Source of the DNA: a virus
Strand: one strand, 5' to 3'
IMG/VR virus record: IMGVR_UViG_3300036766_000359
Coordinates: 64,001 to 128,000 of that record
Length of the DNA: 64,000 nucleotides
Position numbers and translations under genes: made by a program. The notes beneath the pieces were generated by a model. The model was not told the origin of the DNA. It saw only the letters and a list, made by a program, of their open reading frames with translations, and searched no databases. Within the stretch, counting starts at the first letter, position 1; every line of letters starts with the position of its first letter. Positions 1 through 64,000 of this stretch are shown piece by piece.

Positions 1-498
1 GTCTTCGTCTGCCCATTCATCGCCAGAATAACCCATCTTCATGTGATCGTAGTAGTCAGAACGTGAAGAAGGGTTTTCATGGTCATCAGGCAACTCTGCA
101 GTTTCAGCAACTGTCGGAATAACTGAGTCAATGTTATCCGTTTTAGGATGACGATGTGTTGTTTCGGCGTCTTGATCACCCGGAAGAAGGCAAGAACTAT
201 CACGCAATTGATTAACAAGTTCCGTCGAATACGCAACGGCAGTGATAACACGACCATCTTGCGTAATAACACGACGATTAGACGAGAAAGACTGAGGATA
301 ACTCAGAAGACGGTCCGGACCGAAAGGATCAGTCCCGTGAGTTCCGGGTAAAGCATCGCCATGTGGCGAATTCTCTGACTTCGGATCCTCGTCGTCTTCA
401 CCACGCGACGTTATACCGTTATCAGAGTCGTAGGTCCCAACGCCAAACTCGTTAACCGCTTTTCCGAGAGCGTTCTCTGTAGGAAGAGATGAAGGCAT
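1..498 (-). CDS. Acidic low-complexity hypothetical protein, runs off window start
   Basis: Manually translated: ATG at 496-498 directly after the TAA of the upstream gene; open frame MPSSLPTENALGKAVNEFG...GDEWADED to position 1. Absent from the ORF track because it has no stop in the window. Confidence 0.75.
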   Translation of the reverse strand, partial: MPSSLPTENALGKAVNEFGVGTYDSDNGITSRGEDDEDPKSENSPHGDALPGTHGTDPFGPDRLLSYPQSFSSNRRVITQDGRVITAVAYSTELVNQLRDSSCLLPGDQDAETTHRHPKTDNIDSVIPTVAETAELPDDHENPSSRSDYYDHMKMGYSGDEWADED

Positions 499-2529
499 TT
501 AAAATTTTACGTCCCAAAGTCTTTTCGGGTTAATTCTTCTTTTCGGAGCCTTGATCCCAGGTGGCAATTCGGGGGCCGCATTCTGGCGCATCCAATCAAC
601 TTCTGAGTCAGACAGGCCAAGTTCGTAGTAGTTTAAATTTCTCTCGTTCAATGAACCGGGAAGCCATGAGTAATTATCTTTAATCGGAATTGATGCTACA
701 CGTGCCGAAACTCGAAGAATACTTAGACTCTTTCCGGCGTAACTACCAGTTTTGAAAACTGTCTGATCACCATCTGTTGGATTATCATCTCCAGTGACGC
801 CATCCATCACCCAGTCTTCATAGATTGGATTCGACATGTTAGTCCCACTAGAAAGATCTTCCCCAGCAGGATCATCAGACCCAAATGAGTCTCCATAACC
901 ACCACTCTCAGTGCCAGATTGACCTGGACCGATGTGTTCTACACGTGGTCCAGGGAGAGTAGATACCGGGAGAGAAGAATCTGAAACACGACGAATCTTA
1001 TTCAATTCCGATTTCATAATAACACGACGATCAGACGATGCTATTGTGTTAGATTCCAAACGTTTTCTTGCTTTATCACGAACCTGTTCATCCGTGTCAT
1101 CGGATAACTTGGTCAAGATTTCAAGAGGTGTATTAGGGTTCTTGGCCACACAATAACGAACACCCCTGTCCGCATCACCGGATAACTTGGTCAAAGTTTC
1201 GGGAGGTGTACTAGGGTTCTGGGCCACACAATAACGAACACCCCTGTCCGCATCACCGGATAATTTGGCTAAGATTTCAGGAGGCGTATTATGGTTGTTG
1301 GCTACACCCTGACGAGTAAAGTTACTCGGATCACTGGATAACTTGGTTAAGGTTTCGGGAGGCGTATTTGAGCCCCTGGCAACACTCGAACGAACATCCG
1401 AATCCGCGTCACCAGACAATCGGGTTAAGGTTTCAAGAGGCGTATTGGAGTTCCTGGCCACACATTCACGAACCCATCCATTCGTGTCACCAGATAATTT
1501 GGTTAAGGTTTCGGGAGGAGTGTTTGGGTTAAGAGCCACCTGCTGAAGAACATCATTGTCCGTGTCACGCTTTGCGGAAGTCCCCGGCAAAACGCAGTCG
1601 GCAAGTTTGGTTAATATTTCGGGAGAAGTGTTAGGGTTCTTGGCAACATCCGAACGAATTTCTGGATCCGCATCTCGAGAGAGTTCTTCTAAATATTCTA
1701 GTGGCGCATACGAAATTACGCCTCTATATATGTTTTTAGATGTTGCCCACTCCCATACATATGGACGATATTTCGAAATGGGTTCTACATTCTGTTTACC
1801 CCGAGCCTGTTTTATTCTGTCATCAATAACTTCAATAGTTACATGAGGTTTGTTGTTAGAGTCGCGAAGACTATAAATTTTAGTACCTTTTTCAACTTTA
1901 TTTTTATATGATCCGACGCAATGTTGCATCAGACTACCTTCTACGTCTAGATCCTCAACGGGCACGGATACCATCGTAAAACCATCACCGAAGTCATGGT
2001 CTACATTCTTTGTCTTATATTTACCCGTCTGATCTGTAGAATTGAATCCTTCGTGCCATTCATCTGAAGCCTCGATGGCTTCTTCAAAACCGATTTTTGT
2101 AAGATTAGGTTCTTGATCCTGGATCCAGTCAAACAAATTACTAAGTTCATCCTCAGTAGGAGGATTAATACTGTCATCTTCAATTTGTGTTGCTAACCAT
2201 TTAGCAGTATTTTTATCAATTTTAACTCGATAATTTTTAATTACGAGAAGTGTAGCGTTACTAAATATGGGTCCTTGTTTTGATTGTTCTTGAAGACGCT
2301 CATAAAATTCACGAGAGTCTTCCGATTTATCTCGTTTATTTGTTTTCTGAAGTTGTTTTAAATTTAAACTAATCAAATAATCATATACGTTGTCAGCAGC
2401 AACATGAATGTTGTCCAACATCTTAAGTGCATAAGAAATACGTGAAGAAAAATCAGAAAAACGACGAATCTTATTCAATTCCGAAATAACGGTATTGATA
2501 CGATCAGAAAAATCAATAGGATCTCTCAT
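499..2529 (-). CDS. PcfJ-like domain + LRV/HEAT-like helical repeat protein with acidic C-terminal region
   Basis: DLDVEGSLMQHCVGSY...IYSLRD is the PcfJ-like motif; it is followed by 7 repeats of the type VRxxVAxNPNTPPExLxKLSxD. Confidence 0.75.
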   Translation of the reverse strand: MRDPIDFSDRINTVISELNKIRRFSDFSSRISYALKMLDNIHVAADNVYDYLISLNLKQLQKTNKRDKSEDSREFYERLQEQSKQGPIFSNATLLVIKNYRVKIDKNTAKWLATQIEDDSINPPTEDELSNLFDWIQDQEPNLTKIGFEEAIEASDEWHEGFNSTDQTGKYKTKNVDHDFGDGFTMVSVPVEDLDVEGSLMQHCVGSYKNKVEKGTKIYSLRDSNNKPHVTIEVIDDRIKQARGKQNVEPISKYRPYVWEWATSKNIYRGVISYAPLEYLEELSRDADPEIRSDVAKNPNTSPEILTKLADCVLPGTSAKRDTDNDVLQQVALNPNTPPETLTKLSGDTNGWVRECVARNSNTPLETLTRLSGDADSDVRSSVARGSNTPPETLTKLSSDPSNFTRQGVANNHNTPPEILAKLSGDADRGVRYCVAQNPSTPPETLTKLSGDADRGVRYCVAKNPNTPLEILTKLSDDTDEQVRDKARKRLESNTIASSDRRVIMKSELNKIRRVSDSSLPVSTLPGPRVEHIGPGQSGTESGGYGDSFGSDDPAGEDLSSGTNMSNPIYEDWVMDGVTGDDNPTDGDQTVFKTGSYAGKSLSILRVSARVASIPIKDNYSWLPGSLNERNLNYYELGLSDSEVDWMRQNAAPELPPGIKAPKRRINPKRLWDVKF
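1070..1700 (-). repeat. Coding tandem repeats, about 78 nt (26 aa) period, LRV-type
   Basis: A 42-nt identical stretch occurs at 1144-1185 and 1222-1263; other units are diverged. Outer limits approximate. Confidence 0.85.
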
Positions 2530-2547
2530 AACAAGTCATACCGGTGA

Positions 2548-3240
2548 TCAGTATCCGTCTTCGTCGTCTTCGTCGTCTTCTTCTTCGATCTCATCCTCGT
2601 CAGGAACGAAACCTTCATCAAAATCATCAGGAGAAGGATTAGTTATCGGTTCATCTTCATCCGAATCTTCATACGAATCGAAAGGTCCGGAATCGAAAGG
2701 CTGTTGATCATCAGAAAATTCGTTATCAACAAATTCTTCCGGATTAGATTTCACTTTCTCCACATCACTAACAATTTCAGAAACTTGTTCATCGGATGAC
2801 TGTTTCCAGTGTTCCGCGTTAATTTCATCTTGAATCGTATCAGTGAAACTTGATAAAGTTTCAACCGATGCAGCAAGAGACTGTCTCATGTCTTTAACGG
2901 ATTGAATATAACCACGTCCACCAAGAAGACCATCGGGAGAAAACCCCGATGATGGCATCTTGCTAAATAGACGATAAGACGCGATGGCATAACTATGTGC
3001 TCTCTGAGCGGACCATAGGATTTTTGCCAGATTCTTAAGATTTCCCGACGTCCACTTAAACCCATCAGTACGAACATCGCGTCTTACTGGTCCTGAATCC
3101 TTAACGAATTCAATTTTTCCGCTCGTCCTGAGATTATGCGACGGAATAGCTCTCAAGCCAGCAATCCTAAGAGCTACACTATGGAGAGTTGGTTCGTCCA
3201 TAACATCTAGTTTAGACGATATTTTTGACCGTTTAGTCAT
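2548..3240 (-). CDS. Hypothetical protein with acidic C-terminal tail, possibly virion-associated
   Basis: 230-aa ORF in a tight operon; D/E-rich tail; SVALRIA motif. Confidence 0.7.
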   Translation of the reverse strand: MTKRSKISSKLDVMDEPTLHSVALRIAGLRAIPSHNLRTSGKIEFVKDSGPVRRDVRTDGFKWTSGNLKNLAKILWSAQRAHSYAIASYRLFSKMPSSGFSPDGLLGGRGYIQSVKDMRQSLAASVETLSSFTDTIQDEINAEHWKQSSDEQVSEIVSDVEKVKSNPEEFVDNEFSDDQQPFDSGPFDSYEDSDEDEPITNPSPDDFDEGFVPDEDEIEEEDDEDDEDGY

Positions 3241-3244
3241 TGAC

Positions 3245-3508
3245 TCATGTTCCTAAAACGGGGCCATCACTGTCATCAACAAGACGTTCGATATAGTATC
3301 CCTCATTATCCTGACCTAGTTTCCACATGTCTTGCTGAGAAACTCTAACAAGTTTGTCTCCAGCAATAATTTGGAAGCCGGAAAGTTGAACAAGGCTTGA
3401 CAAACGGGTCTTCCCGATAGAAGCCGTCTTCAAGATAGGAGGGGTACCGAAGAAATCATCTATGGAACTAGATGAAAATCTAAGGTTCTCAATATTGAAC
3501 ATAGACAT
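3245..3508 (-). CDS. Hypothetical protein
   Basis: 87-aa ORF, 4 nt from the downstream gene, same strand. Confidence 0.65.
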   Translation of the reverse strand: MSMFNIENLRFSSSSIDDFFGTPPILKTASIGKTRLSSLVQLSGFQIIAGDKLVRVSQQDMWKLGQDNEGYYIERLVDDSDGPVLGT

Positions 3509-3544
3509 ATCTATAAGACCTCGATTTTAAACTCAATGAAGGGC

Positions 3545-4450
3545 CTATGGAGACACTATAATGCTAACGACAACGGTCTGGTTACCGTTAGAAGCATTTG
3601 GGGAAGAAATGAGGATGGTTTCAGTATAAGTCCCTGGTGTGGTGGGTACCCCAGGACTTAAAACAGAAAAAGTGACCGGTGAAAACGCCGCAGATGCGAG
3701 AGGACCAACGGACGCTGGAACGAATTGAAGCCACGGGCTCCGATTTTGAACCTTCGCCAAAGTGGCATTTAGGATAGATCCGGCCGGACCAGAGTTCGAA
3801 ACAATGACTTGTTGAGAACCTCCGGAAGTGGCAAGGTTGAGGGAATATGTAAGAACGACTTGTGTTACGTTCGTTGCAATGGCAGGTCTCGGAAGAACTA
3901 TAACGCCAAAATTGAGCGTTATAACCGTAGCCGGTTGACGGTTGTCTTGGAGAACGACGCTTCCGGAATACGGAGATCCTGTTGATAACAAAATCGATGG
4001 GACGACTTTGATAGCAAACTGACCTTGTTCATTTTTGTTAAGACCGGAAACGATCGTCGGACCGACTTGAAGCCATGGAGCGCTCGGAGTAGCCGTAGCG
4101 GTAAGGAAAGAACCGAAAGCTCCGGCATTCTGGAAAACGACTGTGGAAATGAAGGAGGATGGGTCTCCTTCAGTGACCGTAACGTTAACTGGGTTGGGGG
4201 AGGATATTAGAGCCAACAGAGGTGCAAGCTGTTGTTGGACCTGCTGAAGGGTGTCGGCCATGGCCAAAACAACTTCTCCGGGTAGTGGAAGCTCCACGTC
4301 AGAGAAACGCCCGAACGGAGACATTATATCAATAACTCTGTAAACTTGATTGGCACCCTGAATGTTATTCGCATGGACGGTCCAGTACCATTTACCCCCG
4401 ACAGAGTCAAGGTCAAATGAAAATCCGCCCGCTGAAACGCTTGTAGCCAT
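3545..4450 (-). CDS. Protein with two BACON/Ig-like beta-sandwich domains, probable virion decoration or adhesion protein
   Basis: Two units containing WLQxxP followed by beta-strand patterns (APWLQVGPT, SPWLQFVPA); S/T/V/P-rich. Confidence 0.6.
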   Translation of the reverse strand: MATSVSAGGFSFDLDSVGGKWYWTVHANNIQGANQVYRVIDIMSPFGRFSDVELPLPGEVVLAMADTLQQVQQQLAPLLALISSPNPVNVTVTEGDPSSFISTVVFQNAGAFGSFLTATATPSAPWLQVGPTIVSGLNKNEQGQFAIKVVPSILLSTGSPYSGSVVLQDNRQPATVITLNFGVIVLPRPAIATNVTQVVLTYSLNLATSGGSQQVIVSNSGPAGSILNATLAKVQNRSPWLQFVPASVGPLASAAFSPVTFSVLSPGVPTTPGTYTETILISSPNASNGNQTVVVSIIVSP

Positions 4451-4473
4451 AATCTATGATGTCGAAAAGAAGC

Positions 4474-6324
4474 TCAACTGTCTACAGGTCTACGAAAACA
4501 GAATTTCTTTTTCTCTTTACCAAAAATCTTCACATATCCATGTTCGGAAGCATATTCCGACTCAGTCGAACCATGACGTGAAGCGTGACCATATAAAGTT
4601 TTCTTATGTATGACAAAGCCATCTTGATTTATATAATGATAATCTGAAGGGACAATGTGCATCTCTTCCCAATTGGAAGCGAGATATATAGTTCCAGTAT
4701 GCCCAAAAGTCGAATCAGAAAAACTGATTAAAGTTAAAACCCCTGGGTAATTCGCGAAAACTTTCTTGGAACATCTTGATATCATCCAAGACGCAAAGTT
4801 TTTCTTTTGATAACTTGGATGAATACAAAATCGATCAAGTTCTAATACCTGACTCTGACTGAAACCCATCGAAGTAGCAGATTCCTTCCTGACAGGAGGG
4901 CAAAATTTACAAACAGCAATTAAGTTATTCCCAAAATACGCACCATAAACAGATTTAGCGGCACGACCATATCCAGAATAGTGGAAACTTTGCAAAAACT
5001 CTTCCGGAGGAGAATAATATGAATTAGGTAAAATGTTTCTAATGTCAATTTTTTCAATAACTATATCGTCGAATGAAAAATCATTCTGGTTATCTTCTTC
5101 CTCATTAAAGAGGGCACGAACCAATTTTTGCCGAATGAGACCAGGGTTCAAGAAATCACGTTCCCAAAGGTACATGATTTTTAAATCAGAAAAGTATTTA
5201 TCAATGTACGTAAATTTCGAGGCGTCAGCACTCTTCCGAAGAGAGTGCCAGTATTCACCGTTACATTCGATCAGAAGGTTATGCGACGGAATGAATAAGT
5301 CAAATTCGAAATATCCAAGTACATGGTGACGAATATATTTAATATTAAGAGCATCAAGAAGAGTTTGAGTCGTTCGTTCGAGAATGCTGTCTTTACCATT
5401 GGAAAGAATTTCAGAACGAGCGACGGCTTGTCTCTTCCTATACTCGTCGTCCTGCCAACGAGCTTTACTGGCAACTGATATGGCTTCCCTATATGCAGGA
5501 TTAAGGAAAGCTTTATGTAATCCATCAAGAAGACACTTCCTGGATTTTGGGTCTGCCCACTGACGAGTTGCGTTATCCGACTTTAAGCGAAGAAGATCAG
5601 GGTCTTCGTTTGCTTTCTTTATTTTTTCTCGATATTCAGGGTCTTCCAAAAATGATTTGGCTCTATCGGATGCTTCTTTAATGGCAACGTCATTACCTTT
5701 CCAAAACAAAGCAATGGAATCAATTACACTGCTACGGTATTCATCATTATTCCATCTTTCAATAGCAAGAGTCCGTTGTAGTTCAACGTGTTTATCTGAT
5801 GCTTTAACATCAAGTTGACGTTTCACATACTCAGGGTCTAACCACATAGACTTAGCGCGTTCAGAACGAGCGTCACGTTCGTTCTGATCAACTTTTTGGT
5901 TATCACGAAATTCTTCTGTTTTCCACAGTTCAGTAGTTCTTATGGAGGCTTCATTCCTGATCTGAGGGTTACTCCACGTCTTTGTCGAAGATTCCGTAAT
6001 CTTCTTACGAAATAAATCATTTGCCCATAAATTTTTGGAAATGTCCGACTGTTGAGAGCAACGATCATCGGACCACGATTTTCTGACACCTGCGGATATG
6101 GAGGCAAGATAACCAGGGTCCAGACTTTTCTCTTTCACACCACAAGAAAGACATCTATACTTACCAACACGCTTAATAGTGCGAAGTAAAGATGCGATTT
6201 TTATCTGGACTTCAGCACCACACTCACATAGCGCCGTAACGACTGACTGATTCGTTAACCGACCGTATTCACCTTTAACAAACGACTGGGAGATTTTGAA
6301 TCGTTCAAGGTCAGGATGGGTCAT
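4474..6324 (-). CDS. Homing-endonuclease-like fusion: Zn ribbon + NUMOD3-like helical repeats + DUF559/Vsr-type nuclease + C-terminal Hef/Mom-like GNAT domain
   Basis: CECG...CLSCG; repeated K..W.D.EYR helices; FEFDLFIPSHNLLIECNGEYWHS; ELDRFCIHP...LISFSDSTFGHTGTIYLASNW. Confidence 0.7.
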   Translation of the reverse strand: MTHPDLERFKISQSFVKGEYGRLTNQSVVTALCECGAEVQIKIASLLRTIKRVGKYRCLSCGVKEKSLDPGYLASISAGVRKSWSDDRCSQQSDISKNLWANDLFRKKITESSTKTWSNPQIRNEASIRTTELWKTEEFRDNQKVDQNERDARSERAKSMWLDPEYVKRQLDVKASDKHVELQRTLAIERWNNDEYRSSVIDSIALFWKGNDVAIKEASDRAKSFLEDPEYREKIKKANEDPDLLRLKSDNATRQWADPKSRKCLLDGLHKAFLNPAYREAISVASKARWQDDEYRKRQAVARSEILSNGKDSILERTTQTLLDALNIKYIRHHVLGYFEFDLFIPSHNLLIECNGEYWHSLRKSADASKFTYIDKYFSDLKIMYLWERDFLNPGLIRQKLVRALFNEEEDNQNDFSFDDIVIEKIDIRNILPNSYYSPPEEFLQSFHYSGYGRAAKSVYGAYFGNNLIAVCKFCPPVRKESATSMGFSQSQVLELDRFCIHPSYQKKNFASWMISRCSKKVFANYPGVLTLISFSDSTFGHTGTIYLASNWEEMHIVPSDYHYINQDGFVIHKKTLYGHASRHGSTESEYASEHGYVKIFGKEKKKFCFRRPVDS

Positions 6325-6373
6325 TCCAGAATTTACATTAGAAATAAGAAATTTATGACAGTAATTTAAATAG

Positions 6374-7147
6374 TCATCCCGATATGGTCAAAATTTGAGC
6401 GTCACCGCGGTCTCTAAACTGGGGGAGTGAAACTTCATGAAGTATGTTGAAATGCCTGTCTGAGATAGCGAAATATACGGTCCAGTATTTTCCATACTTA
6501 GAGTTGTTAATTGCATCATCAAGAGCTTTTTCCGCAATCAGGATTTCGTCTGCGCTACGACCCTGTTTTCGAAGCATTTGGATGTGAACCTGCTTCTCTC
6601 GAGCCTCGTCGGCAATAAGGTCCTTGATTTTCTGAAGAGCGCGAAAGAACCTGTGGCGAACCCGACCCTGGGTTAAATTCATCTGTTTAGCGATTTCCGA
6701 TTGGCAAGTCGTCTCGTGCATTCTCCACAGTATTTCCCGGTCTTGTTCGCAAAATTTCGGACCAAGTTCAAGTTCGAACTGATCACGTTCAAGTTCAGGA
6801 ATAGTACGCAAAAACTGAATGCGCCTAATTCCTCTGTGTAAACGATATGAGACTGCAGCCTGAGTAATTCCGAATAATTTTGCAATTTGCTCTTGCTTCA
6901 TCTTATCTTTATGGTATAAACAGATTAGATCAGCTTCCCGAGAAGGGATCCTTTCCAAATACCTAGATATGGAATCGAAGTCTAGAGGCTGCCCGTCGAT
7001 CGAGATATCTTCTTCATCATCAGGAGCGAGGTTACGCTCAATCAGATTATTGATATCCTCCGATTCTCGGTCGTAACCTAAACGATCTTCGTTGCTAAAC
7101 CTTGATGACAGACTATTCGGATCTTGGATCAGGACATGTGTTGACAT
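6374..7147 (-). CDS. Sigma-70 region-4-like protein with two HTH units
   Basis: KQEQIAKLFGITQAAVSYRLHRG and QSEIAKQMNLTQGRVRHRFFRALQKI. Confidence 0.65.
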   Translation of the reverse strand: MSTHVLIQDPNSLSSRFSNEDRLGYDRESEDINNLIERNLAPDDEEDISIDGQPLDFDSISRYLERIPSREADLICLYHKDKMKQEQIAKLFGITQAAVSYRLHRGIRRIQFLRTIPELERDQFELELGPKFCEQDREILWRMHETTCQSEIAKQMNLTQGRVRHRFFRALQKIKDLIADEAREKQVHIQMLRKQGRSADEILIAEKALDDAINNSKYGKYWTVYFAISDRHFNILHEVSLPQFRDRGDAQILTISG

Positions 7148-7263
7148 TTACTCTCCAACTAAAACACAGGCAACGCCCATGGTAGTATCCAGTATTTGTA
7201 TTATTTAGCGGAGTTCCGCAGTCTGTATACATATTTGTCTGGGTATTGGAGAGCAGATCAAAA

Positions 7264-7292
7264 ATCTGTCTGGATAACACTACCAGACAGAT
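7264..7292. promoter_or_regulatory. Intergenic inverted repeat (10-bp stem, 9-nt loop); operator or hairpin
   Basis: atctgtctgg-ataacacta-ccagacagat in the gap upstream of the sigma-like gene. Confidence 0.4.
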
Positions 7293-7342
7293 ATGTTCTT
7301 TCGCACACAGTCATTTCAAAACAACCAAACTCTGGCTAGTTA

Positions 7343-7828
7343 TTATAACCACTTCAGAGCTACAGCGTTACAACAAACGTGCATTAGATTGTCCACAATG
7401 ATCATAAGCCAGAACGCGAGCCATATGGGACGATCAGGCGGGTAGCCGGTGGCCTGACACTCTGCCCATGGCGGGGTTGGCGCAACAGGATGTGCAAAAT
7501 GACTTTGCAGGTTTCGACACCCCGATGTTTGGATTCCAACCACCGTGACGCTGGCATCAATGCCCGGGCACACAGACCAAGGAGCTAGCCAGTTCTTAGC
7601 CCAGACAACATACCGAGCCAGCCGCCAACGGTCGATAATAAAGTGCGTTCCCGCTATGAACGTTAACGCTTGCCAAGATGGTTGAAGAAAAAAGAATGGC
7701 AATGTGTATACGATGGCATGAACCACCGCCGCTACAGACCGTTTGGTCTTCTCCGTGGCCATCCAATCGCTTTGAGTAACATAATCACCAAAGGCGTGTA
7801 GAATCAGTTGATCAGCAGTCACAAGCAT
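7343..7828 (-). CDS. DUF3307-like membrane protein
   Basis: LILHAFGDYVTQSDWMA..K, HAIVY and THFIIDRW motifs; hydrophobic segments. Confidence 0.7.
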   Translation of the reverse strand: MLVTADQLILHAFGDYVTQSDWMATEKTKRSVAAVVHAIVYTLPFFFLQPSWQALTFIAGTHFIIDRWRLARYVVWAKNWLAPWSVCPGIDASVTVVGIQTSGCRNLQSHFAHPVAPTPPWAECQATGYPPDRPIWLAFWLMIIVDNLMHVCCNAVALKWL

Positions 7829-7851
7829 AACACGCTTCCTTCTGGAAAGGT

Positions 7852-8907
7852 TCAGTCGATAATGTCAGAAAGCCACGATTCTCTCGGAATCGGTTCCGGA
7901 GACTGTAGGGGAATTGAAACCCCTATCTTGAATGGTAATATGTCTACCGACATAATTCCGAGATCTTGATGCAGAATATCGGTAGCCAACGAAAAACTCG
8001 GTCGACCAGGTTCTCTAATACGAGAGGATAAGTCAATAGACTCATCAAGACCGACCAGGTCATAATTGAGACGAATGCGATCGCGCATGAGAACGGCTTT
8101 GTCTCGTTCAGAAGGAGACATACCGGGGAGACCACTGGCGTATAAATCATCGATGCTCTGATGATGGCACAGAGAAACAGCAACTTTCTTTCGAAGTCGC
8201 TCGACTCCGTGTATTCCGTCAGACGAGTCACCGCAAAGAGCCTTGAACATACGAACGTGTGACGGTAAAACAGCGGGATGGCTACCCTTGTTCATACGAG
8301 CCCAGTGTTTGGCTGATTTTTCAGCGTCAAAAAATCTATCGCCGTCTATTCCGGGGACATAACATGCAACACGCGGATCAACGAGAAGTTGGAAGAAATC
8401 CTTGTCAGCTGATACTATGACTCTAACAGAGTCTCGATTGGATCGGCAAAAACTAGCAATAAGGTCATCAGCTTCTTCATTCGGGTCGTGATAAACGTCA
8501 CATCCGAGAAGAGAGAAAATGTGTGATAAAGTATCAACTTCACTAGAAGAAGAGTATCCGTCGAGGAGTACCTTATTGAGACAGACGGCAGATGAAGAAC
8601 TAGTGAGTTTCAATCCACGATCAGAGTTCAAGTCTCGATTTGATTTATACTCAGGGTCAAGTGTCTTCCTTCGCTTAGAATAACCATCGAAGAAAATCGA
8701 TATTTTAGTGATGTCAGGAATAGAGTAAAGCCAACTTGACAACATGAAGAGAGAGCCATAAATGACACCGGTCGGATATCCTCCAGGACCGGAAAGAAGA
8801 GGTTCTCCGCGTTCATAACGAGAATTGACATAAGCATAGTAAGCACGATGGATAAGATTGTTACCATCAACAAGAACATGACGTTCTAGTCCACCGGGTC
8901 GTCTCAT
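7852..8907 (-). CDS. 5'-3' exonuclease / flap endonuclease (PolI N-terminal or RNase H-like)
   Basis: LVDGNNLIHRAYY, FFDG, EADDLIA, IVSADKDFFQL, ALCGDSSDGIHGV. Confidence 0.92.
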   Translation of the reverse strand: MRRPGGLERHVLVDGNNLIHRAYYAYVNSRYERGEPLLSGPGGYPTGVIYGSLFMLSSWLYSIPDITKISIFFDGYSKRRKTLDPEYKSNRDLNSDRGLKLTSSSSAVCLNKVLLDGYSSSSEVDTLSHIFSLLGCDVYHDPNEEADDLIASFCRSNRDSVRVIVSADKDFFQLLVDPRVACYVPGIDGDRFFDAEKSAKHWARMNKGSHPAVLPSHVRMFKALCGDSSDGIHGVERLRKKVAVSLCHHQSIDDLYASGLPGMSPSERDKAVLMRDRIRLNYDLVGLDESIDLSSRIREPGRPSFSLATDILHQDLGIMSVDILPFKIGVSIPLQSPEPIPRESWLSDIID

Positions 8908-9533
8908 TCCTCAATCGCCTTTAGATAAGAAACCGGGAAGTCTATGAGGATCGGTTTGCTCCTGAGTTTAACGTGAACCTGAGCACTTTCCCCGCCTTCG
9001 TGTATGTACGAAACCTTAGCCTGAAGATTTTTGAAATTTCCTTTAACAATCTTTACAGACTGACCCTCTTTGAAAGATCCGAGCTTTAGTGTCTGCATGC
9101 CAGCTTTCATCGGAGCAATGTCGTTATCACTTAAAAGTGAAAACGTTCTCTTCCGAACACCGTTTATGGTGGTAGTTTGAATCAGGACCGAGCTAAAATA
9201 CATAGTATCAGAAAGTTTTAGGTATGGGATGCCTTCAACATGACTAACGAAAACATACCCATCCATGTAAAACATAGTTTGGGATTCATCTCTAACTTTT
9301 TGAGATACGGCGGGGATGAATACCTCCAACTGTTTTCCGAGAATGCGGTGAGCAGACCGCACAATCAAGTTTATATTTTTCTCTCTCTCACCGAGAGGGG
9401 TAAGTTGAACAATTACCCATTTCCCGCAGTGAGAAAAAGCAGTTTTTGGCTTCTCGGGAACAACAGGAACAGTCTTGCCATCGGACGCAGAGTTTATTTT
9501 AGGGGTTTTTCCGGATTTAGTTGGGTTAACCAT
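8904..9533 (-). CDS. nusG: NusG/RfaH-family transcription elongation/antitermination factor (NGN + KOW)
   Basis: WVIVQL...EVFIP...MDGYVFV matches NGN; FKEGQSVKIVKGNFKNLQAKV matches KOW. Confidence 0.75.
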   Translation of the reverse strand: MVNPTKSGKTPKINSASDGKTVPVVPEKPKTAFSHCGKWVIVQLTPLGEREKNINLIVRSAHRILGKQLEVFIPAVSQKVRDESQTMFYMDGYVFVSHVEGIPYLKLSDTMYFSSVLIQTTTINGVRKRTFSLLSDNDIAPMKAGMQTLKLGSFKEGQSVKIVKGNFKNLQAKVSYIHEGGESAQVHVKLRSKPILIDFPVSYLKAIEE

Positions 9534-9559
9534 GCGTTACTTTACGCATGCAACAACAG

Positions 9560-10990
9560 TCAAGAAGTTGGTGGTTTAAACCTATCGATCAAACCACGTG
9601 AAAATTCTTTTTCAGGAATTGGTATTTTAAGTTTGTCAAAATCCACGTCCGCAGTTAGGGGAGTGGATGTAGGTGGAGGGGTACTAAATCCAACTTTATG
9701 ATCCAAAGATGTTAATTTCTCGTCATGAGTAAAATTCACACCATCAACCATCAATGACCTGGCCGGTAGTTCAACAAGAACCGGTTTTCGAGGGGCTGGA
9801 GGGGCTGGAGGGGCTGGAGGGGCTGGAGGAGGGGCTGAATCGGTAATAACAACAGGAGGGGCTGGAGGAGGGGCTGGAGGGCTCTTCCAGCCAGTAATAA
9901 CGGGTTCGATGACCGAAGGAATAGGAGCGACAGGAATGAAGAGGACAGGTACGTCAAGAACAGTAGTACGGACGACAGCTCTTCCAGTTGAAATTATCGA
10001 AGCTTCTATATCATGAGGGGTAGGTTTGTCGAGAGAACCTAAAGAACGGGCAAGGTCCCCCCATTGAAGTCCACGAAATTGGAAAAAGTTTACCGGAACC
10101 GGATAAGTAGACTTAGCACCGATAGCAACACGAAGAGAACTTGAAATTGCCGCGATTATGTTATCACGAACCCAAGTAGGTCCCTCGTGAGAAAATAGGT
10201 CATCAAGTTTTTCGAAAGCAGTCGCCGGGTCAGAGTCAACATTAGAAAGGATGTCAGCAAGAGTTTTCATGGAATTGTAACGGAACAAATCCGTTACAAT
10301 AGAGACACTGACTCCTCCGAGAGTACAAAGTGTATCGAGAGATGTGAGACAGGTACGAGGACAACATTTGTTGTGATTCGATACGATGCTCAAAGCATCA
10401 AGATCGTACGGAATACCCTCTGCTTTACATATGAGTTCAAGTCTAGCAACAACATCTTTTTCAGGAGGAGGAGATATGGGATATTCTTCAAGCCTTGATC
10501 GGATCGCTTCCCCGATTTTATATGGTTCGGTCGTACATAGAATGACGACAAACCTACGATCTTCTACTGATTTCAATAAAGCGTCTTGAGCAGCTTTGGA
10601 GAGACGTTGAGCCTCATCCAAAATGACAACCCTTGGTTTCCCGCCAACAGATCCATACTCTAGGTCAGAAATGATAGAACGAATACGATCTACGGTCCCT
10701 TGTGTAGCAGCGTCAAATTCATCTACATTCAATGATGATTCGAGAACTATAGATTCACATGAAGTACAAACACCACATGGTTCACCGTCAACGAGGTCAT
10801 CACACGTAACCGCCATGGCAGTAATACGAGCTAAGGACGTTTTTCCACAGCCTTTCGGACCACCAAACATCATGGACCTGCCGGATAAAGTACCGGAGGA
10901 AGACCTACGCAAAAGCAATTTCACGACGCCTTGATTTCCAATGACGTCTCGAAATTTCCTCGGGCGGTATTTTAAATCAATAGGTTCCAA
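9560..10990 (-). CDS. dnaX: DNA polymerase III gamma/tau-like clamp-loader ATPase
   Basis: LKYRPRKFRDVIGN, Walker A GPKGCGKTS, Zn motif PCGVCTSC, Walker B LDEAQRL, Pro-rich C-terminal linker. Confidence 0.92.
   Translation of the reverse strand: MEPIDLKYRPRKFRDVIGNQGVVKLLLRRSSSGTLSGRSMMFGGPKGCGKTSLARITAMAVTCDDLVDGEPCGVCTSCESIVLESSLNVDEFDAATQGTVDRIRSIISDLEYGSVGGKPRVVILDEAQRLSKAAQDALLKSVEDRRFVVILCTTEPYKIGEAIRSRLEEYPISPPPEKDVVARLELICKAEGIPYDLDALSIVSNHNKCCPRTCLTSLDTLCTLGGVSVSIVTDLFRYNSMKTLADILSNVDSDPATAFEKLDDLFSHEGPTWVRDNIIAAISSSLRVAIGAKSTYPVPVNFFQFRGLQWGDLARSLGSLDKPTPHDIEASIISTGRAVVRTTVLDVPVLFIPVAPIPSVIEPVITGWKSPPAPPPAPPVVITDSAPPPAPPAPPAPPAPRKPVLVELPARSLMVDGVNFTHDEKLTSLDHKVGFSTPPPTSTPLTADVDFDKLKIPIPEKEFSRGLIDRFKPPTS
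9792..9827. repeat. (ggggctgga)x4 coding microsatellite
   Basis: Encodes the PAP repeats of the DnaX linker. Confidence 0.9.
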
Positions 10991-11020
10991 GTTATTAAAC
11001 AGACCTAACGGTGGATATCA

Positions 11021-11560
11021 TCACCGATCCTTCATACAATCAAGCAATTCAGATAATTCGTCATTCCATCTACCATGACGTTCAGCTACTTCCGGAAATT
11101 CTTGAACCTGAGGGGGACGAATGCTGTACCTCATTTCACCACTTTTCTCATCTTCAGTACCAACACATCTTGTGAGTAGGTGGTCAACCAAGGCGACACG
11201 CTGGCCTGCTTGCAAATTATTCCAAACCTCAAGAGCTATAGTAATTATTAGATTTGCTTCTTGATTATCTTCATCATTCTCAGAAAAATAAGAGCGTGAT
11301 ATGTGAGCGTCAGTCGGAGAAGCTTTCTTTACATGTCCAGGAACGAGCCTTCCCGCACTCTTTGCAGCCTTGTTTCTACAAAGGTAAACGATGTTCGCGC
11401 TAATTAGCTCTGGATGATGTTTTGCGATGAGTTTTTTCGCGATTTCTGCAACGGATTCAAAGTCACCAATGATGAGAGGCTCTGGAGCCACTCGTTCCTT
11501 CTTGTTACGAACGGCATCATTTTCTTGTTTAATCGTAGACGCGTTTTGAATGTTTGACAT
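11021..11560 (-). CDS. Phage putative metallopeptidase-family protein with degenerate HExxH motif
   Basis: IAKKLIAKHHPEL..ANIVYL...W..L...QRVALVDH matches the family, but HELxH reads HLLTR. Confidence 0.6.
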   Translation of the reverse strand: MSNIQNASTIKQENDAVRNKKERVAPEPLIIGDFESVAEIAKKLIAKHHPELISANIVYLCRNKAAKSAGRLVPGHVKKASPTDAHISRSYFSENDEDNQEANLIITIALEVWNNLQAGQRVALVDHLLTRCVGTEDEKSGEMRYSIRPPQVQEFPEVAERHGRWNDELSELLDCMKDR

Positions 11561-11620
11561 GTGATTCCTTCAGTATGATGACAACCCGTTAAGTTACACT
11601 AACGATGAACGTTTTTCCAG

Positions 11621-12406
11621 TCAAGAAAAACATCGAAGCATATGAACACGAAAAGCATCATCGCCAATACGTGACCATATGTCATTACAATCCTTACCAC
11701 TACAGGAATGTTGATATCTGACATTAACGATATCAAAATCAAAACCATAGTGTTTAATGAAATTTTGTACGCCTTCCCTACCGGGTTTATCCAAGTCAAG
11801 GCATAGATATATTTTACGAACAAATCGCTTCAAGAATTTAATTTGTAGAACACTTGCACCGGATGTTGTAAGAGCAACAACGTCCGGACGGACGAGGCGT
11901 TCCATAATAAGTTGGTCTGATGGGCCTTCAACAAGAACAATTTCGCGAGAATTCCAAATTGTTTCCATGTTTGGACCAATTCCGAAAAAATAACCTTCCG
12001 GACGTCTTCTTATAGCGAAGGTGTCATGCTCTTTCCGTTCTAACGACCTTATTTGAAACCCGATCGTGTTACCAGAATATGATGTTATGGGAAAAACAAT
12101 ATTATTTATTATTCGACGACCAACAATTCTTACTTTTTTCTCTTCATTCTCAACAGATTCCCACGTAGAAGACCAGCTCTGATAGTGACAAGAATCACAC
12201 CACAAGTGTTTCTTTTCTCGGTCCATACATACATCACCGTGACCGGGGTCAAGTGATTGGTCTACATCAAATTCTCCACCAACAAAACCAATTTTATGCT
12301 TTGCCCATTGATTCTTCGATATGCCACGACCAAGAAGGTATTCCTGGGCGCGTTCCGAGTCATCAAGTTGGGAGTTAGCCCATGATACGAATTGGTCTAT
12401 GAACAC
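11621..12406 (-). CDS. dnaG: DNA primase, Toprim catalytic core
   Basis: RINNIVFPI..YSGNTIGFQIR; IVLVEGPSD; YLCLDLDKPGREG. Confidence 0.8.
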   Translation of the reverse strand: MFIDQFVSWANSQLDDSERAQEYLLGRGISKNQWAKHKIGFVGGEFDVDQSLDPGHGDVCMDREKKHLWCDSCHYQSWSSTWESVENEEKKVRIVGRRIINNIVFPITSYSGNTIGFQIRSLERKEHDTFAIRRRPEGYFFGIGPNMETIWNSREIVLVEGPSDQLIMERLVRPDVVALTTSGASVLQIKFLKRFVRKIYLCLDLDKPGREGVQNFIKHYGFDFDIVNVRYQHSCSGKDCNDIWSRIGDDAFRVHMLRCFS

Positions 12407-12409
12407 AGT

Positions 12410-13054
12410 TTAATTATCTGAAGGGGCACAAAAGGCCATGCCGAGTTTAACGTTATGAAGGATTATGCTTGTTTTTCCACCTAGGATTTGAGTATACATA
12501 CCAACAAAGTCTGGTCTTGACAAGAAAACAGGAAAGGCTACACCGCATCGATGGACTCGACAAATCTTCTTATAAACTACAACGGCGTCCATAGTAGAGC
12601 CAGAATGAGACGAGACATTCCCACGAGTGATATTTGTTTTTCCAGCCCACTCATCAAATTGTGATTGACTCCATGATGATGGAACAAGAACGCAATGAGG
12701 CTGGGCCTCAGTTCCACTTTGTTTTTGAAGCCAATCGAATGCAGATTTTGCAGTTCGATGTATATTGTCCCATTTCTCCTCTTTTGATAAAGAGTATGCG
12801 GCAGACATGAGATCAGGGATCAGTTCGTCAAGACGATCCTGGTCATGACTAAAAACACCAGATCTTATCAATCCATTCGATATTTTTCTTGATACGGTAA
12901 ACTTTGGAGTTGACAGGCTAACGATGGCGGGAAGAAAAGAAGGCTTTGACGGTATTTCAATCCAAAAAACCGTTCCTTCAACTCCGCGTTTTGATCTATG
13001 AAGATCATGATCAAGTATTTGAAGTAAAATCAAGTTAGTCGTCCCATATATCAT
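12410..13054 (-). CDS. Hypothetical protein
   Basis: 214-aa ORF within the replication operon. Confidence 0.65.
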   Translation of the reverse strand: MIYGTTNLILLQILDHDLHRSKRGVEGTVFWIEIPSKPSFLPAIVSLSTPKFTVSRKISNGLIRSGVFSHDQDRLDELIPDLMSAAYSLSKEEKWDNIHRTAKSAFDWLQKQSGTEAQPHCVLVPSSWSQSQFDEWAGKTNITRGNVSSHSGSTMDAVVVYKKICRVHRCGVAFPVFLSRPDFVGMYTQILGGKTSIILHNVKLGMAFCAPSDN

Positions 13055-13598
13055 CAGGAAGATAAACAGTGGCGTCAGGGACTGGGTTTTTCACACCAAT
13101 AAATAATGACTTAAACCAAATATTAAATCGATCAAAAAGTGATAACGACATTTCGTGGACGCGCTCTCCAAGAACCCATTGAAGAGTTGCCATGTCCCTA
13201 TAATTATTGAACACATACTCGTCATCAGCGAGATGTTCGATAAATTCTTTCTTCGATTCTTGAATGCTAGTTCTAGGCTTAAACATGGGGCAAGAAAGAG
13301 AAACTTCATCAGAGTCGCATATAGAACCTTTCCAATTCTTAGAGTCTTCAGATCCGTACATGCAGAGATGGACAGAACCATTATTTTCATTTTGAAAAAC
13401 AACGACGGTAGACTGATCTCTAGGAGCGACTGGCATCTCAATAGATTTAGTTCTAGTGTACGGAAGAACTACTGTTTGATGAACTTCATTGAAAACACAA
13501 TTCAAATGTTTTCTGTCTTGTGAACTACGAATATGCTTTATAGCATATCTAGCCATAAGCTTCTTCAATCTCTTCTCAATATCTTCCTTAGTTTTCAA
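13035..13598 (-). CDS. Hypothetical protein
   Basis: 187-aa ORF with ATGA coupling to the upstream gene. Confidence 0.65.
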   Translation of the reverse strand: MKTKEDIEKRLKKLMARYAIKHIRSSQDRKHLNCVFNEVHQTVVLPYTRTKSIEMPVAPRDQSTVVVFQNENNGSVHLCMYGSEDSKNWKGSICDSDEVSLSCPMFKPRTSIQESKKEFIEHLADDEYVFNNYRDMATLQWVLGERVHEMSLSLFDRFNIWFKSLFIGVKNPVPDATVYLPDDIWDD

Positions 13599-14239
13599 GG
13601 CCCATCTCCAAGACCACCGGATTTAACACGTCTAAGCTTTAAACTTCCGTCTTTATGACCTTCATAGGCCACATGAGCATTAGAAATGAATTCCGGGTTG
13701 TGAGTAACCATCAAGATGTTAATTCCGGTTTGTTCCGATAACTGCCGCATGAACTCGGCACACGACGGTACATAACCATTCCACAATGCAGCCATCGACT
13801 CATCGAGGAGAAGAAGGTTCCCCATGCCCATACGAGCCATAACAGCAAGCCGCAAAACCAAAGAAATGACGACGGCTGCTCCACCACCGAATGAAGCTAA
13901 TGGATCACCTTCATTTCCGTCTTCCTCAACAACAAAACGCATGGCTAGGCGGTTTTTTTGCGGGTCTTGACGTATATGAAAGGAAAGCTCTTGGTCACCG
14001 AGGACGTGCCTAAGGCCCGTAGTAGCAAGCTGGGCAATAGAATCAACGTTCTTAGTGAGGGAGTCTTCTAACCATGTCTTGAAAATTTCGGTACATTTTT
14101 GATGTAAATCTGCGCTATACTTGAATTCTTTCTCAGACGTGTCGGCTTCAGAAGCCTGAAAAACCAAAATATCTCGATAAGACTTAAGTCTAGAAACGCC
14201 ATCCTTTAAATGATCAAATCTTTCAAGTAGGTCATCCAT
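13595..14239 (-). CDS. Rad50/SbcC-type ABC ATPase, C-terminal half only
   Basis: Short coiled coil, signature-like ASFGGG, Walker B LLLLDES, H-loop MVTHN; no Walker A. Confidence 0.8.
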   Translation of the reverse strand: MDDLLERFDHLKDGVSRLKSYRDILVFQASEADTSEKEFKYSADLHQKCTEIFKTWLEDSLTKNVDSIAQLATTGLRHVLGDQELSFHIRQDPQKNRLAMRFVVEEDGNEGDPLASFGGGAAVVISLVLRLAVMARMGMGNLLLLDESMAALWNGYVPSCAEFMRQLSEQTGINILMVTHNPEFISNAHVAYEGHKDGSLKLRRVKSGGLGDGP

Positions 14240-15365
14240 TTCCCCTCTCTTTCATGGACTGCAAGAAATGACGAGATCTTATTCCGGAACCTTTTTCGTC
14301 AGGACCCAAAAATTCACATAATTCCAGTATTGTCGGTGACACCTTATGTTTGAACCTCATCATTACTTTGTCAGATGAAATATATGGAATTATTTCAGAC
14401 AAAGTATCGATAGGAAAATCAGCAGACATTGAATCACCGGACACAAAGACAACAGGAAGACTTGAAACCTCTTGATTGTTACAGATCATGACCATGGAGT
14501 CATTAGACAGTTTAAACGTAACTCGTCTCGTACCCTCGCGAGCCATATTCGCCCATTGTATGGCTTTGGCTAATTTTGACCTATCAACTTTAAATTCGAT
14601 TTCATACCCGTCTTCAGACAAAACTTGAAGTTCTGGTTTATTACAAGAAACTCGACTAAATGAAGCCACAGACCCAGATTTCGGGTCATAAAGAAACATG
14701 CGAGTTTGATCTTGACCTATAATAATATTACTACCGGTTATTTTAGAACAGAAATTGCGCATGATCGGAAGATCGTCCGATACGATAGAAAGTTCGAGCG
14801 ATAGACCATCCATATATGCTACCGTTGCATATATACGTGCGTTGGATGAACCACACCCATCAAGTGGGTAGAAATGAACTTGATTAACCCTGCGGTCTTC
14901 GTCCGTTTTCGTACCTTTTACTGTAGCAGAACATGAAAGTTGATGGAGAAGTTCTTCAAATTTTTTCGCTGGAACGGAAGAACCAGAAACAGACGGTTTT
15001 GACGGCATCGGGGATCTTCTTGCCGAGTCAATCCTCTTTTTAACAACTGCCTGACGTGTTTGACCATCACCCTCCGCTTTTATCACAAGACCTTTTTCTG
15101 TAGTAGAAAGCGTAACTTGTGTCAGATCACTATCGAAAAGCGCGGCCCTATCCATGGAAAGATAGAAATCACCGGGAGAGTCTTCGTTTAGATCTGGATG
15201 TTGTGAAGATATAATAGAATGAATTTGTCGACGACGATCTGTGGAACTTATCCACAGATCGTTCCCGACAATACGAAGCACATAGTCACCGGATACCGGG
15301 CGAACAAGCTTTGCGATGGCAAAGCCACGACGAAGGTCTTCCGGAATGAAAGAAAGTTTTTTCAC
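14232..15365 (-). CDS. dnaN: Divergent DNA polymerase III beta-type sliding clamp
   Basis: 377 aa (clamp-sized); N-terminal xSFxPEDLRRGF...LWISSTD and third-domain FKVDRSKLAKAI patterns; sits among clamp-loader genes. Confidence 0.65.
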   Translation of the reverse strand: MKKLSFIPEDLRRGFAIAKLVRPVSGDYVLRIVGNDLWISSTDRRRQIHSIISSQHPDLNEDSPGDFYLSMDRAALFDSDLTQVTLSTTEKGLVIKAEGDGQTRQAVVKKRIDSARRSPMPSKPSVSGSSVPAKKFEELLHQLSCSATVKGTKTDEDRRVNQVHFYPLDGCGSSNARIYATVAYMDGLSLELSIVSDDLPIMRNFCSKITGSNIIIGQDQTRMFLYDPKSGSVASFSRVSCNKPELQVLSEDGYEIEFKVDRSKLAKAIQWANMAREGTRRVTFKLSNDSMVMICNNQEVSSLPVVFVSGDSMSADFPIDTLSEIIPYISSDKVMMRFKHKVSPTILELCEFLGPDEKGSGIRSRHFLQSMKERGNG

Positions 15366-15366
15366 G

Positions 15367-15660
15367 TTAACCAGAGATCTCCTTCATCATGGGCTTCAGA
15401 ATGGATTCGGCAACATCAAGGTCAGCTTTATAGTTATCAAGTTTAATCACAAGCACTTCCTTTGAGCGTCGAATGTCTTCTTGGATAGTGTCAGGATTAT
15501 ATCCGAGCTTTTTACACTCTTCTATCAGAGTTTTGAGAGTACGTTTATTCTCAGATTGAGCTGCGTCAATCCTGATTTTGTCCTGTGATAGGTTATTACC
15601 CCTACTCAAAAGCGATTTATACCTTAGTTCAAGTTCTTCGATATCGGGTTCAGTTTCCAT
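15367..15660 (-). CDS. Small coiled-coil protein
   Basis: 97 aa with heptad pattern; SD GGAGG upstream. Confidence 0.75.
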   Translation of the reverse strand: METEPDIEELELRYKSLLSRGNNLSQDKIRIDAAQSENKRTLKTLIEECKKLGYNPDTIQEDIRRSKEVLVIKLDNYKADLDVAESILKPMMKEISG

Positions 15661-15686
15661 GATTCCTCCGCAAAATGGACATTACA

Positions 15687-16532
15687 CTACGCAGACTCAA
15701 TATCAAATATTGAGTCAATAATGCGTCCACCTGTTTCCACACGTCTGTGAGCGATATACTTTCTACCGTCTTCACATTTTTCTCTGTAATCACATCTGTG
15801 ACACCCACCAGATGGTGTAGAGTTAAACACTTTGAGAGTTATTTTCTTAGCAACACCAAAAACGTTATCGAGAAGAATTCGCATGTGTGATTCATCATAG
15901 TCTATCCATTTTATTGGGTCATCCGGAAACTTCCAAAAAATAAATCCGAGTCGTGTCGGAGCTACATGATATTTAATGTAATGCTGAACAGCATACCAAA
16001 TGAGTTGATCAGAGTCTACATATTTTTCACGGTATTTAGAGCCCTTACCGTCCAAAATCCATACATCTAGTCGGTCTTTTGAATGACAAAAATCAGCACG
16101 ACCACCTAGTTTCAAAGTCATTCCGTATTTTTCATTACCATAAACAACGGTGAGGTCATTCTCTGCATGACTATTTGTTGTCAATAATTGATTTGATTTG
16201 ATAGTTTCGATAGCCCTCGGTAGATATGTCATAACATCCATACGAAGGATGTTAACAAAGGCAGGATCAGAAAATCGATCAAACTTTTCACCCAAAAATA
16301 TTAAGTCAATAGCTTCGTCAATACGACCCATGGCAGATGATATCGGGTCTCGTTCAGACCAGATTTTATCATTGTAAAACCATTCAAGAACCTTCCCAAT
16401 GACGGATCCAAACATTGCAGATCTCGGATCTCTAACAACAGGTTCCTTCTTGATATACCGAAACTCATACATAAGCGGACAGATTTTGTACGTGTTGAAC
16501 CCAGAATAACTTAGGTAGATATCATAATTCAT
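15687..16532 (-). CDS. PD-(D/E)XK exonuclease, AddB/RecB/Cas4-like with 4-Cys Fe-S staple
   Basis: LSYSGFNTYKICP; GRADF...ILDGKGS; C-terminal CHRCDYREKC. Confidence 0.85.
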   Translation of the reverse strand: MNYDIYLSYSGFNTYKICPLMYEFRYIKKEPVVRDPRSAMFGSVIGKVLEWFYNDKIWSERDPISSAMGRIDEAIDLIFLGEKFDRFSDPAFVNILRMDVMTYLPRAIETIKSNQLLTTNSHAENDLTVVYGNEKYGMTLKLGGRADFCHSKDRLDVWILDGKGSKYREKYVDSDQLIWYAVQHYIKYHVAPTRLGFIFWKFPDDPIKWIDYDESHMRILLDNVFGVAKKITLKVFNSTPSGGCHRCDYREKCEDGRKYIAHRRVETGGRIIDSIFDIESA

Positions 16533-16560
16533 TTATAAAACTTTCGGAAACCGATATTCA

Positions 16561-17559
16561 TCAAGAGTCATCATCAGCGACCCCTGCTTCTGCAGCTTCA
16601 ATAAGTTCAAGAGCAAGGTCTCTAACATCCTGAGGAAATTTGTCAAGTTCTTTCTTACGAAGGTTAACGGAAGCCTCCGACACAAGATCTCTGTTTTCCT
16701 GAAGCTGGGTAATGAATTCATTCAAAGAACGACGTTCGTCATCTATTTTCTTTTTTAGCTCGAGATCAAAGACTTTAGATGAATCTTCGTGTGGGACGAT
16801 ATGTTCCTCAACCGTAATACCATGAGAATCAGCCTTTATGAGACTGACCTTCGGTTTACGATCTAAATTCTCAAATGTTAAAGCGCCACGAGATATGGCA
16901 CCGAGGTTCACGAATTTAACCCCCATATGCTCAACAATACCCTGATCTTTATGGTAGTGTCCAAAAATATACACATCGGGGCATCCTTCGAATATCAAGT
17001 CACGATAATCAAAAATGTTTTCATTGAAAAATGACTGAATGCGCTCTGGAGGAGCCATGGAAGCGAGAGCATGAACGAATGCCACCGTATAGGTATCCCC
17101 GGGGCGTTTCCTTACGATCTCAGCTAGACCTTCAGCAGCGAGGTCTGTCGTGTATTCAACACCGACAACCCTAACATTCATCGTTCCGTCAACAAACGAC
17201 TCGTCTCGAAGTAGTCTGAAAACACCACTTTTTAAGAGAACCCCAAGAGGTTGTCTATGGATAGAGGCAGGGTCGTTATTTGACATGTCATGGTTACCGG
17301 CCATGGCATATGTCGGACATGAATAATGACGATGTATTTCAGCAGCCATCGACGTAGTGGCATACGTCGTTTTGTTTGCGGCTTTTACATGAAAGAAATC
17401 ACCACCACGAAGAACAGCAGAAGCACCGAATTTCCGGGCTATATCCCCTTGCCACTCAAGCTTCTTAAGAATCGATGCGCGGTAGTCATCTTTACGAAAT
17501 CCGGGGTTTAAATCTGCTAAATGTTCATCTGATGATGTAAGGAATCGTATTTCGGACAT
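16561..17559 (-). CDS. sbcD: Mre11/SbcD-family metallophosphoesterase nuclease
   Basis: SDEHL, GGDFFH, GNHD, GHYH motifs; LGAISR; near the Rad50 half-gene. Confidence 0.88.
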   Translation of the reverse strand: MSEIRFLTSSDEHLADLNPGFRKDDYRASILKKLEWQGDIARKFGASAVLRGGDFFHVKAANKTTYATTSMAAEIHRHYSCPTYAMAGNHDMSNNDPASIHRQPLGVLLKSGVFRLLRDESFVDGTMNVRVVGVEYTTDLAAEGLAEIVRKRPGDTYTVAFVHALASMAPPERIQSFFNENIFDYRDLIFEGCPDVYIFGHYHKDQGIVEHMGVKFVNLGAISRGALTFENLDRKPKVSLIKADSHGITVEEHIVPHEDSSKVFDLELKKKIDDERRSLNEFITQLQENRDLVSEASVNLRKKELDKFPQDVRDLALELIEAAEAGVADDDS

Positions 17560-17592
17560 ACAAGACGTTACATTCAGCAGATATCTTAGAAA

Positions 17593-18270
17593 TCATGCAA
17601 CAGATTCATCACCATCATGACGTCCAAACAGGCGCGCACGGTAAAAAGCAAACGGGAACTCGGGACCAGGATCAGTCTTTCGAGTTGGTGCGATATCAGA
17701 GTGCCCGATCAGCTCCACAACATCTGGATAGAAGGCTTTGATCGCCATCATTAGGGCAAGTCCCGTCTCAATCTGGTCATTGGTGTATGACTGATAGTAT
17801 TTACCATCGTCACCCTGAACCACCTGAGAAGAGTCAACTTCCTTGCCTGTTGATGAAATGAATTTACCTGCCTCGTTCTTTTTGAGCTTTCCAAGGTTCA
17901 CGAACTCAATGCCGATGCTATACTTATTGATACCAGTAATGACATTCGCCTGACTAGCAGAGGGAACATGCGGAACTTCAGGCCAGGCGGATTTAGACCA
18001 GCTCGACTCACCTGCGTGCCATGCAATGTCCTTCACACTAACCAACTGACCAAGCTCTCCACTGCGCCCCACAACAAAGTGTGCCGACGCCTTAGCAGCG
18101 GGGTTAGATAACCAAGCCATAGCCCCGTTTGCGGAGTGTCCTCCAGTCCAGTGGGCCACGATGATTCGAACGTTCTCTTTTTTCATAGGCCCACTTTGGT
18201 TCGTTGTCGAACCTCTAGTGAACTTAATCAAGCCGTCGTTGTGTACCCAACCGTCTGTTTCTATTTTCAT
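17593..18270 (-). CDS. N-acetylmuramoyl-L-alanine amidase (Amidase_2, AmpD-like); endolysin candidate
   Basis: IVAHWT, ASAHFVV, AWHAGES, SIGIEFVN, GHSDIAPTRKTDPG. Confidence 0.9.
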   Translation of the reverse strand: MKIETDGWVHNDGLIKFTRGSTTNQSGPMKKENVRIIVAHWTGGHSANGAMAWLSNPAAKASAHFVVGRSGELGQLVSVKDIAWHAGESSWSKSAWPEVPHVPSASQANVITGINKYSIGIEFVNLGKLKKNEAGKFISSTGKEVDSSQVVQGDDGKYYQSYTNDQIETGLALMMAIKAFYPDVVELIGHSDIAPTRKTDPGPEFPFAFYRARLFGRHDGDESVA

Positions 18271-18280
18271 GATAACCTCT

Positions 18281-20515
18281 TCACGCTACTTGTGTTGTCA
18301 CATCATCAGAAATAATGTCACTTACAATATTTCCGAGATTTGAATTTCGGGTCGTATCTCGTTCGTTATGGACGGCAAAAGAAAAAGCTTTGGGATCGCC
18401 AAATAAAAAGACTTTTTTCTTAGCACGAGTAATTGCAGTATAAACTAAATTCTTATACAGCATGATACCATACTGCATCGTCATTGGCATCAAGACAAAG
18501 TCAAATTCTTGTCCTTGAACTTTGTGGGCAGTACAGGCGTATGCAACTTTTAGCATACTTCGGGCTTCTTCGATTTTAAACAAGAAAACTTTGTCGATAT
18601 ATCTCGCGATAATAGAATCGTTATCGAACCAGTCAAAAACCTTAACTTCTACTTCGTCTTGTTTAATCGAAATTCGAGTAACTTTCCCGACGTCACCGTT
18701 GAAAATCATCCGATCATAATCGTTTTTCACGATCATTACGCGATCACCTTCAAACATGTCAACGTTACCATGTTTAAGTTTTGCCGCTTTTTCGGAAACG
18801 AAATCAGGGTTTAAAACCTCTCGAAGACGTTTATTGAGAGTGTCAACACCAAGTTCTCCGTCGTACATCGGAGCTATGACCTGAAAGTTCATACTCCTAT
18901 CTTTCAAGATCGACGACATTTTACATATCTCATCTGCAACTACTTCAATAGGCAGATTAAGAAATACAAATTGTGAAGACGCGTTAGTCTTCGTGTCAAC
19001 CGGTTCACCTTTCAAAATGGAGTGAGCGACGGTTATGATATCAGATTGTTTTTCTTGTCGATATACGCGGGTGAGTGAAACGTGCGGAACGTCAGAACAC
19101 TGCATAAGGTTGTTCAAGACATAACCAGCACCGACAGATGGAAGCTGAGCGGAGTCTCCAACCATAATGACAATGGTGGTAGAAGGCAAAGATGACATGA
19201 GATGATATAGAGTTGATGCGTCAACCATTGACACTTCGTCAACGATTATAGCATCCGAGTGGAAACGATTATCAGAGTTAAATTCCCAACTACCGTCCTT
19301 TTTGAACCCGAGAGCCCTGTGAATGGTGAAAGCAGGTTTCCCAGTTACTTGAGACAAACGCTTTGAAGCGATTCCGGTCGGAGACATGAGAACGTAGTGA
19401 AGACCAGCTTTCTCAAATAAGTTGACAAATGCTGAAACAAGAGTTGTTTTACCAGTTCCAGGATAACCTGAAACCACACAAAATCTTGAACGTTCAAGCA
19501 AAAGAAACGCATCACGTTGTTCAGTTGAGAACGACGTGCCGCTAGATTTTTCAAATTCACTAAGAGTGTCCCTGAGGTCACCCATCGGACGCGGAGGCTG
19601 ACGGATTATTTCAGCAATGCACTCAGCAGCAGTGGATTCATGAACCCAATGACTTGATAGATAAATGTGGTCATCAGCACTAACCACATCATCGGAGTCT
19701 TGTAGAGATTTTAAACCCAAGAAGAAGTGTGAGTCAGACATGTACTCACCATGAGAGAAAGAACTTATGGAGTTCCTTCGAAACATCTTTTTAAGTATGT
19801 ACGTCAGAATTTGATTAGATGTGCAGTATACATGCCCGTCAGATGATGACAGTTCGCGCATCGCAAACAGTATCATGGCTCGAACGCGTCTCAGGTCATC
19901 TACACCGATACCGGTTTTTTGAGCCGCGTTGTCAGCAGTAGCGAAACCGACGCCATTACACTCACATAGCCTGTAAGGGTCTGAACTAAAAATTTCTTTG
20001 GTTTTTACGCCAAATTTTGAAAAAATGTTTCTAATTTGCAAAGCATTGAAACCGAGATCTGTTAGAAAAATTGCTACGGTCCGGTTCTCAGAAGCATTAG
20101 TCCATTCTTTAACTATCGCGTCAGACTGAGTTTTAGTAAGAAAAGGTAACTGTCTGATTTGATTTGGATCATCGTTAAGAACATTAACGAGTTCATCACC
20201 CAAAGCTTCATAAAGTTTAGTGGCGGTTATCATGCCAACAGATGGAACATTGGACATGAGGTACGTAACTATGCCATTTCTACCCTTTTCTAAAATGACC
20301 TCACACCCTGTTGCACTAAACTGCTTCCCATATTTTTCGTGAGTTTCATAACCTCCAGTGAATTTAACCTTGAGGCCAGAAGATATGGAAACTCCGGGAA
20401 AAGTACCACGAACAACCGATTGACGAGCACCATCAAGAATGACCCGTAGTATGTAAAAACCCGTTTGGCGATTCTGGAATTGCACACCAGATATCTTTGC
20501 GGTAATCTGTTCCAT
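18281..20515 (-). CDS. recD2: RecD2 (RecD/TraA family) SF1B helicase
   Basis: N-terminal OB/HhH region; GYPGTGKTT, IVDEVSM, VGDSAQLPSVGAG, YRQ, AHKVQGQEF, YTAITRAK. Confidence 0.93.
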   Translation of the reverse strand: MEQITAKISGVQFQNRQTGFYILRVILDGARQSVVRGTFPGVSISSGLKVKFTGGYETHEKYGKQFSATGCEVILEKGRNGIVTYLMSNVPSVGMITATKLYEALGDELVNVLNDDPNQIRQLPFLTKTQSDAIVKEWTNASENRTVAIFLTDLGFNALQIRNIFSKFGVKTKEIFSSDPYRLCECNGVGFATADNAAQKTGIGVDDLRRVRAMILFAMRELSSSDGHVYCTSNQILTYILKKMFRRNSISSFSHGEYMSDSHFFLGLKSLQDSDDVVSADDHIYLSSHWVHESTAAECIAEIIRQPPRPMGDLRDTLSEFEKSSGTSFSTEQRDAFLLLERSRFCVVSGYPGTGKTTLVSAFVNLFEKAGLHYVLMSPTGIASKRLSQVTGKPAFTIHRALGFKKDGSWEFNSDNRFHSDAIIVDEVSMVDASTLYHLMSSLPSTTIVIMVGDSAQLPSVGAGYVLNNLMQCSDVPHVSLTRVYRQEKQSDIITVAHSILKGEPVDTKTNASSQFVFLNLPIEVVADEICKMSSILKDRSMNFQVIAPMYDGELGVDTLNKRLREVLNPDFVSEKAAKLKHGNVDMFEGDRVMIVKNDYDRMIFNGDVGKVTRISIKQDEVEVKVFDWFDNDSIIARYIDKVFLFKIEEARSMLKVAYACTAHKVQGQEFDFVLMPMTMQYGIMLYKNLVYTAITRAKKKVFLFGDPKAFSFAVHNERDTTRNSNLGNIVSDIISDDVTTQVA

Positions 20516-20532
20516 GAATAATGAAACTTACA

Positions 20533-21336
20533 TCAAGAAGCGATAGAATTAATCATTTGGTTTAAGTCATTCTCGGAAATTATATGAACACCGTGTTTCT
20601 TAGCATTTTGCATCTTAGAGCTAGTGGTGTCTAAACTATTCGTTACAAGGAATGAAAGGCCGGAACCAACGGAACTCTTAGCAACACCGCCAGCCTCCAT
20701 GATTAGTTTCTCGAGGGCTTTCCTAGGTTTTGAAGTTGAACCAGTTATGCAAAATGACTTACCGGCAAGTGGCCCGCCAGATGGCTTCTGAATATCGAGA
20801 ACCTCAGTCAACTCCAGTATAACACATCGACGTTCCTGGATGCCATCGAATACTTGTCTGGCAGTCACTTCACCAACATTTGGTACCTTTAAAAGGTCTT
20901 CATACGTAAGAGAAAGACATTTCTCAACCGTGTCATATCCCGCCTGGACAATATCGGTAGCTGTAGCAAGTGCAAAATTTGGGATGTTAAGCGAAGCGAG
21001 GAGAAGTTCAAGAGGGATTTTCTTCCCAGCATGAAGAACTTCATAACACTTCTGAGCCATCTTCTGACCTGAAGTACATGGTATCAGGTCATCGATCGTA
21101 AGCCTGTATAGGTCCGCAATCGACTGTATTCGTGGATCGTCCGGATCAGTAAGCTGGTCCACAAGGGCTTCTCCCCAATGAAGAAGCCCGAGTCTTTTGA
21201 TCCAAACTTTCACGGACCCAGCAAGTTTTGCGGGGCAAGATTTACTTCGACACCAAAGAAAGAAGCCTTCAGCGGATGTAGGTCCGTTACATACAGGGCA
21301 GAAATCTGGAATTTTGAAGTTGTCCTGGTTTCCCAT
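20533..21336 (-). CDS. ligA: NAD+-dependent DNA ligase, C-terminal subunit (Zn finger + HhH + BRCT)
   Basis: IPDFCPVCNG...CRSKSCPAKL; HhH motifs (KVPNVGEVTA); BRCT LAGKSFCITGS...SSKMQNAKKHGVHIISE. Confidence 0.88.
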   Translation of the reverse strand: MGNQDNFKIPDFCPVCNGPTSAEGFFLWCRSKSCPAKLAGSVKVWIKRLGLLHWGEALVDQLTDPDDPRIQSIADLYRLTIDDLIPCTSGQKMAQKCYEVLHAGKKIPLELLLASLNIPNFALATATDIVQAGYDTVEKCLSLTYEDLLKVPNVGEVTARQVFDGIQERRCVILELTEVLDIQKPSGGPLAGKSFCITGSTSKPRKALEKLIMEAGGVAKSSVGSGLSFLVTNSLDTTSSKMQNAKKHGVHIISENDLNQMINSIAS

Positions 21337-21374
21337 TTAGAAAAGTACAGGACAGGGTGTCAAATTTCCAAGGA

Positions 21375-22172
<798 letters not shown>

Positions 22173-22261
22173 AGGTTACCATACCGTGTTCAAACTACCT
22201 AACATCAAAGAGCAAAAAGGGCTTAGAAATGTAAATTTAGGTTGGAGAGAGTACCAGTAGT

Positions 22262-23377
22262 ATGACAAAAGACATTAACGAATTAAAATCAAATCTAAAG
22301 AGATGGCGCGAAGCATATTATAATCTTATACCGATCGTATCTGACCAAGAGTTCGATGCAGCAAAAGACGAACTTTCCAGGTTATCTCCCGACGACGAAG
22401 AGGTGATGGCTATCGGGGCAGCACCATCGCAAATATCAGTTTGGCAAAAAGTCCGTCACGAGATTCCGATGGGGTCACTCGCAAAAGCAAACTCCGAAAA
22501 AGAACTAGATGAGTGGGTGTCAAAGACACAAAATGTTGGGTCATGGGTCATCACCCATAAAATTGACGGGTCATCAATGGAACTCGTCTATCAAGAAGGT
22601 AGGTTAGTAAGATGCGTCACGCGAGGTGACGGAGTAATCGGTGAAGACGTGACGTCGAATATATCGAAAGTACCATCGGTACCAAGCTCTTTAAAAAATC
22701 CGATAAATATGATAGTCCGTGGCGAAATCGTGATGATGAAAGACGTCTTCACGAAAAAGTATGCAGAAGAATATGCCAATCCGCGCAATACAGCGGCTGG
22801 AAAAGTACGAGAGAAGAAAGGCGAGGGAGAAGCATGTAGAGACTTAGAGTTCCTCGCTTATTGGGTTCATTTTGAGAAGTCTGAGCAGCCAGAAACACTG
22901 TTTTTAGCAATGGGACTACTTGATGAAAATGGTTTCAAAACTCCGCCGTTCACGAAAAGTAAAGAAATAGACTCCATAAAGAAAATATATACTCATGAAG
23001 CTTCAAGAAGAGACGAGATTCCATATGAAATAGATGGTATGGTAATCTCAATCGATGATCTTAGCGTCATCGAAGAAATGGGGTCTATTAACGGACGTCC
23101 ACGAGGTCAAATAGCGTGGAAGTTTGACCCGGCAATGCGAGAAACTAGGATAATAGACGTGAAGTGGCAAGTCGGAAATTCAGGCCGGATTACGCCTGTG
23201 GCTGTAGTGGAACCAGTAGATGTAGGAGGCGTTACAATCACGAATGTGTCCCTCCATAATTTGTCGTTATTTCACGATCTTAAACTAAATCAGGGAAATC
23301 GAGTACTCGTGTCACGTCGCAATGACGTAATACCTTACTTGGAACGAGTTTTGAAAGACGACATTTCGGATACTTAA
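22262..23377 (+). CDS. ligA: NAD+-dependent DNA ligase, N-terminal subunit (Ia + adenylation + OB domains)
   Basis: YYN..P.VSDQEFD; PMGSL; active-site KIDG; TRGDG..GEDVT; ANPRNTAAG; YEIDGMV; AWKF; VGNSGRITPVA; ends RRNDVIPYLERV. Confidence 0.92.
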   Translation: MTKDINELKSNLKRWREAYYNLIPIVSDQEFDAAKDELSRLSPDDEEVMAIGAAPSQISVWQKVRHEIPMGSLAKANSEKELDEWVSKTQNVGSWVITHKIDGSSMELVYQEGRLVRCVTRGDGVIGEDVTSNISKVPSVPSSLKNPINMIVRGEIVMMKDVFTKKYAEEYANPRNTAAGKVREKKGEGEACRDLEFLAYWVHFEKSEQPETLFLAMGLLDENGFKTPPFTKSKEIDSIKKIYTHEASRRDEIPYEIDGMVISIDDLSVIEEMGSINGRPRGQIAWKFDPAMRETRIIDVKWQVGNSGRITPVAVVEPVDVGGVTITNVSLHNLSLFHDLKLNQGNRVLVSRRNDVIPYLERVLKDDISDT

Positions 23378-23481
23378 TTTTATATGTCATGTATGGGACT
23401 AAGTTAACTGTTGGCTCAATAAAATTCATAAATTTAACCACCTCAGTCTGAGAACGATTCCGTGGAAAATATTGAAAAATA

Positions 23482-23661
23482 ATGAAACCCGAAAATATGG
23501 TAGTTGGACAAATCGTCGGTGAGGTCGAGGACCCGGAGAACTGGGGTAGACCATATGAAATTGAACATCGACTCAAATATCATAAAGAACGAACAGCATC
23601 AGGCAAATACCAGCGTGAAACAACAAGTATTGGAAAACATCCAAAACAGCGGAAAATATGA
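23482..23661 (+). CDS. Small hypothetical protein (59 aa)
   Basis: Manually translated MKPENMVVGQIVG...KQRKI*; the stop overlaps the macrodomain start as ATGA. Below the ORF-track size cutoff. Confidence 0.55.
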   Translation: MKPENMVVGQIVGEVEDPENWGRPYEIEHRLKYHKERTASGKYQRETTSIGKHPKQRKI

Positions 23662-24125
23662 TTACATACCATAAAGGCGATGCGACTGACCCAGTTGGGT
23701 CGGGTCAAAAATACGTAATCCATATATGTAATGACTCCGGTGGGTGGGGTCGTGGATTCGTTTTAGCAATATCAAATAAATGGAAAGAACCCGAAAAAGC
23801 TTATCGCGAGTGGTATAAAGAAAAATACTCACATTCATGCGGACACTTTAAATTAGGTAGCATACAACTAGTTAAAGTGAGTCAGGACATAGCAGTCATT
23901 AACATGATTGCTCAAGAAGGATATGGGTCGGGAAATCGACCGCCAATTCATTATGACGCTTTAGAACAATGCTTGGAAAAAGTATTCGTATCTGCAAAAG
24001 TTTGTGAAGCTTCGATCCACGGTCCAAGATTTGGAACTGGACTTGCTGGAGGAAGTTGGACTCGAATAGAACCAATTATTGAACGAACAATGAGAGAACT
24101 GTCAGTAACCATTTACGATCTGTAA
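23658..24125 (+). CDS. Macrodomain protein (Poa1p/TARG1/DarG-like ADP-ribose processing)
   Basis: ITYHKGDAT; HICNDSGGWGRGF; VINMIAQ; PRFGTGLAGGSW. Confidence 0.88.
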   Translation: MITYHKGDATDPVGSGQKYVIHICNDSGGWGRGFVLAISNKWKEPEKAYREWYKEKYSHSCGHFKLGSIQLVKVSQDIAVINMIAQEGYGSGNRPPIHYDALEQCLEKVFVSAKVCEASIHGPRFGTGLAGGSWTRIEPIIERTMRELSVTIYDL

Positions 24126-24134
24126 ATGATTGAT

Positions 24135-24392
24135 CTAGTTTTCGCCATCCGTCTGAGCTTTCTCTATCATTTTTTCGATGACTTCCATCGCGTCAAAAGC
24201 AACACAAGACATGCGAACACGTCTCCCGAGAAGAGAACGTAAAAGTTCCTGACTCGAAAAAGCGGTGCCGTCGTCGTCAACGAGCACGAGTTCACCAGTT
24301 TCATGATCTAGGTGAACGGTCCCATCAACGATGGAACCGGCATCATACCCATGAGTAAATCTGTCTCGTTCGTTATCGTAGCGAAATTTCAT
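24135..24392 (-). CDS. Hypothetical protein
   Basis: 85-aa ORF with GGAG SD-like sequence upstream. Confidence 0.65.
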   Translation of the reverse strand: MKFRYDNERDRFTHGYDAGSIVDGTVHLDHETGELVLVDDDGTAFSSQELLRSLLGRRVRMSCVAFDAMEVIEKMIEKAQTDGEN

Positions 24393-24516
24393 GCAGCTCC
24401 TTGTTCATGCGCTTTAGGGAAATTCAACCGAGCGAACTCCCCAAAACGCTTTCTCGCCGCATCATCATAAACACAAGCAGCATGGATCGTATCAGTTAGT
24501 TATGGAATCAATTATC

Positions 24517-27372
24517 CTACGAACATCCTGTCGTCGTACCACAAGATGAACATAGATAACACGAACCATTGCGTTGAGTCATGTTACCACATCGAGTGCA
24601 AGGCGGACCACCAAGATTCTTACGTGCTGGTTTAATCGGGATAGCGGAAGAAGGTGAGGGAATAATTGAACGAAAGACATCAGAATCAGGATCTTTGGAA
24701 ATACTTTCATTAATGTCTTCATGAGAATCATCAACGGTTCGTGTTAAGCCAGAGTACTCACCACCGTAATAATGGACATCGAGAACCTTGAACATGTAAT
24801 CATACAAACTCTTGGCAAACCGAACGTTCTTGTTTGTCGTTATGCCGGAAGGTTCAAATCGAGTATCGATGAAACTAATTATCAATTTTGGAAGCGGAAT
24901 TCCATACTGAATGGCAATAGAACAAAGTTGAGTAAAACCATCAATAAGACCAGAAACGGTGCTTCCTGGTTTACCGAGTTTAAGAAAGATCTCACCAGGA
25001 CGACCATCGGGATACTCACTAACTATGAGATATCCTTTATAACCATCAATTTCAAATTTATGACGCCAACTTTTAACATCTGACGGCATTTTCTCACGAT
25101 AGACGACAGGTACTTCTCGGATTACTTCTTGGATCCTAACTTCAGCCTCTTTCAAAGCTGCTTGTATTACAGGATCTTTAGCTTCCTTCGTAACGAGAGG
25201 CTGAGACGCCTTACACTTGTCACGATATAAGGCAATGCACTTTAATCCGAGACGCCATGATTCTTCATAAATTTTGGCGATCTCGTCTGAAGTGACGCCT
25301 TCAGGAAGATTAACTGTCTTACTCATTGCACATGTGATGAGAGGCTGTATTGCCGCCATCATCTTAATATGTGCCATTGGCGATAAATAACGTCCGGAGT
25401 CACCAGAAGGCATCGCGGTGTCAAAAACTGGAAGGTGTTCATCTTTCAGTCCAGGAGCACCATCAATCGTATCATGAGATTCAACGTACTTACATATCTC
25501 ATCAACTTCATCTTTTGAATAACCGAGATTAACGAGTGCCTCGCGAACTCCAAAGTTCACGAGCTTCATCACGCCGCCACCGACGAGAGACTTATATGAA
25601 ACAAGAGAGAAAGCCGGTTCAATGCCGGTCGTGTTCATACCCATCAAGAACGAGATTGTCCCAAGTGGCGCTTGAAGGGTAGCTTGTGAAACATTATACC
25701 CATACTTCTCACCAAGAGATATAGATTCACGCCAAATATCAGCAGACAAAGATGCTATATCATCACTGATTGGATCTTTTGAAAGATGCCAACGTTCAGT
25801 GATCTTCGTGTCTGCTTCCTGATGCATTCGCATGACACGAAGCATATCATCACGGTTCTTTTCATATTCTGAAAAAGTTCCGATTCGAGCTGCCATTTTT
25901 GACGAAGTTAAATATACGACTCCAGTCATGAGTGATGCCATTCGAGCTGCAATGGCACGACCTTCATCTGAATCGTAACCATAACCAAGATTCATTATTA
26001 GGGCACCAAGGTCACCATAGTTAGACCCGATCGGACGAAGTTTGTGTGAGTTAGAAGTTATCTCATCGGTCGGATAAGAAGCCTTCGCTATGATGGCCAT
26101 TTGTGATGTGCTAAAGATCCTGGTAGCCTGAATGAATCTATCAGCAACAAACTTACGACCGTCAAAAAACTTCGTCAAATTAATCGCGCAAAGATTACAA
26201 GCGGTGTTATCAATATGGAGGAATTCAGCGCACGGATTTGAGGCACGAATGCGACCACTCTTTGGTGTAGTGTGCCATTTGTTTATATTATCAGAAAACT
26301 GGATACCTGGGTCACCACATTTCCAAGCAGCGTCGGCAATTTCATGCCAAAGCATGCGAGCATTGTAGTTGTGAACTATCTTCCCGCCCTTACGTTCGCG
26401 GGTTTGCCAGGTCCCATCATCAAGCATGGATTGCATGAATGCATCAGGAACAGAAACTGAGTGATTAGCATTCTGGTACGGAACGATCTTATACGCACCA
26501 TTCGGGTTGTCGTATTCAGATGAATAACCAATCGATACAAGATCGTGAGCTAACTTTTCCGCCCAAGATTTGCATGAAATAAAACCAGGGCGACCATCAC
26601 GAGTTTCAAGAATGTCAGGATGGTCCATATCCATCACGACCATCTTGGCTGCATTTCTTGTAGCTCCACCAGATTTCATGGAACCGGCATAAGCGTTGTT
26701 ACCTTGCATCCAAGACATCGGGCCGGAAGTGTACGAACCTGCAGAAATTTTTTCATAAGAAGACCTGAGGTTTGATAAATTTGCCCCAGACCCTGATCCA
26801 CCACGAAAAATTGCAAGCTCAGACGCTTGAAAATGCATTATATCGTCAAGAGAGTCTTCAATGCCGGATATGAAACATGCGGAAGCAGTTTGCTCTCGCC
26901 CATCAATTCCGAGATTAAACCAAACAGGAGAATTGAAAGCTCCGTACTGATGCAATAACGCGTAAATGAGCTCTTCTTCAAAAACCTGTTTGTCTTGAAC
27001 AGTATTGAAAAATTTTTGATCAGAAGCCCAGTCACGAATCGTAGAACAAACGCGAGTGAATATCTGTTTTACAGAATTCTCACGTACACCACCAACGACA
27101 CGAAAATACTTATCTGCGACAACATTAACATTATTTTGGGTCCACCAAGCAGGGACCTCGATATCTTTTTGTTCAAAAATTATTTCGCCTTTACCGCTTC
27201 GAATGCAGGCATCAACAATTTTCCATTCAATTTGATCGAATGGATGAATACCTTCAGAGGTAAAAACACGAGGCCAATGTCCGGCTTCACGTGAAACAAT
27301 ATCTTTGCTTGACAACAAAGTCTTGTTAATACTAACAACCTGCGCGTCAGAAGTTACACTAGCGTTCGACAT
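24517..27372 (-). CDS. nrdJ: Class II (adenosylcobalamin-dependent) ribonucleotide reductase
   Basis: FNSPVWFN, SACFI, SNPCAE, APLGTISF..TTGIEP, SKTVNLP; C-terminal TSCPD region and Zn ribbon CTRCG...CYLCSSCG. Confidence 0.95.
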   Translation of the reverse strand: MSNASVTSDAQVVSINKTLLSSKDIVSREAGHWPRVFTSEGIHPFDQIEWKIVDACIRSGKGEIIFEQKDIEVPAWWTQNNVNVVADKYFRVVGGVRENSVKQIFTRVCSTIRDWASDQKFFNTVQDKQVFEEELIYALLHQYGAFNSPVWFNLGIDGREQTASACFISGIEDSLDDIMHFQASELAIFRGGSGSGANLSNLRSSYEKISAGSYTSGPMSWMQGNNAYAGSMKSGGATRNAAKMVVMDMDHPDILETRDGRPGFISCKSWAEKLAHDLVSIGYSSEYDNPNGAYKIVPYQNANHSVSVPDAFMQSMLDDGTWQTRERKGGKIVHNYNARMLWHEIADAAWKCGDPGIQFSDNINKWHTTPKSGRIRASNPCAEFLHIDNTACNLCAINLTKFFDGRKFVADRFIQATRIFSTSQMAIIAKASYPTDEITSNSHKLRPIGSNYGDLGALIMNLGYGYDSDEGRAIAARMASLMTGVVYLTSSKMAARIGTFSEYEKNRDDMLRVMRMHQEADTKITERWHLSKDPISDDIASLSADIWRESISLGEKYGYNVSQATLQAPLGTISFLMGMNTTGIEPAFSLVSYKSLVGGGVMKLVNFGVREALVNLGYSKDEVDEICKYVESHDTIDGAPGLKDEHLPVFDTAMPSGDSGRYLSPMAHIKMMAAIQPLITCAMSKTVNLPEGVTSDEIAKIYEESWRLGLKCIALYRDKCKASQPLVTKEAKDPVIQAALKEAEVRIQEVIREVPVVYREKMPSDVKSWRHKFEIDGYKGYLIVSEYPDGRPGEIFLKLGKPGSTVSGLIDGFTQLCSIAIQYGIPLPKLIISFIDTRFEPSGITTNKNVRFAKSLYDYMFKVLDVHYYGGEYSGLTRTVDDSHEDINESISKDPDSDVFRSIIPSPSSAIPIKPARKNLGGPPCTRCGNMTQRNGSCYLCSSCGTTTGCS

Positions 27373-27381
27373 GTTACCCCA

Positions 27382-28296
27382 CTATTTAACATTATTTACC
27401 TCTTCTGACATCCGAATAATTTCAGATTCTAATCCAAAACGAGCTGATCCATCACCACGTTTATGCGCGATATCAAGATCACAAAGAGTACCGAGACTGG
27501 TCATAAGAAACTTCGTTGTCCATAAGTCTAGCCTTGTCAATAACAGTTTCTTAAGAATGAATGGATGAACACCAATAGATTTCGCCACGTCTCCAGTAAG
27601 ATTAAGCTCAAATGACTCACGAAGCTTTAGTTGCTGCACTACGTGACGTTGCATGTAAGCGATAATCCATCCGGTTTCATCAGCTCTTTCTTGAAGTTTA
27701 TCCAAATAAGCAATAGCTTTGTGTGTGTGACCGTCACATATGGCGTCAATAATGTCACGCGGGGTAACCTCTGTAGAAAAAACAATGAGAGATCGGGCTT
27801 CATCAGGAGAAACGATAGTACCAGGGGGAACAGATGCGGCAATTTTTTCGATTTCACGATGAAGCTTTCGCAGACACGTTCCTGAGTTCACAAAAAGAGC
27901 ACCCGCAATTCTGTTTAGATTTATGTTGAAAAAATCACCTTCCCTGATGATCCACTTAACGACATCATTATTATCCTGGAATGATTTCAATTTCGGAAAT
28001 ACAAAAGAACGTTTAGCTCGTTTATCTTGAAGGATGCGCTTTCCTGGAGGAGCAACACAGATAATGGTGTCCAATTCAGATCCAGGCAGAACGGGGATAT
28101 CCTTCACCCCCCATAAGATGAAGACACGGGATTTACCAGACATAAACTGAGTTTGAGAGTCATGTATATAAGACTCAAGATCATCTGGAATGTTATACTC
28201 AAAAGTTTCAGAAGCAAGAGACGAAAGCGCTTCCCGCCTCGCCTCCGTTTCCGATAAAAAGTCTTCTTCCCCGCTGATAAGAATTAACGAAGACAT
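27382..28296 (-). CDS. holA: DNA polymerase III delta subunit-like
   Basis: LILISGEEDFL at the N-terminus; L..EIEKIA; C-terminal GVHPFILKKL...LCDLDIAHKRG...LESEIIR. Confidence 0.75.
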   Translation of the reverse strand: MSSLILISGEEDFLSETEARREALSSLASETFEYNIPDDLESYIHDSQTQFMSGKSRVFILWGVKDIPVLPGSELDTIICVAPPGKRILQDKRAKRSFVFPKLKSFQDNNDVVKWIIREGDFFNINLNRIAGALFVNSGTCLRKLHREIEKIAASVPPGTIVSPDEARSLIVFSTEVTPRDIIDAICDGHTHKAIAYLDKLQERADETGWIIAYMQRHVVQQLKLRESFELNLTGDVAKSIGVHPFILKKLLLTRLDLWTTKFLMTSLGTLCDLDIAHKRGDGSARFGLESEIIRMSEEVNNVK

Positions 28297-28306
28297 GAAA
28301 AAGACA

Positions 28307-29116
28307 TTACACTCGAGTATCCGCTATCATTCTTGTCCAGTGAATTTCAGCATTAGCAGAAGTTGAACTAGAAAGAACACTACAAAATTTAAGAATTGGC
28401 AGCGATGCTGAGTGATCATGGAAGAATTGTTTACATGCGTAACGGATAACATGCATTATGGCATCCCTCGTGTCATTATGACCGTTTTCAAGATCGCAAA
28501 TAACCCTAGGTGGTTTAGTCATAATAGATACTTCACGTTTAGCTACGGAAACAATAGAATCATATAACTCGTCAAACCCACCATTTTCTACGATAATACG
28601 GTATAACTCGGGTAATCCCATGGCCATTTTGATGGCCGTGTCGGATACGGGTAAAAGAAGAGAAGATGCATACTCATACATCTCATCTAAGGAAACATGA
28701 TCCCACCTGAGTTCCGATCGAATTCTTGACGCTAGAGCTGGCTGTAAAGCCCCGACATCATAAGCTACGAGAACAATAGAAAGTAAACTCGGAGGGCTTT
28801 CTAGAAGCTTTAAAAGTGCATCCTGTGATGGTTCTGAGAGTCGATCAGCGTTATCAACGAGAATAACTTTCACTGAGCTGCCAACCGGACTCGTCATAGA
28901 AAATTCTACAACCTCACGAGAGCCGTCAACGCCCGGTTCCATTTCAATGAAATCGGCCTCATGAAGTTCATTCCGATATAATTCTACGGCGACCGATTTC
29001 TGACCAAGAAATCGGTCGCCAACAAGAGCAACAACCGTCGATCGGTGTCTAGCTAGTTGGGTCGGAATCGTTAGATCCCGAAGCGAGGATTGGAGTTTCT
29101 GGTTCCCAGGTATCAT
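28307..29116 (-). CDS. holB: DNA polymerase III delta-prime subunit-like
   Basis: Degenerate Walker A (GDRFLGQKSVA); KVILVDNADRL..PSQDALLKLLESPP; LASRI. Confidence 0.8.
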   Translation of the reverse strand: MIPGNQKLQSSLRDLTIPTQLARHRSTVVALVGDRFLGQKSVAVELYRNELHEADFIEMEPGVDGSREVVEFSMTSPVGSSVKVILVDNADRLSEPSQDALLKLLESPPSLLSIVLVAYDVGALQPALASRIRSELRWDHVSLDEMYEYASSLLLPVSDTAIKMAMGLPELYRIIVENGGFDELYDSIVSVAKREVSIMTKPPRVICDLENGHNDTRDAIMHVIRYACKQFFHDHSASLPILKFCSVLSSSTSANAEIHWTRMIADTRV

Positions 29117-29245
29117 GTTGAAGTTGAATAGATGTTTTAACGATCGAAATCGTTATTTTGAAAGTACACCTACAACCAACACACACAAATATACCAGGAA
29201 GACCCGTCGACTCCAAGTTAGAACTGTCATCAGGACAGTATAGGA

Positions 29246-29443
29246 TCAAGTAGAAAAGCTCCCGCCGATCGGAACTGTCCAGGAATAATTACACAGTGTG
29301 CAACGGAATTGCACATGTTGAGAACCATCCGGCGTGAGTTTGTAAGCTTGCATACCGTTACATGATTGTCCGTGGGTAACAAGGTCACTTCCACGACGAC
29401 ATTTCATGTGGATAATAGGATGATCTGGTTTTTCAGCGGTCAC
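29246..29443 (-). CDS. Small Zn-ribbon-like protein
   Basis: Cys pattern C...C...CTLC; GTGA overlap with the upstream gene. Confidence 0.55.
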   Translation of the reverse strand: MTAEKPDHPIIHMKCRRGSDLVTHGQSCNGMQAYKLTPDGSQHVQFRCTLCNYSWTVPIGGSFST

Positions 29444-29811
29444 AGTTCACCTCGTCCAGCAAACTCTACCGCAAGATAAGGAGAAATGCGATCCTTCAAG
29501 TCTTGAATAGACTCTGACTGAAAAGCTGAAGCGCGTCCTGGACTAGTTCCCTGCATGAACAACTTCGCTATATTCTGACATATGGTGAAGTCTTCCTCTC
29601 GAAGAACAAATTTTTTCTTAACATACGAATAATGCGTAATGATTATTATATTTTTGGCACCATCAGGACTTAGTGCCAAAATGTAAGAAATATAAAACTG
29701 TCCGGTTATCAGACCAACGATAACATCGGGATAATCTCTAAGTATTACATCAAGAAATGGTGGTCTATCTAGATGGCCGTTTAGAACTCTATCTGCACGA
29801 GTCCCATCCAT
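29440..29811 (-). CDS. Hypothetical protein
   Basis: 123-aa ORF in an operon-like chain. Confidence 0.6.
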   Translation of the reverse strand: MDGTRADRVLNGHLDRPPFLDVILRDYPDVIVGLITGQFYISYILALSPDGAKNIIIITHYSYVKKKFVLREEDFTICQNIAKLFMQGTSPGRASAFQSESIQDLKDRISPYLAVEFAGRGEL

Positions 29812-29815
29812 GCCA

Positions 29816-31540
29816 TCACCAGTAGTTAACGGAGGCTATCCTGGATGCTATCGAAAAAACTGAAGCTTGATTATGTGATGGCAAAATCCATTCATGAAAA
29901 TCACTATCACTGATTGTGACCTCATTCCAACCAGGAATTTCATCTGGCGTTGCGTCAACTAGTTTTAAACTATAATAATTCTTATTACCCCTAGTAGGGT
30001 GAACTTTCACCACAATCCAGTTGTTTAAAGTTTTACGGTCTTTAAGAATAGAACCTTCAACAAGCTTTTGAGCTTTCGTTCCACTAAAGAATTGCGATGA
30101 TAAAATAGAAGCCTGTTGACGCTTATCCCTTATGGATTTTGTCGTCTTAGCAGAACCTTCGGGGTTTTCACTTGGTTTAATCGAGTCAACATCAACATCT
30201 TGACCCTTAAGTTTCTTAACAAGAGAGTCATATGACTTCTTATCTTTGTCAGAAATCGTTCCCTGTTCAGTCTCCCACTTAAAGCGAGAAATCTTACGTT
30301 CATCTATACCGCGCTGGTAAGACTCTTTCTCAGATTCCTTGGCCTGTTCAACCTTTTCAATTTCTCCTTCTACACCTTCATCAGTAAAGAAAGCGTCATA
30401 AAGAACTTGCTGCTGTGCAGGAGATAAAACTTCTTCAACGAAATCTGTGATTTTGGCTAAAAGCTTCTTACGAAGGTCACCAACGAAACCAGACCAGCGT
30501 TTTTTATTCTTCTCAACAACTGCCCTTCCAGACTCGGTTTCCATCAGTTTCTCTTCTAACTCTGAAGCCTGACCCATGTTTTCTTTAACATCGGAACCGA
30601 AACTACCTACGTCTTCATAAAATATCAGGTCAAACAGAGCACGTTCAGCGGTATCGAGTGTAGCCTGAAGATTCGGAACTTCTTCATCAAGAAGGTCCAT
30701 GAATTCTTTGATTGCCGCTTTATCGTCAAGGGCACGTCCGAGTTGCGAGTCTGAATCGGTAGGCATGCGACCTTCACCACCGGAAGCATCACCACCATCC
30801 TCTCCCCTCGTTCCGAAGGCCTCATCAATAGTTTTTAAACGCTGTCCCTTTCGACGAGCTTTTTCAGCAGGAATCTTTTTCGGGTCTTGACCATCAGCTT
30901 TTATAAATTTCTCAAGCTCATCCATTTCGGACTGTTCGCTTTCAGTCCATTTATACCGGTCCCTCTCACTTTGTTCCTTTTTCCACTTCAAGTCAGCGTA
31001 CACCTCAATATCAGACGGTTTAACCTTTTTAAACCGCCTCATAGACATCGACATTGCGGTAGTACGAACGTTGTTCAAAATGTTGTTTAGTGCCTGTTTC
31101 CAGTTTGGGGCACCTGGAGCACCTTTTTGCGTCGGAGCTCGAAAATCAAATTCTGGCTTATCTTGATACTTCGGGTGTTTTTTCGGATCCCATGACCCGC
31201 TAGATTTTTGTGTCTCAATATCTTCGAGTTCTTCTTCAGAAAACTTAGAAGTATCCACCCCTTTACGGGGCATAATTTTAAAAACGAATTCTTGAACGGC
31301 ATCGAGAGCTGAGGAATAATCGTTTTGCAACTCTTTCTTGGCCTTGTTGACCATGATGTTGCCAAGTTGAGTACCGGTCATGTCCATTTCAGACACTTGG
31401 TCGGGATACTGCCTCTTGAGAATATCAAGAACGTACCTACCGAGTTGTGTCTCAATGTCGGCAGCAAGCCGAAGCATGGTATATGCGAGACGGATTGAAG
31501 CGGATATATGAATCCGGTCATAAGTGGGCGTCATACCCAA
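29816..31540 (-). CDS. Highly charged hypothetical protein, possibly virion-associated
   Basis: 574 aa, K/E/D-rich; ends SIASRIASVNYW. Confidence 0.75.
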   Translation of the reverse strand: MGMTPTYDRIHISASIRLAYTMLRLAADIETQLGRYVLDILKRQYPDQVSEMDMTGTQLGNIMVNKAKKELQNDYSSALDAVQEFVFKIMPRKGVDTSKFSEEELEDIETQKSSGSWDPKKHPKYQDKPEFDFRAPTQKGAPGAPNWKQALNNILNNVRTTAMSMSMRRFKKVKPSDIEVYADLKWKKEQSERDRYKWTESEQSEMDELEKFIKADGQDPKKIPAEKARRKGQRLKTIDEAFGTRGEDGGDASGGEGRMPTDSDSQLGRALDDKAAIKEFMDLLDEEVPNLQATLDTAERALFDLIFYEDVGSFGSDVKENMGQASELEEKLMETESGRAVVEKNKKRWSGFVGDLRKKLLAKITDFVEEVLSPAQQQVLYDAFFTDEGVEGEIEKVEQAKESEKESYQRGIDERKISRFKWETEQGTISDKDKKSYDSLVKKLKGQDVDVDSIKPSENPEGSAKTTKSIRDKRQQASILSSQFFSGTKAQKLVEGSILKDRKTLNNWIVVKVHPTRGNKNYYSLKLVDATPDEIPGWNEVTISDSDFHEWILPSHNQASVFSIASRIASVNYW

Positions 31541-31569
31541 GTAAAACGCACAAAGGGCTGAAGCAGTGA

Positions 31570-33054
31570 TTATATACCGGTTTGAATGCCGGTTTGAACG
31601 GCTTCCGAAGTACGATTATATAACGCGGCGCGTTGTATGGACGATGAAACGCGATTTTCCGTCATCATGTGACGGTGCGCGATCTCAGGTATACTAATAC
31701 CAGATTTATGCAACGCGTTGAAATACACCATCCTAGCAATGATGGCCGGTCCTACAAACACTTTTGGCGACAGCATATCGGAAACTGAACATCCATGCAT
31801 ATTTGCCGTTCGAATAGCCAGGGTTGAGTCATCACCACGAAGCTTTCTAAGCGCTGACTTACGGATTCGGTGGATTTTTTGAATCGATTTACCAAATTCG
31901 TCAGAAAAATCACGAATTGATTTATCCCCTAGGTCAATGTCAGTGATTACATTCATCTCGTCGACCGAGATATTGGCAACTTCCATAACACGCTCGAGGT
32001 CATGCTTATGTTCGAAATTAGCGATCTTGTCCATGGAAAAAACATCACGAAAAACTCGTGTTTTTCCTTCCAATGAGTCGTCAATCTCCCATGATACCTG
32101 ATCACTATCCGATAGTTCCGGTGAAATACCTTTGTTAAAGACCGTAAGTTGCATATCATCCATACGAGCCATGCTCTTGAAATTATTTCTAACTTCGTTA
32201 TTTATGATGATCTCTGCATACTTAAGCAAACCGGCGTCAATTCCTTGATTCGGTGATAGTGTAAGACTTCGATCAAATTCATTAACATGCCCGGGACGCA
32301 TGATGTACGATGGAGTTGATTTAACCATGTTCATGCGGTGCCATTCACGCAAGAATGGTTTGAGTTGAGAGTCATTCCACCGTAGTTTTGCCACGGTTTT
32401 AGCAATAGACGGATCACTCCAGTCATGAGCTAAAGAAAGACCACGAGTGTTTAAAATTGCGCGACCACGGACGCATTCTAGACAGTCTTCACCAACACAA
32501 GCGTGTTCTGTAAACTCGGCAGGCAGTATCCGACCTTGCCTATATAAAGATTGCAGTAGTGAGTACTGCGTTTCCGGATAACCAAGAAGACTAAGAAACC
32601 GATTAGAATCAATCGTGTGATTCTGAGGAGAATAATAAAAACGGTCGATGTCGAATTTAGCAAATTCAAGAAGGTCAGAAACTTTCCATAATGAATTTTG
32701 ACAAGAACGGACGCATCCACGTTTTTGTTTATGGCGTTTGACGCATGAAGCATTCAAACACGCGAAGTTTGGAATCTCAGCGTGTGGGATACTTCCAACA
32801 AATGTGACCTGAACACCACCAAGGATGGCTTCAGCTTGACTTTTATCAACTAATTCATGCGACAGGTGTTTAAAAAACCACCTCCCGATGAAGTCTTTAG
32901 AAATGAGACGCAAACGCACATTCTGCGCAACTTCGAATGCACGTTCCTTATCTCTTTTGAAATTTCTTGATACTTTAGCGTGCGTCCAATGATACCATTG
33001 GGCAGTGAAAGAATTGTTCGTAGGGATAACTACGCTGACATATGCAGGTTTCAT
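31570..33054 (-). CDS. Putative transcription/replication regulator with C-terminal sigma-region-4 HTH and DnaA-domain-IV-like helix set
   Basis: KSIRDFSDEFGKSIQKIHRIRKSALRKLR; HGCSVSDMLS...ARMVYFNALHKSGISIPEIAHR. Confidence 0.55.
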   Translation of the reverse strand: MKPAYVSVVIPTNNSFTAQWYHWTHAKVSRNFKRDKERAFEVAQNVRLRLISKDFIGRWFFKHLSHELVDKSQAEAILGGVQVTFVGSIPHAEIPNFACLNASCVKRHKQKRGCVRSCQNSLWKVSDLLEFAKFDIDRFYYSPQNHTIDSNRFLSLLGYPETQYSLLQSLYRQGRILPAEFTEHACVGEDCLECVRGRAILNTRGLSLAHDWSDPSIAKTVAKLRWNDSQLKPFLREWHRMNMVKSTPSYIMRPGHVNEFDRSLTLSPNQGIDAGLLKYAEIIINNEVRNNFKSMARMDDMQLTVFNKGISPELSDSDQVSWEIDDSLEGKTRVFRDVFSMDKIANFEHKHDLERVMEVANISVDEMNVITDIDLGDKSIRDFSDEFGKSIQKIHRIRKSALRKLRGDDSTLAIRTANMHGCSVSDMLSPKVFVGPAIIARMVYFNALHKSGISIPEIAHRHMMTENRVSSSIQRAALYNRTSEAVQTGIQTGI

Positions 33055-33176
33055 CGTTTCTCCATGCGTCAGTTGTACTGACGACTTGCGGAGTGGTTAC
33101 GAATTTTATCAACGGATCTTCCGTTGATAAGCGAAAGACAGTAACACACGAAAGGAAAAAGCACAATGGCTTCGAA

Positions 33177-33458
33177 TTACTTCTTCGAAGGTTCGAATTC
33201 TAGGTATTGAGTTAACCCATTAAACCTGGATGTTGTACCGAACTTTAAAACACGTCTTTTTACATAATAGGGACCGTCTATAATTTTTGAACGCTGTAGA
33301 ACTGGGTCTTTGATCGTCAAAAATTCAAATATTACTTCAGTCCCAACGTCAAGCAAAGGCATATAACCAAAATTGAGTTCAAGATGAGTGGGGATATCCA
33401 AGAAAATAATGATCGTCCTGGTACCGCCCATCTGACCGATCTGACCTGTCCCAGTCAT
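33177..33458 (-). CDS. Hypothetical protein
   Basis: 93-aa ORF. Confidence 0.5.
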   Translation of the reverse strand: MTGTGQIGQMGGTRTIIIFLDIPTHLELNFGYMPLLDVGTEVIFEFLTIKDPVLQRSKIIDGPYYVKRRVLKFGTTSRFNGLTQYLEFEPSKK

Positions 33459-33768
33459 AGAAAAATTTACGTGCTAACTCTAACTTCGTCTTCGTAACCT
33501 GTTCCAACTCTAAAAGTAACTTCGCTACGCTACGTTGAGGATAAAAAACAAGAACGAAGATCGAAAAAGAAAAAAGAAAAGATCATAGATCTTTTGATTA
33601 GGAAGCTCGATTACCGAGCGGACTTAAACTCGAGGCATACCCATAAACAAGAGTCTGTAAGGTATACATCATGCTTTTTTCTTGGTCTTCCTGAGCCACG
33701 TCGCTGATCCAGATGGGATTCGGGGAATAACACTTCTTTTGACTCTTGAAGAGTTTTTCCTCGTCAAA

Positions 33769-33811
33769 CATATGTTATACTACAATGTAATTCAATGTAG
33801 TATAACATATG
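33769..33811. promoter_or_regulatory. Perfect 16-bp inverted repeat in a divergent intergenic region
   Basis: catatgttatactaca-N11-tgtagtataacatatg; each arm carries TGTAGTAT pointing outward. Confidence 0.6.
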
Positions 33812-33897
33812 CCTGCAGTCTACGTCCTTGCAAGAACACCTTACAACTGAACTCATTAGACTAAGAAACTTCATCATAACGAATAAAGTTTATAACT

Positions 33898-34629
33898 ATG
33901 AAACCAAGAAAAACGAAAAAAGCTCCCACCACTCCAAGTGACGATGAATTCAAAGAAGCTGTAGATAAATGCGTCAAAAGAATTGCTGGACCGAAAGAAG
34001 CTGAGTACCTACAAGTATGGCTTTTAGAAGTTGTTAAAAATAATGCGATTCCGGTAAGTCTTCTAGAATTCATACCAATGCCAGCAGCAGAAGTTGGAAA
34101 AACCAGATTTGATCAAATCTACGATGCCGCTATGTCATTAGTATTCCCAGGGTATTCTCAATCAACCTCAGAAAAACTTTTAGGTCCTGCACCAAAGAAA
34201 AATATGAAGATATGGAGGATAATACTACCTGAAAAATTCAAGATAACGCACGTACTTATCCGTGCGATTAGTTTTCAACAGGCATTTGCTCTCGGGTGCG
34301 ACTACGCGTGTCGAATGTCTTTGCGTTTATACGGGAAAATTCCTGTTGATATGACTATTAGGGTCATATTCATGACTGAAAGATCTCTCAGAAGATATCT
34401 TAACCTCAGGTGGGCAAATCGAACATCACGACGAAGAAAACTAAAACTCGAGGGGAGAGAAATTTCCCACCGACAGTTAAATGGTGTCCGTTTAGTCGCG
34501 CTAGGATCCCCAAAAAGTCATTTATATAGTGTAGCTCGATATTGTGAGAGGAAAGATTTAGATAGGGTTTTGAAAGGAAAAGGTATTTCCAGAGAATCAC
34601 CCGTAGAAGCCGAGTCAGGCAAAAAGTAA
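33898..34629 (+). CDS. Basic hypothetical protein immediately upstream of purZ
   Basis: 243-aa K/R-rich ORF. Confidence 0.7.
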   Translation: MKPRKTKKAPTTPSDDEFKEAVDKCVKRIAGPKEAEYLQVWLLEVVKNNAIPVSLLEFIPMPAAEVGKTRFDQIYDAAMSLVFPGYSQSTSEKLLGPAPKKNMKIWRIILPEKFKITHVLIRAISFQQAFALGCDYACRMSLRLYGKIPVDMTIRVIFMTERSLRRYLNLRWANRTSRRRKLKLEGREISHRQLNGVRLVALGSPKSHLYSVARYCERKDLDRVLKGKGISRESPVEAESGKK

Positions 34630-34672
34630 CGTGTTCAGGTGTAGGGTTCTACAACAAATTTGGAGGTGACAG

Positions 34673-37135
34673 GTGCAGGAAGGGAAGTTGAATATACTAT
34701 TGGACGCATTCTGGGGTTCATCCGGAAAAGGAAAAACATCGTCTTTCCTTGCTGATAAATTTGGTGTTACACGAGTCTCTAGCTCAAATTTCCCAAATGC
34801 CGGTCACTGTTGTGGAGAAGATACATACATAACGACAAATCGTGGTCTCGAAAGATTAGGCGATGTTGTTCGTGCATCTAAATCTAACACATCCATAGTG
34901 AATATGGATGGTTCCTTTGAGTCCGTTTCACATTTTGTGGCAGATGGTATTCGGAAGGTTAACACAATACTATTAAAAAATGGTATTTCCATTGATTGCA
35001 CTGACGTACACCGGTTTTTAGTTTGGAATTCGGAAAAATCTGATGTTGAATGGGTTCGATCTATAGATCTTGATCCTGAAACTCACAGTTTCCTATTTCC
35101 AAAATCTGTAGCCTTCAATGGCGGTAGCCTCTTACCAACTGAGTGGACTTCTGCCGATAAACCAAACAAAACTAAAATTGGATTGCCTTTTTCAGAAGAG
35201 ATGTTTGCTTCTTATCTAGGTCTTCTCGTCGGTGACGGGTACTACGCTCGGAAAACGAATGTGAGTATTGCGTTCCATACAAGCCAAATTGATGTACTCA
35301 ATAAAATTCGGGCCATGTATTCGGAAATGGGCATAACAAATCAAAGTGTTGTTCAAGTAGGTGATAAAGAATGCTTTGTGCTCGACACATCCCAGTGTTC
35401 TGGTTTGATGGAATTGTTTGAACTCGTTAACCTCAAACTTGCGATAAAATCAGAAAAGCAAACACCGAAAAAAATTTTAACTTCAAACGTCAAAATCATG
35501 GGTGCATATCTTAGTGGTCTTTTTGACTCGGACGGATCCGTTAAGTCAGATAGAGTAACATTAAGCAACTGTTCCGAAAGTGTTGTTCGTGATGCACAAG
35601 CCATGCTTCATGTACTCGGCATATCAGGGTTTATTACATTTTATGACGATGATCGTGATGATACACGAATGCGTCAGTGGTGTTTGTCTATCAGTGGGTC
35701 AAGAAATCTTAGTATTTTTCAAGATAAAGTGGGGATGTTGTCCGAGATAAAACAACAAAAACTTCGTGGACTGGTTCAATCAATAAATCACGTTGGACAA
35801 ATCATAAATATCAACTCATCCGTTCGAGTTGAATTACGTAAACGCGGGTTTAAATCCGATTCAGGAAATAAAGGCGTTCGAGAGTCAACAATAGAAAAGC
35901 TTGCAGAATCCGGGTATTCAGGACCGGTTGTTGAATCACTTCGTAAATACCATATTATTCAGATTAAATCGATCGAATTTGAATCTAAAGAAATTGAAGT
36001 ATTTGACCTAACGGTTCCTGGCACACACAGCTATCTCGCTAATGGCTGCGTAGCTCATAATACGGCTACATTTAAGGACGGCACCAAGTTCATAGCGAAA
36101 GCAATTCCAACAGCCGCCATTCTCAAGAAAGTTAAAGGCGTTGGGATGCAGTGTTGGATAACTCCAGGTTCAGGTTTTGCTTGGGCACAGCTTATTAAAG
36201 AATGGGATGAATCTGGGAAACCAGAAATCAATATTCACTCGCGTGCATCAATTGTAACGACAGAGCATAAAGAAAGAGAATCTCAGGGAAACGAGTCAAC
36301 AAAACATATTGCGAGCACGATGCAAGGCTCAGCGGCTGCTATGGTAGACAAAGTCTTACGTAAGGCTGACTGTCAACTCGCAGAAACCACTGAATTGCAT
36401 AAGGTCATTGAGTCATTACGAAATAATGACAAATTGATGAACGAATTTTTCACTAATGATATAACGCAAGAGTTTCTTGAAAAAGTGCATGTAGTTGATG
36501 CTTGGGATTTTAGAAAACTAACTCATCAAGCGTTACATAATGGACATCCGTGGCTCCATGAGGGTTCACAAGGATACGCTTTGTCTATTGATCATGGGTC
36601 CCACTTTCCTTTTTGCACAAGTCGAAACGCTTCGATACAATCTGCGATGGACCATCTAGCCGTACCGCCAAAATTGGTCGGTGACGTTTATTTGAATCTT
36701 CGTACTATGCCGATTCGTGTAGGAAACGTCGTTGAGGACGGAGTTCAAAAGGGATACTCAGGCGATTTTTATCCAGACTGTCATGAAATGACATGGGAAC
36801 AAGTGGCACGAGAAGCAGGAATGCCGGAAGAAGAAGCAAAAAAGCTATCGGAAAGAGAACGAACAACGGTTACTAAAAGAGTTCGTAGAGTGTGTACTTT
36901 TTCGTTTAGTGGATTGAAAGATGCTGTTGCTACAAATGGAGCAACAAAACTCATTGTGAATTTCATTCAGTATATAAACTGGCAAGATGCGGGGCTCATG
37001 GGAGAACAAGACGCTTTCTTGAAGCTATCCAAAAAAAGCCGATCATTTATAGACCAGGTAGAAGAAGTTGCTGGAGTTCCTGTGGTACTTATTGGAACTG
37101 GTGCTTTACATGAGGAAATGATATCGAGAATGTGA
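34673..37135 (+). CDS. purZ: PurZ-type 2-amino-deoxyadenylosuccinate synthetase precursor with intein (402 aa after splicing)
   Basis: GTG start with SD GGAGG; DAFWGSSGKGK, PNAGH|T, IASTMQG, HEGSQGYALSIDHG..PFCTSR, RTMPIRVGN, YSGDFYPD, TTVTKRVRRVCTFS, NGATKLIVNFIQY. Confidence 0.85.
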   Translation: MQEGKLNILLDAFWGSSGKGKTSSFLADKFGVTRVSSSNFPNAGHCCGEDTYITTNRGLERLGDVVRASKSNTSIVNMDGSFESVSHFVADGIRKVNTILLKNGISIDCTDVHRFLVWNSEKSDVEWVRSIDLDPETHSFLFPKSVAFNGGSLLPTEWTSADKPNKTKIGLPFSEEMFASYLGLLVGDGYYARKTNVSIAFHTSQIDVLNKIRAMYSEMGITNQSVVQVGDKECFVLDTSQCSGLMELFELVNLKLAIKSEKQTPKKILTSNVKIMGAYLSGLFDSDGSVKSDRVTLSNCSESVVRDAQAMLHVLGISGFITFYDDDRDDTRMRQWCLSISGSRNLSIFQDKVGMLSEIKQQKLRGLVQSINHVGQIININSSVRVELRKRGFKSDSGNKGVRESTIEKLAESGYSGPVVESLRKYHIIQIKSIEFESKEIEVFDLTVPGTHSYLANGCVAHNTATFKDGTKFIAKAIPTAAILKKVKGVGMQCWITPGSGFAWAQLIKEWDESGKPEINIHSRASIVTTEHKERESQGNESTKHIASTMQGSAAAMVDKVLRKADCQLAETTELHKVIESLRNNDKLMNEFFTNDITQEFLEKVHVVDAWDFRKLTHQALHNGHPWLHEGSQGYALSIDHGSHFPFCTSRNASIQSAMDHLAVPPKLVGDVYLNLRTMPIRVGNVVEDGVQKGYSGDFYPDCHEMTWEQVAREAGMPEEEAKKLSERERTTVTKRVRRVCTFSFSGLKDAVATNGATKLIVNFIQYINWQDAGLMGEQDAFLKLSKKSRSFIDQVEEVAGVPVVLIGTGALHEEMISRM
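34808..36061 (+). mobile_element. Full-length intein with LAGLIDADG homing endonuclease (418 aa)
   Basis: Starts at Cys46 (CCGEDTYI), block B CTDVHRF, endonuclease motifs YLGLLVGDGY and YLSGLFDSDGSV, block F VFDLTV, ends GCVAHN followed by Thr+1. Confidence 0.95.
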
Positions 37136-37144
37136 CCGCAAGAT

Positions 37145-37396
37145 ATGTCAACAAGTAAACTACCAAAGGTGTTTGGCGCTGGTGATGTTACCATATGTGC
37201 AAACCTAGATGGTTTGCGAGTTTATATAGGACATACTGAAATTGAGTACATCAGACGAATAGAAATGAAACTCGAAGATGGAAAAATGTTTTTAGAAGTG
37301 TCATTCTTAATGAGCCATGACCCATCTGTTTCTAAGTCAATAGAAGAAGTGGTAAGAACTGCTAAAACTATTCCTTGGATCAAGATAGTACCTTAG
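37145..37396 (+). CDS. Hypothetical protein directly downstream of purZ
   Basis: 83-aa ORF 9 nt after the purZ stop. Confidence 0.65.
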   Translation: MSTSKLPKVFGAGDVTICANLDGLRVYIGHTEIEYIRRIEMKLEDGKMFLEVSFLMSHDPSVSKSIEEVVRTAKTIPWIKIVP

Positions 37397-37959
37397 CGAG
37401 ATCTCTTACGCTTCAAATGTATGCCGATTTGATCCGGGTTTTTGTTCATGAACTCATAACATGATTGAAAATACCCAATAATTGGCATGGCAGCATCTCT
37501 CTCAACGAGAGATTCGAAAATACTTTTTCCCTCAGTTTCAGACCACATCCACTCTTCTGTAATTGGAGAGTTTGGGGCCATTTGGCTCCATACGTTTCCA
37601 TATGGAAACATCATTAAAATGAATTCTTTTTTGTCAAAGTGTGGATGTGGTAAAGCAGAAAACTCTTCTCTTCTCTTTATCGATAGATAAGTACCGTCAG
37701 GAAGATAAACACCCTCTGGCGTCTTTGTTACCCACCGTTTGATCGACATCCATTTCACTTCAGGGGTTTTAAGACCCATTCTTTTACGACAAGCAAGTGA
37801 ACAGTCGTAAAGTGCCGACGGTGACAATCCGGACTCCCACGGTTTGAATTCTTCGGGGACCCCGCTAAATGAATGAAGAGCCTTAATAAAGGGTACTTTT
37901 ATTAAGGAAACCTGTTGTTGTACTTTTCCTAAGGTCTCTGCATCCATCGAGAACTCCAT
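37393..37959 (-). CDS. Hypothetical protein
   Basis: 188-aa ORF convergent with the purZ unit. Confidence 0.65.
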   Translation of the reverse strand: MEFSMDAETLGKVQQQVSLIKVPFIKALHSFSGVPEEFKPWESGLSPSALYDCSLACRKRMGLKTPEVKWMSIKRWVTKTPEGVYLPDGTYLSIKRREEFSALPHPHFDKKEFILMMFPYGNVWSQMAPNSPITEEWMWSETEGKSIFESLVERDAAMPIIGYFQSCYEFMNKNPDQIGIHLKRKRSR

Positions 37960-38036
37960 CTAGTAATTAACTACACTACGTATGAACATTTACAATACTG
38001 TGAATGTTTGCACTTCGAGTATGACACGGAGAAATC

Positions 38037-39371
38037 ATGACTGAACCGAAAGTTTTTTGTCTAGTCGATGAAAATGGTCGACTACTCCCACCGGCAGTTC
38101 AAGCCACGGTTTTAGCTAAATATTCACGGTCCCCGGAATCGGCCCATGAGATTATCAAAAATCTATCTGAAGAAGATGCCGATAAATTCCAGGGAAAATA
38201 TGTTATTGAGTATAACCACTCAAGCGTAGCCGAATTAGCGACAGTCCCAGTATGCTTCGAAGGTGTATCAATCATTGCGTCAAAATTTCTCGAATCCTTT
38301 CAAAGAATGGGGTACTCTGAAAAAAGTACCAGGTATCAAGTTTTCAACCGACATTCATTCATAACTCCTCCGGGAGCTCCGCCAACAATGAAAGAATTTG
38401 CGGCTAGGTTTTATGATGCGTATGAAAAATTATATCCCCGGGTACTCAAACGATGCGCCGAGCTTATGGGGAAAGACCCCAATAAGGAAGACAGAACTGT
38501 AAAAGCTAGAGCATTTGATAACATCCGATATTTGTTACCTTCTGGAACCGGGACTAATCTGGCAGCAGTTGGGTTTTTACGTGATTTTCGTTATATGATT
38601 CAAGAATCAAGAGGACACTCAAATCCAGAAATTAGGTCAATAGGTGACTCCACTCATGCAGCAATATCAGAAATATGTCCCGTGTTGGTTCGAAGCTCGG
38701 AAGCAGATTCTTTTGAACCACGAGTTAAATCGCTCGGGAATTTATCACCAAAATTTAAAATCGATAACCCGTCGTGGTACGTAGATTTATATAAACCTCA
38801 GACACTTGGAAATCCGAATACCATTCAGGAAACTTTTTGCGCTACCATAGCTGATCAATACGGAATGAGTTGGTCTGCTTTCAACAAACTCATGGAAGAA
38901 CGGGGAAAAAGAGCAGTACCGAAAATTTTCCGTTCTGTAAAAATTTCTCTAGATGTCATGATGGACTATGGTGCTTATCGTGATTTGCAGAGACATAGAC
39001 GATGTGAACAGTATTCTGAACCGTTGACTTCAAATTACGGGTACCTAGTCCCGGATGATATTGCTGGAACCGAAATGGAACCAGAGTACAGAACTGCGAT
39101 GGAACAAATTCATTTATATGACGACAATCGCGTGTCGTGTGATTCGGATTTGATGCAATATCTGATACCTCTAGGATACCTACACAGGTCCGTTTTCGAT
39201 ATGGACCTTCAAGAATTATATTATATCTCGGAGTTACGGACACAACCTCAGGGTCATATCTCGTATAGAAGAGTTGCTTACGAGATGGCAAAGGTTGGGT
39301 CGGCTCTATACCCGAATTTGATGAGTTGGTGTAGAGCTACGAATCCTGAAAGTATAGGGGTTCACACTTAA
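38037..39371 (+). CDS. thyX: FAD-dependent thymidylate synthase, tandem-domain type
   Basis: EYNHSSVAE, YSEKSTRY, RYLLP in the N-domain; YRDLQRHRR and ELRTQPQGH..YRRVA in the C-domain. Confidence 0.9.
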   Translation: MTEPKVFCLVDENGRLLPPAVQATVLAKYSRSPESAHEIIKNLSEEDADKFQGKYVIEYNHSSVAELATVPVCFEGVSIIASKFLESFQRMGYSEKSTRYQVFNRHSFITPPGAPPTMKEFAARFYDAYEKLYPRVLKRCAELMGKDPNKEDRTVKARAFDNIRYLLPSGTGTNLAAVGFLRDFRYMIQESRGHSNPEIRSIGDSTHAAISEICPVLVRSSEADSFEPRVKSLGNLSPKFKIDNPSWYVDLYKPQTLGNPNTIQETFCATIADQYGMSWSAFNKLMEERGKRAVPKIFRSVKISLDVMMDYGAYRDLQRHRRCEQYSEPLTSNYGYLVPDDIAGTEMEPEYRTAMEQIHLYDDNRVSCDSDLMQYLIPLGYLHRSVFDMDLQELYYISELRTQPQGHISYRRVAYEMAKVGSALYPNLMSWCRATNPESIGVHT

Positions 39372-39559
39372 TCAGTATCATCGTCTGAAAACGGAAAAAG
39401 CGCCACAGCACCGTTTAAGTCTAAACAAACGCCCGGACCTAGTTCTGGACGTGTAACCACGGGAAGATCCGATCCCACCAATTTGTTTTCATGTGGTTGA
39501 ATCGCAGTTTCAGCATTTCCATGTTCATGTTTTTCAGTCATACTATTCATACCATACAT
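39368..39559 (-). CDS. Small hypothetical protein
   Basis: 63-aa ORF; weak support. Confidence 0.4.
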   Translation of the reverse strand: MYGMNSMTEKHEHGNAETAIQPHENKLVGSDLPVVTRPELGPGVCLDLNGAVALFPFSDDDTD

Positions 39560-39608
39560 GATTAAACGATAACCTGTGACTTAAGTCTCCTATGTACCAT
39601 AGTGGCGT

Positions 39609-40349
39609 ATGCGAACAATCATTGCATCAGTTTCAACTGAAGATCTTACTAATTATTTTAAAGGCGGTACGTGGAAGTCATCCATTATAGATGGAGTTTT
39701 CCGTGCAAAATCTCGAGAGTTTAAAGTAAAACTCACGCCTAAAGGCGCTGTATATGATGTCCATGTCAGTAGCGTTGATGATCCATCTGACTCTGATGAA
39801 ATGATGACGGATGACCCTGCTAAATTCATTGCTAGTTTCTTGGAAACGGGAACTCCAGGAGATGAATTTTTTAAGAAAAGGTCGTCTTTAGGCCCGGATG
39901 ATGTTCGAGATGCCCTCCTTCGACTTTCCAGTGACATCGAAAATGGTCAGATCGGGCCAGTCCGACTTGCTAAAATTCTTCGTCGCATAGTGGTGAAATC
40001 TGGTCCGACATATAGGAACACCCCCGTGGCCGCCAGAGTGGCCATGAATTATGACGATTTTGAGGTCCTAGAGTTATCAAAGCTCAGATCAAAAATGGCG
40101 GATAATGGTTGGAGAGCAAAAGTAGAATCGGGTACCAATAGTCATCCGATCTTAAAAATAGATATTGGCGAAGTTTATGAAGCCACCATTTCGGTTAACC
40201 ATCAATCTTGGGATTTCCGCTTCGAAACTAACTTCTCAGACGACCTGGACGACGGCGCAACTGACGACCCGATTTTTGTCTTTCAGAAGTTCCAAAAAGA
40301 GGCATATAACCGACCGACAGAGCCTCAGACGACGACAGAGCCTACTTGA
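39609..40349 (+). CDS. Hypothetical protein with an internally duplicated TDDP domain and a central helical module
   Basis: MMTDDPAKFIASF and GATDDPIFVFQKF; central GPDDVRDALLRLSSDIEN..LAKILRRI. Confidence 0.7.
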   Translation: MRTIIASVSTEDLTNYFKGGTWKSSIIDGVFRAKSREFKVKLTPKGAVYDVHVSSVDDPSDSDEMMTDDPAKFIASFLETGTPGDEFFKKRSSLGPDDVRDALLRLSSDIENGQIGPVRLAKILRRIVVKSGPTYRNTPVAARVAMNYDDFEVLELSKLRSKMADNGWRAKVESGTNSHPILKIDIGEVYEATISVNHQSWDFRFETNFSDDLDDGATDDPIFVFQKFQKEAYNRPTEPQTTTEPT

Positions 40350-40394
40350 CTTACCGGGTGTCGTAAATCACCGGGTGTCGTTCGTATACCCTTC

Positions 40395-40757
40395 ATGACC
40401 ATATATTCTGTCAAGAACGGCCTTCTTGAAATGACCGTTGACGAGTTCAAAGCCTTGAACCTTGTTGACTTACTATGTTCTTATATTCGAAGTAAATCAT
40501 GGCCGAACGCCACCGGGCCTGAGTTACAGTCAATCCACAGGGCGTCAAGAATGTGCTACGAGCTGAAAGTCAACAATTGTCTGACGATGGTGGACCGAAC
40601 AGACGCACAGATTCTGTATGACCTTCCGATCACACTTGATATGAGTTGGCTAAACAGTACGTTGAATAAAGTCATGGTAAATCTTCGAGATACGGGAGAC
40701 GTTTTGACCATGGCAGATCATTTTGCAAAATCTGTTCACTTAACAATGTCTGACTAG
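40395..40757 (+). CDS. Hypothetical protein
   Basis: 120-aa ORF. Confidence 0.6.
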   Translation: MTIYSVKNGLLEMTVDEFKALNLVDLLCSYIRSKSWPNATGPELQSIHRASRMCYELKVNNCLTMVDRTDAQILYDLPITLDMSWLNSTLNKVMVNLRDTGDVLTMADHFAKSVHLTMSD

Positions 40758-40759
40758 TA

Positions 40760-40962
40760 GTGAATGAGCATCAATCTATGACTCCGAATCAACGTCATTG
40801 TGTAGCCAGGAACCAAAACACTCCTCCCGAAATCTTAACCAAATTATCTGGTGATACGAATCCAGGGTTCGTCAGTTTGTGGCCTCAAATCCCAACACTT
40901 CTCCCGAAACCCTAGTCCAATTTGATGCACTTGAAGCCGCTTATTCGGTGATGGATAGTTAA
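40760..40962 (+). pseudogene. Frameshifted fragment of two LRV repeats
   Basis: RHCVARNQNTPPEILTKLSGDTNP, then after a one-base shift at about 40866, VRQFVASNPNTSPETLVQ; homologous to the repeats in 499-2529. Confidence 0.7.
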
Positions 40963-40997
40963 AATGCATATTCAGGAAATAATATTAGGGGAGCCAA

Positions 40998-41225
40998 ATG
41001 AACTGGTCTAAACTATTAGAATATTCCGTGCTACTAGAATATTTCATATTATCCATTCCTGGAGTGGCTTTGGTAGCCGCCGGAGCTGCGTTGGGCGGGT
41101 TGAATGCCGCTTTCATTTTTCTGGTTCCGCTATTTGGTATTTATCTTTTAGGTCGAAATCATGGAGCAGAGGCATTGATGAAAGCTATAAAGGCTTCGAT
41201 GAAGGAACCAGTGGACCCGACCTGA
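40998..41225 (+). CDS. Small membrane protein (two hydrophobic segments)
   Basis: ILSIPGVALVAAGAALGGLNAAFIFLVPLFGIYLL; GGAG SD. Confidence 0.65.
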   Translation: MNWSKLLEYSVLLEYFILSIPGVALVAAGAALGGLNAAFIFLVPLFGIYLLGRNHGAEALMKAIKASMKEPVDPT

Positions 41226-41262
41226 TTTATTTTATCATGAACTTGTTGAAAAATCGCAAAGT

Positions 41263-42147
41263 TTAGTGCGAATGTAACGTCTGAATCAGCCACTGGATTA
41301 GTGCAGCGATGGCAGCAATCGCTCCAACCGGGATGGTAATTTTCCTTGTGAGATTCTTCCCAGATTTTTCAGCCTGATTTTGAATTGCCAGAATTGCTCT
41401 GTTAGTAGTTTCCTTCATATGGTTTTCAAAAATCTGTATACGTTTATCATGAATGGTATCCGTCGTAATCAACATGAGAATCTCTGTCGTGTGATTTGAA
41501 AGTTCTCGTATTATTTCATTTTTAAACATATTAATCATTTGAACATTTTCAAGAGCCAGATCGGCAGCCCTGTTTGCCGCCGACAAACAAGATCTCATCT
41601 GAAGTTTTATGTTATCAATTGAGTCACGTGTTTCGGTAATTTCACCCCCGAGTCGGACTACGTGTTCCTCAGTCCAAAATCGAAGATCTGCCATCTTATG
41701 GAACAGATCGTTAAAATTATTTGTTGCTTCCATGGTAGCAGACATGGAGGTATACTCAGGACCCGATTCCGTAGTCGTATTCATATGCCCCATTTTAAAC
41801 CAGTAAAACGGATGATTAGTATCAAACAACTCCGAATACCACCAAATGAGTTTACCGTCCGAATTTTTCCACGGCCATATGAATAATTTGTGAATTTTTC
41901 CTTTTGTCTGGTCGGATATCATATCCCTTACCCAGTCATGGAACTTTTCCGGAATGACGCTAAATATAGTCATTCCTTGTAGTTGTTCGAGTTTGAACCC
42001 ATATGTGTTCAATACGAATTCATTCGCCCACACAATTTCCCCAGAGATGAGATTTACTTCTATAAATCCACGGTCGTTAAGGGACCTTCCATAGTCTCGG
42101 ATAACTTCGATCTCGTTGCTGGTTATTTGCATATGTAAAGACTTCAA
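41263..42147 (-). CDS. PAS-domain + coiled-coil protein with a C-terminal transmembrane helix
   Basis: IVWANEFVLNTYGFKLEQLQGMTIFSVIP...WKNSDGKLIWW matches PAS; C-terminal ITIPVGAIAAIAALIQWLI. Confidence 0.7.
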   Translation of the reverse strand: MKSLHMQITSNEIEVIRDYGRSLNDRGFIEVNLISGEIVWANEFVLNTYGFKLEQLQGMTIFSVIPEKFHDWVRDMISDQTKGKIHKLFIWPWKNSDGKLIWWYSELFDTNHPFYWFKMGHMNTTTESGPEYTSMSATMEATNNFNDLFHKMADLRFWTEEHVVRLGGEITETRDSIDNIKLQMRSCLSAANRAADLALENVQMINMFKNEIIRELSNHTTEILMLITTDTIHDKRIQIFENHMKETTNRAILAIQNQAEKSGKNLTRKITIPVGAIAAIAALIQWLIQTLHSH

Positions 42148-42189
42148 ACCTTGTTACAATGAAGTTGGACAAGGATTTCATTACAACCC

Positions 42190-42549
42190 GTGGTAGGGTA
42201 TGTAATGGTAAACTTTTTACAAGTAGAATGCTCAAAATGCAAAGTGGCAAAATCCTGCCCACATTTCGGGTCTAGTCCACTGCGCATACCTGGGTATATG
42301 CCAGAGTATTGCAAAATCATAGGTGGATATGGGAGGAAACCAGTAGACCCGGCGATTCTCTCGCCGGAAAGTCTTAGTATTTCGACTCCAGGTTCGTGTC
42401 TTACGATCGCTTATATCCCGGTCGTCGACAAAGAGACAGGGCAAATCATAATGAAACTTACAAAAATTTTCGCCCCTCCTGTTCTACATGAGAGGGAAAA
42501 AATTCCGTGGAATATTGAAGAAATGTACCCTAAACCCCACAAGATTTAG
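42190..42549 (+). CDS. Cys-containing hypothetical protein
   Basis: CSKC..C..C pattern. Confidence 0.55.
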   Translation: MVGYVMVNFLQVECSKCKVAKSCPHFGSSPLRIPGYMPEYCKIIGGYGRKPVDPAILSPESLSISTPGSCLTIAYIPVVDKETGQIIMKLTKIFAPPVLHEREKIPWNIEEMYPKPHKI

Positions 42550-42877
42550 AAGTGCGGGACCTACGTTTCATTCGTCGAATTAGTTTATTAGTTTCCAGTA
42601 TTATTTCTTGATCAGAAATACCACATCGTATTGCTTCTTTAACGGCACCGTTAACGTCACGTTCTACTCTCTTACGAGTAGTTTCTCGACTCCAATTTCT
42701 TATCCATTCTGCAAATCTTATACGATTTTCAGGAGTTACGTTAATCACTGACCGCAACTTTCTGAACCGTCTTTTTGGTTCGAAATCCATGCCAACCGGA
42801 TTTTTTAGAATTTCGAATGGCGCACCTTTGACAGTTAGAAGGTGGTATGCTACGCCATCTAGATAAGAGTATATCAA
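42530..42877 (-). CDS. Basic hypothetical protein; true start probably internal (MDFEPK)
   Basis: R/K-rich ORF; the 5' part overlaps the next gene. Confidence 0.45.
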   Translation of the reverse strand: MIYSYLDGVAYHLLTVKGAPFEILKNPVGMDFEPKRRFRKLRSVINVTPENRIRFAEWIRNWSRETTRKRVERDVNGAVKEAIRCGISDQEIILETNKLIRRMKRRSRTSKSCGV

Positions 42878-43022
42878 ATTCTTTGTTACACTGACAACGC
42901 ACTCGAGCCCAACGTTCAGTATATGATTTTCCCGTTTTCGCGACTAAACGAACACGTTCCATAACATTTATCAGTTCGAGATTGCCAGAACTTTTACGTA
43001 AAGAATTCGGGTCAAATGTCAT
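42741..43022 (-). CDS. Small Zn-finger protein
   Basis: RVRCQCNKEF...SNCQRCA, resembling HNH-associated Zn-ribbon modules. Confidence 0.55.
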   Translation of the reverse strand: MTFDPNSLRKSSGNLELINVMERVRLVAKTGKSYTERWARVRCQCNKEFDILLSRWRSIPPSNCQRCAIRNSKKSGWHGFRTKKTVQKVAVSD

Positions 43023-43027
43023 AATGC

Positions 43028-43264
43028 CTACTTACGACTAGTACGAATCGCTGATTCATACATCTTGGGTAAATTTTTTACAACATTGTCCATCAGATCA
43101 TGAACGCTCATTTTTGAACCAGTAGCTCGAAATGCAATTAAAGTTTCGGCTGCAAGGATTACTTCTAGTGTGTCGTACTCTTTACTTTGATCAATTAGAA
43201 CGTGAGCCAAACTATTAGCTTTTTTCATGAAAGCTCGACGTTCTTTTGCTGTCATACTAGCCAT
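43028..43264 (-). CDS. Hypothetical protein
   Basis: 78-aa ORF in a gene chain. Confidence 0.6.
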   Translation of the reverse strand: MASMTAKERRAFMKKANSLAHVLIDQSKEYDTLEVILAAETLIAFRATGSKMSVHDLMDNVVKNLPKMYESAIRTSRK

Positions 43265-43273
43265 TAAATTTCA

Positions 43274-44248
43274 TCAAGGGTGGTATTTATCAGAAGTATC
43301 CGACAAAACGTATTCATCCTTCCATTGTTTCCCATTCCAATTAGGGTCAGAGCATATTTTAACTATATCATCCATAGTTCGATATAAGTCATAGAGCGTT
43401 GAGTCATTTTCTATTACGAAGTCATACGCAGAGTCCTTGATCCTAGTTTGTTCGGTTTCTGACCGATGGTTAAACGGAGGTTTCGCAACAATAGGACGTT
43501 TAATCCGTATGATTACAGGAACCAGGTTTTCATCAGCGGCTTCACGTGCAAGTTTATGTTCATGAATATGACGAAAATCTGAAAAACACGTAATGAATTG
43601 AGAAATGGGGTCTACGGATTGTACAGGAAACAGTCCTTTTTCTTTCGAATACGCATAACCCGAGGCAATGAGGCGGTGATCTTGTATCCCTTTTCGAATC
43701 CAAGTGTCTGAGTACAAAGTATTCATTAATTCCATGTACTGCTGAAGAGACTCACGCGGAGATAACCAAAAATCAGGGTCACCTTCACGAACAAAATACC
43801 TAACAAGCCCATCTTTAGTCAGTTTATTCGGTTTTTGTGTTAAATAAGATTGAGAGTTATTTATGTCATCGTATGAATCATACAAATACCAAAGGTCTTT
43901 TTTTGCCCCTCCGATATACTGATTCCCGTTTTTGTCAACAATATCAAAAACATCATCAGGAATATTTTCTGGATGAACATTCCATCTTTGAAGATTAACA
44001 AGTTTAGTAATTTGCTTCGGGTATCTAACATCACCAGCGTTTCGAAATTCTGAAGGCCCCCACAATTGATTAGTCGTAAATCCGTAAGCGTCTTGCATAT
44101 GGCGCTTACCCGGATCAGCTAGACCAGTACGAGTTGCATTATGAAATGTAACAAGCCTGTTAGCGCATTCGTCTTTGCCTGCACTACTAAATCCCGATAT
44201 GCAAATCATTAAATGAGTCATTTCTTCCTCGTGTGTTCGTGTGTACAA
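43274..44248 (-). CDS. Deoxynucleoside monophosphate kinase with internal insertion
   Basis: P-loop ISGFSSAGKD; PRESLQ; SDFRHIHE; IKRP; HRSET. True start may be MTHLMIC. Confidence 0.8.
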   Translation of the reverse strand: MYTRTHEEEMTHLMICISGFSSAGKDECANRLVTFHNATRTGLADPGKRHMQDAYGFTTNQLWGPSEFRNAGDVRYPKQITKLVNLQRWNVHPENIPDDVFDIVDKNGNQYIGGAKKDLWYLYDSYDDINNSQSYLTQKPNKLTKDGLVRYFVREGDPDFWLSPRESLQQYMELMNTLYSDTWIRKGIQDHRLIASGYAYSKEKGLFPVQSVDPISQFITCFSDFRHIHEHKLAREAADENLVPVIIRIKRPIVAKPPFNHRSETEQTRIKDSAYDFVIENDSTLYDLYRTMDDIVKICSDPNWNGKQWKDEYVLSDTSDKYHP

Positions 44249-45272
44249 TGCAATAACTGTAAGTTCCTTTAGCCATATTACAGTTATGGCACAATACCTG
44301 AAATTTTGATTTTCTACGAAATTTCTCGATAAATGTGGATTTTTTGATAGTTATCCATTTATATAATGATGGACCACTTCTCGGTCCTTCATTATCAGTT
44401 TTATATGATATTTTATGATCAATGCATAGTCTATTTAATGCAGTTTCTCCACAACCGTTACAAGAACATTTGACAACCCCGTTACATACAGTTTCTAAAG
44501 CAGCCTTTTTCAGATTTTGTGATTCTATACACAGGTGTTTTAGGTAATCTTCTTTATTACAACAAATACATAAAACTTCATATTTTGACTTATCTGAATT
44601 TAACAAAATATCACGGTATAACCCGCGTGGATTGAAGTGTATACGATGTTCTTTTCCGTCATTGTTAATATGCTGAACTGTTAAAAACTTAATTTCGGTT
44701 ATATTACAACGAACACATTTTACTCCTCCAAGAGCATTGAAAACAGCCACTCGTTCAGAAACATACCTATTATTATCACATTCTTTACATGCGGAATTCA
44801 AACCGTCACTTTTCCCATTATATCGAAAAAATTCATTTGATTTCTTAATCTTTTTGCAATGCCAACATTTTTTAACGTAAGGAACAACTACATTTTGTCT
44901 TATCTTATTTTTATTGAGCAATGAATTTTTCTGGGTATTATCACAGCTTTTGCAACACCAGTTTAAACCATCTTTCCCAGAAAGATTTTTAGCAAATTGA
45001 TCACTTGACTTTGTTAGTCCGCATTTTCCACATGAGTTTTGACCTGGTAGCTCGTTTTCTTTATTTAACTTTTTACGATTTGTTCTAGAAATTAAATTGG
45101 AAGTTTTAGTACACTCTTTACAAAATCGTTGAAGACCGTCTTTTCTCGATGAACTTTTATAAAATAAATCAAAAGATTTTGTTTTCCTACATCTGCTACA
45201 TATTTTCATATTTATGCATGTGAACAAAAAATTTATAGAGTATGTTACCAGTTCCTGCCCATCCAACTTCAT
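44187..45272 (-). CDS. HNH-type endonuclease with three CxxC...CxxC Zn-finger repeats and two HNH-like cores
   Basis: CSRC..K....F......KDGL...CKxC three times; LTVQHINNDG...LCICCN and LCIDHK...QVLCHNCNMAKG. Probable start at 45209. Confidence 0.8.
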   Translation of the reverse strand: MKLDGQELVTYSINFLFTCINMKICSRCRKTKSFDLFYKSSSRKDGLQRFCKECTKTSNLISRTNRKKLNKENELPGQNSCGKCGLTKSSDQFAKNLSGKDGLNWCCKSCDNTQKNSLLNKNKIRQNVVVPYVKKCWHCKKIKKSNEFFRYNGKSDGLNSACKECDNNRYVSERVAVFNALGGVKCVRCNITEIKFLTVQHINNDGKEHRIHFNPRGLYRDILLNSDKSKYEVLCICCNKEDYLKHLCIESQNLKKAALETVCNGVVKCSCNGCGETALNRLCIDHKISYKTDNEGPRSGPSLYKWITIKKSTFIEKFRRKSKFQVLCHNCNMAKGTYSYCIVHTNTRGRNDSFNDLHIGI

Positions 45273-45297
45273 TCTTCAGGCGATCCTCTATAAAATC

Positions 45298-45984
45298 CTA
45301 TCTAGTACCGGGTTTTCTAATTTCCATCGTACCGAATGTACTACTGCAGTACCATAAAGCGAGGTCCACTATTCCGAGAGGTACTTGATCATCACCACGC
45401 ATTGATTTACACATATCTTCACAGTCTTCAAATCCCCAATGTTCAGCCATACGAACGAGGTGTAGATCTGGTTTCACACATTCAAGTAGTCCGATATTTC
45501 TCCCGAGATGATACCTAGTAACTGGACCGATGTACGAAAGTTCTCCTATCTTCTCAACATCCGAAAGATTCAAAGATCGCCATTTTTCCCACCCAAGCGT
45601 TTTAAGTTCATCAACCATCCTTTTGGCGGTTGAGTGGATGGCACGAGCTTTCTGTGGGTTATTGCATACCAGCCGGACTCTTTCCATAACATGGTCAAAA
45701 TTTTCAGTGCCACATTTATCCCAGCTCCCGTAAGCCGTAAGAAGTTTCGGCATGAACTTCCCGACGGCCTTTGCTGAGAAACCAGTGGCATGGACAACAA
45801 AAATATATTCACGAAAGAAGTACTCCGGTGTCACATTTTCTAGTTTGACTGATGAAATTTGATCAATAACGTCTTGATAAAACTTCGTAGCAAATTTATA
45901 TGCTTTTTCAAAGTATGGTCCAGGACCATCATTGAAATCCGGTTCATACTCTGATATATCACCTAGGTCTTTATGTGGTTCCAT
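45298..45984 (-). CDS. HhH-GPD superfamily DNA glycosylase-like protein
   Basis: NNPQKARAI; HhH LSYIGPVT; VKPDLHLVR with the conserved Asp; VDLALW. Confidence 0.65.
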   Translation of the reverse strand: MEPHKDLGDISEYEPDFNDGPGPYFEKAYKFATKFYQDVIDQISSVKLENVTPEYFFREYIFVVHATGFSAKAVGKFMPKLLTAYGSWDKCGTENFDHVMERVRLVCNNPQKARAIHSTAKRMVDELKTLGWEKWRSLNLSDVEKIGELSYIGPVTRYHLGRNIGLLECVKPDLHLVRMAEHWGFEDCEDMCKSMRGDDQVPLGIVDLALWYCSSTFGTMEIRKPGTR

Positions 45985-46131
45985 ACTAAATTCCTTGATG
46001 TGTTACAAGAACATGGCACCATACACATAATAATCTACATTTTGACATTTCTTCTTGTAAACGATTTAAGTTTACATTTAATCGTATTCCGTAGATATTG
46101 AGATATTTCGGGTCATATTTCCCCGATGGCA

Positions 46132-46461
46132 TCAGTGCCAGAATTGAGCTCCTGAGGTTCCATATTCATACTCCAGACGGAGAATTATTTTTTCATTCCA
46201 ACTGTCGGATATCTCTTGCTTCCAGTATCCGTGTAAAACATTACACTCGTCACTTACGAATCCATTCCAACAATGAACGCAAAAATTGGTACAATGTCCA
46301 TATGCCGTAAATTTGCGTATATTTTCATGTATGATTCCACATTGCTGGCAATGCCCCCTTTCAGGATTCCAAAGAATGTGCATAATCGTTTCTTTAACGT
46401 CAAAATAGAGAATAAGTGTAAGTTCGTTTGAACTTGTTATGCGACTAAGTTTTCCGGTCAA
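46132..46461 (-). CDS. Small Cys-rich hypothetical protein
   Basis: CQQC and CVHC pairs; start uncertain. Confidence 0.45.
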   Translation of the reverse strand: MTGKLSRITSSNELTLILYFDVKETIMHILWNPERGHCQQCGIIHENIRKFTAYGHCTNFCVHCWNGFVSDECNVLHGYWKQEISDSWNEKIILRLEYEYGTSGAQFWH

Positions 46462-46479
46462 TCACATTTAGGAGTATTC

Positions 46480-47022
46480 ATGAAGTCACGAAAATCAGGC
46501 ATGAAAACATTGAAGATCCCATATAGTAATGGGAGAATTTGTTATATAACCGATCATAATAGTGAATGTGAAGTCACAATTGAGTGTTATGCGTTAAAAA
46601 AAGCATTTCATTTTCCGTACAGTCACGACTCCAATTTGTCTGTTGGAGATTGGGTTAAATTTTGTGGGACTACAAGAGTTAATACAAAAATCCAAAAAAA
46701 CGGTAAAAATGAAGAAAAAATTCGTTATTACCACAAGCCATACGATGGGAGTTCAGTGAGTGGATGGGTATTTTTTGAACTTCAAAACGTAGAAATCAAG
46801 GTGATAGCGCATCCTGATATAAATTGTAATTTGGAAAAATCAGGTATTCGGATTCAACGCCACCTAGAATCTTGGGTTACAAGTCTAAAACCCGTAGAAA
46901 TTAAAGAGACAATCAGTTCACTTGAAAACACGATTAATTCATTAAAACAGGTACTCATAAAACAAGAAATACTAAACGCGGACAGAGAACACAAAATGCT
47001 GATCATTGATATCGCAGTTTAG
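46480..47022 (+). CDS. Hypothetical protein
   Basis: 180 aa; AGGAG SD. Confidence 0.65.
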   Translation: MKSRKSGMKTLKIPYSNGRICYITDHNSECEVTIECYALKKAFHFPYSHDSNLSVGDWVKFCGTTRVNTKIQKNGKNEEKIRYYHKPYDGSSVSGWVFFELQNVEIKVIAHPDINCNLEKSGIRIQRHLESWVTSLKPVEIKETISSLENTINSLKQVLIKQEILNADREHKMLIIDIAV

Positions 47023-47310
47023 TCATTTGATTTGATTTCCGAGGTTAGCGAGAGCTTCAATAACCATCTTCAAATTTGCTTGAGGAGACTGGTTCACAGT
47101 ATCGTGAATACTCGGAGCGAGAAGACCATTTCTCCTTTTCAATTCTTCAGATGCACAGTCAAGAACATCAAAAAGCTCGTTATCGCTTATCGAGTTAATT
47201 TCCAACTTAACTTTTGCAAAAAGTTCTCCTTCCATACTTTTCCTTTCTATATTGTGGTAACGTACAGTAAACAAATTTATAGTGTAAATTTTACTATGAT
47301 TACTATACAA
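47023..47310 (-). CDS. Hypothetical protein; probable start MEGELF at about 47235
   Basis: AAGGA SD precedes the internal ATG. Confidence 0.5.
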   Translation of the reverse strand: MYSNHSKIYTINLFTVRYHNIERKSMEGELFAKVKLEINSISDNELFDVLDCASEELKRRNGLLAPSIHDTVNQSPQANLKMVIEALANLGNQIK

Positions 47311-47324
47311 TTGTAGTAAAATTT
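47286..47324. promoter_or_regulatory. AT-rich divergent promoter region with inverted repeats
   Basis: aaattttacta (47286-96) / tagtaaaattt (47314-24); palindrome tacaattgta at 47306-15. Confidence 0.45.
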
Positions 47325-47370
47325 TATTTTACTATACTATACAGTTTACAGTAAAGTTACGAAAGAAAGT

Positions 47371-48183
47371 TTGATTATGAAACAAAAGAATGTTTTTGTC
47401 TTTTTCGTTTTTTTCGTTTCTGTTGCAATTACATACTTCAGTTTAGCTCAAGAAAATGTCAGTAAAACCCCTTCAAATTCATTGATTAAACAACACGCGT
47501 TTTTAATTTCACCTGCAGTCATACCAGTCATTTCGGAGTCAAAAGTAATTTCGGAGACTGTAGTTCGAAAAGTTGAACGATCATCTAAGCTAGAAGCCGA
47601 AATTTTTTCAAAAATTTCGGTTTCAGAGGGCGGATTTTCTCACATAGAATCAAAAGCGATTTTACAAGCTTTAGAAGACATGAGGTCAGGGAGATCTCTT
47701 CTTGAAACAATGTATGGACAAAGTCCTCACGTTTCTAAAAGAAAACCATTTACAGATCCAAGACAAGTTTGGGTGAGTAATTTACCAATGCACGGGTCAG
47801 AAGTTCCAACTGGTTGGATAGAATGCATTGTTGAGAATGGACAAAAATCGCCAAAGGGTTGTTCAGGTAACTGGAAGAGTACGTCAAAATCGTGGGAAGC
47901 ATTCAGAAGTTATGCCACAGGTTTATACTGGAGTGGGGAAATCCCGAACGTTGTTGATGGAGTTATTGCACAGTGGGGAGGAGATATGGACTATTGGCGC
48001 GGTGCAGGCAGAAACCTATGTCCGCTAAAATCCACTGAAACCAAAAATACTTATTGGGGTTTCCCTCAGAAAAATGTTGGGAAATGTTTAGAGATTGACC
48101 AGAAGAAAGTAGAAAAGAGCCGCGTTCTAACTGCACAAGTTGCGGCAGGTCGTGCAGCTCGTCGTCATCTAATTTTGAATTAA
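47371..48183 (+). CDS. Secreted or membrane-anchored protein, possible cell-wall hydrolase
   Basis: N-terminal hydrophobic helix; FSKISVSEGG...AILQAL weakly resembles SleB/Hydrolase_2 helices. Confidence 0.4.
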   Translation: MIMKQKNVFVFFVFFVSVAITYFSLAQENVSKTPSNSLIKQHAFLISPAVIPVISESKVISETVVRKVERSSKLEAEIFSKISVSEGGFSHIESKAILQALEDMRSGRSLLETMYGQSPHVSKRKPFTDPRQVWVSNLPMHGSEVPTGWIECIVENGQKSPKGCSGNWKSTSKSWEAFRSYATGLYWSGEIPNVVDGVIAQWGGDMDYWRGAGRNLCPLKSTETKNTYWGFPQKNVGKCLEIDQKKVEKSRVLTAQVAAGRAARRHLILN

Positions 48184-48599
48184 TCTCGGGGGCATTTCGA
48201 AATATCAGCACATGATGTGACTTTAGTTGCGCAGGTCAAATCATACATGATGATATTTACGGATCTCATATTTTCACAAACACTTTCGCATGTCGCCCCG
48301 TCATTGGTGGGGTTACCTTCTTTACACGACATGGACCTGAAATTAGAACAAGCCGTCGTACAAGACGGAACTACCGCGATCGGAGCGGGTGTTGGCCTAG
48401 GGGGTATTACGATCGGAGCGGGTGTTGGCCTAGGGGGTATTACGATCGGCGTAGGCGTAGGCGTAGGCGGGCACAACCCCATGCGTTCGCCACCACTTGT
48501 GTGTTCCGCATCGGGGCTAGTACTAGAATTTACACACTGGTCGCAACCGTAGTTACAACCTACGATAAGAAGAATCAGTGTGGTTAGATAAATTCTCAT
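48180..48599 (-). CDS. Cys-rich putative lipoprotein with Pro-rich linker
   Basis: Lipobox-like LLIVGC; PTPAPIVIPPR repeats; C-terminal Cys-rich domain. Confidence 0.65.
   Translation of the reverse strand: MRIYLTTLILLIVGCNYGCDQCVNSSTSPDAEHTSGGERMGLCPPTPTPTPIVIPPRPTPAPIVIPPRPTPAPIAVVPSCTTACSNFRSMSCKEGNPTNDGATCESVCENMRSVNIIMYDLTCATKVTSCADISKCPRD
48377..48449. repeat. 33-nt tandem repeat (2.2 copies)
   Basis: cgatcggagcgggtgttggcctagggggtatta repeated; encodes the Pro-rich linker. Confidence 0.9.
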
Positions 48600-49366
48600 T
48601 TCGTCCCCGAATCATGTGGTGCGTCAATGACCCAAAGGTCACTAGCCAGCGCACTGGCTACCGCAGACTGTTTAATTCGATATCGACCGTGTTCACCCCA
48701 CCCAGGCCCCCACGAGTTTTGACCCCAGAAAAATTCATCTTTGTAATGACCGTACAAAAACATAGCATGGCCACCTATAATAACCTTGGACTCATCAAGA
48801 AGTCCACCTTTGTAATCAAACCATTTGGCATCAATTTCTAAGCCGTACACTATAGGGTGGTTTGCGGCGAGAGCGCGTTTGATGTCTAGAATTCGTGCTG
48901 CGCCGACTGAATTGATGCGATAATAGCCCTTCAAGCTACGTTGGTCATAGGCTGCTCTGAAAGTAGCCCAGTCGGGTCGTTCGTTGACTTTAGCTTCTAC
49001 AAACGGCCACACGGTGGCCGGGGCGACTCCCAAGACTTTAGCAGCCTTAAAGACGTCACGAATATATGTTCCTTCGTCTACGGTTTCGGTGTTAGTGACT
49101 GCCCGACCAATGTCATAAAGCCAAAGTTGAGAAGGGATTCGACGGTCCTTGATGCCTTGAGCTCCCCAAGAGGTGTATATTGCCCCACTGGACGATTGTC
49201 CAGTACATGAGCTAGTCCCCACTTGATTATATGGAGCCGGTAAATGGGCTTCCATATTAGTTTGTTCAGGGATAGTCGTGACTGCCTGAACAGCCCCCAT
49301 CATGGAGAGTGGCTTGTCATTCGGGTCGTGAAGATCTTTCTTCCAACCTGTCCCGGGGTTAGACAT
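48596..49366 (-). CDS. Papain-family (C1A) cysteine protease
   Basis: YNQVGTSSCTG (Gln/Cys), GGHAM (His), QNSWGPGWGEHG (Asn). Confidence 0.9.
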   Translation of the reverse strand: MSNPGTGWKKDLHDPNDKPLSMMGAVQAVTTIPEQTNMEAHLPAPYNQVGTSSCTGQSSSGAIYTSWGAQGIKDRRIPSQLWLYDIGRAVTNTETVDEGTYIRDVFKAAKVLGVAPATVWPFVEAKVNERPDWATFRAAYDQRSLKGYYRINSVGAARILDIKRALAANHPIVYGLEIDAKWFDYKGGLLDESKVIIGGHAMFLYGHYKDEFFWGQNSWGPGWGEHGRYRIKQSAVASALASDLWVIDAPHDSGTK

Positions 49367-49432
49367 TAGACAACCATGGTTTGGTTATATGGTTCATATT
49401 CATGAACTGGTAATAAAAGTTCTGTTCGTAGT

Positions 49433-49957
49433 ATGAAAGAGAAACCAAAAATTGATTTTCATTTTGGGGAAGTGATTGAAATCCCGATACCAGGACCTGC
49501 AGATTCAGATCCTCCGGTATGGCCTAAAAGCCGTGGAGAGAAACTTAAGCCGTGGATAAATGCCATATCCATAATTGCAGCACTTGCAACTTCCATAACA
49601 GCAGCACTTAAACCAAATGACCCTATAAACAAAGCTTCATACGAGGAACTCAAGAAAGCAGTTGAGCAACTCAATAAAAATGATACTAGAAACCATGAAG
49701 ACATCATGGCCATACATAGTTATTTAGAATCGTATGCATGGAACGCTGCAGCCGCGTCTGCCGCAGCCGCACAGCCACCGCCAGTTCCACCGCGTGGACG
49801 CTTGAGAAATAAAATAGTTAAAAAGAAGTCATCCAAGTCTGAGAAGTTAGAAACTCCGCAAACTCCGGTTCTTCCTGAAATTCATGGAAAACCTCCGGTA
49901 CAAAATCTACCGGAGTTTGATGAACTAATTGAAGACCCGGATGAACTACTTAAATGA
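49433..49957 (+). CDS. Membrane-anchored coiled-coil protein with Pro-rich tail
   Basis: WINAISIIAALATSITAAL hydrophobic helix followed by a coiled coil. Confidence 0.6.
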   Translation: MKEKPKIDFHFGEVIEIPIPGPADSDPPVWPKSRGEKLKPWINAISIIAALATSITAALKPNDPINKASYEELKKAVEQLNKNDTRNHEDIMAIHSYLESYAWNAAAASAAAAQPPPVPPRGRLRNKIVKKKSSKSEKLETPQTPVLPEIHGKPPVQNLPEFDELIEDPDELLK

Positions 49958-52540
49958 CTCATCTGGGATGGTGACAGATATGAAATTAGACGACGGGTCA
50001 TAAATCATATCAGAAGATTGATCACCCAAGTAATTTACTTGAACTACATACTGTCCAGTTTCTCTGGATAATTCATCAGATTGAAAATAACCGGCTTGAT
50101 CAACATCGTATGGACCGAAAGTCGTTCCGTCCAGTGACATGACTACTTTCCCAAGTGGGGCTGGACGATTTAGATAATCTACGACATGACCATCAATACG
50201 AAATTGTTCAGCGGATATCGGGACAGAGTCTAATAACACTGAAGTCATACTGTGAAATAGTGAAACTTCCAAAGTATATGGATCAGACGTACTTTGTTCA
50301 AAACACGAGTCACCTTCATATGTTGCGATGAACTGATATGTTTGAATGTTAAGCGATTCGATGGTTAAAATCGCATGACTCGATAGCGCATCATTCACGA
50401 GATTTGATTTACCTAACGGAGTCCAGTTCGGGCCGGGTAAACATATGAAAAAATCAACCAAACCGGTTGGAGACCCGGTGAGAGAGTTAGATGATACTGT
50501 CACAACAAGTTGAACTGGTGACTTGTTATCTACTGGGTTAATGGATGATAAAACCGCAGTGGTGACAGCTCTACGAACAACATACTGAATTTCCGAAGAT
50601 ATTATTTCTTCAGTATCAGGTTCTGAATAACTACAGTATAACGTTTGGTTTCCTGGTGGTAAACCATAAGTTCGAAGTGTCGCGATTCCACTAGAAGAAA
50701 ACACTGATGAACTACCAAGTAACGTTGGCTCTGATGAATTATAAGTATCAACTTGATTAGGACCAATATCAGGCCGTGTTAATCTTGGAGCAGATGATCT
50801 TTGAATACACGGTTCATCTCTTCCTTGAACCGTATTAGAAACGCGCATGTCAACGGCTTTGTTTGATTCTTTACCGGAAAATCTAATTAGACCACGAGTG
50901 TCTGTCCCATCATCCATACACGCGTCTGACTTGACAACTGCCCAAACTGATGTCCCGTCCCAGACTAAACCTGACAAGTCTTCAGCATAGACAGTTGGAA
51001 TTTGGACTATTTCACTTGAAAAATCTGTCCGGTATACGGAGCCATACATTGATCCAGGGTTGGCTGATCCGCATGTCCATAACGTACGTCCATCCCAAAC
51101 AGCACCAAGATATCCTTGTCGTGAAGAACTACCGGGTATTATTTGATATTTGATGCTAGATGGGTTTCCCAAAGACTCAATTCGAGCTATAAAATTATGC
51201 AAATCTAACGAGTCATCTTCATATATGCCGGTAAAAGCTATGGACTTAGAAATTCCATACGAACCGGGGATAACTGCGATGGAAAAAGCAGAGACGGGAG
51301 AAAAGTTTGGTTCTTTAGTGAGTAGTATTTTTTCTATCGTGAAATATTCAGGATCGATTTTCAGGATAAGTGCGGGAGCAGATGAAGAATCATTAGTTCT
51401 AACACTTTTACATGTAGCCCATAAAAATCGACCGTCGCATGAAATGTCATATAAATCAGGCATCCATGATGAATATTGATCGTTTTTTATTACGATCGAC
51501 ATTATCGACTTTGCAAGAACAGATTTTGGAAACCCGGAGATCATGTCCGATAGAACGAAGCTATAGATATGATCTGGTTCAGATGAATCAGACGCCGGGA
51601 CGATACAAAACGCCATTCCAGCACCGTCAAATGTTATGCGTCGAGCTTGATTGGGAAGACTCGATCTACCAACGACTCGACGAGTCTCCGGATCAATCAA
51701 AATTAAAGATTTTCCAACCCAACAAACAAGTCGAGTAAAAGGGTCGTACGCGATATGAAGTGCCCCGGTCTCACCGAATGGACTCAGATCAATAGACTGG
51801 AACTGTGTGGAAGTACCGAGAAAAGAAAAACTCGATAACTTAGGAGTCTTAGAATCCGATACCCACATCGAATTCCCATCCCATGCAGCAGAAGTCGGTT
51901 CAATGAAGCGTAAATTTTCTGGTGACTGAACAGGGTCTGGTTTAGATAGACGACTATAAAACGAGACAGGACCTACTGGTGGATTGATACTACCCTGAAG
52001 GGAAACTAATTGTCCGTAACTAGCTGAATCTGGAGAGATAGAAAGACGTAAATAACCAGGTTCAGCGGCCCGAGCAGCAAATAGTTGTTCTGGCGGTTCA
52101 ACAGCTTCCAGGATTTCTTGAAAGAAACGAACAGCCGGTGGAAGAATCGCCGGGGGGCTAGACCAAATTGAAGAAAACTGACCACTATACTGAAGTCCTA
52201 CCCCTCCAAATTTCCATGGAAGAACACCAAGAGAATTAAACTGCTTGGCTTTGTCGAAGGCTCCTCGTTCAGATTCAGACTCAATTGATTGCGAAGCACC
52301 TATGCTAATATGCGATGTAAGGCTAACTTGAAATTGATACGGGCTGGATTTAACCGCCCAAATGTTGGATAGTGGGCCAGTATAGGCACCGATATGCTGG
52401 CCCGCATATTCCCATCGAACTTGCGAACGTGAATGACTAGATCTGGCTTGTTTTTCGGCGTCTTCACGAGAGACAGCGGAAACAGACAAAGAGCCAGAAA
52501 CGTCAACCTCGGACAATAGAGATACGTTGAAAAGAGTCAT
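49946..52540 (-). CDS. Large beta-propeller + bacterial Ig-like (Big_3) protein; adhesin or virion appendage candidate
   Basis: Repeated WDG.S.W blades; C-terminal Ig units (PTGLVDF, FIATYEGD, VNYLGD); duplicated 60-aa N-terminal unit. Confidence 0.65.
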   Translation of the reverse strand: MTLFNVSLLSEVDVSGSLSVSAVSREDAEKQARSSHSRSQVRWEYAGQHIGAYTGPLSNIWAVKSSPYQFQVSLTSHISIGASQSIESESERGAFDKAKQFNSLGVLPWKFGGVGLQYSGQFSSIWSSPPAILPPAVRFFQEILEAVEPPEQLFAARAAEPGYLRLSISPDSASYGQLVSLQGSINPPVGPVSFYSRLSKPDPVQSPENLRFIEPTSAAWDGNSMWVSDSKTPKLSSFSFLGTSTQFQSIDLSPFGETGALHIAYDPFTRLVCWVGKSLILIDPETRRVVGRSSLPNQARRITFDGAGMAFCIVPASDSSEPDHIYSFVLSDMISGFPKSVLAKSIMSIVIKNDQYSSWMPDLYDISCDGRFLWATCKSVRTNDSSSAPALILKIDPEYFTIEKILLTKEPNFSPVSAFSIAVIPGSYGISKSIAFTGIYEDDSLDLHNFIARIESLGNPSSIKYQIIPGSSSRQGYLGAVWDGRTLWTCGSANPGSMYGSVYRTDFSSEIVQIPTVYAEDLSGLVWDGTSVWAVVKSDACMDDGTDTRGLIRFSGKESNKAVDMRVSNTVQGRDEPCIQRSSAPRLTRPDIGPNQVDTYNSSEPTLLGSSSVFSSSGIATLRTYGLPPGNQTLYCSYSEPDTEEIISSEIQYVVRRAVTTAVLSSINPVDNKSPVQLVVTVSSNSLTGSPTGLVDFFICLPGPNWTPLGKSNLVNDALSSHAILTIESLNIQTYQFIATYEGDSCFEQSTSDPYTLEVSLFHSMTSVLLDSVPISAEQFRIDGHVVDYLNRPAPLGKVVMSLDGTTFGPYDVDQAGYFQSDELSRETGQYVVQVNYLGDQSSDMIYDPSSNFISVTIPDESFK

Positions 52541-52730
52541 CTAGCCCACCTGATCACAAGGGACTTATTGACCTTACCTTTTCAGTTAGTCATTTATTTA
52601 GGTGGTCTTCGACTTTTTTGAAGACCCAAACAAATAGTTGGATAGATCTCTCAAGCGCCAGGTCAAGAATTTTCTTCCGCATACTGACATGATTTAACAA
52701 AATTATATTATATCAGTATGCGGACGACCA

Positions 52731-53906
52731 CTACCATTTTCCGTCACGTACTACAGGTGCGGTTAAATGAGGGTATGTGATCACCGTTTTCTCAATTGTA
52801 GGTGAATCGTTTTGTTGACCAACGAAACCGTGAATCGCATCTTTCTGACCTACGGTTTTCACGCCTTGAAAGTCAACAGGAGCTTTCAAAGTATTAGCGG
52901 AAAAATCGTTTAGTTTGAACCAGTTACCGGCATATTCTTGAGCTGATATAGGCATTGGAGGGCATTTCTCACCCGTAATTAGTTCATACATCTCGGCGTT
53001 GACTATGTGGACAAACAATCGACCTGACGCCTCTTGGTCCCAGGTACCGATGCCATATGGGTCAGGATAAATTTTCTGTGCCATTTGTCCACCGGCAGCT
53101 AGTCCCATTGAAGACGATGCATTCAAAAATGCACTATTTACTCCTGTGTGCGATGACAAACCTCGCATCGCTGTGCAACCAATCTTTGTGCCACCATAAT
53201 TGACTCCACTCGTATACGTATAACCAAACGAACCAGAAGAACCAGTTACACCATCAGCACCATCAGAAACTATTACACCATCAGAAACTTGGTTAAATGA
53301 ACCACCCAAAGTTTTGGATTCTGAGCCTCTTGACATGAGCGGCATAACACCTGATTTTGCCGGGATGACCAATAACTGTAATCCGCCGTATTCCTCTTTA
53401 CCGGTAACTTGGCCTTCCACCGTATAACCCATACCCATGGGCATGGCCACGAATTGTTTAATAACACCATTACCGGAGTTGAAACCATCGAGCCAGTTTT
53501 GCGGGTGAGGTGCCACCATATAGTCTTCGACGCCCGCAACAAGCTCGGGAGTCCATGGTTTACCATTAACCGCGTTAACCTTGCCAGTCGCTGTTTTAAC
53601 CGCCGAAACAGCCCCGGAAAAGCCAAGCCACATAGCTTCGCGTTGATGTAGCGGAATGAACACGCCACCTTGCTCACGCCACGAAGCTGGAACTTTATCC
53701 CGATAATCATCCACCAGCTTCACTGGAAGATGCCCAAGACCAGGCGGTAGCTGATGGGTTCGACCATCTTCGGGGAGTCTGATCGTGCGGTTAAATACCA
53801 CACTGAAGGTTGAACCGAGATGTTCAAAAATGACCGAATTATTGCTTTGTGTGATTTTCATTGAATTACCACTTTCCATCACGAACTGGTTTGGGTGCAA
53901 ACTCAA
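52731..53906 (-). CDS. Conserved uncharacterised protein; probable start MKITQ at 53861
   Basis: FNRTIRLPEDG...LPPGLG, GGVFIPLHQREAMW, WLDGF...QFVAMPMGMGYTVEGQVTG.E..GGLQ recall a family I associate with actinobacteria, myxobacteria and fungi. Confidence 0.6.
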   Translation of the reverse strand: MSLHPNQFVMESGNSMKITQSNNSVIFEHLGSTFSVVFNRTIRLPEDGRTHQLPPGLGHLPVKLVDDYRDKVPASWREQGGVFIPLHQREAMWLGFSGAVSAVKTATGKVNAVNGKPWTPELVAGVEDYMVAPHPQNWLDGFNSGNGVIKQFVAMPMGMGYTVEGQVTGKEEYGGLQLLVIPAKSGVMPLMSRGSESKTLGGSFNQVSDGVIVSDGADGVTGSSGSFGYTYTSGVNYGGTKIGCTAMRGLSSHTGVNSAFLNASSSMGLAAGGQMAQKIYPDPYGIGTWDQEASGRLFVHIVNAEMYELITGEKCPPMPISAQEYAGNWFKLNDFSANTLKAPVDFQGVKTVGQKDAIHGFVGQQNDSPTIEKTVITYPHLTAPVVRDGKW

Positions 53907-54105
53907 TCACCCGTGTCAATTGTTGCGGAAGCTGAGACCTCCCGGCCGCCGCATTGAGCACAGTGATGATCCAACGATGTCGAGACATACTAGCCTCGGC
54001 AGCCGCTTTATCAAAAGCGGCGATCTCCTCTTCGGAAACCTTCAAGGAGAATACTTTGGATCCTGTCATGCGGGAAAAGGTAACACCGGAGTAACACCTT
54101 GTCAA
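53866..54105 (-). CDS. Ribbon-helix-helix-like DNA-binding protein
   Basis: FSLKVSEEEIAAFDKAAAEASMSRHRWI. Confidence 0.6.
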   Translation of the reverse strand: MTRCYSGVTFSRMTGSKVFSLKVSEEEIAAFDKAAAEASMSRHRWIITVLNAAAGRSQLPQQLTRVIEFAPKPVRDGKW

Positions 54106-54116
54106 GTAGTCATGGT

Positions 54117-54476
54117 TTATTCGAGTTTGGTCTGAATATACTGAATGACAAGTTCAGACATTGTAATTCGTCGCCCTTCGAGGTCGGATTGGCGCTTGAC
54201 TTCAAGCTTAAGTCGGTCGACAAGTTCTCGAGGAACGTTATGCACGCCGATCGTTTGGAGGCTAGACAGGACTTCCGGAGAAGATTCAGATGGGGAGTCT
54301 GGAAAGTCTGGAAACTTGGTTTGTCTAACATCCTTCTTGGGTTTTTGCACTTTCTCTACTTTTTCTATCTTCACAGGTCCTCGTTTGGCAATTAATAGTT
54401 GTTCTTTTTTCTCAATTTGATATAGCAATCCCATACGACCTACACTCCTTCGATTGTTCAAGAAATTACATTGCAA
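54117..54476 (-). CDS. Small protein with C-terminal RHH-like segment; probable start MGLLY at 54434
   Basis: HNVPRELVDRLKLEV...ITMSELVIQYI. Confidence 0.55.
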   Translation of the reverse strand: MQCNFLNNRRSVGRMGLLYQIEKKEQLLIAKRGPVKIEKVEKVQKPKKDVRQTKFPDFPDSPSESSPEVLSSLQTIGVHNVPRELVDRLKLEVKRQSDLEGRRITMSELVIQYIQTKLE

Positions 54477-54519
54477 GTATTGTTGGTTGTCAATTGTTTC
54501 GGTAGAGTGGTGAACTAAA

Positions 54520-54879
54520 TTGACCGACGATACGACTAATCAAGCACCGTTGATGATTCAGTGTGAACGCGGACTTGGACGTCTCACCGTCTTTGCCTGC
54601 GGAAGACGTTGGAGTATCGCCAATAATGAAGTCAAAGTTGCGCAGTCAGAACGCAACCATACGAATGCAATTCGAAATTCACCGTGTCGTGATTGTGAGT
54701 TCGGTGAGCCTAGATCCGTAGAAAGTTTAAAACGTGAGTCTCCGGTATTCAGTCGGGAAACTCTGCAGAATTTTACATGCAATCATTGTGGCTTAGTGTT
54801 TACACGAGTATGGCTGGGTAGAGGTCAAAAACCATCTGTATGTAATCCGTGTAAACCAAGTAGTCGACGATCGTTATAA
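54520..54879 (+). CDS. Zn-finger protein
   Basis: CRDC, CNHC and CNPC pairs. Confidence 0.55.
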   Translation: MTDDTTNQAPLMIQCERGLGRLTVFACGRRWSIANNEVKVAQSERNHTNAIRNSPCRDCEFGEPRSVESLKRESPVFSRETLQNFTCNHCGLVFTRVWLGRGQKPSVCNPCKPSSRRSL

Positions 54880-55066
54880 CTAAATGTCTATAGTTTGGTT
54901 CAAATCAGTCATATATTCGATTTTTTTCTCGGTTGTGTTAGCACACAACAACCGAAAGAGTAACCAACATACATAAAGAAATCGCCAAAAAGTCAATCGA
55001 AGATTTTACTGAAAAGCTTCGAAACGCACCGTCTGACTCATCTATAGTAATGGCAATCAGCATCTT

Positions 55067-55441
55067 ATGGGTGCTGGAGGGTCAACATGGGCGGGGGCGG
55101 GAGAACTGACGCTAGGTGGTTTCATCTGGTGGACGGCAGACTGCGCTCTTGTCATCACGGGTGTGGTCGGAATTGGCGCAGTAGATTTCTCGGCAAGTGG
55201 AACCGGATTCATGATCGGAGCGATTGAGAGTGAAGTCGTTGGTGCATTCGTTGTTGACCCGTCGACCATTGGCGGCAAGTGTCATTTCACGATTGTAGTT
55301 GCAGCGGTTGAGGACGGGATCGCAACACTAACGTTGTATGGCTCCAATGGAACGTTATACGGAACCTTCGTTGGACCAGCCGAGGGTCTTGCGGCTGGCG
55401 AGACGAGCGGTTCAGGTGAACTAGTAGTCAAGCACACCTGA
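55067..55441 (+). CDS. Gly-rich all-beta hypothetical protein
   Basis: 124-aa ORF. Confidence 0.55.
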   Translation: MGAGGSTWAGAGELTLGGFIWWTADCALVITGVVGIGAVDFSASGTGFMIGAIESEVVGAFVVDPSTIGGKCHFTIVVAAVEDGIATLTLYGSNGTLYGTFVGPAEGLAAGETSGSGELVVKHT

Positions 55442-55447
55442 TAGTCT

Positions 55448-55873
55448 TCATGAACCGTATTCACCCATAAGTCTTGCTAATTCCTTTGGAGACCAAAGGT
55501 CACGACCGCTGTAATCTTCCGGTTGATTGAGGCGGATTCTAAGTTCATCACCGACAATACCGATGACATCTTTCGATCCGGGTTCTTCATAACGTGGAGC
55601 CCACTCCTGAGTAAGCGTAACACGAACTCCATCCGGAATTTTCTTAAAGGAAAAGTCCGATCCATAACCACCATGATCTGGTTCCAAGCCGATCAACATA
55701 GCTTTTACTTCCGATAAACTTGGCTTCCGCTCAGCCCCCTGCTGAATAGGGGACGAAATAGTGTATAAAACCTTCTTAAGGTCTCGCGATATTAGATTCC
55801 GATCTGGATTCTTCGAGTTGTCAATCGCAGCAGCGATACGACGAAGTTGACTTGCAAGTTGTGATGGTTTCAT
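55448..55873 (-). CDS. MKPSQ-module protein 1
   Basis: N-terminus MKPSQLASQLRRIAAAIDNSKNPDR, shared with 56004-56408. Confidence 0.7.
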   Translation of the reverse strand: MKPSQLASQLRRIAAAIDNSKNPDRNLISRDLKKVLYTISSPIQQGAERKPSLSEVKAMLIGLEPDHGGYGSDFSFKKIPDGVRVTLTQEWAPRYEEPGSKDVIGIVGDELRIRLNQPEDYSGRDLWSPKELARLMGEYGS

Positions 55874-56003
55874 GCTATTCCTGATTGTATGGCCTACGAA
55901 CGTCTACAACAACAAAGGCTTAAAAACATACATCTCCTGGCTTTGAAGAAGAAAACAAGAAAGGCAGAAGATATCTCTTAGCTATTTCGGTACTTGCCCA
56001 ATT

Positions 56004-56408
56004 TCAATCTATGAACGGGTTCGGACCAGTTTTGATATCTTCTAAAGCTTTGTAAAATTCGTTATACTCAGTGAAGTTTTTGAGGGCGTAGTCAAGACTG
56101 TAACCGATATCGGTTACTCCAACCGAGTCCGCGAGTTCTTCCATTTTGGCGATAACTTCATGATATCCATCTGACGTCGTGTCGCACCAGTCATCTATTC
56201 CGAGTGCCTTAAAGGCATGCCATAAGAGTTGTGATGACCCAGCAGCTTTCTCGGTTATAGGACCGAGACGTTCGTGCATCGAACCCGCAGCAACGTGAAC
56301 CAAAACACCACGAATAGAACTAGAGACTCTGGATCGCGATGGGTGGTTAGACTTTTCGATGCGGTCTGCTACGCGGCGGAGTTCTCGAGCTATTTGTGAT
56401 GGTTTCAT
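56004..56408 (-). CDS. MKPSQ-module protein 2
   Basis: N-terminus MKPSQIARELRRVADRIEKSNHPSR. Confidence 0.7.
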   Translation of the reverse strand: MKPSQIARELRRVADRIEKSNHPSRSRVSSSIRGVLVHVAAGSMHERLGPITEKAAGSSQLLWHAFKALGIDDWCDTTSDGYHEVIAKMEELADSVGVTDIGYSLDYALKNFTEYNEFYKALEDIKTGPNPFID

Positions 56409-56415
56409 AGTTCAT

Positions 56416-57045
56416 CTATAGTATCAAAAGTTTATTTTTCAGAACACTTTTGGCTAGGTCTAGATCTACCGAGAAAACACTACACATTGCTAATACCTGT
56501 TCCTGACGAAATCGAATCCCCATGTATCCATTATACTTCAGCATTCGTCGTAGGGTCGCGTTTGCGTTAATGATAGCATCAGGACAAATATCTGACACTC
56601 CTGATTCAATTGCTTCCAGGCATGATTCATCAATGTCAAATTCGTCCCATTTGAAGCTGCACTTAACTACTGATAAATCAAACGCCTGATACGGCTTTCC
56701 TGGACTGTAACATACATCTACACCAAATTTTTGCCGCGTCATTATCACAGCCTTGTAATAAGCTATTTGATCACTGAAAAAAATATCTAAGTCTGACGCC
56801 TTATGAGTTTTAAAAATATGACTTAGAGCCGCGCCTCCAGCAATCCATCCACCTGAGTCAAACATTTGATGTAAGTCGCGTACGCTGAATTTTTCACATT
56901 TAGAACTTTTTAACGAATTTCCGTCAGCGAGAAACAAATCTAAATCTTCAGATGAAACCCCGTAGGATAAAAGCTCTTCATGAAACTCCGACCCTCGTTT
57001 CAGGTTCATCAAACGACTTATAACATGACGTATCTCGGTGTGCAC
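56416..57045 (-). CDS. Pol-beta superfamily nucleotidyltransferase-like protein
   Basis: WIAGGAALS...SDLDIFF (GG + DxD); FDLSV; TLRRMLKY. Confidence 0.7.
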   Translation of the reverse strand: MHTEIRHVISRLMNLKRGSEFHEELLSYGVSSEDLDLFLADGNSLKSSKCEKFSVRDLHQMFDSGGWIAGGAALSHIFKTHKASDLDIFFSDQIAYYKAVIMTRQKFGVDVCYSPGKPYQAFDLSVVKCSFKWDEFDIDESCLEAIESGVSDICPDAIINANATLRRMLKYNGYMGIRFRQEQVLAMCSVFSVDLDLAKSVLKNKLLIL

Positions 57046-57153
57046 AACCTACTCTACTTTGTAAAATAGGTTGTGGCTCAACACGTTTCGTATTTTAGCC
57101 TTGACTCGATGGGGAACGATTAATGGATTTGATATCTATTGCACGTAGAATTG

Positions 57154-57528
57154 CTATGTTGGAGTCCACCAAAGAGGACAAGCATACTTCTTGAACAACT
57201 CATCACCACGGTGTAATTCTTTGATAGATACAATATTGATTATTCGGTTGTCAACATCAAATTGAAATTCAACATTTGGATCATCGCTATGGTTGTAAAG
57301 ATTTGCATTTCCTGATGCCATAGCATCGGATTCATCCGTCCATGCGAGACGATGATCTGACAAGATGTCCGGTTGATCGTTTGTAAGTGGAAAGACTACG
57401 CATTCTTCAATGATTTGACCGGGCGTTATTCGAGTCACGTTTAGAAATACACCCCAACCAGAAATTGTACTTTTACTTACACGTGTATACGTTATTAGTG
57501 AACGATTGTCATACATGCTCACCTCCAA
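57154..57528 (-). CDS. SET-domain protein (putative lysine methyltransferase)
   Basis: SGWGVF, GQIIEEC, LYNHSDDPN, GDELFKKY. Confidence 0.88.
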   Translation of the reverse strand: MEVSMYDNRSLITYTRVSKSTISGWGVFLNVTRITPGQIIEECVVFPLTNDQPDILSDHRLAWTDESDAMASGNANLYNHSDDPNVEFQFDVDNRIINIVSIKELHRGDELFKKYACPLWWTPT

Positions 57529-57614
57529 CTTTATGTGAGTTCTTTAATTGAATCTTTACCCATATGATCTGCGAGTTGATCAAGGGTCAAATCACACAAT
57601 TCATCAGACCGCGT

Positions 57615-57974
57615 TTATTCTATGGGTTGATACTTCAGAATTTTCGTGAACTGGTCAGCTGTTGGATCGTAAATGACTCCAGTCTGCGGATCTCGGCACC
57701 ACCAATGAGAAGCCTCCAACGGAGGCAGAGCCAACAGTTCCGGAGTAGGTGGGACATATTTGAGGAATGTGACACCTTTGTAGGCAGGTATGAGTACTGA
57801 ACCCTGCACTACTTCAAGGTGTAAGAATTCTTTGGCAAGAGCTCGAGCGGCATGTGCGCAACGACCACCAGCACGTGGATGACGTTTACGCCATGTAGCT
57901 ATCCAATCTTCTGGACTCATGCTCAAACTGTCATTCTCCGTGGTACTGCCAGAGGACAGCGTTGCATCGTGCAT
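57615..57974 (-). CDS. Hypothetical protein
   Basis: GRCAHAAR and HWWCRDP..GVIYDPTADQF; possible catalytic Cys/His/Asp set, unconfirmed. Confidence 0.55.
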   Translation of the reverse strand: MHDATLSSGSTTENDSLSMSPEDWIATWRKRHPRAGGRCAHAARALAKEFLHLEVVQGSVLIPAYKGVTFLKYVPPTPELLALPPLEASHWWCRDPQTGVIYDPTADQFTKILKYQPIE

Positions 57975-58218
57975 GAACGGCCCCGATGGTCATCCCGGTG
58001 TTGTGGTTATGGTGCAAATGCACCGGGTTACTTAGGAAGTTTGGCGGAAAAAGCCTCAGGTTGATCGACTCGCTACGGATCTCTACTGATGGTTCCCCGT
58101 CGAGAGGTGCGTGGCAGTGGTGGCATTTGCCGTCCTGCTCCGAGATATATTGTTCGCGCACGACTCTGCGCTCGCGCTGAGTCAGCGCATTATAGTTTAC
58201 GGGGAGTTTTTCAGGCAT
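57931..58218 (-). CDS. Endonuclease VII/HNH-like small nuclease
   Basis: EQDGKCHHC...LHHNHNTG...VHARCNAVL. Confidence 0.7.
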   Translation of the reverse strand: MPEKLPVNYNALTQRERRVVREQYISEQDGKCHHCHAPLDGEPSVEIRSESINLRLFPPNFLSNPVHLHHNHNTGMTIGAVHARCNAVLWQYHGE

Positions 58219-58257
58219 GAAAAATTTTATGGTTGAGTTGTAGCACCGAGATACCCG

Positions 58258-59019
58258 TCATGTACGATCGTAAATTGATTCTAGTCTTTCGGTTTGTTTT
58301 TCGCTCAATCTTTGCCCTCGTTTGAGCTTATCACCGATGTCGATTATGAATTTTTCTTCCCATTCGGATAGCTCGAAAGAGTCATCAAGTTTTACGCACG
58401 TTTCAATTGCTTCAATCATGTCTGTGGATGTGGCCATGTCGTCCACTTTACCCGGAACCTCTTGTGTAGTACGCAAAGCATCACGCTCCGCGACCACACG
58501 TGCAAGCGTCGGCAGCAAGAGCGCGGCCTGTGTAGACTGCGTCTTAACCCGACCTGCGGCTAAATCCGTCAAGAACAGCGCAAGGTCGATGTCGTTCAGA
58601 CCAAGACTCGATGGTTGACCTCCGAGCTCGGAATCATCGCGCAGCATCACCAACTTCGCTGTAGCATCTTGCGCACCTATGTCTTTGATCACAGCTATCC
58701 AGTGAAATAGCTTCAACGTCTGCTGATCTTCATTCTTAGCGGTAGCCACATCAGCAGAGATGGCCAGGACCAGTTCGCTGTCATTCATGTTCGAAATTGC
58801 TCCAAGTCCTAACGCATTCATCGCTAATTCCTTAGTGTCATATAAATCAGGGAGAATAGGCCCTGTTGCAGATTTATTGGCTCGCCATCGAGTTTTCTTG
58901 AATTCTTGATTAGACACTACAGAATCCATGAAACCGGCAGCGGAACCATAAACTAATGCTCCGGATTCATGTTCATAATAAAAGTCCTTTTCGACTTCAC
59001 GCCATCCCAGTGGTAACAT
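58258..59019 (-). CDS. Mosaic hypothetical protein
   Basis: 253 aa; C-terminal LSEWEEKFI.DI...LSEKQ..RL helical motif. Confidence 0.65.
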   Translation of the reverse strand: MLPLGWREVEKDFYYEHESGALVYGSAAGFMDSVVSNQEFKKTRWRANKSATGPILPDLYDTKELAMNALGLGAISNMNDSELVLAISADVATAKNEDQQTLKLFHWIAVIKDIGAQDATAKLVMLRDDSELGGQPSSLGLNDIDLALFLTDLAAGRVKTQSTQAALLLPTLARVVAERDALRTTQEVPGKVDDMATSTDMIEAIETCVKLDDSFELSEWEEKFIIDIGDKLKRGQRLSEKQTERLESIYDRT

Positions 59020-59026
59020 AATTCAC

Positions 59027-59215
59027 CTACCTCGGTTTGTCCCATGCCGAATCATGCATGTTCTGCCAAGCCATTCTGACTTCTGGTGACCAATTATCTG
59101 GTGGAGACCACCCACTAGCTCCACCAACAAACATACCAGCCGTCATTTGACAATAAATAAGTACAGCACTCTTTAACTTTTCAAAGTCTTCTGGTGTTGC
59201 TGTACGTCTAGCCAT
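59027..59215 (-). CDS. Small hypothetical protein
   Basis: 62 aa; GAGG SD. Confidence 0.55.
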   Translation of the reverse strand: MARRTATPEDFEKLKSAVLIYCQMTAGMFVGGASGWSPPDNWSPEVRMAWQNMHDSAWDKPR

Positions 59216-59235
59216 TAGTCCTCTTCGCCAAATAA

Positions 59236-59535
59236 TTATTTAAGAAAGTCCAAAACGAGAGCCATCAAACTAATGAAAAATAAGATCGCACCGAGTTTAA
59301 AACTCCCACGATGGTTATTCCCGAACCAACGAGATCTAAATTCATGATCCACAATTTGTTTACGTAATACTTCTACCGGGAGACCATCAGTGCGAAGATC
59401 AGTACGCCATTCTGACGAAATCGGTTGAGCCGGTACACGTAGCCAACATTTAGTACAGGTTACCTGGATAACATCCTCTCGATACTCTTCTCGATACCCT
59501 CCGATCGTAAAACCTGAACCATGACATAAACTCAT
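59236..59535 (-). CDS. Small protein with C-terminal hydrophobic helix
   Basis: GGAG SD; LGAILFFISLMALVL. Confidence 0.55.
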   Translation of the reverse strand: MSLCHGSGFTIGGYREEYREDVIQVTCTKCWLRVPAQPISSEWRTDLRTDGLPVEVLRKQIVDHEFRSRWFGNNHRGSFKLGAILFFISLMALVLDFLK

Positions 59536-59563
59536 CAGTGACTCCTAAAGTGGTAAGATAAAT

Positions 59564-59953
59564 TTATTTCATTCCGGCTAGGCTTTTTTGAACATTCGCC
59601 ATGAACCCCAAGCAGACCTTGTTTACTTCGATTACGCGCTGAAGCTCTCGACAGTCTGGTAAATTGCACGGCCGCGCGTTCGTCTCTGCGAGCTGCTTGT
59701 CGAAATAGCACGCATCGAGCCTGTTGTTGGTGTTGAGCAGTTCACCTGAGCACGCCTCGAACACATCAGATCCAGCACTGACTTGCAACTTCAGTTTCTG
59801 GGTCTCCAGTGCATTCTTGGTGTTCTGAGCCTTCGACAATTGGATAGTGACGTCACGATCTTGTCTAATAAGAGACAGCCGGATCACACCGATCACCAGA
59901 CCTAAAAACACCACGGCAACAAGCACTTTATTAGACATCACAACAATACCCAA
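59564..59953 (-). CDS. N-terminal TM + coiled-coil protein
   Basis: VLVAVVFLGLVIGVIRL followed by a Cys-containing coiled coil. Confidence 0.6.
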   Translation of the reverse strand: MGIVVMSNKVLVAVVFLGLVIGVIRLSLIRQDRDVTIQLSKAQNTKNALETQKLKLQVSAGSDVFEACSGELLNTNNRLDACYFDKQLAETNARPCNLPDCRELQRVIEVNKVCLGFMANVQKSLAGMK

Positions 59954-59968
59954 TCATGGCGTAGGCGA

Positions 59969-60619
59969 TCATCGTGCCGAAGCTCGTAGCTCAGCCAAGA
60001 GGACGTAGGCTTGTGTCAGGCCGATCTCCAGCGCCAGCTGCTTGAAATGCCGGTTACGGGTCGCTGGCACGACAGCATCTGAATCCGGGGCTGGACTTGT
60101 AGCAACATGCCAGCCAGGCCCGTTGGCGTCCTTGGTGAGGCTGGACTTGTAGGTCAGCGCTATCACCTTGGGTTCCTCAAGGCTCAGCGCTAGAGCCGCC
60201 ACCGCTGCCTTCCTACGCGCAGCCCATTCCTTGCCAACATCAGCAGGAACGCGCACCACAACGGACTTAGCCTTAGCCTTAGCCTTAGCCTTAGCCTTAG
60301 CCTTAGCCTTAGGTAGCGGGTTTCCCGCCACGTCAGTCTGGTAGGAGACGATCGTGGACGGAGGAGATAATCGCACCACAGCGGACTTGGCCTTGGCGTT
60401 GCCGCGCCTGCCCATCGCCGTGGCGAAGCTCTTGGCCGCCTCTCTTCGCTGCACCGCGTAAATATATTTCGTGGAGAGTTTGATGCCCGCCTTGGATGCA
60501 AGCGTGACGAGATCCGTTGGCGTCATCGTCGGGTACTGCCGAACGAACGCCAACTTTTCCGTGTTCCAAGCAGTCATCGCATTACTCAATTTCTTCTTTG
60601 TCTTCTTCTTAGTCGCCAT
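59969..60619 (-). CDS. Ala/Lys-rich putative DNA-binding protein
   Basis: Basic N-terminus; (KA)7 tract. Confidence 0.65.
   Translation of the reverse strand: MATKKKTKKKLSNAMTAWNTEKLAFVRQYPTMTPTDLVTLASKAGIKLSTKYIYAVQRREAAKSFATAMGRRGNAKAKSAVVRLSPPSTIVSYQTDVAGNPLPKAKAKAKAKAKAKAKSVVVRVPADVGKEWAARRKAAVAALALSLEEPKVIALTYKSSLTKDANGPGWHVATSPAPDSDAVVPATRNRHFKQLALEIGLTQAYVLLAELRASAR
60267..60312. repeat. (ttagcc)x7 microsatellite
   Basis: Encodes (AK)n on the minus strand. Confidence 0.95.
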
Positions 60620-60666
60620 GTGCTCAACGCCTCTCTATCTCTCATGTAGCTGCGGTCTTCACCAAA

Positions 60667-60990
60667 TCAGACATAACCGACTTCCTGCCTCGATCGCCAG
60701 GTCAACATAGCACCGACAGGGAAGCTTGCTTGAGGACTAACTTCACGACAACGGTAGACTGCACGTTTCGTGATAAGATGATATTCCACCCGACCAATGG
60801 CCAGAGATAAACCACCGGCTAGAACACGACCTCTGCCTTTCTTGCCAGGTGGAAACGCTAAGCGTTCTACCATGCCAGATTTATTCCATTGCACCAAGCC
60901 GTGACGGCTGGCAATTTCTTGGAGTTGTTCGTAAGTCATGCTTTCCTTCATCAATATACTACAGTGAAATTTAGGCAATTTACGAATCAA
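60667..60990 (-). CDS. Hypothetical protein; probable start MTYEQ at 60939
   Basis: AAGGA SD before the internal ATG. Confidence 0.55.
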   Translation of the reverse strand: MIRKLPKFHCSILMKESMTYEQLQEIASRHGLVQWNKSGMVERLAFPPGKKGRGRVLAGGLSLAIGRVEYHLITKRAVYRCREVSPQASFPVGAMLTWRSRQEVGYV

Positions 60991-61404
60991 TTATTCGGAT
61001 ATCAACATTTCTTTAACTTTTAAAAGCATCAGTCGATTTGACCGCTCACCTAATACTTCATGCAACAATCGGGTCGGTTCACCCGAGCGAATAACCAATT
61101 TATGAATTTTTCGATCTGGTAGATTCTTGTTATAACCACGCGAACATTTCATCCGTTCGGTATGGCCGAAGATTTGACATACGAGAGGACGAACCGGATA
61201 GACCTGACAAGTTCCTTTTTGATAAAACGGACACGTAACACCCTGATCTATTGGGATAATGCCTTGTTTCTCTGCATATTGGACAACGCGATCATATTCA
61301 AGGTCTGTAGAAGGGGCTAAACCACAACAGTCCCCGCAACCCTGGTCACATTTCATTACGGGAAGTTTCATAGTATGAAAGGCGGGTTCTTTAGTAATCG
61401 TCAC
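60991..61404 (-). CDS. YkgJ/UPF0153-family Cys-cluster protein
   Basis: CDQGCGDCCG...CPFY...CQVYPVRPLVCQIFG. Confidence 0.85.
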   Translation of the reverse strand: MTITKEPAFHTMKLPVMKCDQGCGDCCGLAPSTDLEYDRVVQYAEKQGIIPIDQGVTCPFYQKGTCQVYPVRPLVCQIFGHTERMKCSRGYNKNLPDRKIHKLVIRSGEPTRLLHEVLGERSNRLMLLKVKEMLISE

Positions 61405-61741
61405 ACTTGTAAGGGCAACTCATTCGACGCGGAAAAGAATTGCAGGTAGGGCAGGGGGAATCAGCGATCGGAGTAGCTCGGGTGGAACGTCGATTTCTCT
61501 TCCGGGACTTCTGACCAGTCAACGGGACAGTTTTCAACGGGACAATCTGGTTCTCATTCCAAGACGGTTGCATTTTCGCATGGAGAGACTCGAGCGCGTC
61601 ACAAACGGATTTTTGCCATTCAAACACACATTCCTGATGGTCAACAGCTTCGCACTTCTGTTCGTAGTGAATTAACTGACGTGCTCTTTCGAGCAGCTGG
61701 GTAATTGATTGGGTAGGCATTAACCGAGCCCCCAACCGCAA
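61391..61741 (-). CDS. Hypothetical protein with C-terminal CPTC motif
   Basis: 116-aa ORF in a gene chain. Confidence 0.5.
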   Translation of the reverse strand: MRLGARLMPTQSITQLLERARQLIHYEQKCEAVDHQECVFEWQKSVCDALESLHAKMQPSWNENQIVPLKTVPLTGQKSRKRNRRSTRATPIADSPCPTCNSFPRRMSCPYKCDDY

Positions 61742-62145
61742 ATACCCTGATACTCGTCGGGCTGTTCAATACGCGTAACTGTCCACTTATTGGCAAGTAC
61801 GAAATCCTCAACGCGAACGAAGCGGTACCAGCGACGTTCTTCACCGTAGAATGATGGGCAAATTCCGGACTCAGATTTCTCGATGACCGCCAGGTTATTG
61901 GTGCCACCTTCATGAATATCACCATAGTCAGAGACTAGATACTCTTCGGCTTGCTCCAAAGTTTCAAACCACCCCCAACATCTGGAACTTGGGTGTCGGT
62001 CTGGACCTAACACCTGAATGGATGTAATGGTGAAGATAAATGGTCTGGTCTCTGGACTGGCCATACACGGCGAATCAAGCGGCGTAGACCCAAGGTACTC
62101 GGGTTCCATCTTCTTCTCGTTATCAGTCATAGTTTCAGTATACAC
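61720..62145 (-). CDS. Hypothetical protein; probable start ATG at 62130
   Basis: RCWGWFETLEQAEE...DIHE; ends ICGWGLG. Confidence 0.6.
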   Translation of the reverse strand: MYTETMTDNEKKMEPEYLGSTPLDSPCMASPETRPFIFTITSIQVLGPDRHPSSRCWGWFETLEQAEEYLVSDYGDIHEGGTNNLAVIEKSESGICPSFYGEERRWYRFVRVEDFVLANKWTVTRIEQPDEYQGICGWGLG

Positions 62146-62182
62146 CGAATGAATTGATCAGGCACGGATTCGATGACTGAGT

Positions 62183-62539
62183 TTAGGTTTCCATGACCCG
62201 TCGAATTATTTCAGCGTTGCAATCTCGAAATTGACCACCAAGATATGATGAGAACGTAGTTTCACCACCTCCACCGGAATTTTTCATCGGAGGTGGCGGG
62301 ACTTCGTAATTCGGGTCATCGATTGGATTGTCGGGCCATCCGTTCCATACGATGCAGGCCCCACAGTCGCGACAATTCCAAATATTCCCACGATCACCAC
62401 TAATTGGGTGGCAGCTTGGTGGACGCCAATCATGTTCTTTCATGTGAATTTGACCCGAAAAGGAAAGAAAATTAGGGTAGGTAATTTGACGGGTCCCTTC
62501 CAGATTATACGTATACCAGGGGGTGGATTTTCTGATCAA
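62183..62539 (-). CDS. Hypothetical Zn-ribbon protein
   Basis: HDW...WNCRDCG...CNAEII. Confidence 0.5.
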   Translation of the reverse strand: MIRKSTPWYTYNLEGTRQITYPNFLSFSGQIHMKEHDWRPPSCHPISGDRGNIWNCRDCGACIVWNGWPDNPIDDPNYEVPPPPMKNSGGGGETTFSSYLGGQFRDCNAEIIRRVMET

Positions 62540-62630
62540 AAATTTTACTTAAGTTAGCGTCCCACCGAAAGCAAGCGGGAAACGACGCTTGAATAAGCGC
62601 CATATACTTGCCCAGAAGGGTTCATTGTGG

Positions 62631-62975
62631 TCAGTCACCGAATTTCTCCAGCATGCGCCGCAGCCACGGGTCGCGTGGCCCGACCAACATGGCGTTCTGA
62701 CGTGAGTTGCGATCAGACGTGTCCAGGGCAAACGCCTCGCGTACGGCCAAGTCAGCAGCTTCGACCAAAGCGTACGCAGCATCGGACTCTGCGTTATTCA
62801 CATACGTACTGCCGAACAACAGAGTTTGATACGCCTCGTACACCAGGTCATACTCACCCACAGCCACACGTGTGCATGTCAAGGTCAAAGGATCGGTCAA
62901 CACTACATCTTCAGAAACCACGTTTTCCATCATATCAAATTTACACCGTTTGGTTTCAAATTTCCGAAATTTCAA
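62631..62975 (-). CDS. Hypothetical protein
   Basis: Protein-like composition from MMENVV onward; preferred over the overlapping 62549-62782 frame. Confidence 0.5.
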   Translation of the reverse strand: MKFRKFETKRCKFDMMENVVSEDVVLTDPLTLTCTRVAVGEYDLVYEAYQTLLFGSTYVNNAESDAAYALVEAADLAVREAFALDTSDRNSRQNAMLVGPRDPWLRRMLEKFGD

Positions 62976-63057
62976 ATCGCGTGGTAGGTGTACCTACATC
63001 TACACACCTCGCGGCATTTTACGCGGAAATTGGTTGGTGGTTGATGTATCCTAGGGC

Positions 63058-64000
63058 ATGCGAAAATTGGTAAGTGTTCAGCGAGTGTTGGCATTGCATC
63101 CGATTCCAACTGCCGATGCAATCGAGCTTTGCCAGATCAATGGCTGGCAGTGTGTAGTCAAGAAGGGCGATTTTCAAATCGGTGATATCGGGGTGTACTT
63201 CGAGATCGACGCGGTACCACCGGATCGTCCGATATTTGATTTTCTGTGGAAGGGACAAGCGAAACGTCCAGGGTCACTTTGCATCCGAACGGTTCGTCTC
63301 CGGGGGGCATTGAGCCAAGGGTTGCTAATGCCCTTGGAGCTGTTCCCCGAGGCTGAATGCACCGTAGAGGGTGCAGATCTCACAGAAATCCTTGGGGTTT
63401 ATAAATATGAGCCACCGCCTCCTGATGGTATGGGCGACTACCGGGGACCTTTTCCAACCCTGATAGTCAAGACTGACGAGGTGCGTATTCAGAGTTTCCC
63501 ACAGCTTATCGATGAACTACGGGGTAAGCCTTACGTAAGCACCCTAAAGTGTGATGGTACCTCTGCGACCTTCTGCATGTGGGAAGGAAGCTTCCATGCC
63601 TGCGGGCGAAACCACTCAATCGCGGATGCCGATAACATTTTCTGGCGAGCCGCACGCCGATATATGCTCCCCGAAATCATGGCACGGTATCCGGATCTGG
63701 CTCTACAAGGTGAAGTGGTAGGCCCCGGAATTCAAAAGAACCATATGGGACTCAAGGGAGTGGAATTTCGTTCCTTTAACCTCTATGACATGCGCAAAGG
63801 CAGGAATCTCGACCATGATGAATGCTTTGCGTTTTACGAGAAGCATGAGATTCCAGCTGCTCCCGTCGTTGAAGAAGGGCAATGCTTCCAACACACGGTC
63901 GAGAGCTTACTCCAACTTGCTGAGGGCCCATACCCCGATACCAAGAACGAACGTGAAGGTATCGTGATCCGGCCTCGCATAGGACAGCATAGTCAGACAC
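63058..64000 (+). CDS. RNA ligase, DRB0094-like (Rnl2 superfamily), runs off window end
   Basis: Manually translated MRKLVSVQRV...PIPTADAIE...GWQCVVKKG...YFEID...LRGALSQGL; motif I TLKCDGTS, QGEVVGPGIQKN, FNLYD, motif IV EGIVIRP. Missing from the ORF track because it has no stop in the window. Confidence 0.92.
   Translation, partial: MRKLVSVQRVLALHPIPTADAIELCQINGWQCVVKKGDFQIGDIGVYFEIDAVPPDRPIFDFLWKGQAKRPGSLCIRTVRLRGALSQGLLMPLELFPEAECTVEGADLTEILGVYKYEPPPPDGMGDYRGPFPTLIVKTDEVRIQSFPQLIDELRGKPYVSTLKCDGTSATFCMWEGSFHACGRNHSIADADNIFWRAARRYMLPEIMARYPDLALQGEVVGPGIQKNHMGLKGVEFRSFNLYDMRKGRNLDHDECFAFYEKHEIPAAPVVEEGQCFQHTVESLLQLAEGPYPDTKNEREGIVIRPRIGQHSQT

Follow-up and report, generated by a model that had tools for sequence, protein, structure and literature searches.

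Small phages use PurZ to build DNA in which 2-aminoadenine (Z) takes the place of adenine, and the locus described here raises the question of whether a giant phage that encodes a relative of this enzyme does the same. The gene lies within the 64,000-nucleotide stretch that was analysed (the window), which is part of a 193-kb contig, ~45% complete, from an uncultured sediment phage of ~400 kb that was found in 24 sequencing runs, all represented by assembled contigs and at least 15 of them sediment metagenomes, with no RNA run listed among them. In the literature that we searched, natural Z-DNA is described only for siphoviruses and podoviruses of small size, whose purZ, datZ, mazZ and dpoZ genes are compactly clustered, and PurZ is not mentioned there in connection with huge or jumbo phages. 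A megablast search with the 8 kb around the gene returned no match among 50,697 phage records. As a whole, the observations are probably best explained by a PurZ-type synthase that feeds Z into giant-phage DNA; if this is true, the Z-genomes of the lineage would be by far the largest known.

The synthetase gene and its intein

The features discussed in this report are listed in Table 1. The 820-aa open reading frame begins with GTG at 34673, exactly where a related allele has ATG, and its stop codon is at 37133-37135. Pfam recognizes Adenylsucc_synt (2e-27), Intein_splicing (4e-13), LAGLIDADG_3 (3e-15; aa 277-354) and Hom_end (2e-7; aa 264-327) within it. The intein is inserted between the catalytic His45 and Thr46 of the synthetase and is of class 1, with Cys1, the TxxH sequence TDVH in block B (aa 110), a terminal His-Asn followed by a +1 Thr, two LAGLIDADG motifs and an intein-free allele. 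That allele is carried by a contig from a different sediment run (X10), representing a strain that is ~97% identical, in which 34808 is joined to 36071 with 8 other bases and the junction reads His-Ser-Ala-Val-Phe; the exactness of this allele confirms the intein boundaries in nature. Removal of the intein leaves 45 + 357 aa, in agreement with the 402-aa synthetase homologue of the original prediction, and the motifs quoted there (GSSGKGK, PNAGH with T across the insertion point, ASTMQG, EGSQGY, RTMPIRVGN, TTVTKRVRR and NFIQY) were all found, just as those given there for S-2L PurZ (GSTGKG, TTVTKLPRR and NFAQY) agree with the S-2L record.

Table 1. Features of the synthetase locus and other genes on the same contig
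Feature	Position	Strand	Remarks
PurZ-type synthetase precursor, one intein, 820 aa	34673..37135	+	GTG start, stop included
N-extein, aa 1-45	34673..34807	+	P-loop GSSGKGK with Ser16; PNAGH with catalytic His45
Intein, 418 aa, precursor aa 46-463	34808..36061	+	Pfam Intein_splicing, NCBIfam intein_Cterm, motifs, natural intein-free allele
LAGLIDADG homing-endonuclease core within intein	35222..35734	+	LLVGDG aa 184, LFDSDG aa 283
C-extein, 357 aa + stop	36062..37135	+	STMQG, EGSQG, PIRVGN, SG..YPD..TWEQ loop, TTVTKRVRR, NFIQY
Upstream gene (243 aa), conserved, without family match	33898..34629	+	Also at this position in relatives of 393 kb and 445 kb
ThyX-like thymidylate synthase, double length, 444 aa	38037..39371	+	Two Thy1 stretches; conserved ~0.9 kb downstream
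Class II ribonucleotide reductase (RNR), 951 aa	24517..27372	-	Same nucleotide-metabolism/replication module
Pair of clamp-loader subunits resembling pol III delta and delta'	27382..29116	-	Basis of the earlier 'Pol III-type replisome'
PurB (adenylosuccinate lyase)	G000:179173-180510		Same contig, outside window; TIGR00928

LAGLIDADG inteins occur in genes of nucleotide metabolism and replication, such as those for RNR, DnaB and GyrA. The present intein resembles these in its class, its nested endonuclease, its association with a conserved active-site motif and the natural coexistence of intein-free alleles, and differs from them in its host protein, a PurZ-type synthase. Inteins in PurZ are not described in the literature that we searched; within the PurZ-like family there are two recurrent intein sites, one after NAGH and one before CTSR. 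An intein so placed might disable the enzyme, or might have lost splicing, and the gene would then be inactive. Such a reading can point to the separation of His45 from Thr46 and to splicing that is predicted from sequence, but it must contend with splicing residues that are all intact, a frame that is open over its 820 aa, exteins that retain each invariant residue of the family, and other family members that use the same insertion site, and we regard it as very improbable. The intein would constitute a natural on/off form of the enzyme.

Signature residues and family placement of the spliced enzyme

The roles of the PurZ signature residues are taken from PMC8342488. In the P-loop GSSGKGK, Ser16 replaces Asp13 of PurA, which is 99% conserved in the PurA clade that includes the E. 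coli enzyme (PMC12884076); Ser occupies this position in 121/121 close family members and, of the 150 closest representatives of 50% clusters, in all 130 with a readable P-loop, with Asp in 0. The base pocket (N345, F346, Q348, Y349) is of the ATP type, N-F-x-Q/N-Y, replacing the T-K-x-D of PurA, and aligns with N305/F306/Q308 of S-2L and with N294, F295, N297 and Y298 of phiVC8, while the position of Gln348 is held by Asp in both PurA and PurZ0 (D305 in Archimedes, D324 in Herb). The TTVTK aspartate loop is present (T313-K317; Thr at S-2L 273), as is the PurZ-specific insertion after PIRV (SG..YPD..W), which reads GYSGDFYPDCHEMTWEQ as compared to GTSGGHYPDQEELTWEQ in phiVC8. Within this loop, SG..YPD..TWEQ, are the counterparts of Y244 and W252 of phiVC8, which rank as the top two residues associated with dZ (bioRxiv 10.1101/2025.10.22.683976). 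Residues of the solved PurZ that are kept include S23 (here S16), TTVT (313-316), R280 (R320) and R240/V241 (R264/V265), and the seven motifs of the spliced protein are invariant or near-invariant across 120 relatives that lack the intein and are 62-74% identical.

PurZ is the best match of the protein in three libraries, NCBIfam (NF038379), PHROG (1211) and Foldseek. With NF038379, for which the curated NCBI cut-off is 300 bits, the score is 164 for the intein-containing protein and 193 and 195 for P0001 and P0041, relatives that lack the intein, as compared to 350 for S-2L, 397 for phiVC8 and 325 for the PurZ0 of Archimedes. PurZ is still the top-scoring model for the protein, which lies below this cut-off and thus represents a divergent branch and not a textbook member. 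In Foldseek comparisons based on an AF2 model of P0001 (73% identical), the predicted fold is closest to phiVC8 PurZ (2e-27) and S-2L PurZ (1e-25), with Pyrococcus PurA a close third (TM-score 0.85). A tree of 155 sequences, with no archaeal PurA included and one long E. coli branch as its root, unites the known PurZ enzymes and the huge-phage clade on a branch valued at 99*, against PurZ0 and E. coli PurA; the huge-phage PurZ-like clade is itself separate (50 rows, 99*), and PurZ0 forms a clade of its own (100*). In this arrangement the huge-phage clade would lie between two groups, PurZ and PurZ0, for which use of dGMP has been characterised by experiment. The earlier assignment to the PurZ type, as opposed to the PurA type, is upheld by the Ser at the Asp13 position, the ATP-type N345/F346/Q348 and the best HMM, PHROG and fold matches.

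The reference PurZ (DgsS) enzymes are those of Vibrio phage phiVC8 (PDB 6FM1, 6FKO, 6TNH) and cyanophage S-2L (PDB 7ODX). The huge-phage enzyme has in common with them the fold, the P-loop Ser, TTVTK, the Arg-Val of PIRV, the SG..YPD..W insertion, the N-F-x-Q/N adenine pocket and, as the tree would have it, the side of the PurZ0/PurZ split on which it falls. It differs in being just 25-30% identical, in scoring under the family cut-off, in its greater length (by ~45-60 aa), in a helical insert at ~aa 150-205, in having an extra 'MPEEEA..' segment before TTVT as well as the intein, and in its genomic setting, a phage of ~400 kb in which the gene has no datZ, mazZ or dpoZ nearby. PurZ0 likewise has a P-loop Ser, but within a P-loop GSEAKG, and differs further in its pocket Asp (S/T-M-x-D), its separate clade and its much weaker sequence match (4e-9); PurZ0 phages also use DutZ and DmtZ, whereas no dUTPase-family gene was found on the contig. 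The mature enzyme is likely to use dGMP and aspartate together with ATP or dATP.

PurB and the purine branch that it would serve

PurB of this phage scores 429 bits with TIGR00928 (cut-off 326) and matches Pfam Lyase_1 (2e-45) and ADSL_C (5e-18). Because the contig has its own PurB in addition to a PurZ relative, the giant phage probably makes Z-DNA, and the two proteins, as predicted, would form a complete module that takes dGMP to dZMP in two steps and lends itself to testing. PurB-like genes among cultured phages are found mostly in PurZ0 phages, which thus also encode such a lyase. PurB would serve an IMP-to-AMP route equally well, and the synthetase could accordingly be of the archaeal short type, the two forming an auxiliary metabolic gene pair that converts IMP to AMP and boosts adenine nucleotides. 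PurA and PurB do constitute the canonical IMP-to-AMP branch, the neighbourhood is one of general nucleotide metabolism (RNR and the ThyX-like gene), the archaeal-type PurA model trails the PurZ model by just ~17 to 27 bits, and the best PDB sequence match of the C-extein is Pyrococcus PurA (1e-22). The archaeal short reference from Pyrococcus horikoshii (PDB 2D7U and 5K7X; NCBIfam NF003295) is similar in its C-terminal half and 'MP.EEA' segment but has Asp13, a GTP-type pocket and no SG..YPD loop. Here and in every readable relative Asp13 is Ser, the Asp that makes the GTP pocket specific for guanine has given way to an adenine-type N-F-x-Q, the PurZ-only loop is present, and both PurA models are missed by far (TIGR00184, 111 versus a cut-off of 396; NF003295, 147-169 versus 368); moreover, PurB is absent from 3/5 complete relatives that retain the PurZ-like synthetase. 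With these points against it, we consider an IMP-to-AMP pair to be improbable. A search of genomes for the NFxQY pattern gave no archaeon among its matches, and a homologue search from Bacillus phage vB_BpsS-140 gave viral-type Ser proteins only.

Neighbouring and replication genes

The neighbours at 33898-34629, 37145-37396 and 37393-37959 have no PHROGs or Pfam match. The 'Pol III-type replisome' of the original prediction was not supported as worded: only the clamp-loader subunits and a weak beta-clamp match are present, Pol III alpha was not found in the 193-kb contig or in five complete relatives, and the polymerase of the latter is of family A. Elsewhere in the window, at 4474-6324, there is a Mom-family domain; Mom is adenine-modifying in phage Mu.

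Candidate helper genes in complete relatives

A Z-genome cluster is recognized by a dATP-clearing enzyme and a dGTP-to-dGMP enzyme that accompany purZ, and these were not detected on the 193-kb contig by Pfam (HD, MazG, DUF550), by tblastn with the DatZ and MazZ of S-2L and phiVC8, by tblastn with the HD and MazG-like proteins of relatives, or as homologues of YfbR-like, dUTPase-family or DpoZ proteins. Each of the five complete relatives, with genomes of 362-436 kb and terminal repeats, encodes a single YfbR-like (DatZ-like) HD protein (E 1e-18 to 1e-25) as well as a MazG-like protein and a polymerase of family A. The HD gene adjoins the MazG-like gene where this was read (G001 and G004), with PolA ~10 kb away, and these helper-gene candidates are ~200 kb from purZ. 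As the part of G001 with which the contig is colinear runs from 190 to 393 kb, the helper-gene region would fall within its missing half. At the DatZ specificity positions the HD protein of the relatives has Y/F20 and S/T22, of which the Y-S/T form agrees with an alternative type reported on dZ-enriched contigs. HD and MazG-like families are also common in non-Z phages, and because of this resemblance their presence is not diagnostic of Z.

PolA of the relatives is 22-29% identical to the PolAs of cultured phages and 36% identical to that of one uncultured 485-kb phage record; considered as a candidate DpoZ, it has no visible affinity with that group by similarity. Members of the same wider PurZ-like family also occur in smaller phages and in a prophage of Sorangium, where the gene directly beside them is YfbR-like or of the dUTPase family; in the prophage the dUTPase-family gene overlaps the PurZ-like gene. 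The idea that myxobacterial homologues belong to natural-product clusters was rejected, as the locus in Sorangium is that of an integrase-bearing prophage.

Probable Z substitution and its extent

Under the explanation that we prefer, the LAGLIDADG intein would splice from the precursor, and only then would the synthase be active; the mature 402-aa enzyme would convert dGMP and aspartate, with ATP or dATP, to N6-succino-2-amino-2'-deoxyadenylate, from which the PurB of phage or host would remove fumarate to give dZMP. Kinases would convert dZMP to dZTP, and the phage polymerase would place Z opposite T. Clearance of dATP is plausible given the DatZ-like HD protein, MazG-like pyrophosphatase and family-A polymerase of relatives, half of the genome being missing here. 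We lean slightly towards a phage genome that is largely Z-substituted.

The PurZ-like protein belongs to a large uncharacterised clade, whose gene is a core gene of the 360-445-kb phages, and the chances seem evenly balanced that this entire lineage, the present phage included, replicates a ZTGC genome. Its equipment would then jointly comprise a divergent PurZ, accompanied in some members by their own PurB, the Y/F20-S/T22 HD protein, an enzyme resembling MazG and, in place of DpoZ, a divergent polymerase of family A with clamp and clamp loader, the synthase being a recurrent target of homing inteins. If the clade is active, complete base replacement can go together with a genome tenfold larger, a processive replisome with a clamp loader and genes that are scattered, and hundreds of uncultured giant phages would join the Z-DNA world, which bears on sequencing bias, on evasion of restriction and CRISPR, and on the pool of enzymes for making Z-DNA.

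PurZ chemistry might also operate in a genome that is not wholly Z, through partial incorporation of dZ, or in the manipulation of nucleotide pools or the countering of host defence, on the premise that the lineage is without a dedicated Z-selective polymerase and efficient removal of dATP. The distance of the helper genes from purZ and their weak likeness to DatZ and MazZ are in keeping with this, as are a PolA unlike DpoZ, the Mom-family domain in the window, certain A/T-containing sites that are still avoided (GATC, TTAA, AGTACT, GAGCTC) and the partial substitution known from engineered cells (PMC12944874). In S-2L, however, a non-selective polymerase together with DatZ suffices for full substitution (PMC8342488), and a DatZ-like HD protein with dZ-associated residues is encoded by all five complete relatives. 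The pattern of restriction-site palindromes also weighs against partial substitution, which we take to be unlikely, if less so than the alternatives considered above. In this pattern, which bears only indirectly on dZ in virion DNA, 6-mer palindromes made up of G and C alone are rarer than expected (50 observed versus 155 expected) and those containing A/T are not (Mann-Whitney 1e-6 for the comparison), the effect being graded by A/T content, which fits a broad protection of A/T-containing sites. With Z phages as the only comparison genomes, S-2L is without this skew and phiVC8 displays the same trend.

The intein-split synthetase gene

The window (bases 64001-128000) belongs to a linear IMG/VR virus contig of 192,972 bp, G000, with a CheckV completeness of 45%, and it carries an intein-split gene of PurZ type, as the original prediction had stated. 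Within the 820-aa ORF, Pfam finds Adenylsucc_synt on aa 466-764 and, in addition, an intein splicing domain in which a LAGLIDADG endonuclease is nested. The intein (Cys1, block B TDVH, LLVGDG, LFDSDG, a final His-Asn, and Thr as the +1 residue) cuts a universal motif between its catalytic His and Thr (PNAGH/T), and its removal would leave the 402-aa product that had been foreseen. These boundaries are confirmed in nature, since a contig from a separate sediment run, of a strain ~97% identical to that of the query, has an intein-free allele in which 34808 is joined to 36071 with 8 bases between, reading His-Ser-Ala-Val-Phe. Directly after His, 119 of 120 intein-free relatives have Thr or Ser, and the other has Cys.

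Twelve of the 150 nearest cluster representatives (best 150 of 1,408) are 734-1197 aa long and have two insertion sites between them, namely that of the query, after NAGH, and a second before the Cys of CTSR, a dGMP-binding motif. One protein, P0124 (1197 aa), has inteins at both. The second site is recurrent (P0121, P0124, P0130, P0144-P0147, P0244 and P0265).

Features of the contig discussed in the text (window positions unless marked G000 or L146)
Feature	Position	Strand	Remarks
Precursor ORF	34673-37135	+	820 aa, intein-interrupted synthetase
Intein	34808-36061 (aa 46-463)	+	418 aa; splicing motifs and natural intein-free allele
ThyX-like protein	38037-39371	+	444 aa, two Thy1 stretches, ~2x usual ThyX length
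Apparently split NAD-dependent DNA ligase, adenylation/OB part	22262-23377	+	371 aa
Apparently split NAD-dependent DNA ligase, separate HhH-BRCT protein	20533-21336	-	267 aa
Mom-family ORF	4474-6324	-	616 aa; C-terminal domain match 2e-21
PurB (adenylosuccinate lyase)	G000:179173-180510 (locus L146:3174-4511)		outside window; TIGR00928

Assignment of the enzyme

Residues, models, fold and tree all lend good support to the predicted PurZ-type assignment. All of the motifs first quoted were found, with little or no variation among the 120 closest relatives (intein-free, 385-423 aa, 62-74% identity to the query). The position of PurA Asp13 is Ser in 130 of 130 readable P-loops, and Asp in none, among the 150 nearest 50%-identity cluster representatives (best of 1,408). 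When mapped on the substrate contacts of S-2L PurZ (residue roles from PMC8342488), the query keeps S23 (= S16), the TTVT tip of the aspartate loop, R280 and R240/V241. Its PurZ-only loop after PIRV reads GYSGDFYPD..TWEQ, against GTSGGHYPD..TWEQ in phiVC8, and includes both the Tyr and the Trp that a restriction-enrichment study found to be the two residues most strongly tied to dZ-modified contigs (bioRxiv 10.1101/2025.10.22.683976). The adenine-binding N-F-x-Q is N345/F346/Q348, and Gln348 is replaced by Asp in PurZ0 (Archimedes, Herb) and in E. coli PurA, a difference that upholds, at the level of sequence, the argument for predicted use of ATP rather than GTP.

The top model for the query is NCBI's dedicated PurZ model, at 164 bits (193-195 for intein-free relatives) against a cut-off of 300 and reference scores of 350 for S-2L, 397 for phiVC8 and 325 for PurZ0; because the score lies under the curated cut-off, we do not place the query as a PurZ family member proper. 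The archaeal-type PurA model comes second (147-169 bits, cut-off 368), bacterial purA gives 111-131 bits, and in PHROGs the match is to a family labelled 2-aminooxy adenylosuccinate synthetase (1.8e-41). A fold search with the AlphaFold model of P0001 (pLDDT 84), a homologue 73% identical to the query over the C-extein, returned phiVC8 PurZ (2e-27), S-2L PurZ (1e-25) and Pyrococcus PurA (4e-25) in that order, with PurZ0 twelfth. In a maximum-likelihood tree of 155 sequences, rooted on E. coli PurA by a single long branch and built without archaeal PurA, the PurZ0 group of actinophages branches off at the base (100*), a 99* branch joins characterised PurZ with the huge-phage sequences, and the query lies next to P0001 within a 50-row clade (99*). 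In this tree, two experimentally characterised dGMP-using groups therefore flank the huge-phage clade. In our reading the query probably represents a branch of the PurZ group that is divergent and uncharacterised, and is neither PurZ0 nor PurA.

Carriers, helper genes and PurB

The contigs that carry close relatives of the query reach 445 kb. Five relatives in IMG/VR have terminal repeats and are complete (362-436 kb). G000 is colinear with one of them, G001, from ~190 kb to the end of G001, and a 445-kb relative keeps the order of class II RNR, two clamp-loader subunits, sigma-like genes, a conserved 243-249-aa ORF of no family, the synthetase and the double-length ThyX-like gene. No paper linking PurZ to huge or jumbo phages was found in the literature searched for that pairing.

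HD, MazG, DUF550, YfbR-like and dUTPase genes were not found on G000 (~45% of the genome). A single YfbR-like HD gene, of the Pfam family of DatZ, is present in all five complete relatives (E-values 1e-18 to 1e-25), followed immediately by a MazG-like gene in G001 and G004, the two loci read, and lying ~10 kb from a ~960-aa family-A polymerase with 3'-5' exonuclease; this region, 93-105 kb of G001, is in the genome half that G000 lacks. At the two positions that set DatZ specificity (W20 and I22 in S-2L) these HD proteins have Y-S, F-S or Y-T, and a Y20-S/T22 form has been reported as an alternative type on dZ-enriched contigs. The HD and MazG-like genes are support and not proof, because both families also occur in non-Z phages. 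The polymerase is very divergent, with no DpoZ affinity evident by sequence comparison. The Pol III-type replisome originally proposed, which drew on clamp-loader subunits together with a weak match to beta-clamp, is not supported, as Pol III alpha was found neither in the contig nor in the complete relatives. A dUTPase-family gene was likewise not found in G000 or in four complete relatives, G001-G004, of 362-436 kb; one or two such genes are present in the more distantly related huge phages that carry PurZ (G005-G008).

PurB of the contig scores 429 bits on TIGR00928 (equivalog cut-off 326) and is followed by a 460-aa ORF without family match; PurB is encoded by two of the five complete relatives as well. 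Since PurB-like genes of cultured phages are mostly in PurZ0 phages (Gordonia Archimedes, Streptomyces Hiyaa, Keanu), the synthetase-lyase pair has precedent there. An IMP-to-AMP route would be served by PurB equally well.

In smaller phages with more distant family members, a YfbR-like or dUTPase-family gene adjoins the PurZ-like gene (G013, G027/G028, G030, G047). Two myxobacterial chromosomal homologues are ~40% identical, those of Sorangium sp. So ce131 (L012) and Chondromyces apiculatus (L013). The former overlaps a dUTPase-family gene (253 aa) inside a prophage with an integrase, a 5'-3' exonuclease fused to AAA_24, and ERCC4, a candidate temperate Z-phage. On gut MAG contigs labelled 'Clostridia' and 'Muribaculaceae' (L015:6001-7053 and L025:6001-7050), the PurZ-like ORF runs on in frame upstream into a NUDIX-box domain (GGKIE..ETQEE); this putative fusion may supply the nucleoside monophosphate substrate, and several such contigs (220-430 kb) may be phages.

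Restriction-site skew and a possible Z genome

The contig is depleted in each of the eight hexamer palindromes built only of G and C (in total 50 observed, 155 expected on a Markov expectation; mean z -3.8), compared with a mean z of -0.36 for the 56 that contain A/T (Mann-Whitney 1e-6). Depletion is graded by the number of A/T letters and is not seen in the contig's non-palindromic GC-only hexamers. G000 has no GCCGGC or GGCGCC (~14 of each expected) and a single CCGCGG (20 expected), and GCCGGC is missing from the 393-kb G001 as well (36 expected). The trend across palindromes is shared by G001 and the proven Z-phage phiVC8, and is absent in S-2L. Although the test is uncontrolled, the skew fits protection of A/T-containing sites, which matches the greater restriction resistance at sites with more dZ (PMC12944874). 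Also avoided in the contig, despite their A/T content, are GATC, TTAA, AGTACT and GAGCTC. From the relatives' genes and this indirect skew, we regard a Z-substituted genome as the most likely consequence of the synthetase, and as somewhat probable.

The Mom-family ORF, for which G001 has no counterpart, possibly provides a second DNA modification or one acting on Z, Mom being the enzyme that modifies adenine N6 in phage Mu. The ThyX-like gene, kept just 3' of the PurZ-type gene in the 393-kb and 445-kb relatives, could encode a pseudo-dimer formed by fusion, or else a variant that modifies pyrimidines, and the NAD-dependent DNA ligase appears to be divided between two separate genes on opposite strands.

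Follow-up and report, generated by a model that had tools for sequence, protein, structure and literature searches.

A class-1 LAGLIDADG intein splits the NAGH loop of a predicted PurZ-type enzyme and is variably present among near-identical strains of a huge-phage population

Positions 34808-36061 of the window (the whole stretch of viral DNA analysed here, 64,000 nucleotides in length, corresponding to positions 64,001 to 128,000 of IMG/VR record IMGVR_UViG_3300036766_000359) constitute a class-1 intein with every splicing and endonuclease motif. The interrupted gene encodes a PurZ-type adenylosuccinate-synthetase homolog belonging to a divergent huge-phage branch, PurZ enzymes being dGMP-specific N6-succino-2-amino-2'-deoxyadenylate synthases that serve to make the DNA base 2-aminoadenine (Z). 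Near-identical strains of one huge-phage population were found with and without the insert, demonstrating that the intein has recently spread, or was lost, among these strains. Based on the findings of this study, it is probable that the PurZ-type precursor, whose NAGH/T loop is split by a complete class-1 intein, is restored through self-excision of the intein, and that the intein homes between related phages.

The features of the precursor gene are collected in Table 1. Pfam analysis of the precursor returned Intein_splicing (1e-13; 51.8 bits, cut-off 35.8), LAGLIDADG_3 (1.2e-15; 57.9 bits) and Hom_end (1e-8; 35.6 bits), with Adenylsucc_synt matching both exteins, and the NCBIfam model intein_Cterm scored 38 bits (cut-off 15.6; E 1.2e-9). 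The 3' junction of the intein reads ...GCVAHN/T, that is, His-Asn followed by Thr at position +1. Modelled with AlphaFold2 (pLDDT 92.9, pTM 0.92), the intein shows a Hint fold and has the endonuclease-bearing inteins TliVMA (7qss, E 2.8e-21), PI-PfuI and PI-SceI as its top PDB matches in Foldseek; the endonuclease domain matched I-DmoI and I-Tsp061I (TMt 0.64-0.74), corresponding to an I-DmoI-like alpha/beta fold. The preliminary description of this DNA had placed a canonical LAGLIDADG intein here, and its coordinates proved to be exact, motifs, Pfam matches and the AlphaFold2 model all being in agreement. A group I intron carrying an endonuclease ORF was also considered, and was ruled out by the continuous reading frame and the Hint blocks.

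Table 1. Features of the interrupted PurZ-type gene and its intein (window positions).
Feature	Position	Strand	Basis or remark
Precursor ORF, PurZ-type enzyme plus intein	34673-37135	+	Single open frame, 820 aa, GTG start
Shine-Dalgarno-like GGAGGTG, 5 nt 5' of the GTG start	34662-34668	+	Sequence reading
N-extein, PurZ-type enzyme residues 1-45	34673-34807	+	P-loop GSSGKGK; terminus ...NFPNAGH
Class-1 intein, 418 aa, with embedded double-motif LAGLIDADG homing endonuclease	34808-36061	+	Pfam, NCBIfam, AlphaFold2/Foldseek; empty site in contigs L030 and L031
Cys1, N-terminal splicing nucleophile, block A	34808-34810	+	Intein start CCGEDT...; invariant in 18/18 same-site inteins
Block B TDVH (TxxH motif), intein residues 65-68	35000-35011	+	Thr65 and His68 invariant across the same-site intein alignment
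LAGLIDADG motif 1 YLGLLVGDGYY, catalytic Asp143	35213-35245	+	Relatives: Asp in 15/18, Asn in 3/18
LAGLIDADG motif 2 YLSGLFDSDGS, catalytic Asp242	35507-35539	+	DG pair invariant, 18/18
Blocks F and G, VFDLTVPGTHSYLANGCVAHN, terminal His417-Asn418	35999-36061	+	NCBIfam intein_Cterm 1.2e-9; H417 and N418 invariant
C-extein, 357 aa plus stop, starting TATFKDG	36062-37135	+	PurZ-type residues; YPD..E.TWE insertion
First 9 nt of C-extein, ACGGCTACA, Thr+1-Ala-Thr	36062-36070	+	5/9 nt differ from intein-free alleles
Second intein site GSHFPF/CTSRN, vacant here	36613-36614	+	Filled in ~21 homolog clusters

In silico excision of the intein restores the sequence NAGH-TATF, and NAGH followed by Thr, Ser or Cys is present at the insertion point in 114 of 120 intein-free homologs, the family consensus at this site being ACAGCCGCA. 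In alignment, His45 corresponds to His41 of E. coli PurA, as had been stated previously for the His preceding the insertion, and to His43 of phiVC8 PurZ. In the PurZ of S-2L the equivalent residues of the insertion loop, N49-A50-G51-H52-T53, border the pocket for dGMP and the triphosphate (PMC8342488). The GC content of the intein is 39.0% and that of the extein 42.4%, and base composition thus gives no clear sign of a foreign origin of the intein.

A search of metagenomic sets for the same insertion site, which the preliminary description had proposed, revealed a related intein at NAGH/T in at least 18 protein clusters. A second site, PF/CTSR, is occupied in approximately 21 clusters by two other types of intein, and corresponds to Y203/C204 in the dGMP pocket of S-2L PurZ (PMC8342488). 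PurZ-type enzymes are thus a recurrent target of inteins, of which three lineages occupy two sites in the pocket. Cys1, the TxxH Thr and His, the motif-2 DG pair and a C-terminal HN with Thr or Ser after it are retained in each of the 18 same-site inteins. The close relatives of the query intein (41-61% identity, the nearest non-strain relative being 61% identical) are exclusively same-site inteins of the same enzyme family, while the next-best relatives, located in PhoH, PolA, MutS, RNR and MCM, do not exceed 27-29% identity; judged by these sequence identities, the query intein is a member of an old lineage of inteins specific to this site in the PurZ-type family. Contig L019 was initially taken as a further carrier on account of the Cys after NAGH; its site is empty, and this Cys is the +1 residue.

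The novelty that had been attributed to the insertion holds in part. No paper describing PurZ-type inteins at either site was found in the searchable literature, and among 50,697 phage records no cultured phage combined a PurZ-type extein with an intein, blastn of the gene returning no match and tblastn matching exteins and inteins only separately. The site itself is not unique in view of the metagenomic clusters above, and the JGI automatic annotation already labels such proteins 'adenylosuccinate synthase/intein/homing endonuclease'.

Concerning the spread of the intein, the 90% cluster of the query comprises seven 820-aa alleles (the query included) and two 402-aa alleles, P0319 and P0320, the latter matching the spliced product at 99.3% and 99.0% identity, respectively. 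In contigs L030 and L031, exactly positions 34808-36061 are missing, and the DNA on both sides is 97.8-99.6% identical to that of the window. The intein-free allele is also represented in three ENA contigs; the DNA comparison was made on JGI contigs. In the intein-bearing contigs L032 and L033, the intein shows no difference from the window over its 1254 nucleotides, whereas their C-exteins differ from it at 3 and 8 of 1074 nt, respectively, and the flanks are approximately 1% different; the Poisson probability of zero differences in the intein is 8e-6 for L032 and 9e-5 for L033. The intein-free alleles carry TCAGCTGTG (Ser-Ala-Val) as the first 9 nt of the C-extein, of which five differ from ACGGCTACA; the 135 nt upstream are identical, and no further difference occurs through C-extein position 266; the binomial probability of such a 5/9-nt cluster anywhere in the gene is approximately 4e-4. 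This patch could belong to the homing site, as its 3' half, or be a trace of co-conversion. It may be read as an altered target that shields the empty allele, or as a donor tract acquired by co-conversion. Taken together, the exact empty sites, the zero-diversity intein and the 5/9-nt patch point to recent homing, and homing among related phages, as suggested in the preliminary description, gains support from the strain-level presence and absence of the intein and from its lack of diversity.

From these sequence features, both splicing of the intein and cleavage by its endonuclease are predicted. The precursor would be incapable of forming the dGMP/NTP pocket. Excision would proceed through thioester formation at Cys1, attack by Thr+1 and cyclisation of Asn418, and would release a 402-aa enzyme containing NAGH-TATF together with the free intein. 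In a mixed infection the endonuclease would cut the conserved site in a related phage whose allele lacks the intein, and repair from the intein-bearing copy would spread the intein along with short flanking stretches of extein.

The distribution described above might also be produced in the absence of homing, if the intein were a long-resident and mostly vertically inherited passenger with a dead endonuclease, and if precise loss or ordinary homologous recombination had generated the pattern; the zero-diversity intein, in particular, could have arisen if a single allele had spread by ordinary recombination. Indeed, the identity between inteins correlates positively with that between their exteins (Spearman 0.46), the closest non-strain intein is as distant as noted above, and the Asn that replaces the first catalytic Asp in three of 18 relatives indicates that endonuclease decay occurs in the lineage. 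This scenario is nevertheless considered quite unlikely, since both catalytic Asp residues are kept in the query, the endonuclease domain is conserved throughout the clade, the intein lacks the diversity of its flanks, and inteins are more similar than exteins in 59 of 153 pairs. Furthermore, the carriers are scattered on the extein tree, on which the 18 carriers of the NAGH/T-site intein need 16 gains or losses and several sister pairs consist of one intein-bearing and one intein-free allele.

It is also conceivable, though very unlikely, that splicing is conditional on redox state, temperature or metal and that the intein acts as a post-translational switch which sets the moment at which synthesis shifts from A to Z during infection. 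An insertion in the active-site loop implies that the precursor must be inactive, and the query possesses an unusual Cys1-Cys2 pair as well as Cys residues adjoining blocks B and G; however, Cys2 is not conserved, Gln being found at position 2 in relatives, and since near-identical strains lack the intein it appears to be dispensable and selfish rather than an adopted regulator. That the intein does not splice, and that purZ is consequently a dead pseudogene in the query strain, is highly improbable: the splicing residues are all intact, the 820-aa frame is open and the query allele recurs across several samples, in six contigs or more. Moreover, between-strain extein differences are nearly all synonymous, only one differing codon between the window and L030 (the junction patch aside) changing the amino acid, and because these codon differences are nearly all silent the interrupted gene is still under purifying selection, which lends indirect support to the predicted splicing. 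A self-excising intein that homes between related phages thus remains our preferred reading.

Concerning the host enzyme, its earlier designation as PurZ-type is supported by the Ser at the Asp13 position, the PurZ residues and its placement in a Ser-type clade. In the P-loop of the N-extein, GSSGKGK, Ser occupies the position of E. coli Asp13, as it does in 114 of 114 P-loop-bearing top representatives; the short PurA of Thermococcales, in contrast, keeps Asp, its P-loop, like that of E. coli PurA, being GDEGKG. The same Ser is found in PurZ0 and is reported for every one of 147 phage PurZ sequences (PMC12884076). Using the list of PurZ-diagnostic residues from bioRxiv 10.1101/2025.10.22.683976, five of seven match phiVC8 (S14, P233, T262, F295 and Y298), including the ATP-stacking residues F295 and Y298, while two differ (F12W and G256A). 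The C-extein also contains the YPD..E.TWE insertion that it shares with PurZ. The top PDB match of the 45-aa N-extein is phiVC8 PurZ (6fko, E 3.4e-5), in an alignment that stops exactly at His45, and phiVC8 PurZ is likewise the best match for a structure model of the intein-free allele (6fm1, E 3.4e-30). Trees were constructed using FastTree for the full 126-row set and IQ-TREE (LG+G4) for 59 rows, the archaeal PurA sequences having been gathered by a Thermococcales PurA motif scan. In the IQ-TREE phylogeny, a Ser-type clade composed of PurZ0, PurZ and the huge-phage family is separated from its sister group, archaeal PurA (SH-aLRT 99), and PurZ and the huge-phage family form one clade without PurZ0 (SH-aLRT 97).

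A divergent adenylosuccinate-synthetase-like enzyme outside the Z pathway, with IMP/dIMP for example as substrate or with another product, represents an unlikely alternative, under which the genome would be ordinary A-DNA and the implications for Z would be lost, while the intein story would be unaffected. It finds support in the NCBIfam PurZ model NF038379 (cut-off 300), with which the precursor scores 164 bits, the intein-free allele 183 and P0043 193, all under the cut-off and far from the reference scores of phiVC8 (397) and Wayne PurZ0 (367), and hardly above the 147-168 bits that the archaeal PurA model gives for the family. As the score falls below 300, the enzyme is referred to here as PurZ-type or PurZ-like and is not filed as a PurZ member. 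In addition, the best PDB match of the C-extein by sequence is P. horikoshii PurA, and a constraint placing the huge-phage family outside PurZ plus PurZ0, at a cost of 49.6 lnL, is not quite rejected (p-AU 0.069). No datZ, mazZ or PolA was found in the 193-kb record, which is 45% complete, and no paper linking PurZ to jumbo phages was found in the searchable literature. Against this alternative stand the Ser at the Asp13 position, the five matching diagnostic residues with F295 and Y298 among them, the shared YPD..E.TWE insertion, the separation of the clade from archaeal PurA and the structural match to phiVC8 PurZ. Furthermore, a complete 393-kb syntenic relative encodes a DatZ-family HD protein (phrog_7076, 1.5e-20; 28% identical to phiVC8 DatZ), whose gene adjoins a MazG-like gene, with PolA nearby. 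Production of the dZ precursor by the enzyme is presumed, as is the presence of Z in the DNA that the endonuclease would cut.

As to the other gene content of such phages, the query phage has a class II RNR. In the Jug gut phages, inteins are reported in nrdD and polymerase genes, PurZ not being mentioned (PMC12880540), and no link between these phages and the query clade was established.

Inteins tend to sit in the active sites of enzymes that act on DNA and nucleotides, and a new intein host protein of this kind is, for that reason, an extension of a known pattern rather than a surprise. The strains described here, near-identical with and without the intein, offer a natural before-and-after pair, in which the empty site is exact and a junction patch may reflect resistance or co-conversion, and thereby make homing directly testable; to our knowledge, such strain pairs are rare for uncultured phages. 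A more far-reaching scenario, which we advance only tentatively, is that of a huge-phage clade of approximately 390-430 kb with Z in place of A, in which at least three PurZ intein lineages would possess LAGLIDADG endonucleases that cut fully Z-substituted DNA in mixed infection, and in which excision would be obligatory for Z synthesis. If true, those endonucleases would be the first nucleases naturally adapted to Z-DNA targets. The preliminary description had held that the endonuclease must cut Z-DNA; this would follow if the clade has Z-DNA, and it depends on a Z genome which is itself presumed. About half of restriction enzymes are reported to fail on Z-substituted DNA in published tests (PMC12944874).

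It had also been proposed that the insert hides this gene from PurZ surveys. The precursor does fall short of the NF038379 cut-off, but so does the intein-free allele, indicating that divergence hides the gene as much as the insert does. Surveys of PurZ that rely on length or on curated cut-offs will miss the whole huge-phage branch.

The host enzyme shares with the PurZ proteins of phiVC8 and S-2L (PDB 6FM1, 6FKO and 7ODX) the fold, the Ser at Asp13, the NAGHT loop and membership of the Ser-type clade, together with P233, T262, F295, Y298 and the YPD..E.TWE insertion. It differs from them in that the query family is approximately 26-30% identical and, through extra insertions, 402 aa in length as opposed to 343-365 aa, and in that its gene resides in a huge phage of approximately 390-430 kb without the clustering with datZ and mazZ; no intein was found in any described PurZ in the phage records and the searchable literature. 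The inteins TliVMA (7QSS), PI-PfuI (1DQ3) and PI-SceI (1VDE and 1LWS) have the same combination of a Hint splicing domain and a two-motif LAGLIDADG endonuclease (TMq 0.55-0.72, E 1e-13 to 3e-21), as well as the canonical nucleophiles and HN end, but are 10-17% identical and come from archaeal or yeast hosts rather than from a phage, and relative to these inteins both the host protein and the insertion site are new. Outside the PurZ family, the nearest inteins are those of PhoH, PolA, MutS, class II RNR, MCM and phage DnaB helicases, which also lie in conserved active-site motifs; these reach at most 27-29% identity, whereas the inteins of the PurZ NAGH/T site, at 41-61%, form a lineage of their own.

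The splice junctions proposed in the preliminary description were read identically in the sequence, with NAGH/CCGEDT on the N side and GCVAHN/TATF on the C side (slashes mark insertion points), and its account of a canonical intein with two LAGLIDADG motifs was borne out by the presence of Cys1, block B (TDVH), blocks F and G, a terminal His-Asn followed by Thr+1, and both catalytic Asp residues (VGDG and DSDG). An AlphaFold2 model of the intein, for which an alignment of 18 same-site inteins was employed, was confident (pLDDT 92.9, pTM 0.92); its top PDB matches were the full-length endonuclease-bearing inteins TliVMA (2.8e-21), PI-PfuI, PI-TkoII and PI-SceI, and I-DmoI matched its central domain. 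Judged from its sequence, the element is a real, well-formed LAGLIDADG intein. At least three further LAGLIDADG inteins are present in the query genome upstream of the window (segments L022 and L023).

Features of the purZ-type locus, of the query phage genome record (G000) and of the Z-related region of a 393-kb relative (L021 = G001:C1:90001-108000)
Feature	Coordinates	Strand	Remarks
purZ-type precursor ORF	window 34673-37135	+	single open frame, 820 aa, GTG start, GGAGGTG ahead of start
Extein	residues 1-45 and 464-820		adenylosuccinate synthetase PF00709 match
Intein	window 34808-36061 (residues 46-463)	+	Intein_splicing, LAGLIDADG_3, Hom_end, NCBIfam intein C-terminal model
Site b	window 36613/36614		empty in query
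Class II RNR	window 24517-27372	-	C-terminal TSCPD domain; conserved in syntenic relatives
ThyX	window 38037-39371	+	444 aa, long extension past Thy1 domain; conserved in syntenic relatives
Flanking ORF	window 33898-34629	+	no Pfam or PHROG match
Flanking ORF	window 37145-37396	+	no Pfam or PHROG match
Flanking ORF	window 37393-37959	-	no Pfam or PHROG match
916-aa ORF, one LAGLIDADG intein	G000:C1:43009-45759	-	extein without Pfam match
1501-aa ORF, two LAGLIDADG inteins	G000:C1:50604-55109	-	extein without Pfam match
DatZ-family HD	L021:3584-4198
MazG-like	L021:4195-4908
dCTP-deaminase-like	L021:12486-13145
PolA	L021:13368-16259

The claimed equivalence of His45 to catalytic His41 of E. coli PurA agrees with the alignment, where it also corresponds to His43 of phiVC8 PurZ. 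In S-2L PurZ, N49 and A50 line the dGMP base pocket, while the triphosphate is held by G51-H52-T53 (PMC8342488). Since the intein splits the residues equivalent to this loop, we infer that the pocket of the unspliced precursor cannot be intact.

A length-aware search retrieved approximately 36 clusters of intein-carrying homologs (740-1212 aa), in which insertions mapped to two sites. Site a (NAGH/C...HN/T or S) is occupied in 18 clusters, the query included, and site b (GSH[YF]PF/CTSRN; PF/C...N/CTSR), which falls between Y203 and C204 of the S-2L dGMP pocket, in approximately 21 homolog clusters (among P0002-P0036); four proteins are occupied at both. Site-b inteins are of two unrelated types, one ending in NVEN (no penultimate His) with LAGLIDADG_2 and the other in HN with LAGLIDADG_3. 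The close relatives of the query intein are solely other site-a inteins (41-61% identity), among which the query alone has Cys2, and the next-best relatives, hosted by PhoH, PolA, MutS, RNR and MCM, are at most 27-29% identical. In intein-free alleles NAGH is followed by Thr, Ser or occasionally Cys (L019:3001-4020, and the homolog alignment), all usable as the +1 nucleophile, and site a is therefore pre-adapted for intein insertion. The earlier statement that no intein was known in PurA/PurZ holds for the full-text literature searched, where no paper on such an intein was found, and for the phage collection, which contained zero records combining a PurZ-type extein with an intein; it does not hold for metagenomic data, given the 18 site-a clusters and one such protein labelled 'adenylosuccinate synthase/intein/homing endonuclease' by the JGI pipeline.

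Close strains do without the intein and Cys2 is confined to the query, and the conditional splicing raised as a possibility in the preliminary description gained no support. The 90%-identity cluster of the query mixes 820-aa and 402-aa members, the latter matching the spliced query at 99.3% and 99.0% identity, with Ser for Thr at +1, Val for Thr at +3 and a polymorphic Leu/Ser as their sole differences besides the start codon. Two contigs with an empty site, L030 (14.8 kb; 97.8% identity upstream, 98.7% downstream) and L031 (99.6% and 98.4%), align to the window with breaks precisely at 34808 and 36061. Between empty and intein-bearing alleles, five of the first nine C-extein nucleotides differ, with no difference in the 135 nt upstream of the junction nor after the patch through C-extein position 266 (gene-wide chance of such a cluster approximately 4e-4). 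The patch would represent either a change in the target site that shields the empty allele or a brief tract of co-conversion. As the outgroup reads ACAGCCGCA (Thr-Ala-Ala) here, both alleles are derived. The inteins of two contigs from samples other than the query's (L032 and L033, whose identifiers fall in one shared numbering series) show 0 differences in 1254 nt, with 3 and 8 differences in the C-exteins and flanks approximately 1% different (Poisson P 8e-6 and 9e-5).

On the extein tree, site-a carriers are scattered (16 changes are needed for 18 carriers), several sister-allele pairs differ by the intein alone, and in 59 of 153 pairs the similarity between inteins exceeds that between the exteins. 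The first catalytic Asp is lost in three of the 18 site-a inteins (P0018, P0028, P0032; Asn, VGNG) with splicing residues intact; these endonucleases are probably decaying, which fits the decay phase of a homing cycle. Taken together, the empty sites, the invariant intein, the scattered carriers and the Asp loss fit an active homing cycle within a population of co-infecting huge phages, as the preliminary description had suggested, and indicate that the query intein is recently mobile.

The parent IMG/VR record spans 192,972 bp, is approximately 45% complete (CheckV estimate), and yielded no MazG, HD or PolA genes. The purZ-type gene neighbours a class II RNR, clamp-loader subunits, a sigma-like protein and ThyX, and its three flanking ORFs (243, 83 and 184-188 aa) are positionally conserved in strain-level contigs. 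Homologs 62-74% identical to the query occur on contigs of up to 445 kb. One relative of 393 kb, with terminal repeats, judged 100% complete and sharing the query's gene order, has an intein-free purZ-type allele and, approximately 190 kb from it, Z-related candidates within 13 kb: an HD gene (DatZ phrog_7076, 1.5e-20; 28% identical to phiVC8 DatZ), an adjoining gene in which a MazG-like segment is joined to a Multiubiquitin domain, a gene resembling dCTP deaminase, and a PolA of 963 aa. These may constitute a split Z-cluster and support, without proving, a Z pathway in this huge-phage clade; no paper linking PurZ to jumbo phages was found in the literature search. The intein itself is of an ordinary type, its host protein family is new and its location not previously described, its link to Z-DNA is possible, and the intein-bearing and intein-free strains offer an unusually clean natural before-and-after pair.

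The assignment of the host as PurZ was upheld in part. The extein parts best match NCBIfam PurZ and PHROG 1211 '2-aminooxy adenylosuccinate synthetase', and the P-loop (GSSGKGK) has Ser at the position of PurA catalytic Asp13. This Ser is shared by 114 of 120 close homologs, and in a search of 1.84 billion proteins every one of the 114 top representatives with a P-loop has it too. According to PMC12884076, 99% of PurA sequences have Asp here and 100% of 147 sequences of phage PurZ and PurZ0 have Ser; the short PurA of Thermococcales retains GDEGKG. Four PurZ-diagnostic residues (P233, T262, F295, Y298) are present, as is the YPD..E.TWE insertion, and phiVC8 PurZ was the best match for the model of the naturally occurring intein-free allele (pLDDT 96.9). 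With bacterial PurA as the root of an IQ-TREE phylogeny, PurZ0, classical PurZ and the query family form a Ser-type clade whose sister is archaeal PurA (SH-aLRT 99); within this clade, classical PurZ and the query family group without PurZ0 (SH-aLRT 97). Against this, two diagnostic residues deviate, forcing the query family outside the PurZ+PurZ0 bracket gave an AU p of 0.069, and the NCBI PurZ model scores it below the 300-bit cut-off (PurZ0, 367), the archaeal PurA model scoring it only slightly lower. The protein is thus called PurZ-type, a putative divergent third branch whose NCBI PurZ score of 164-193 bits is far lower than the 397 of phiVC8 PurZ, and PurZ-like function is considered quite likely.
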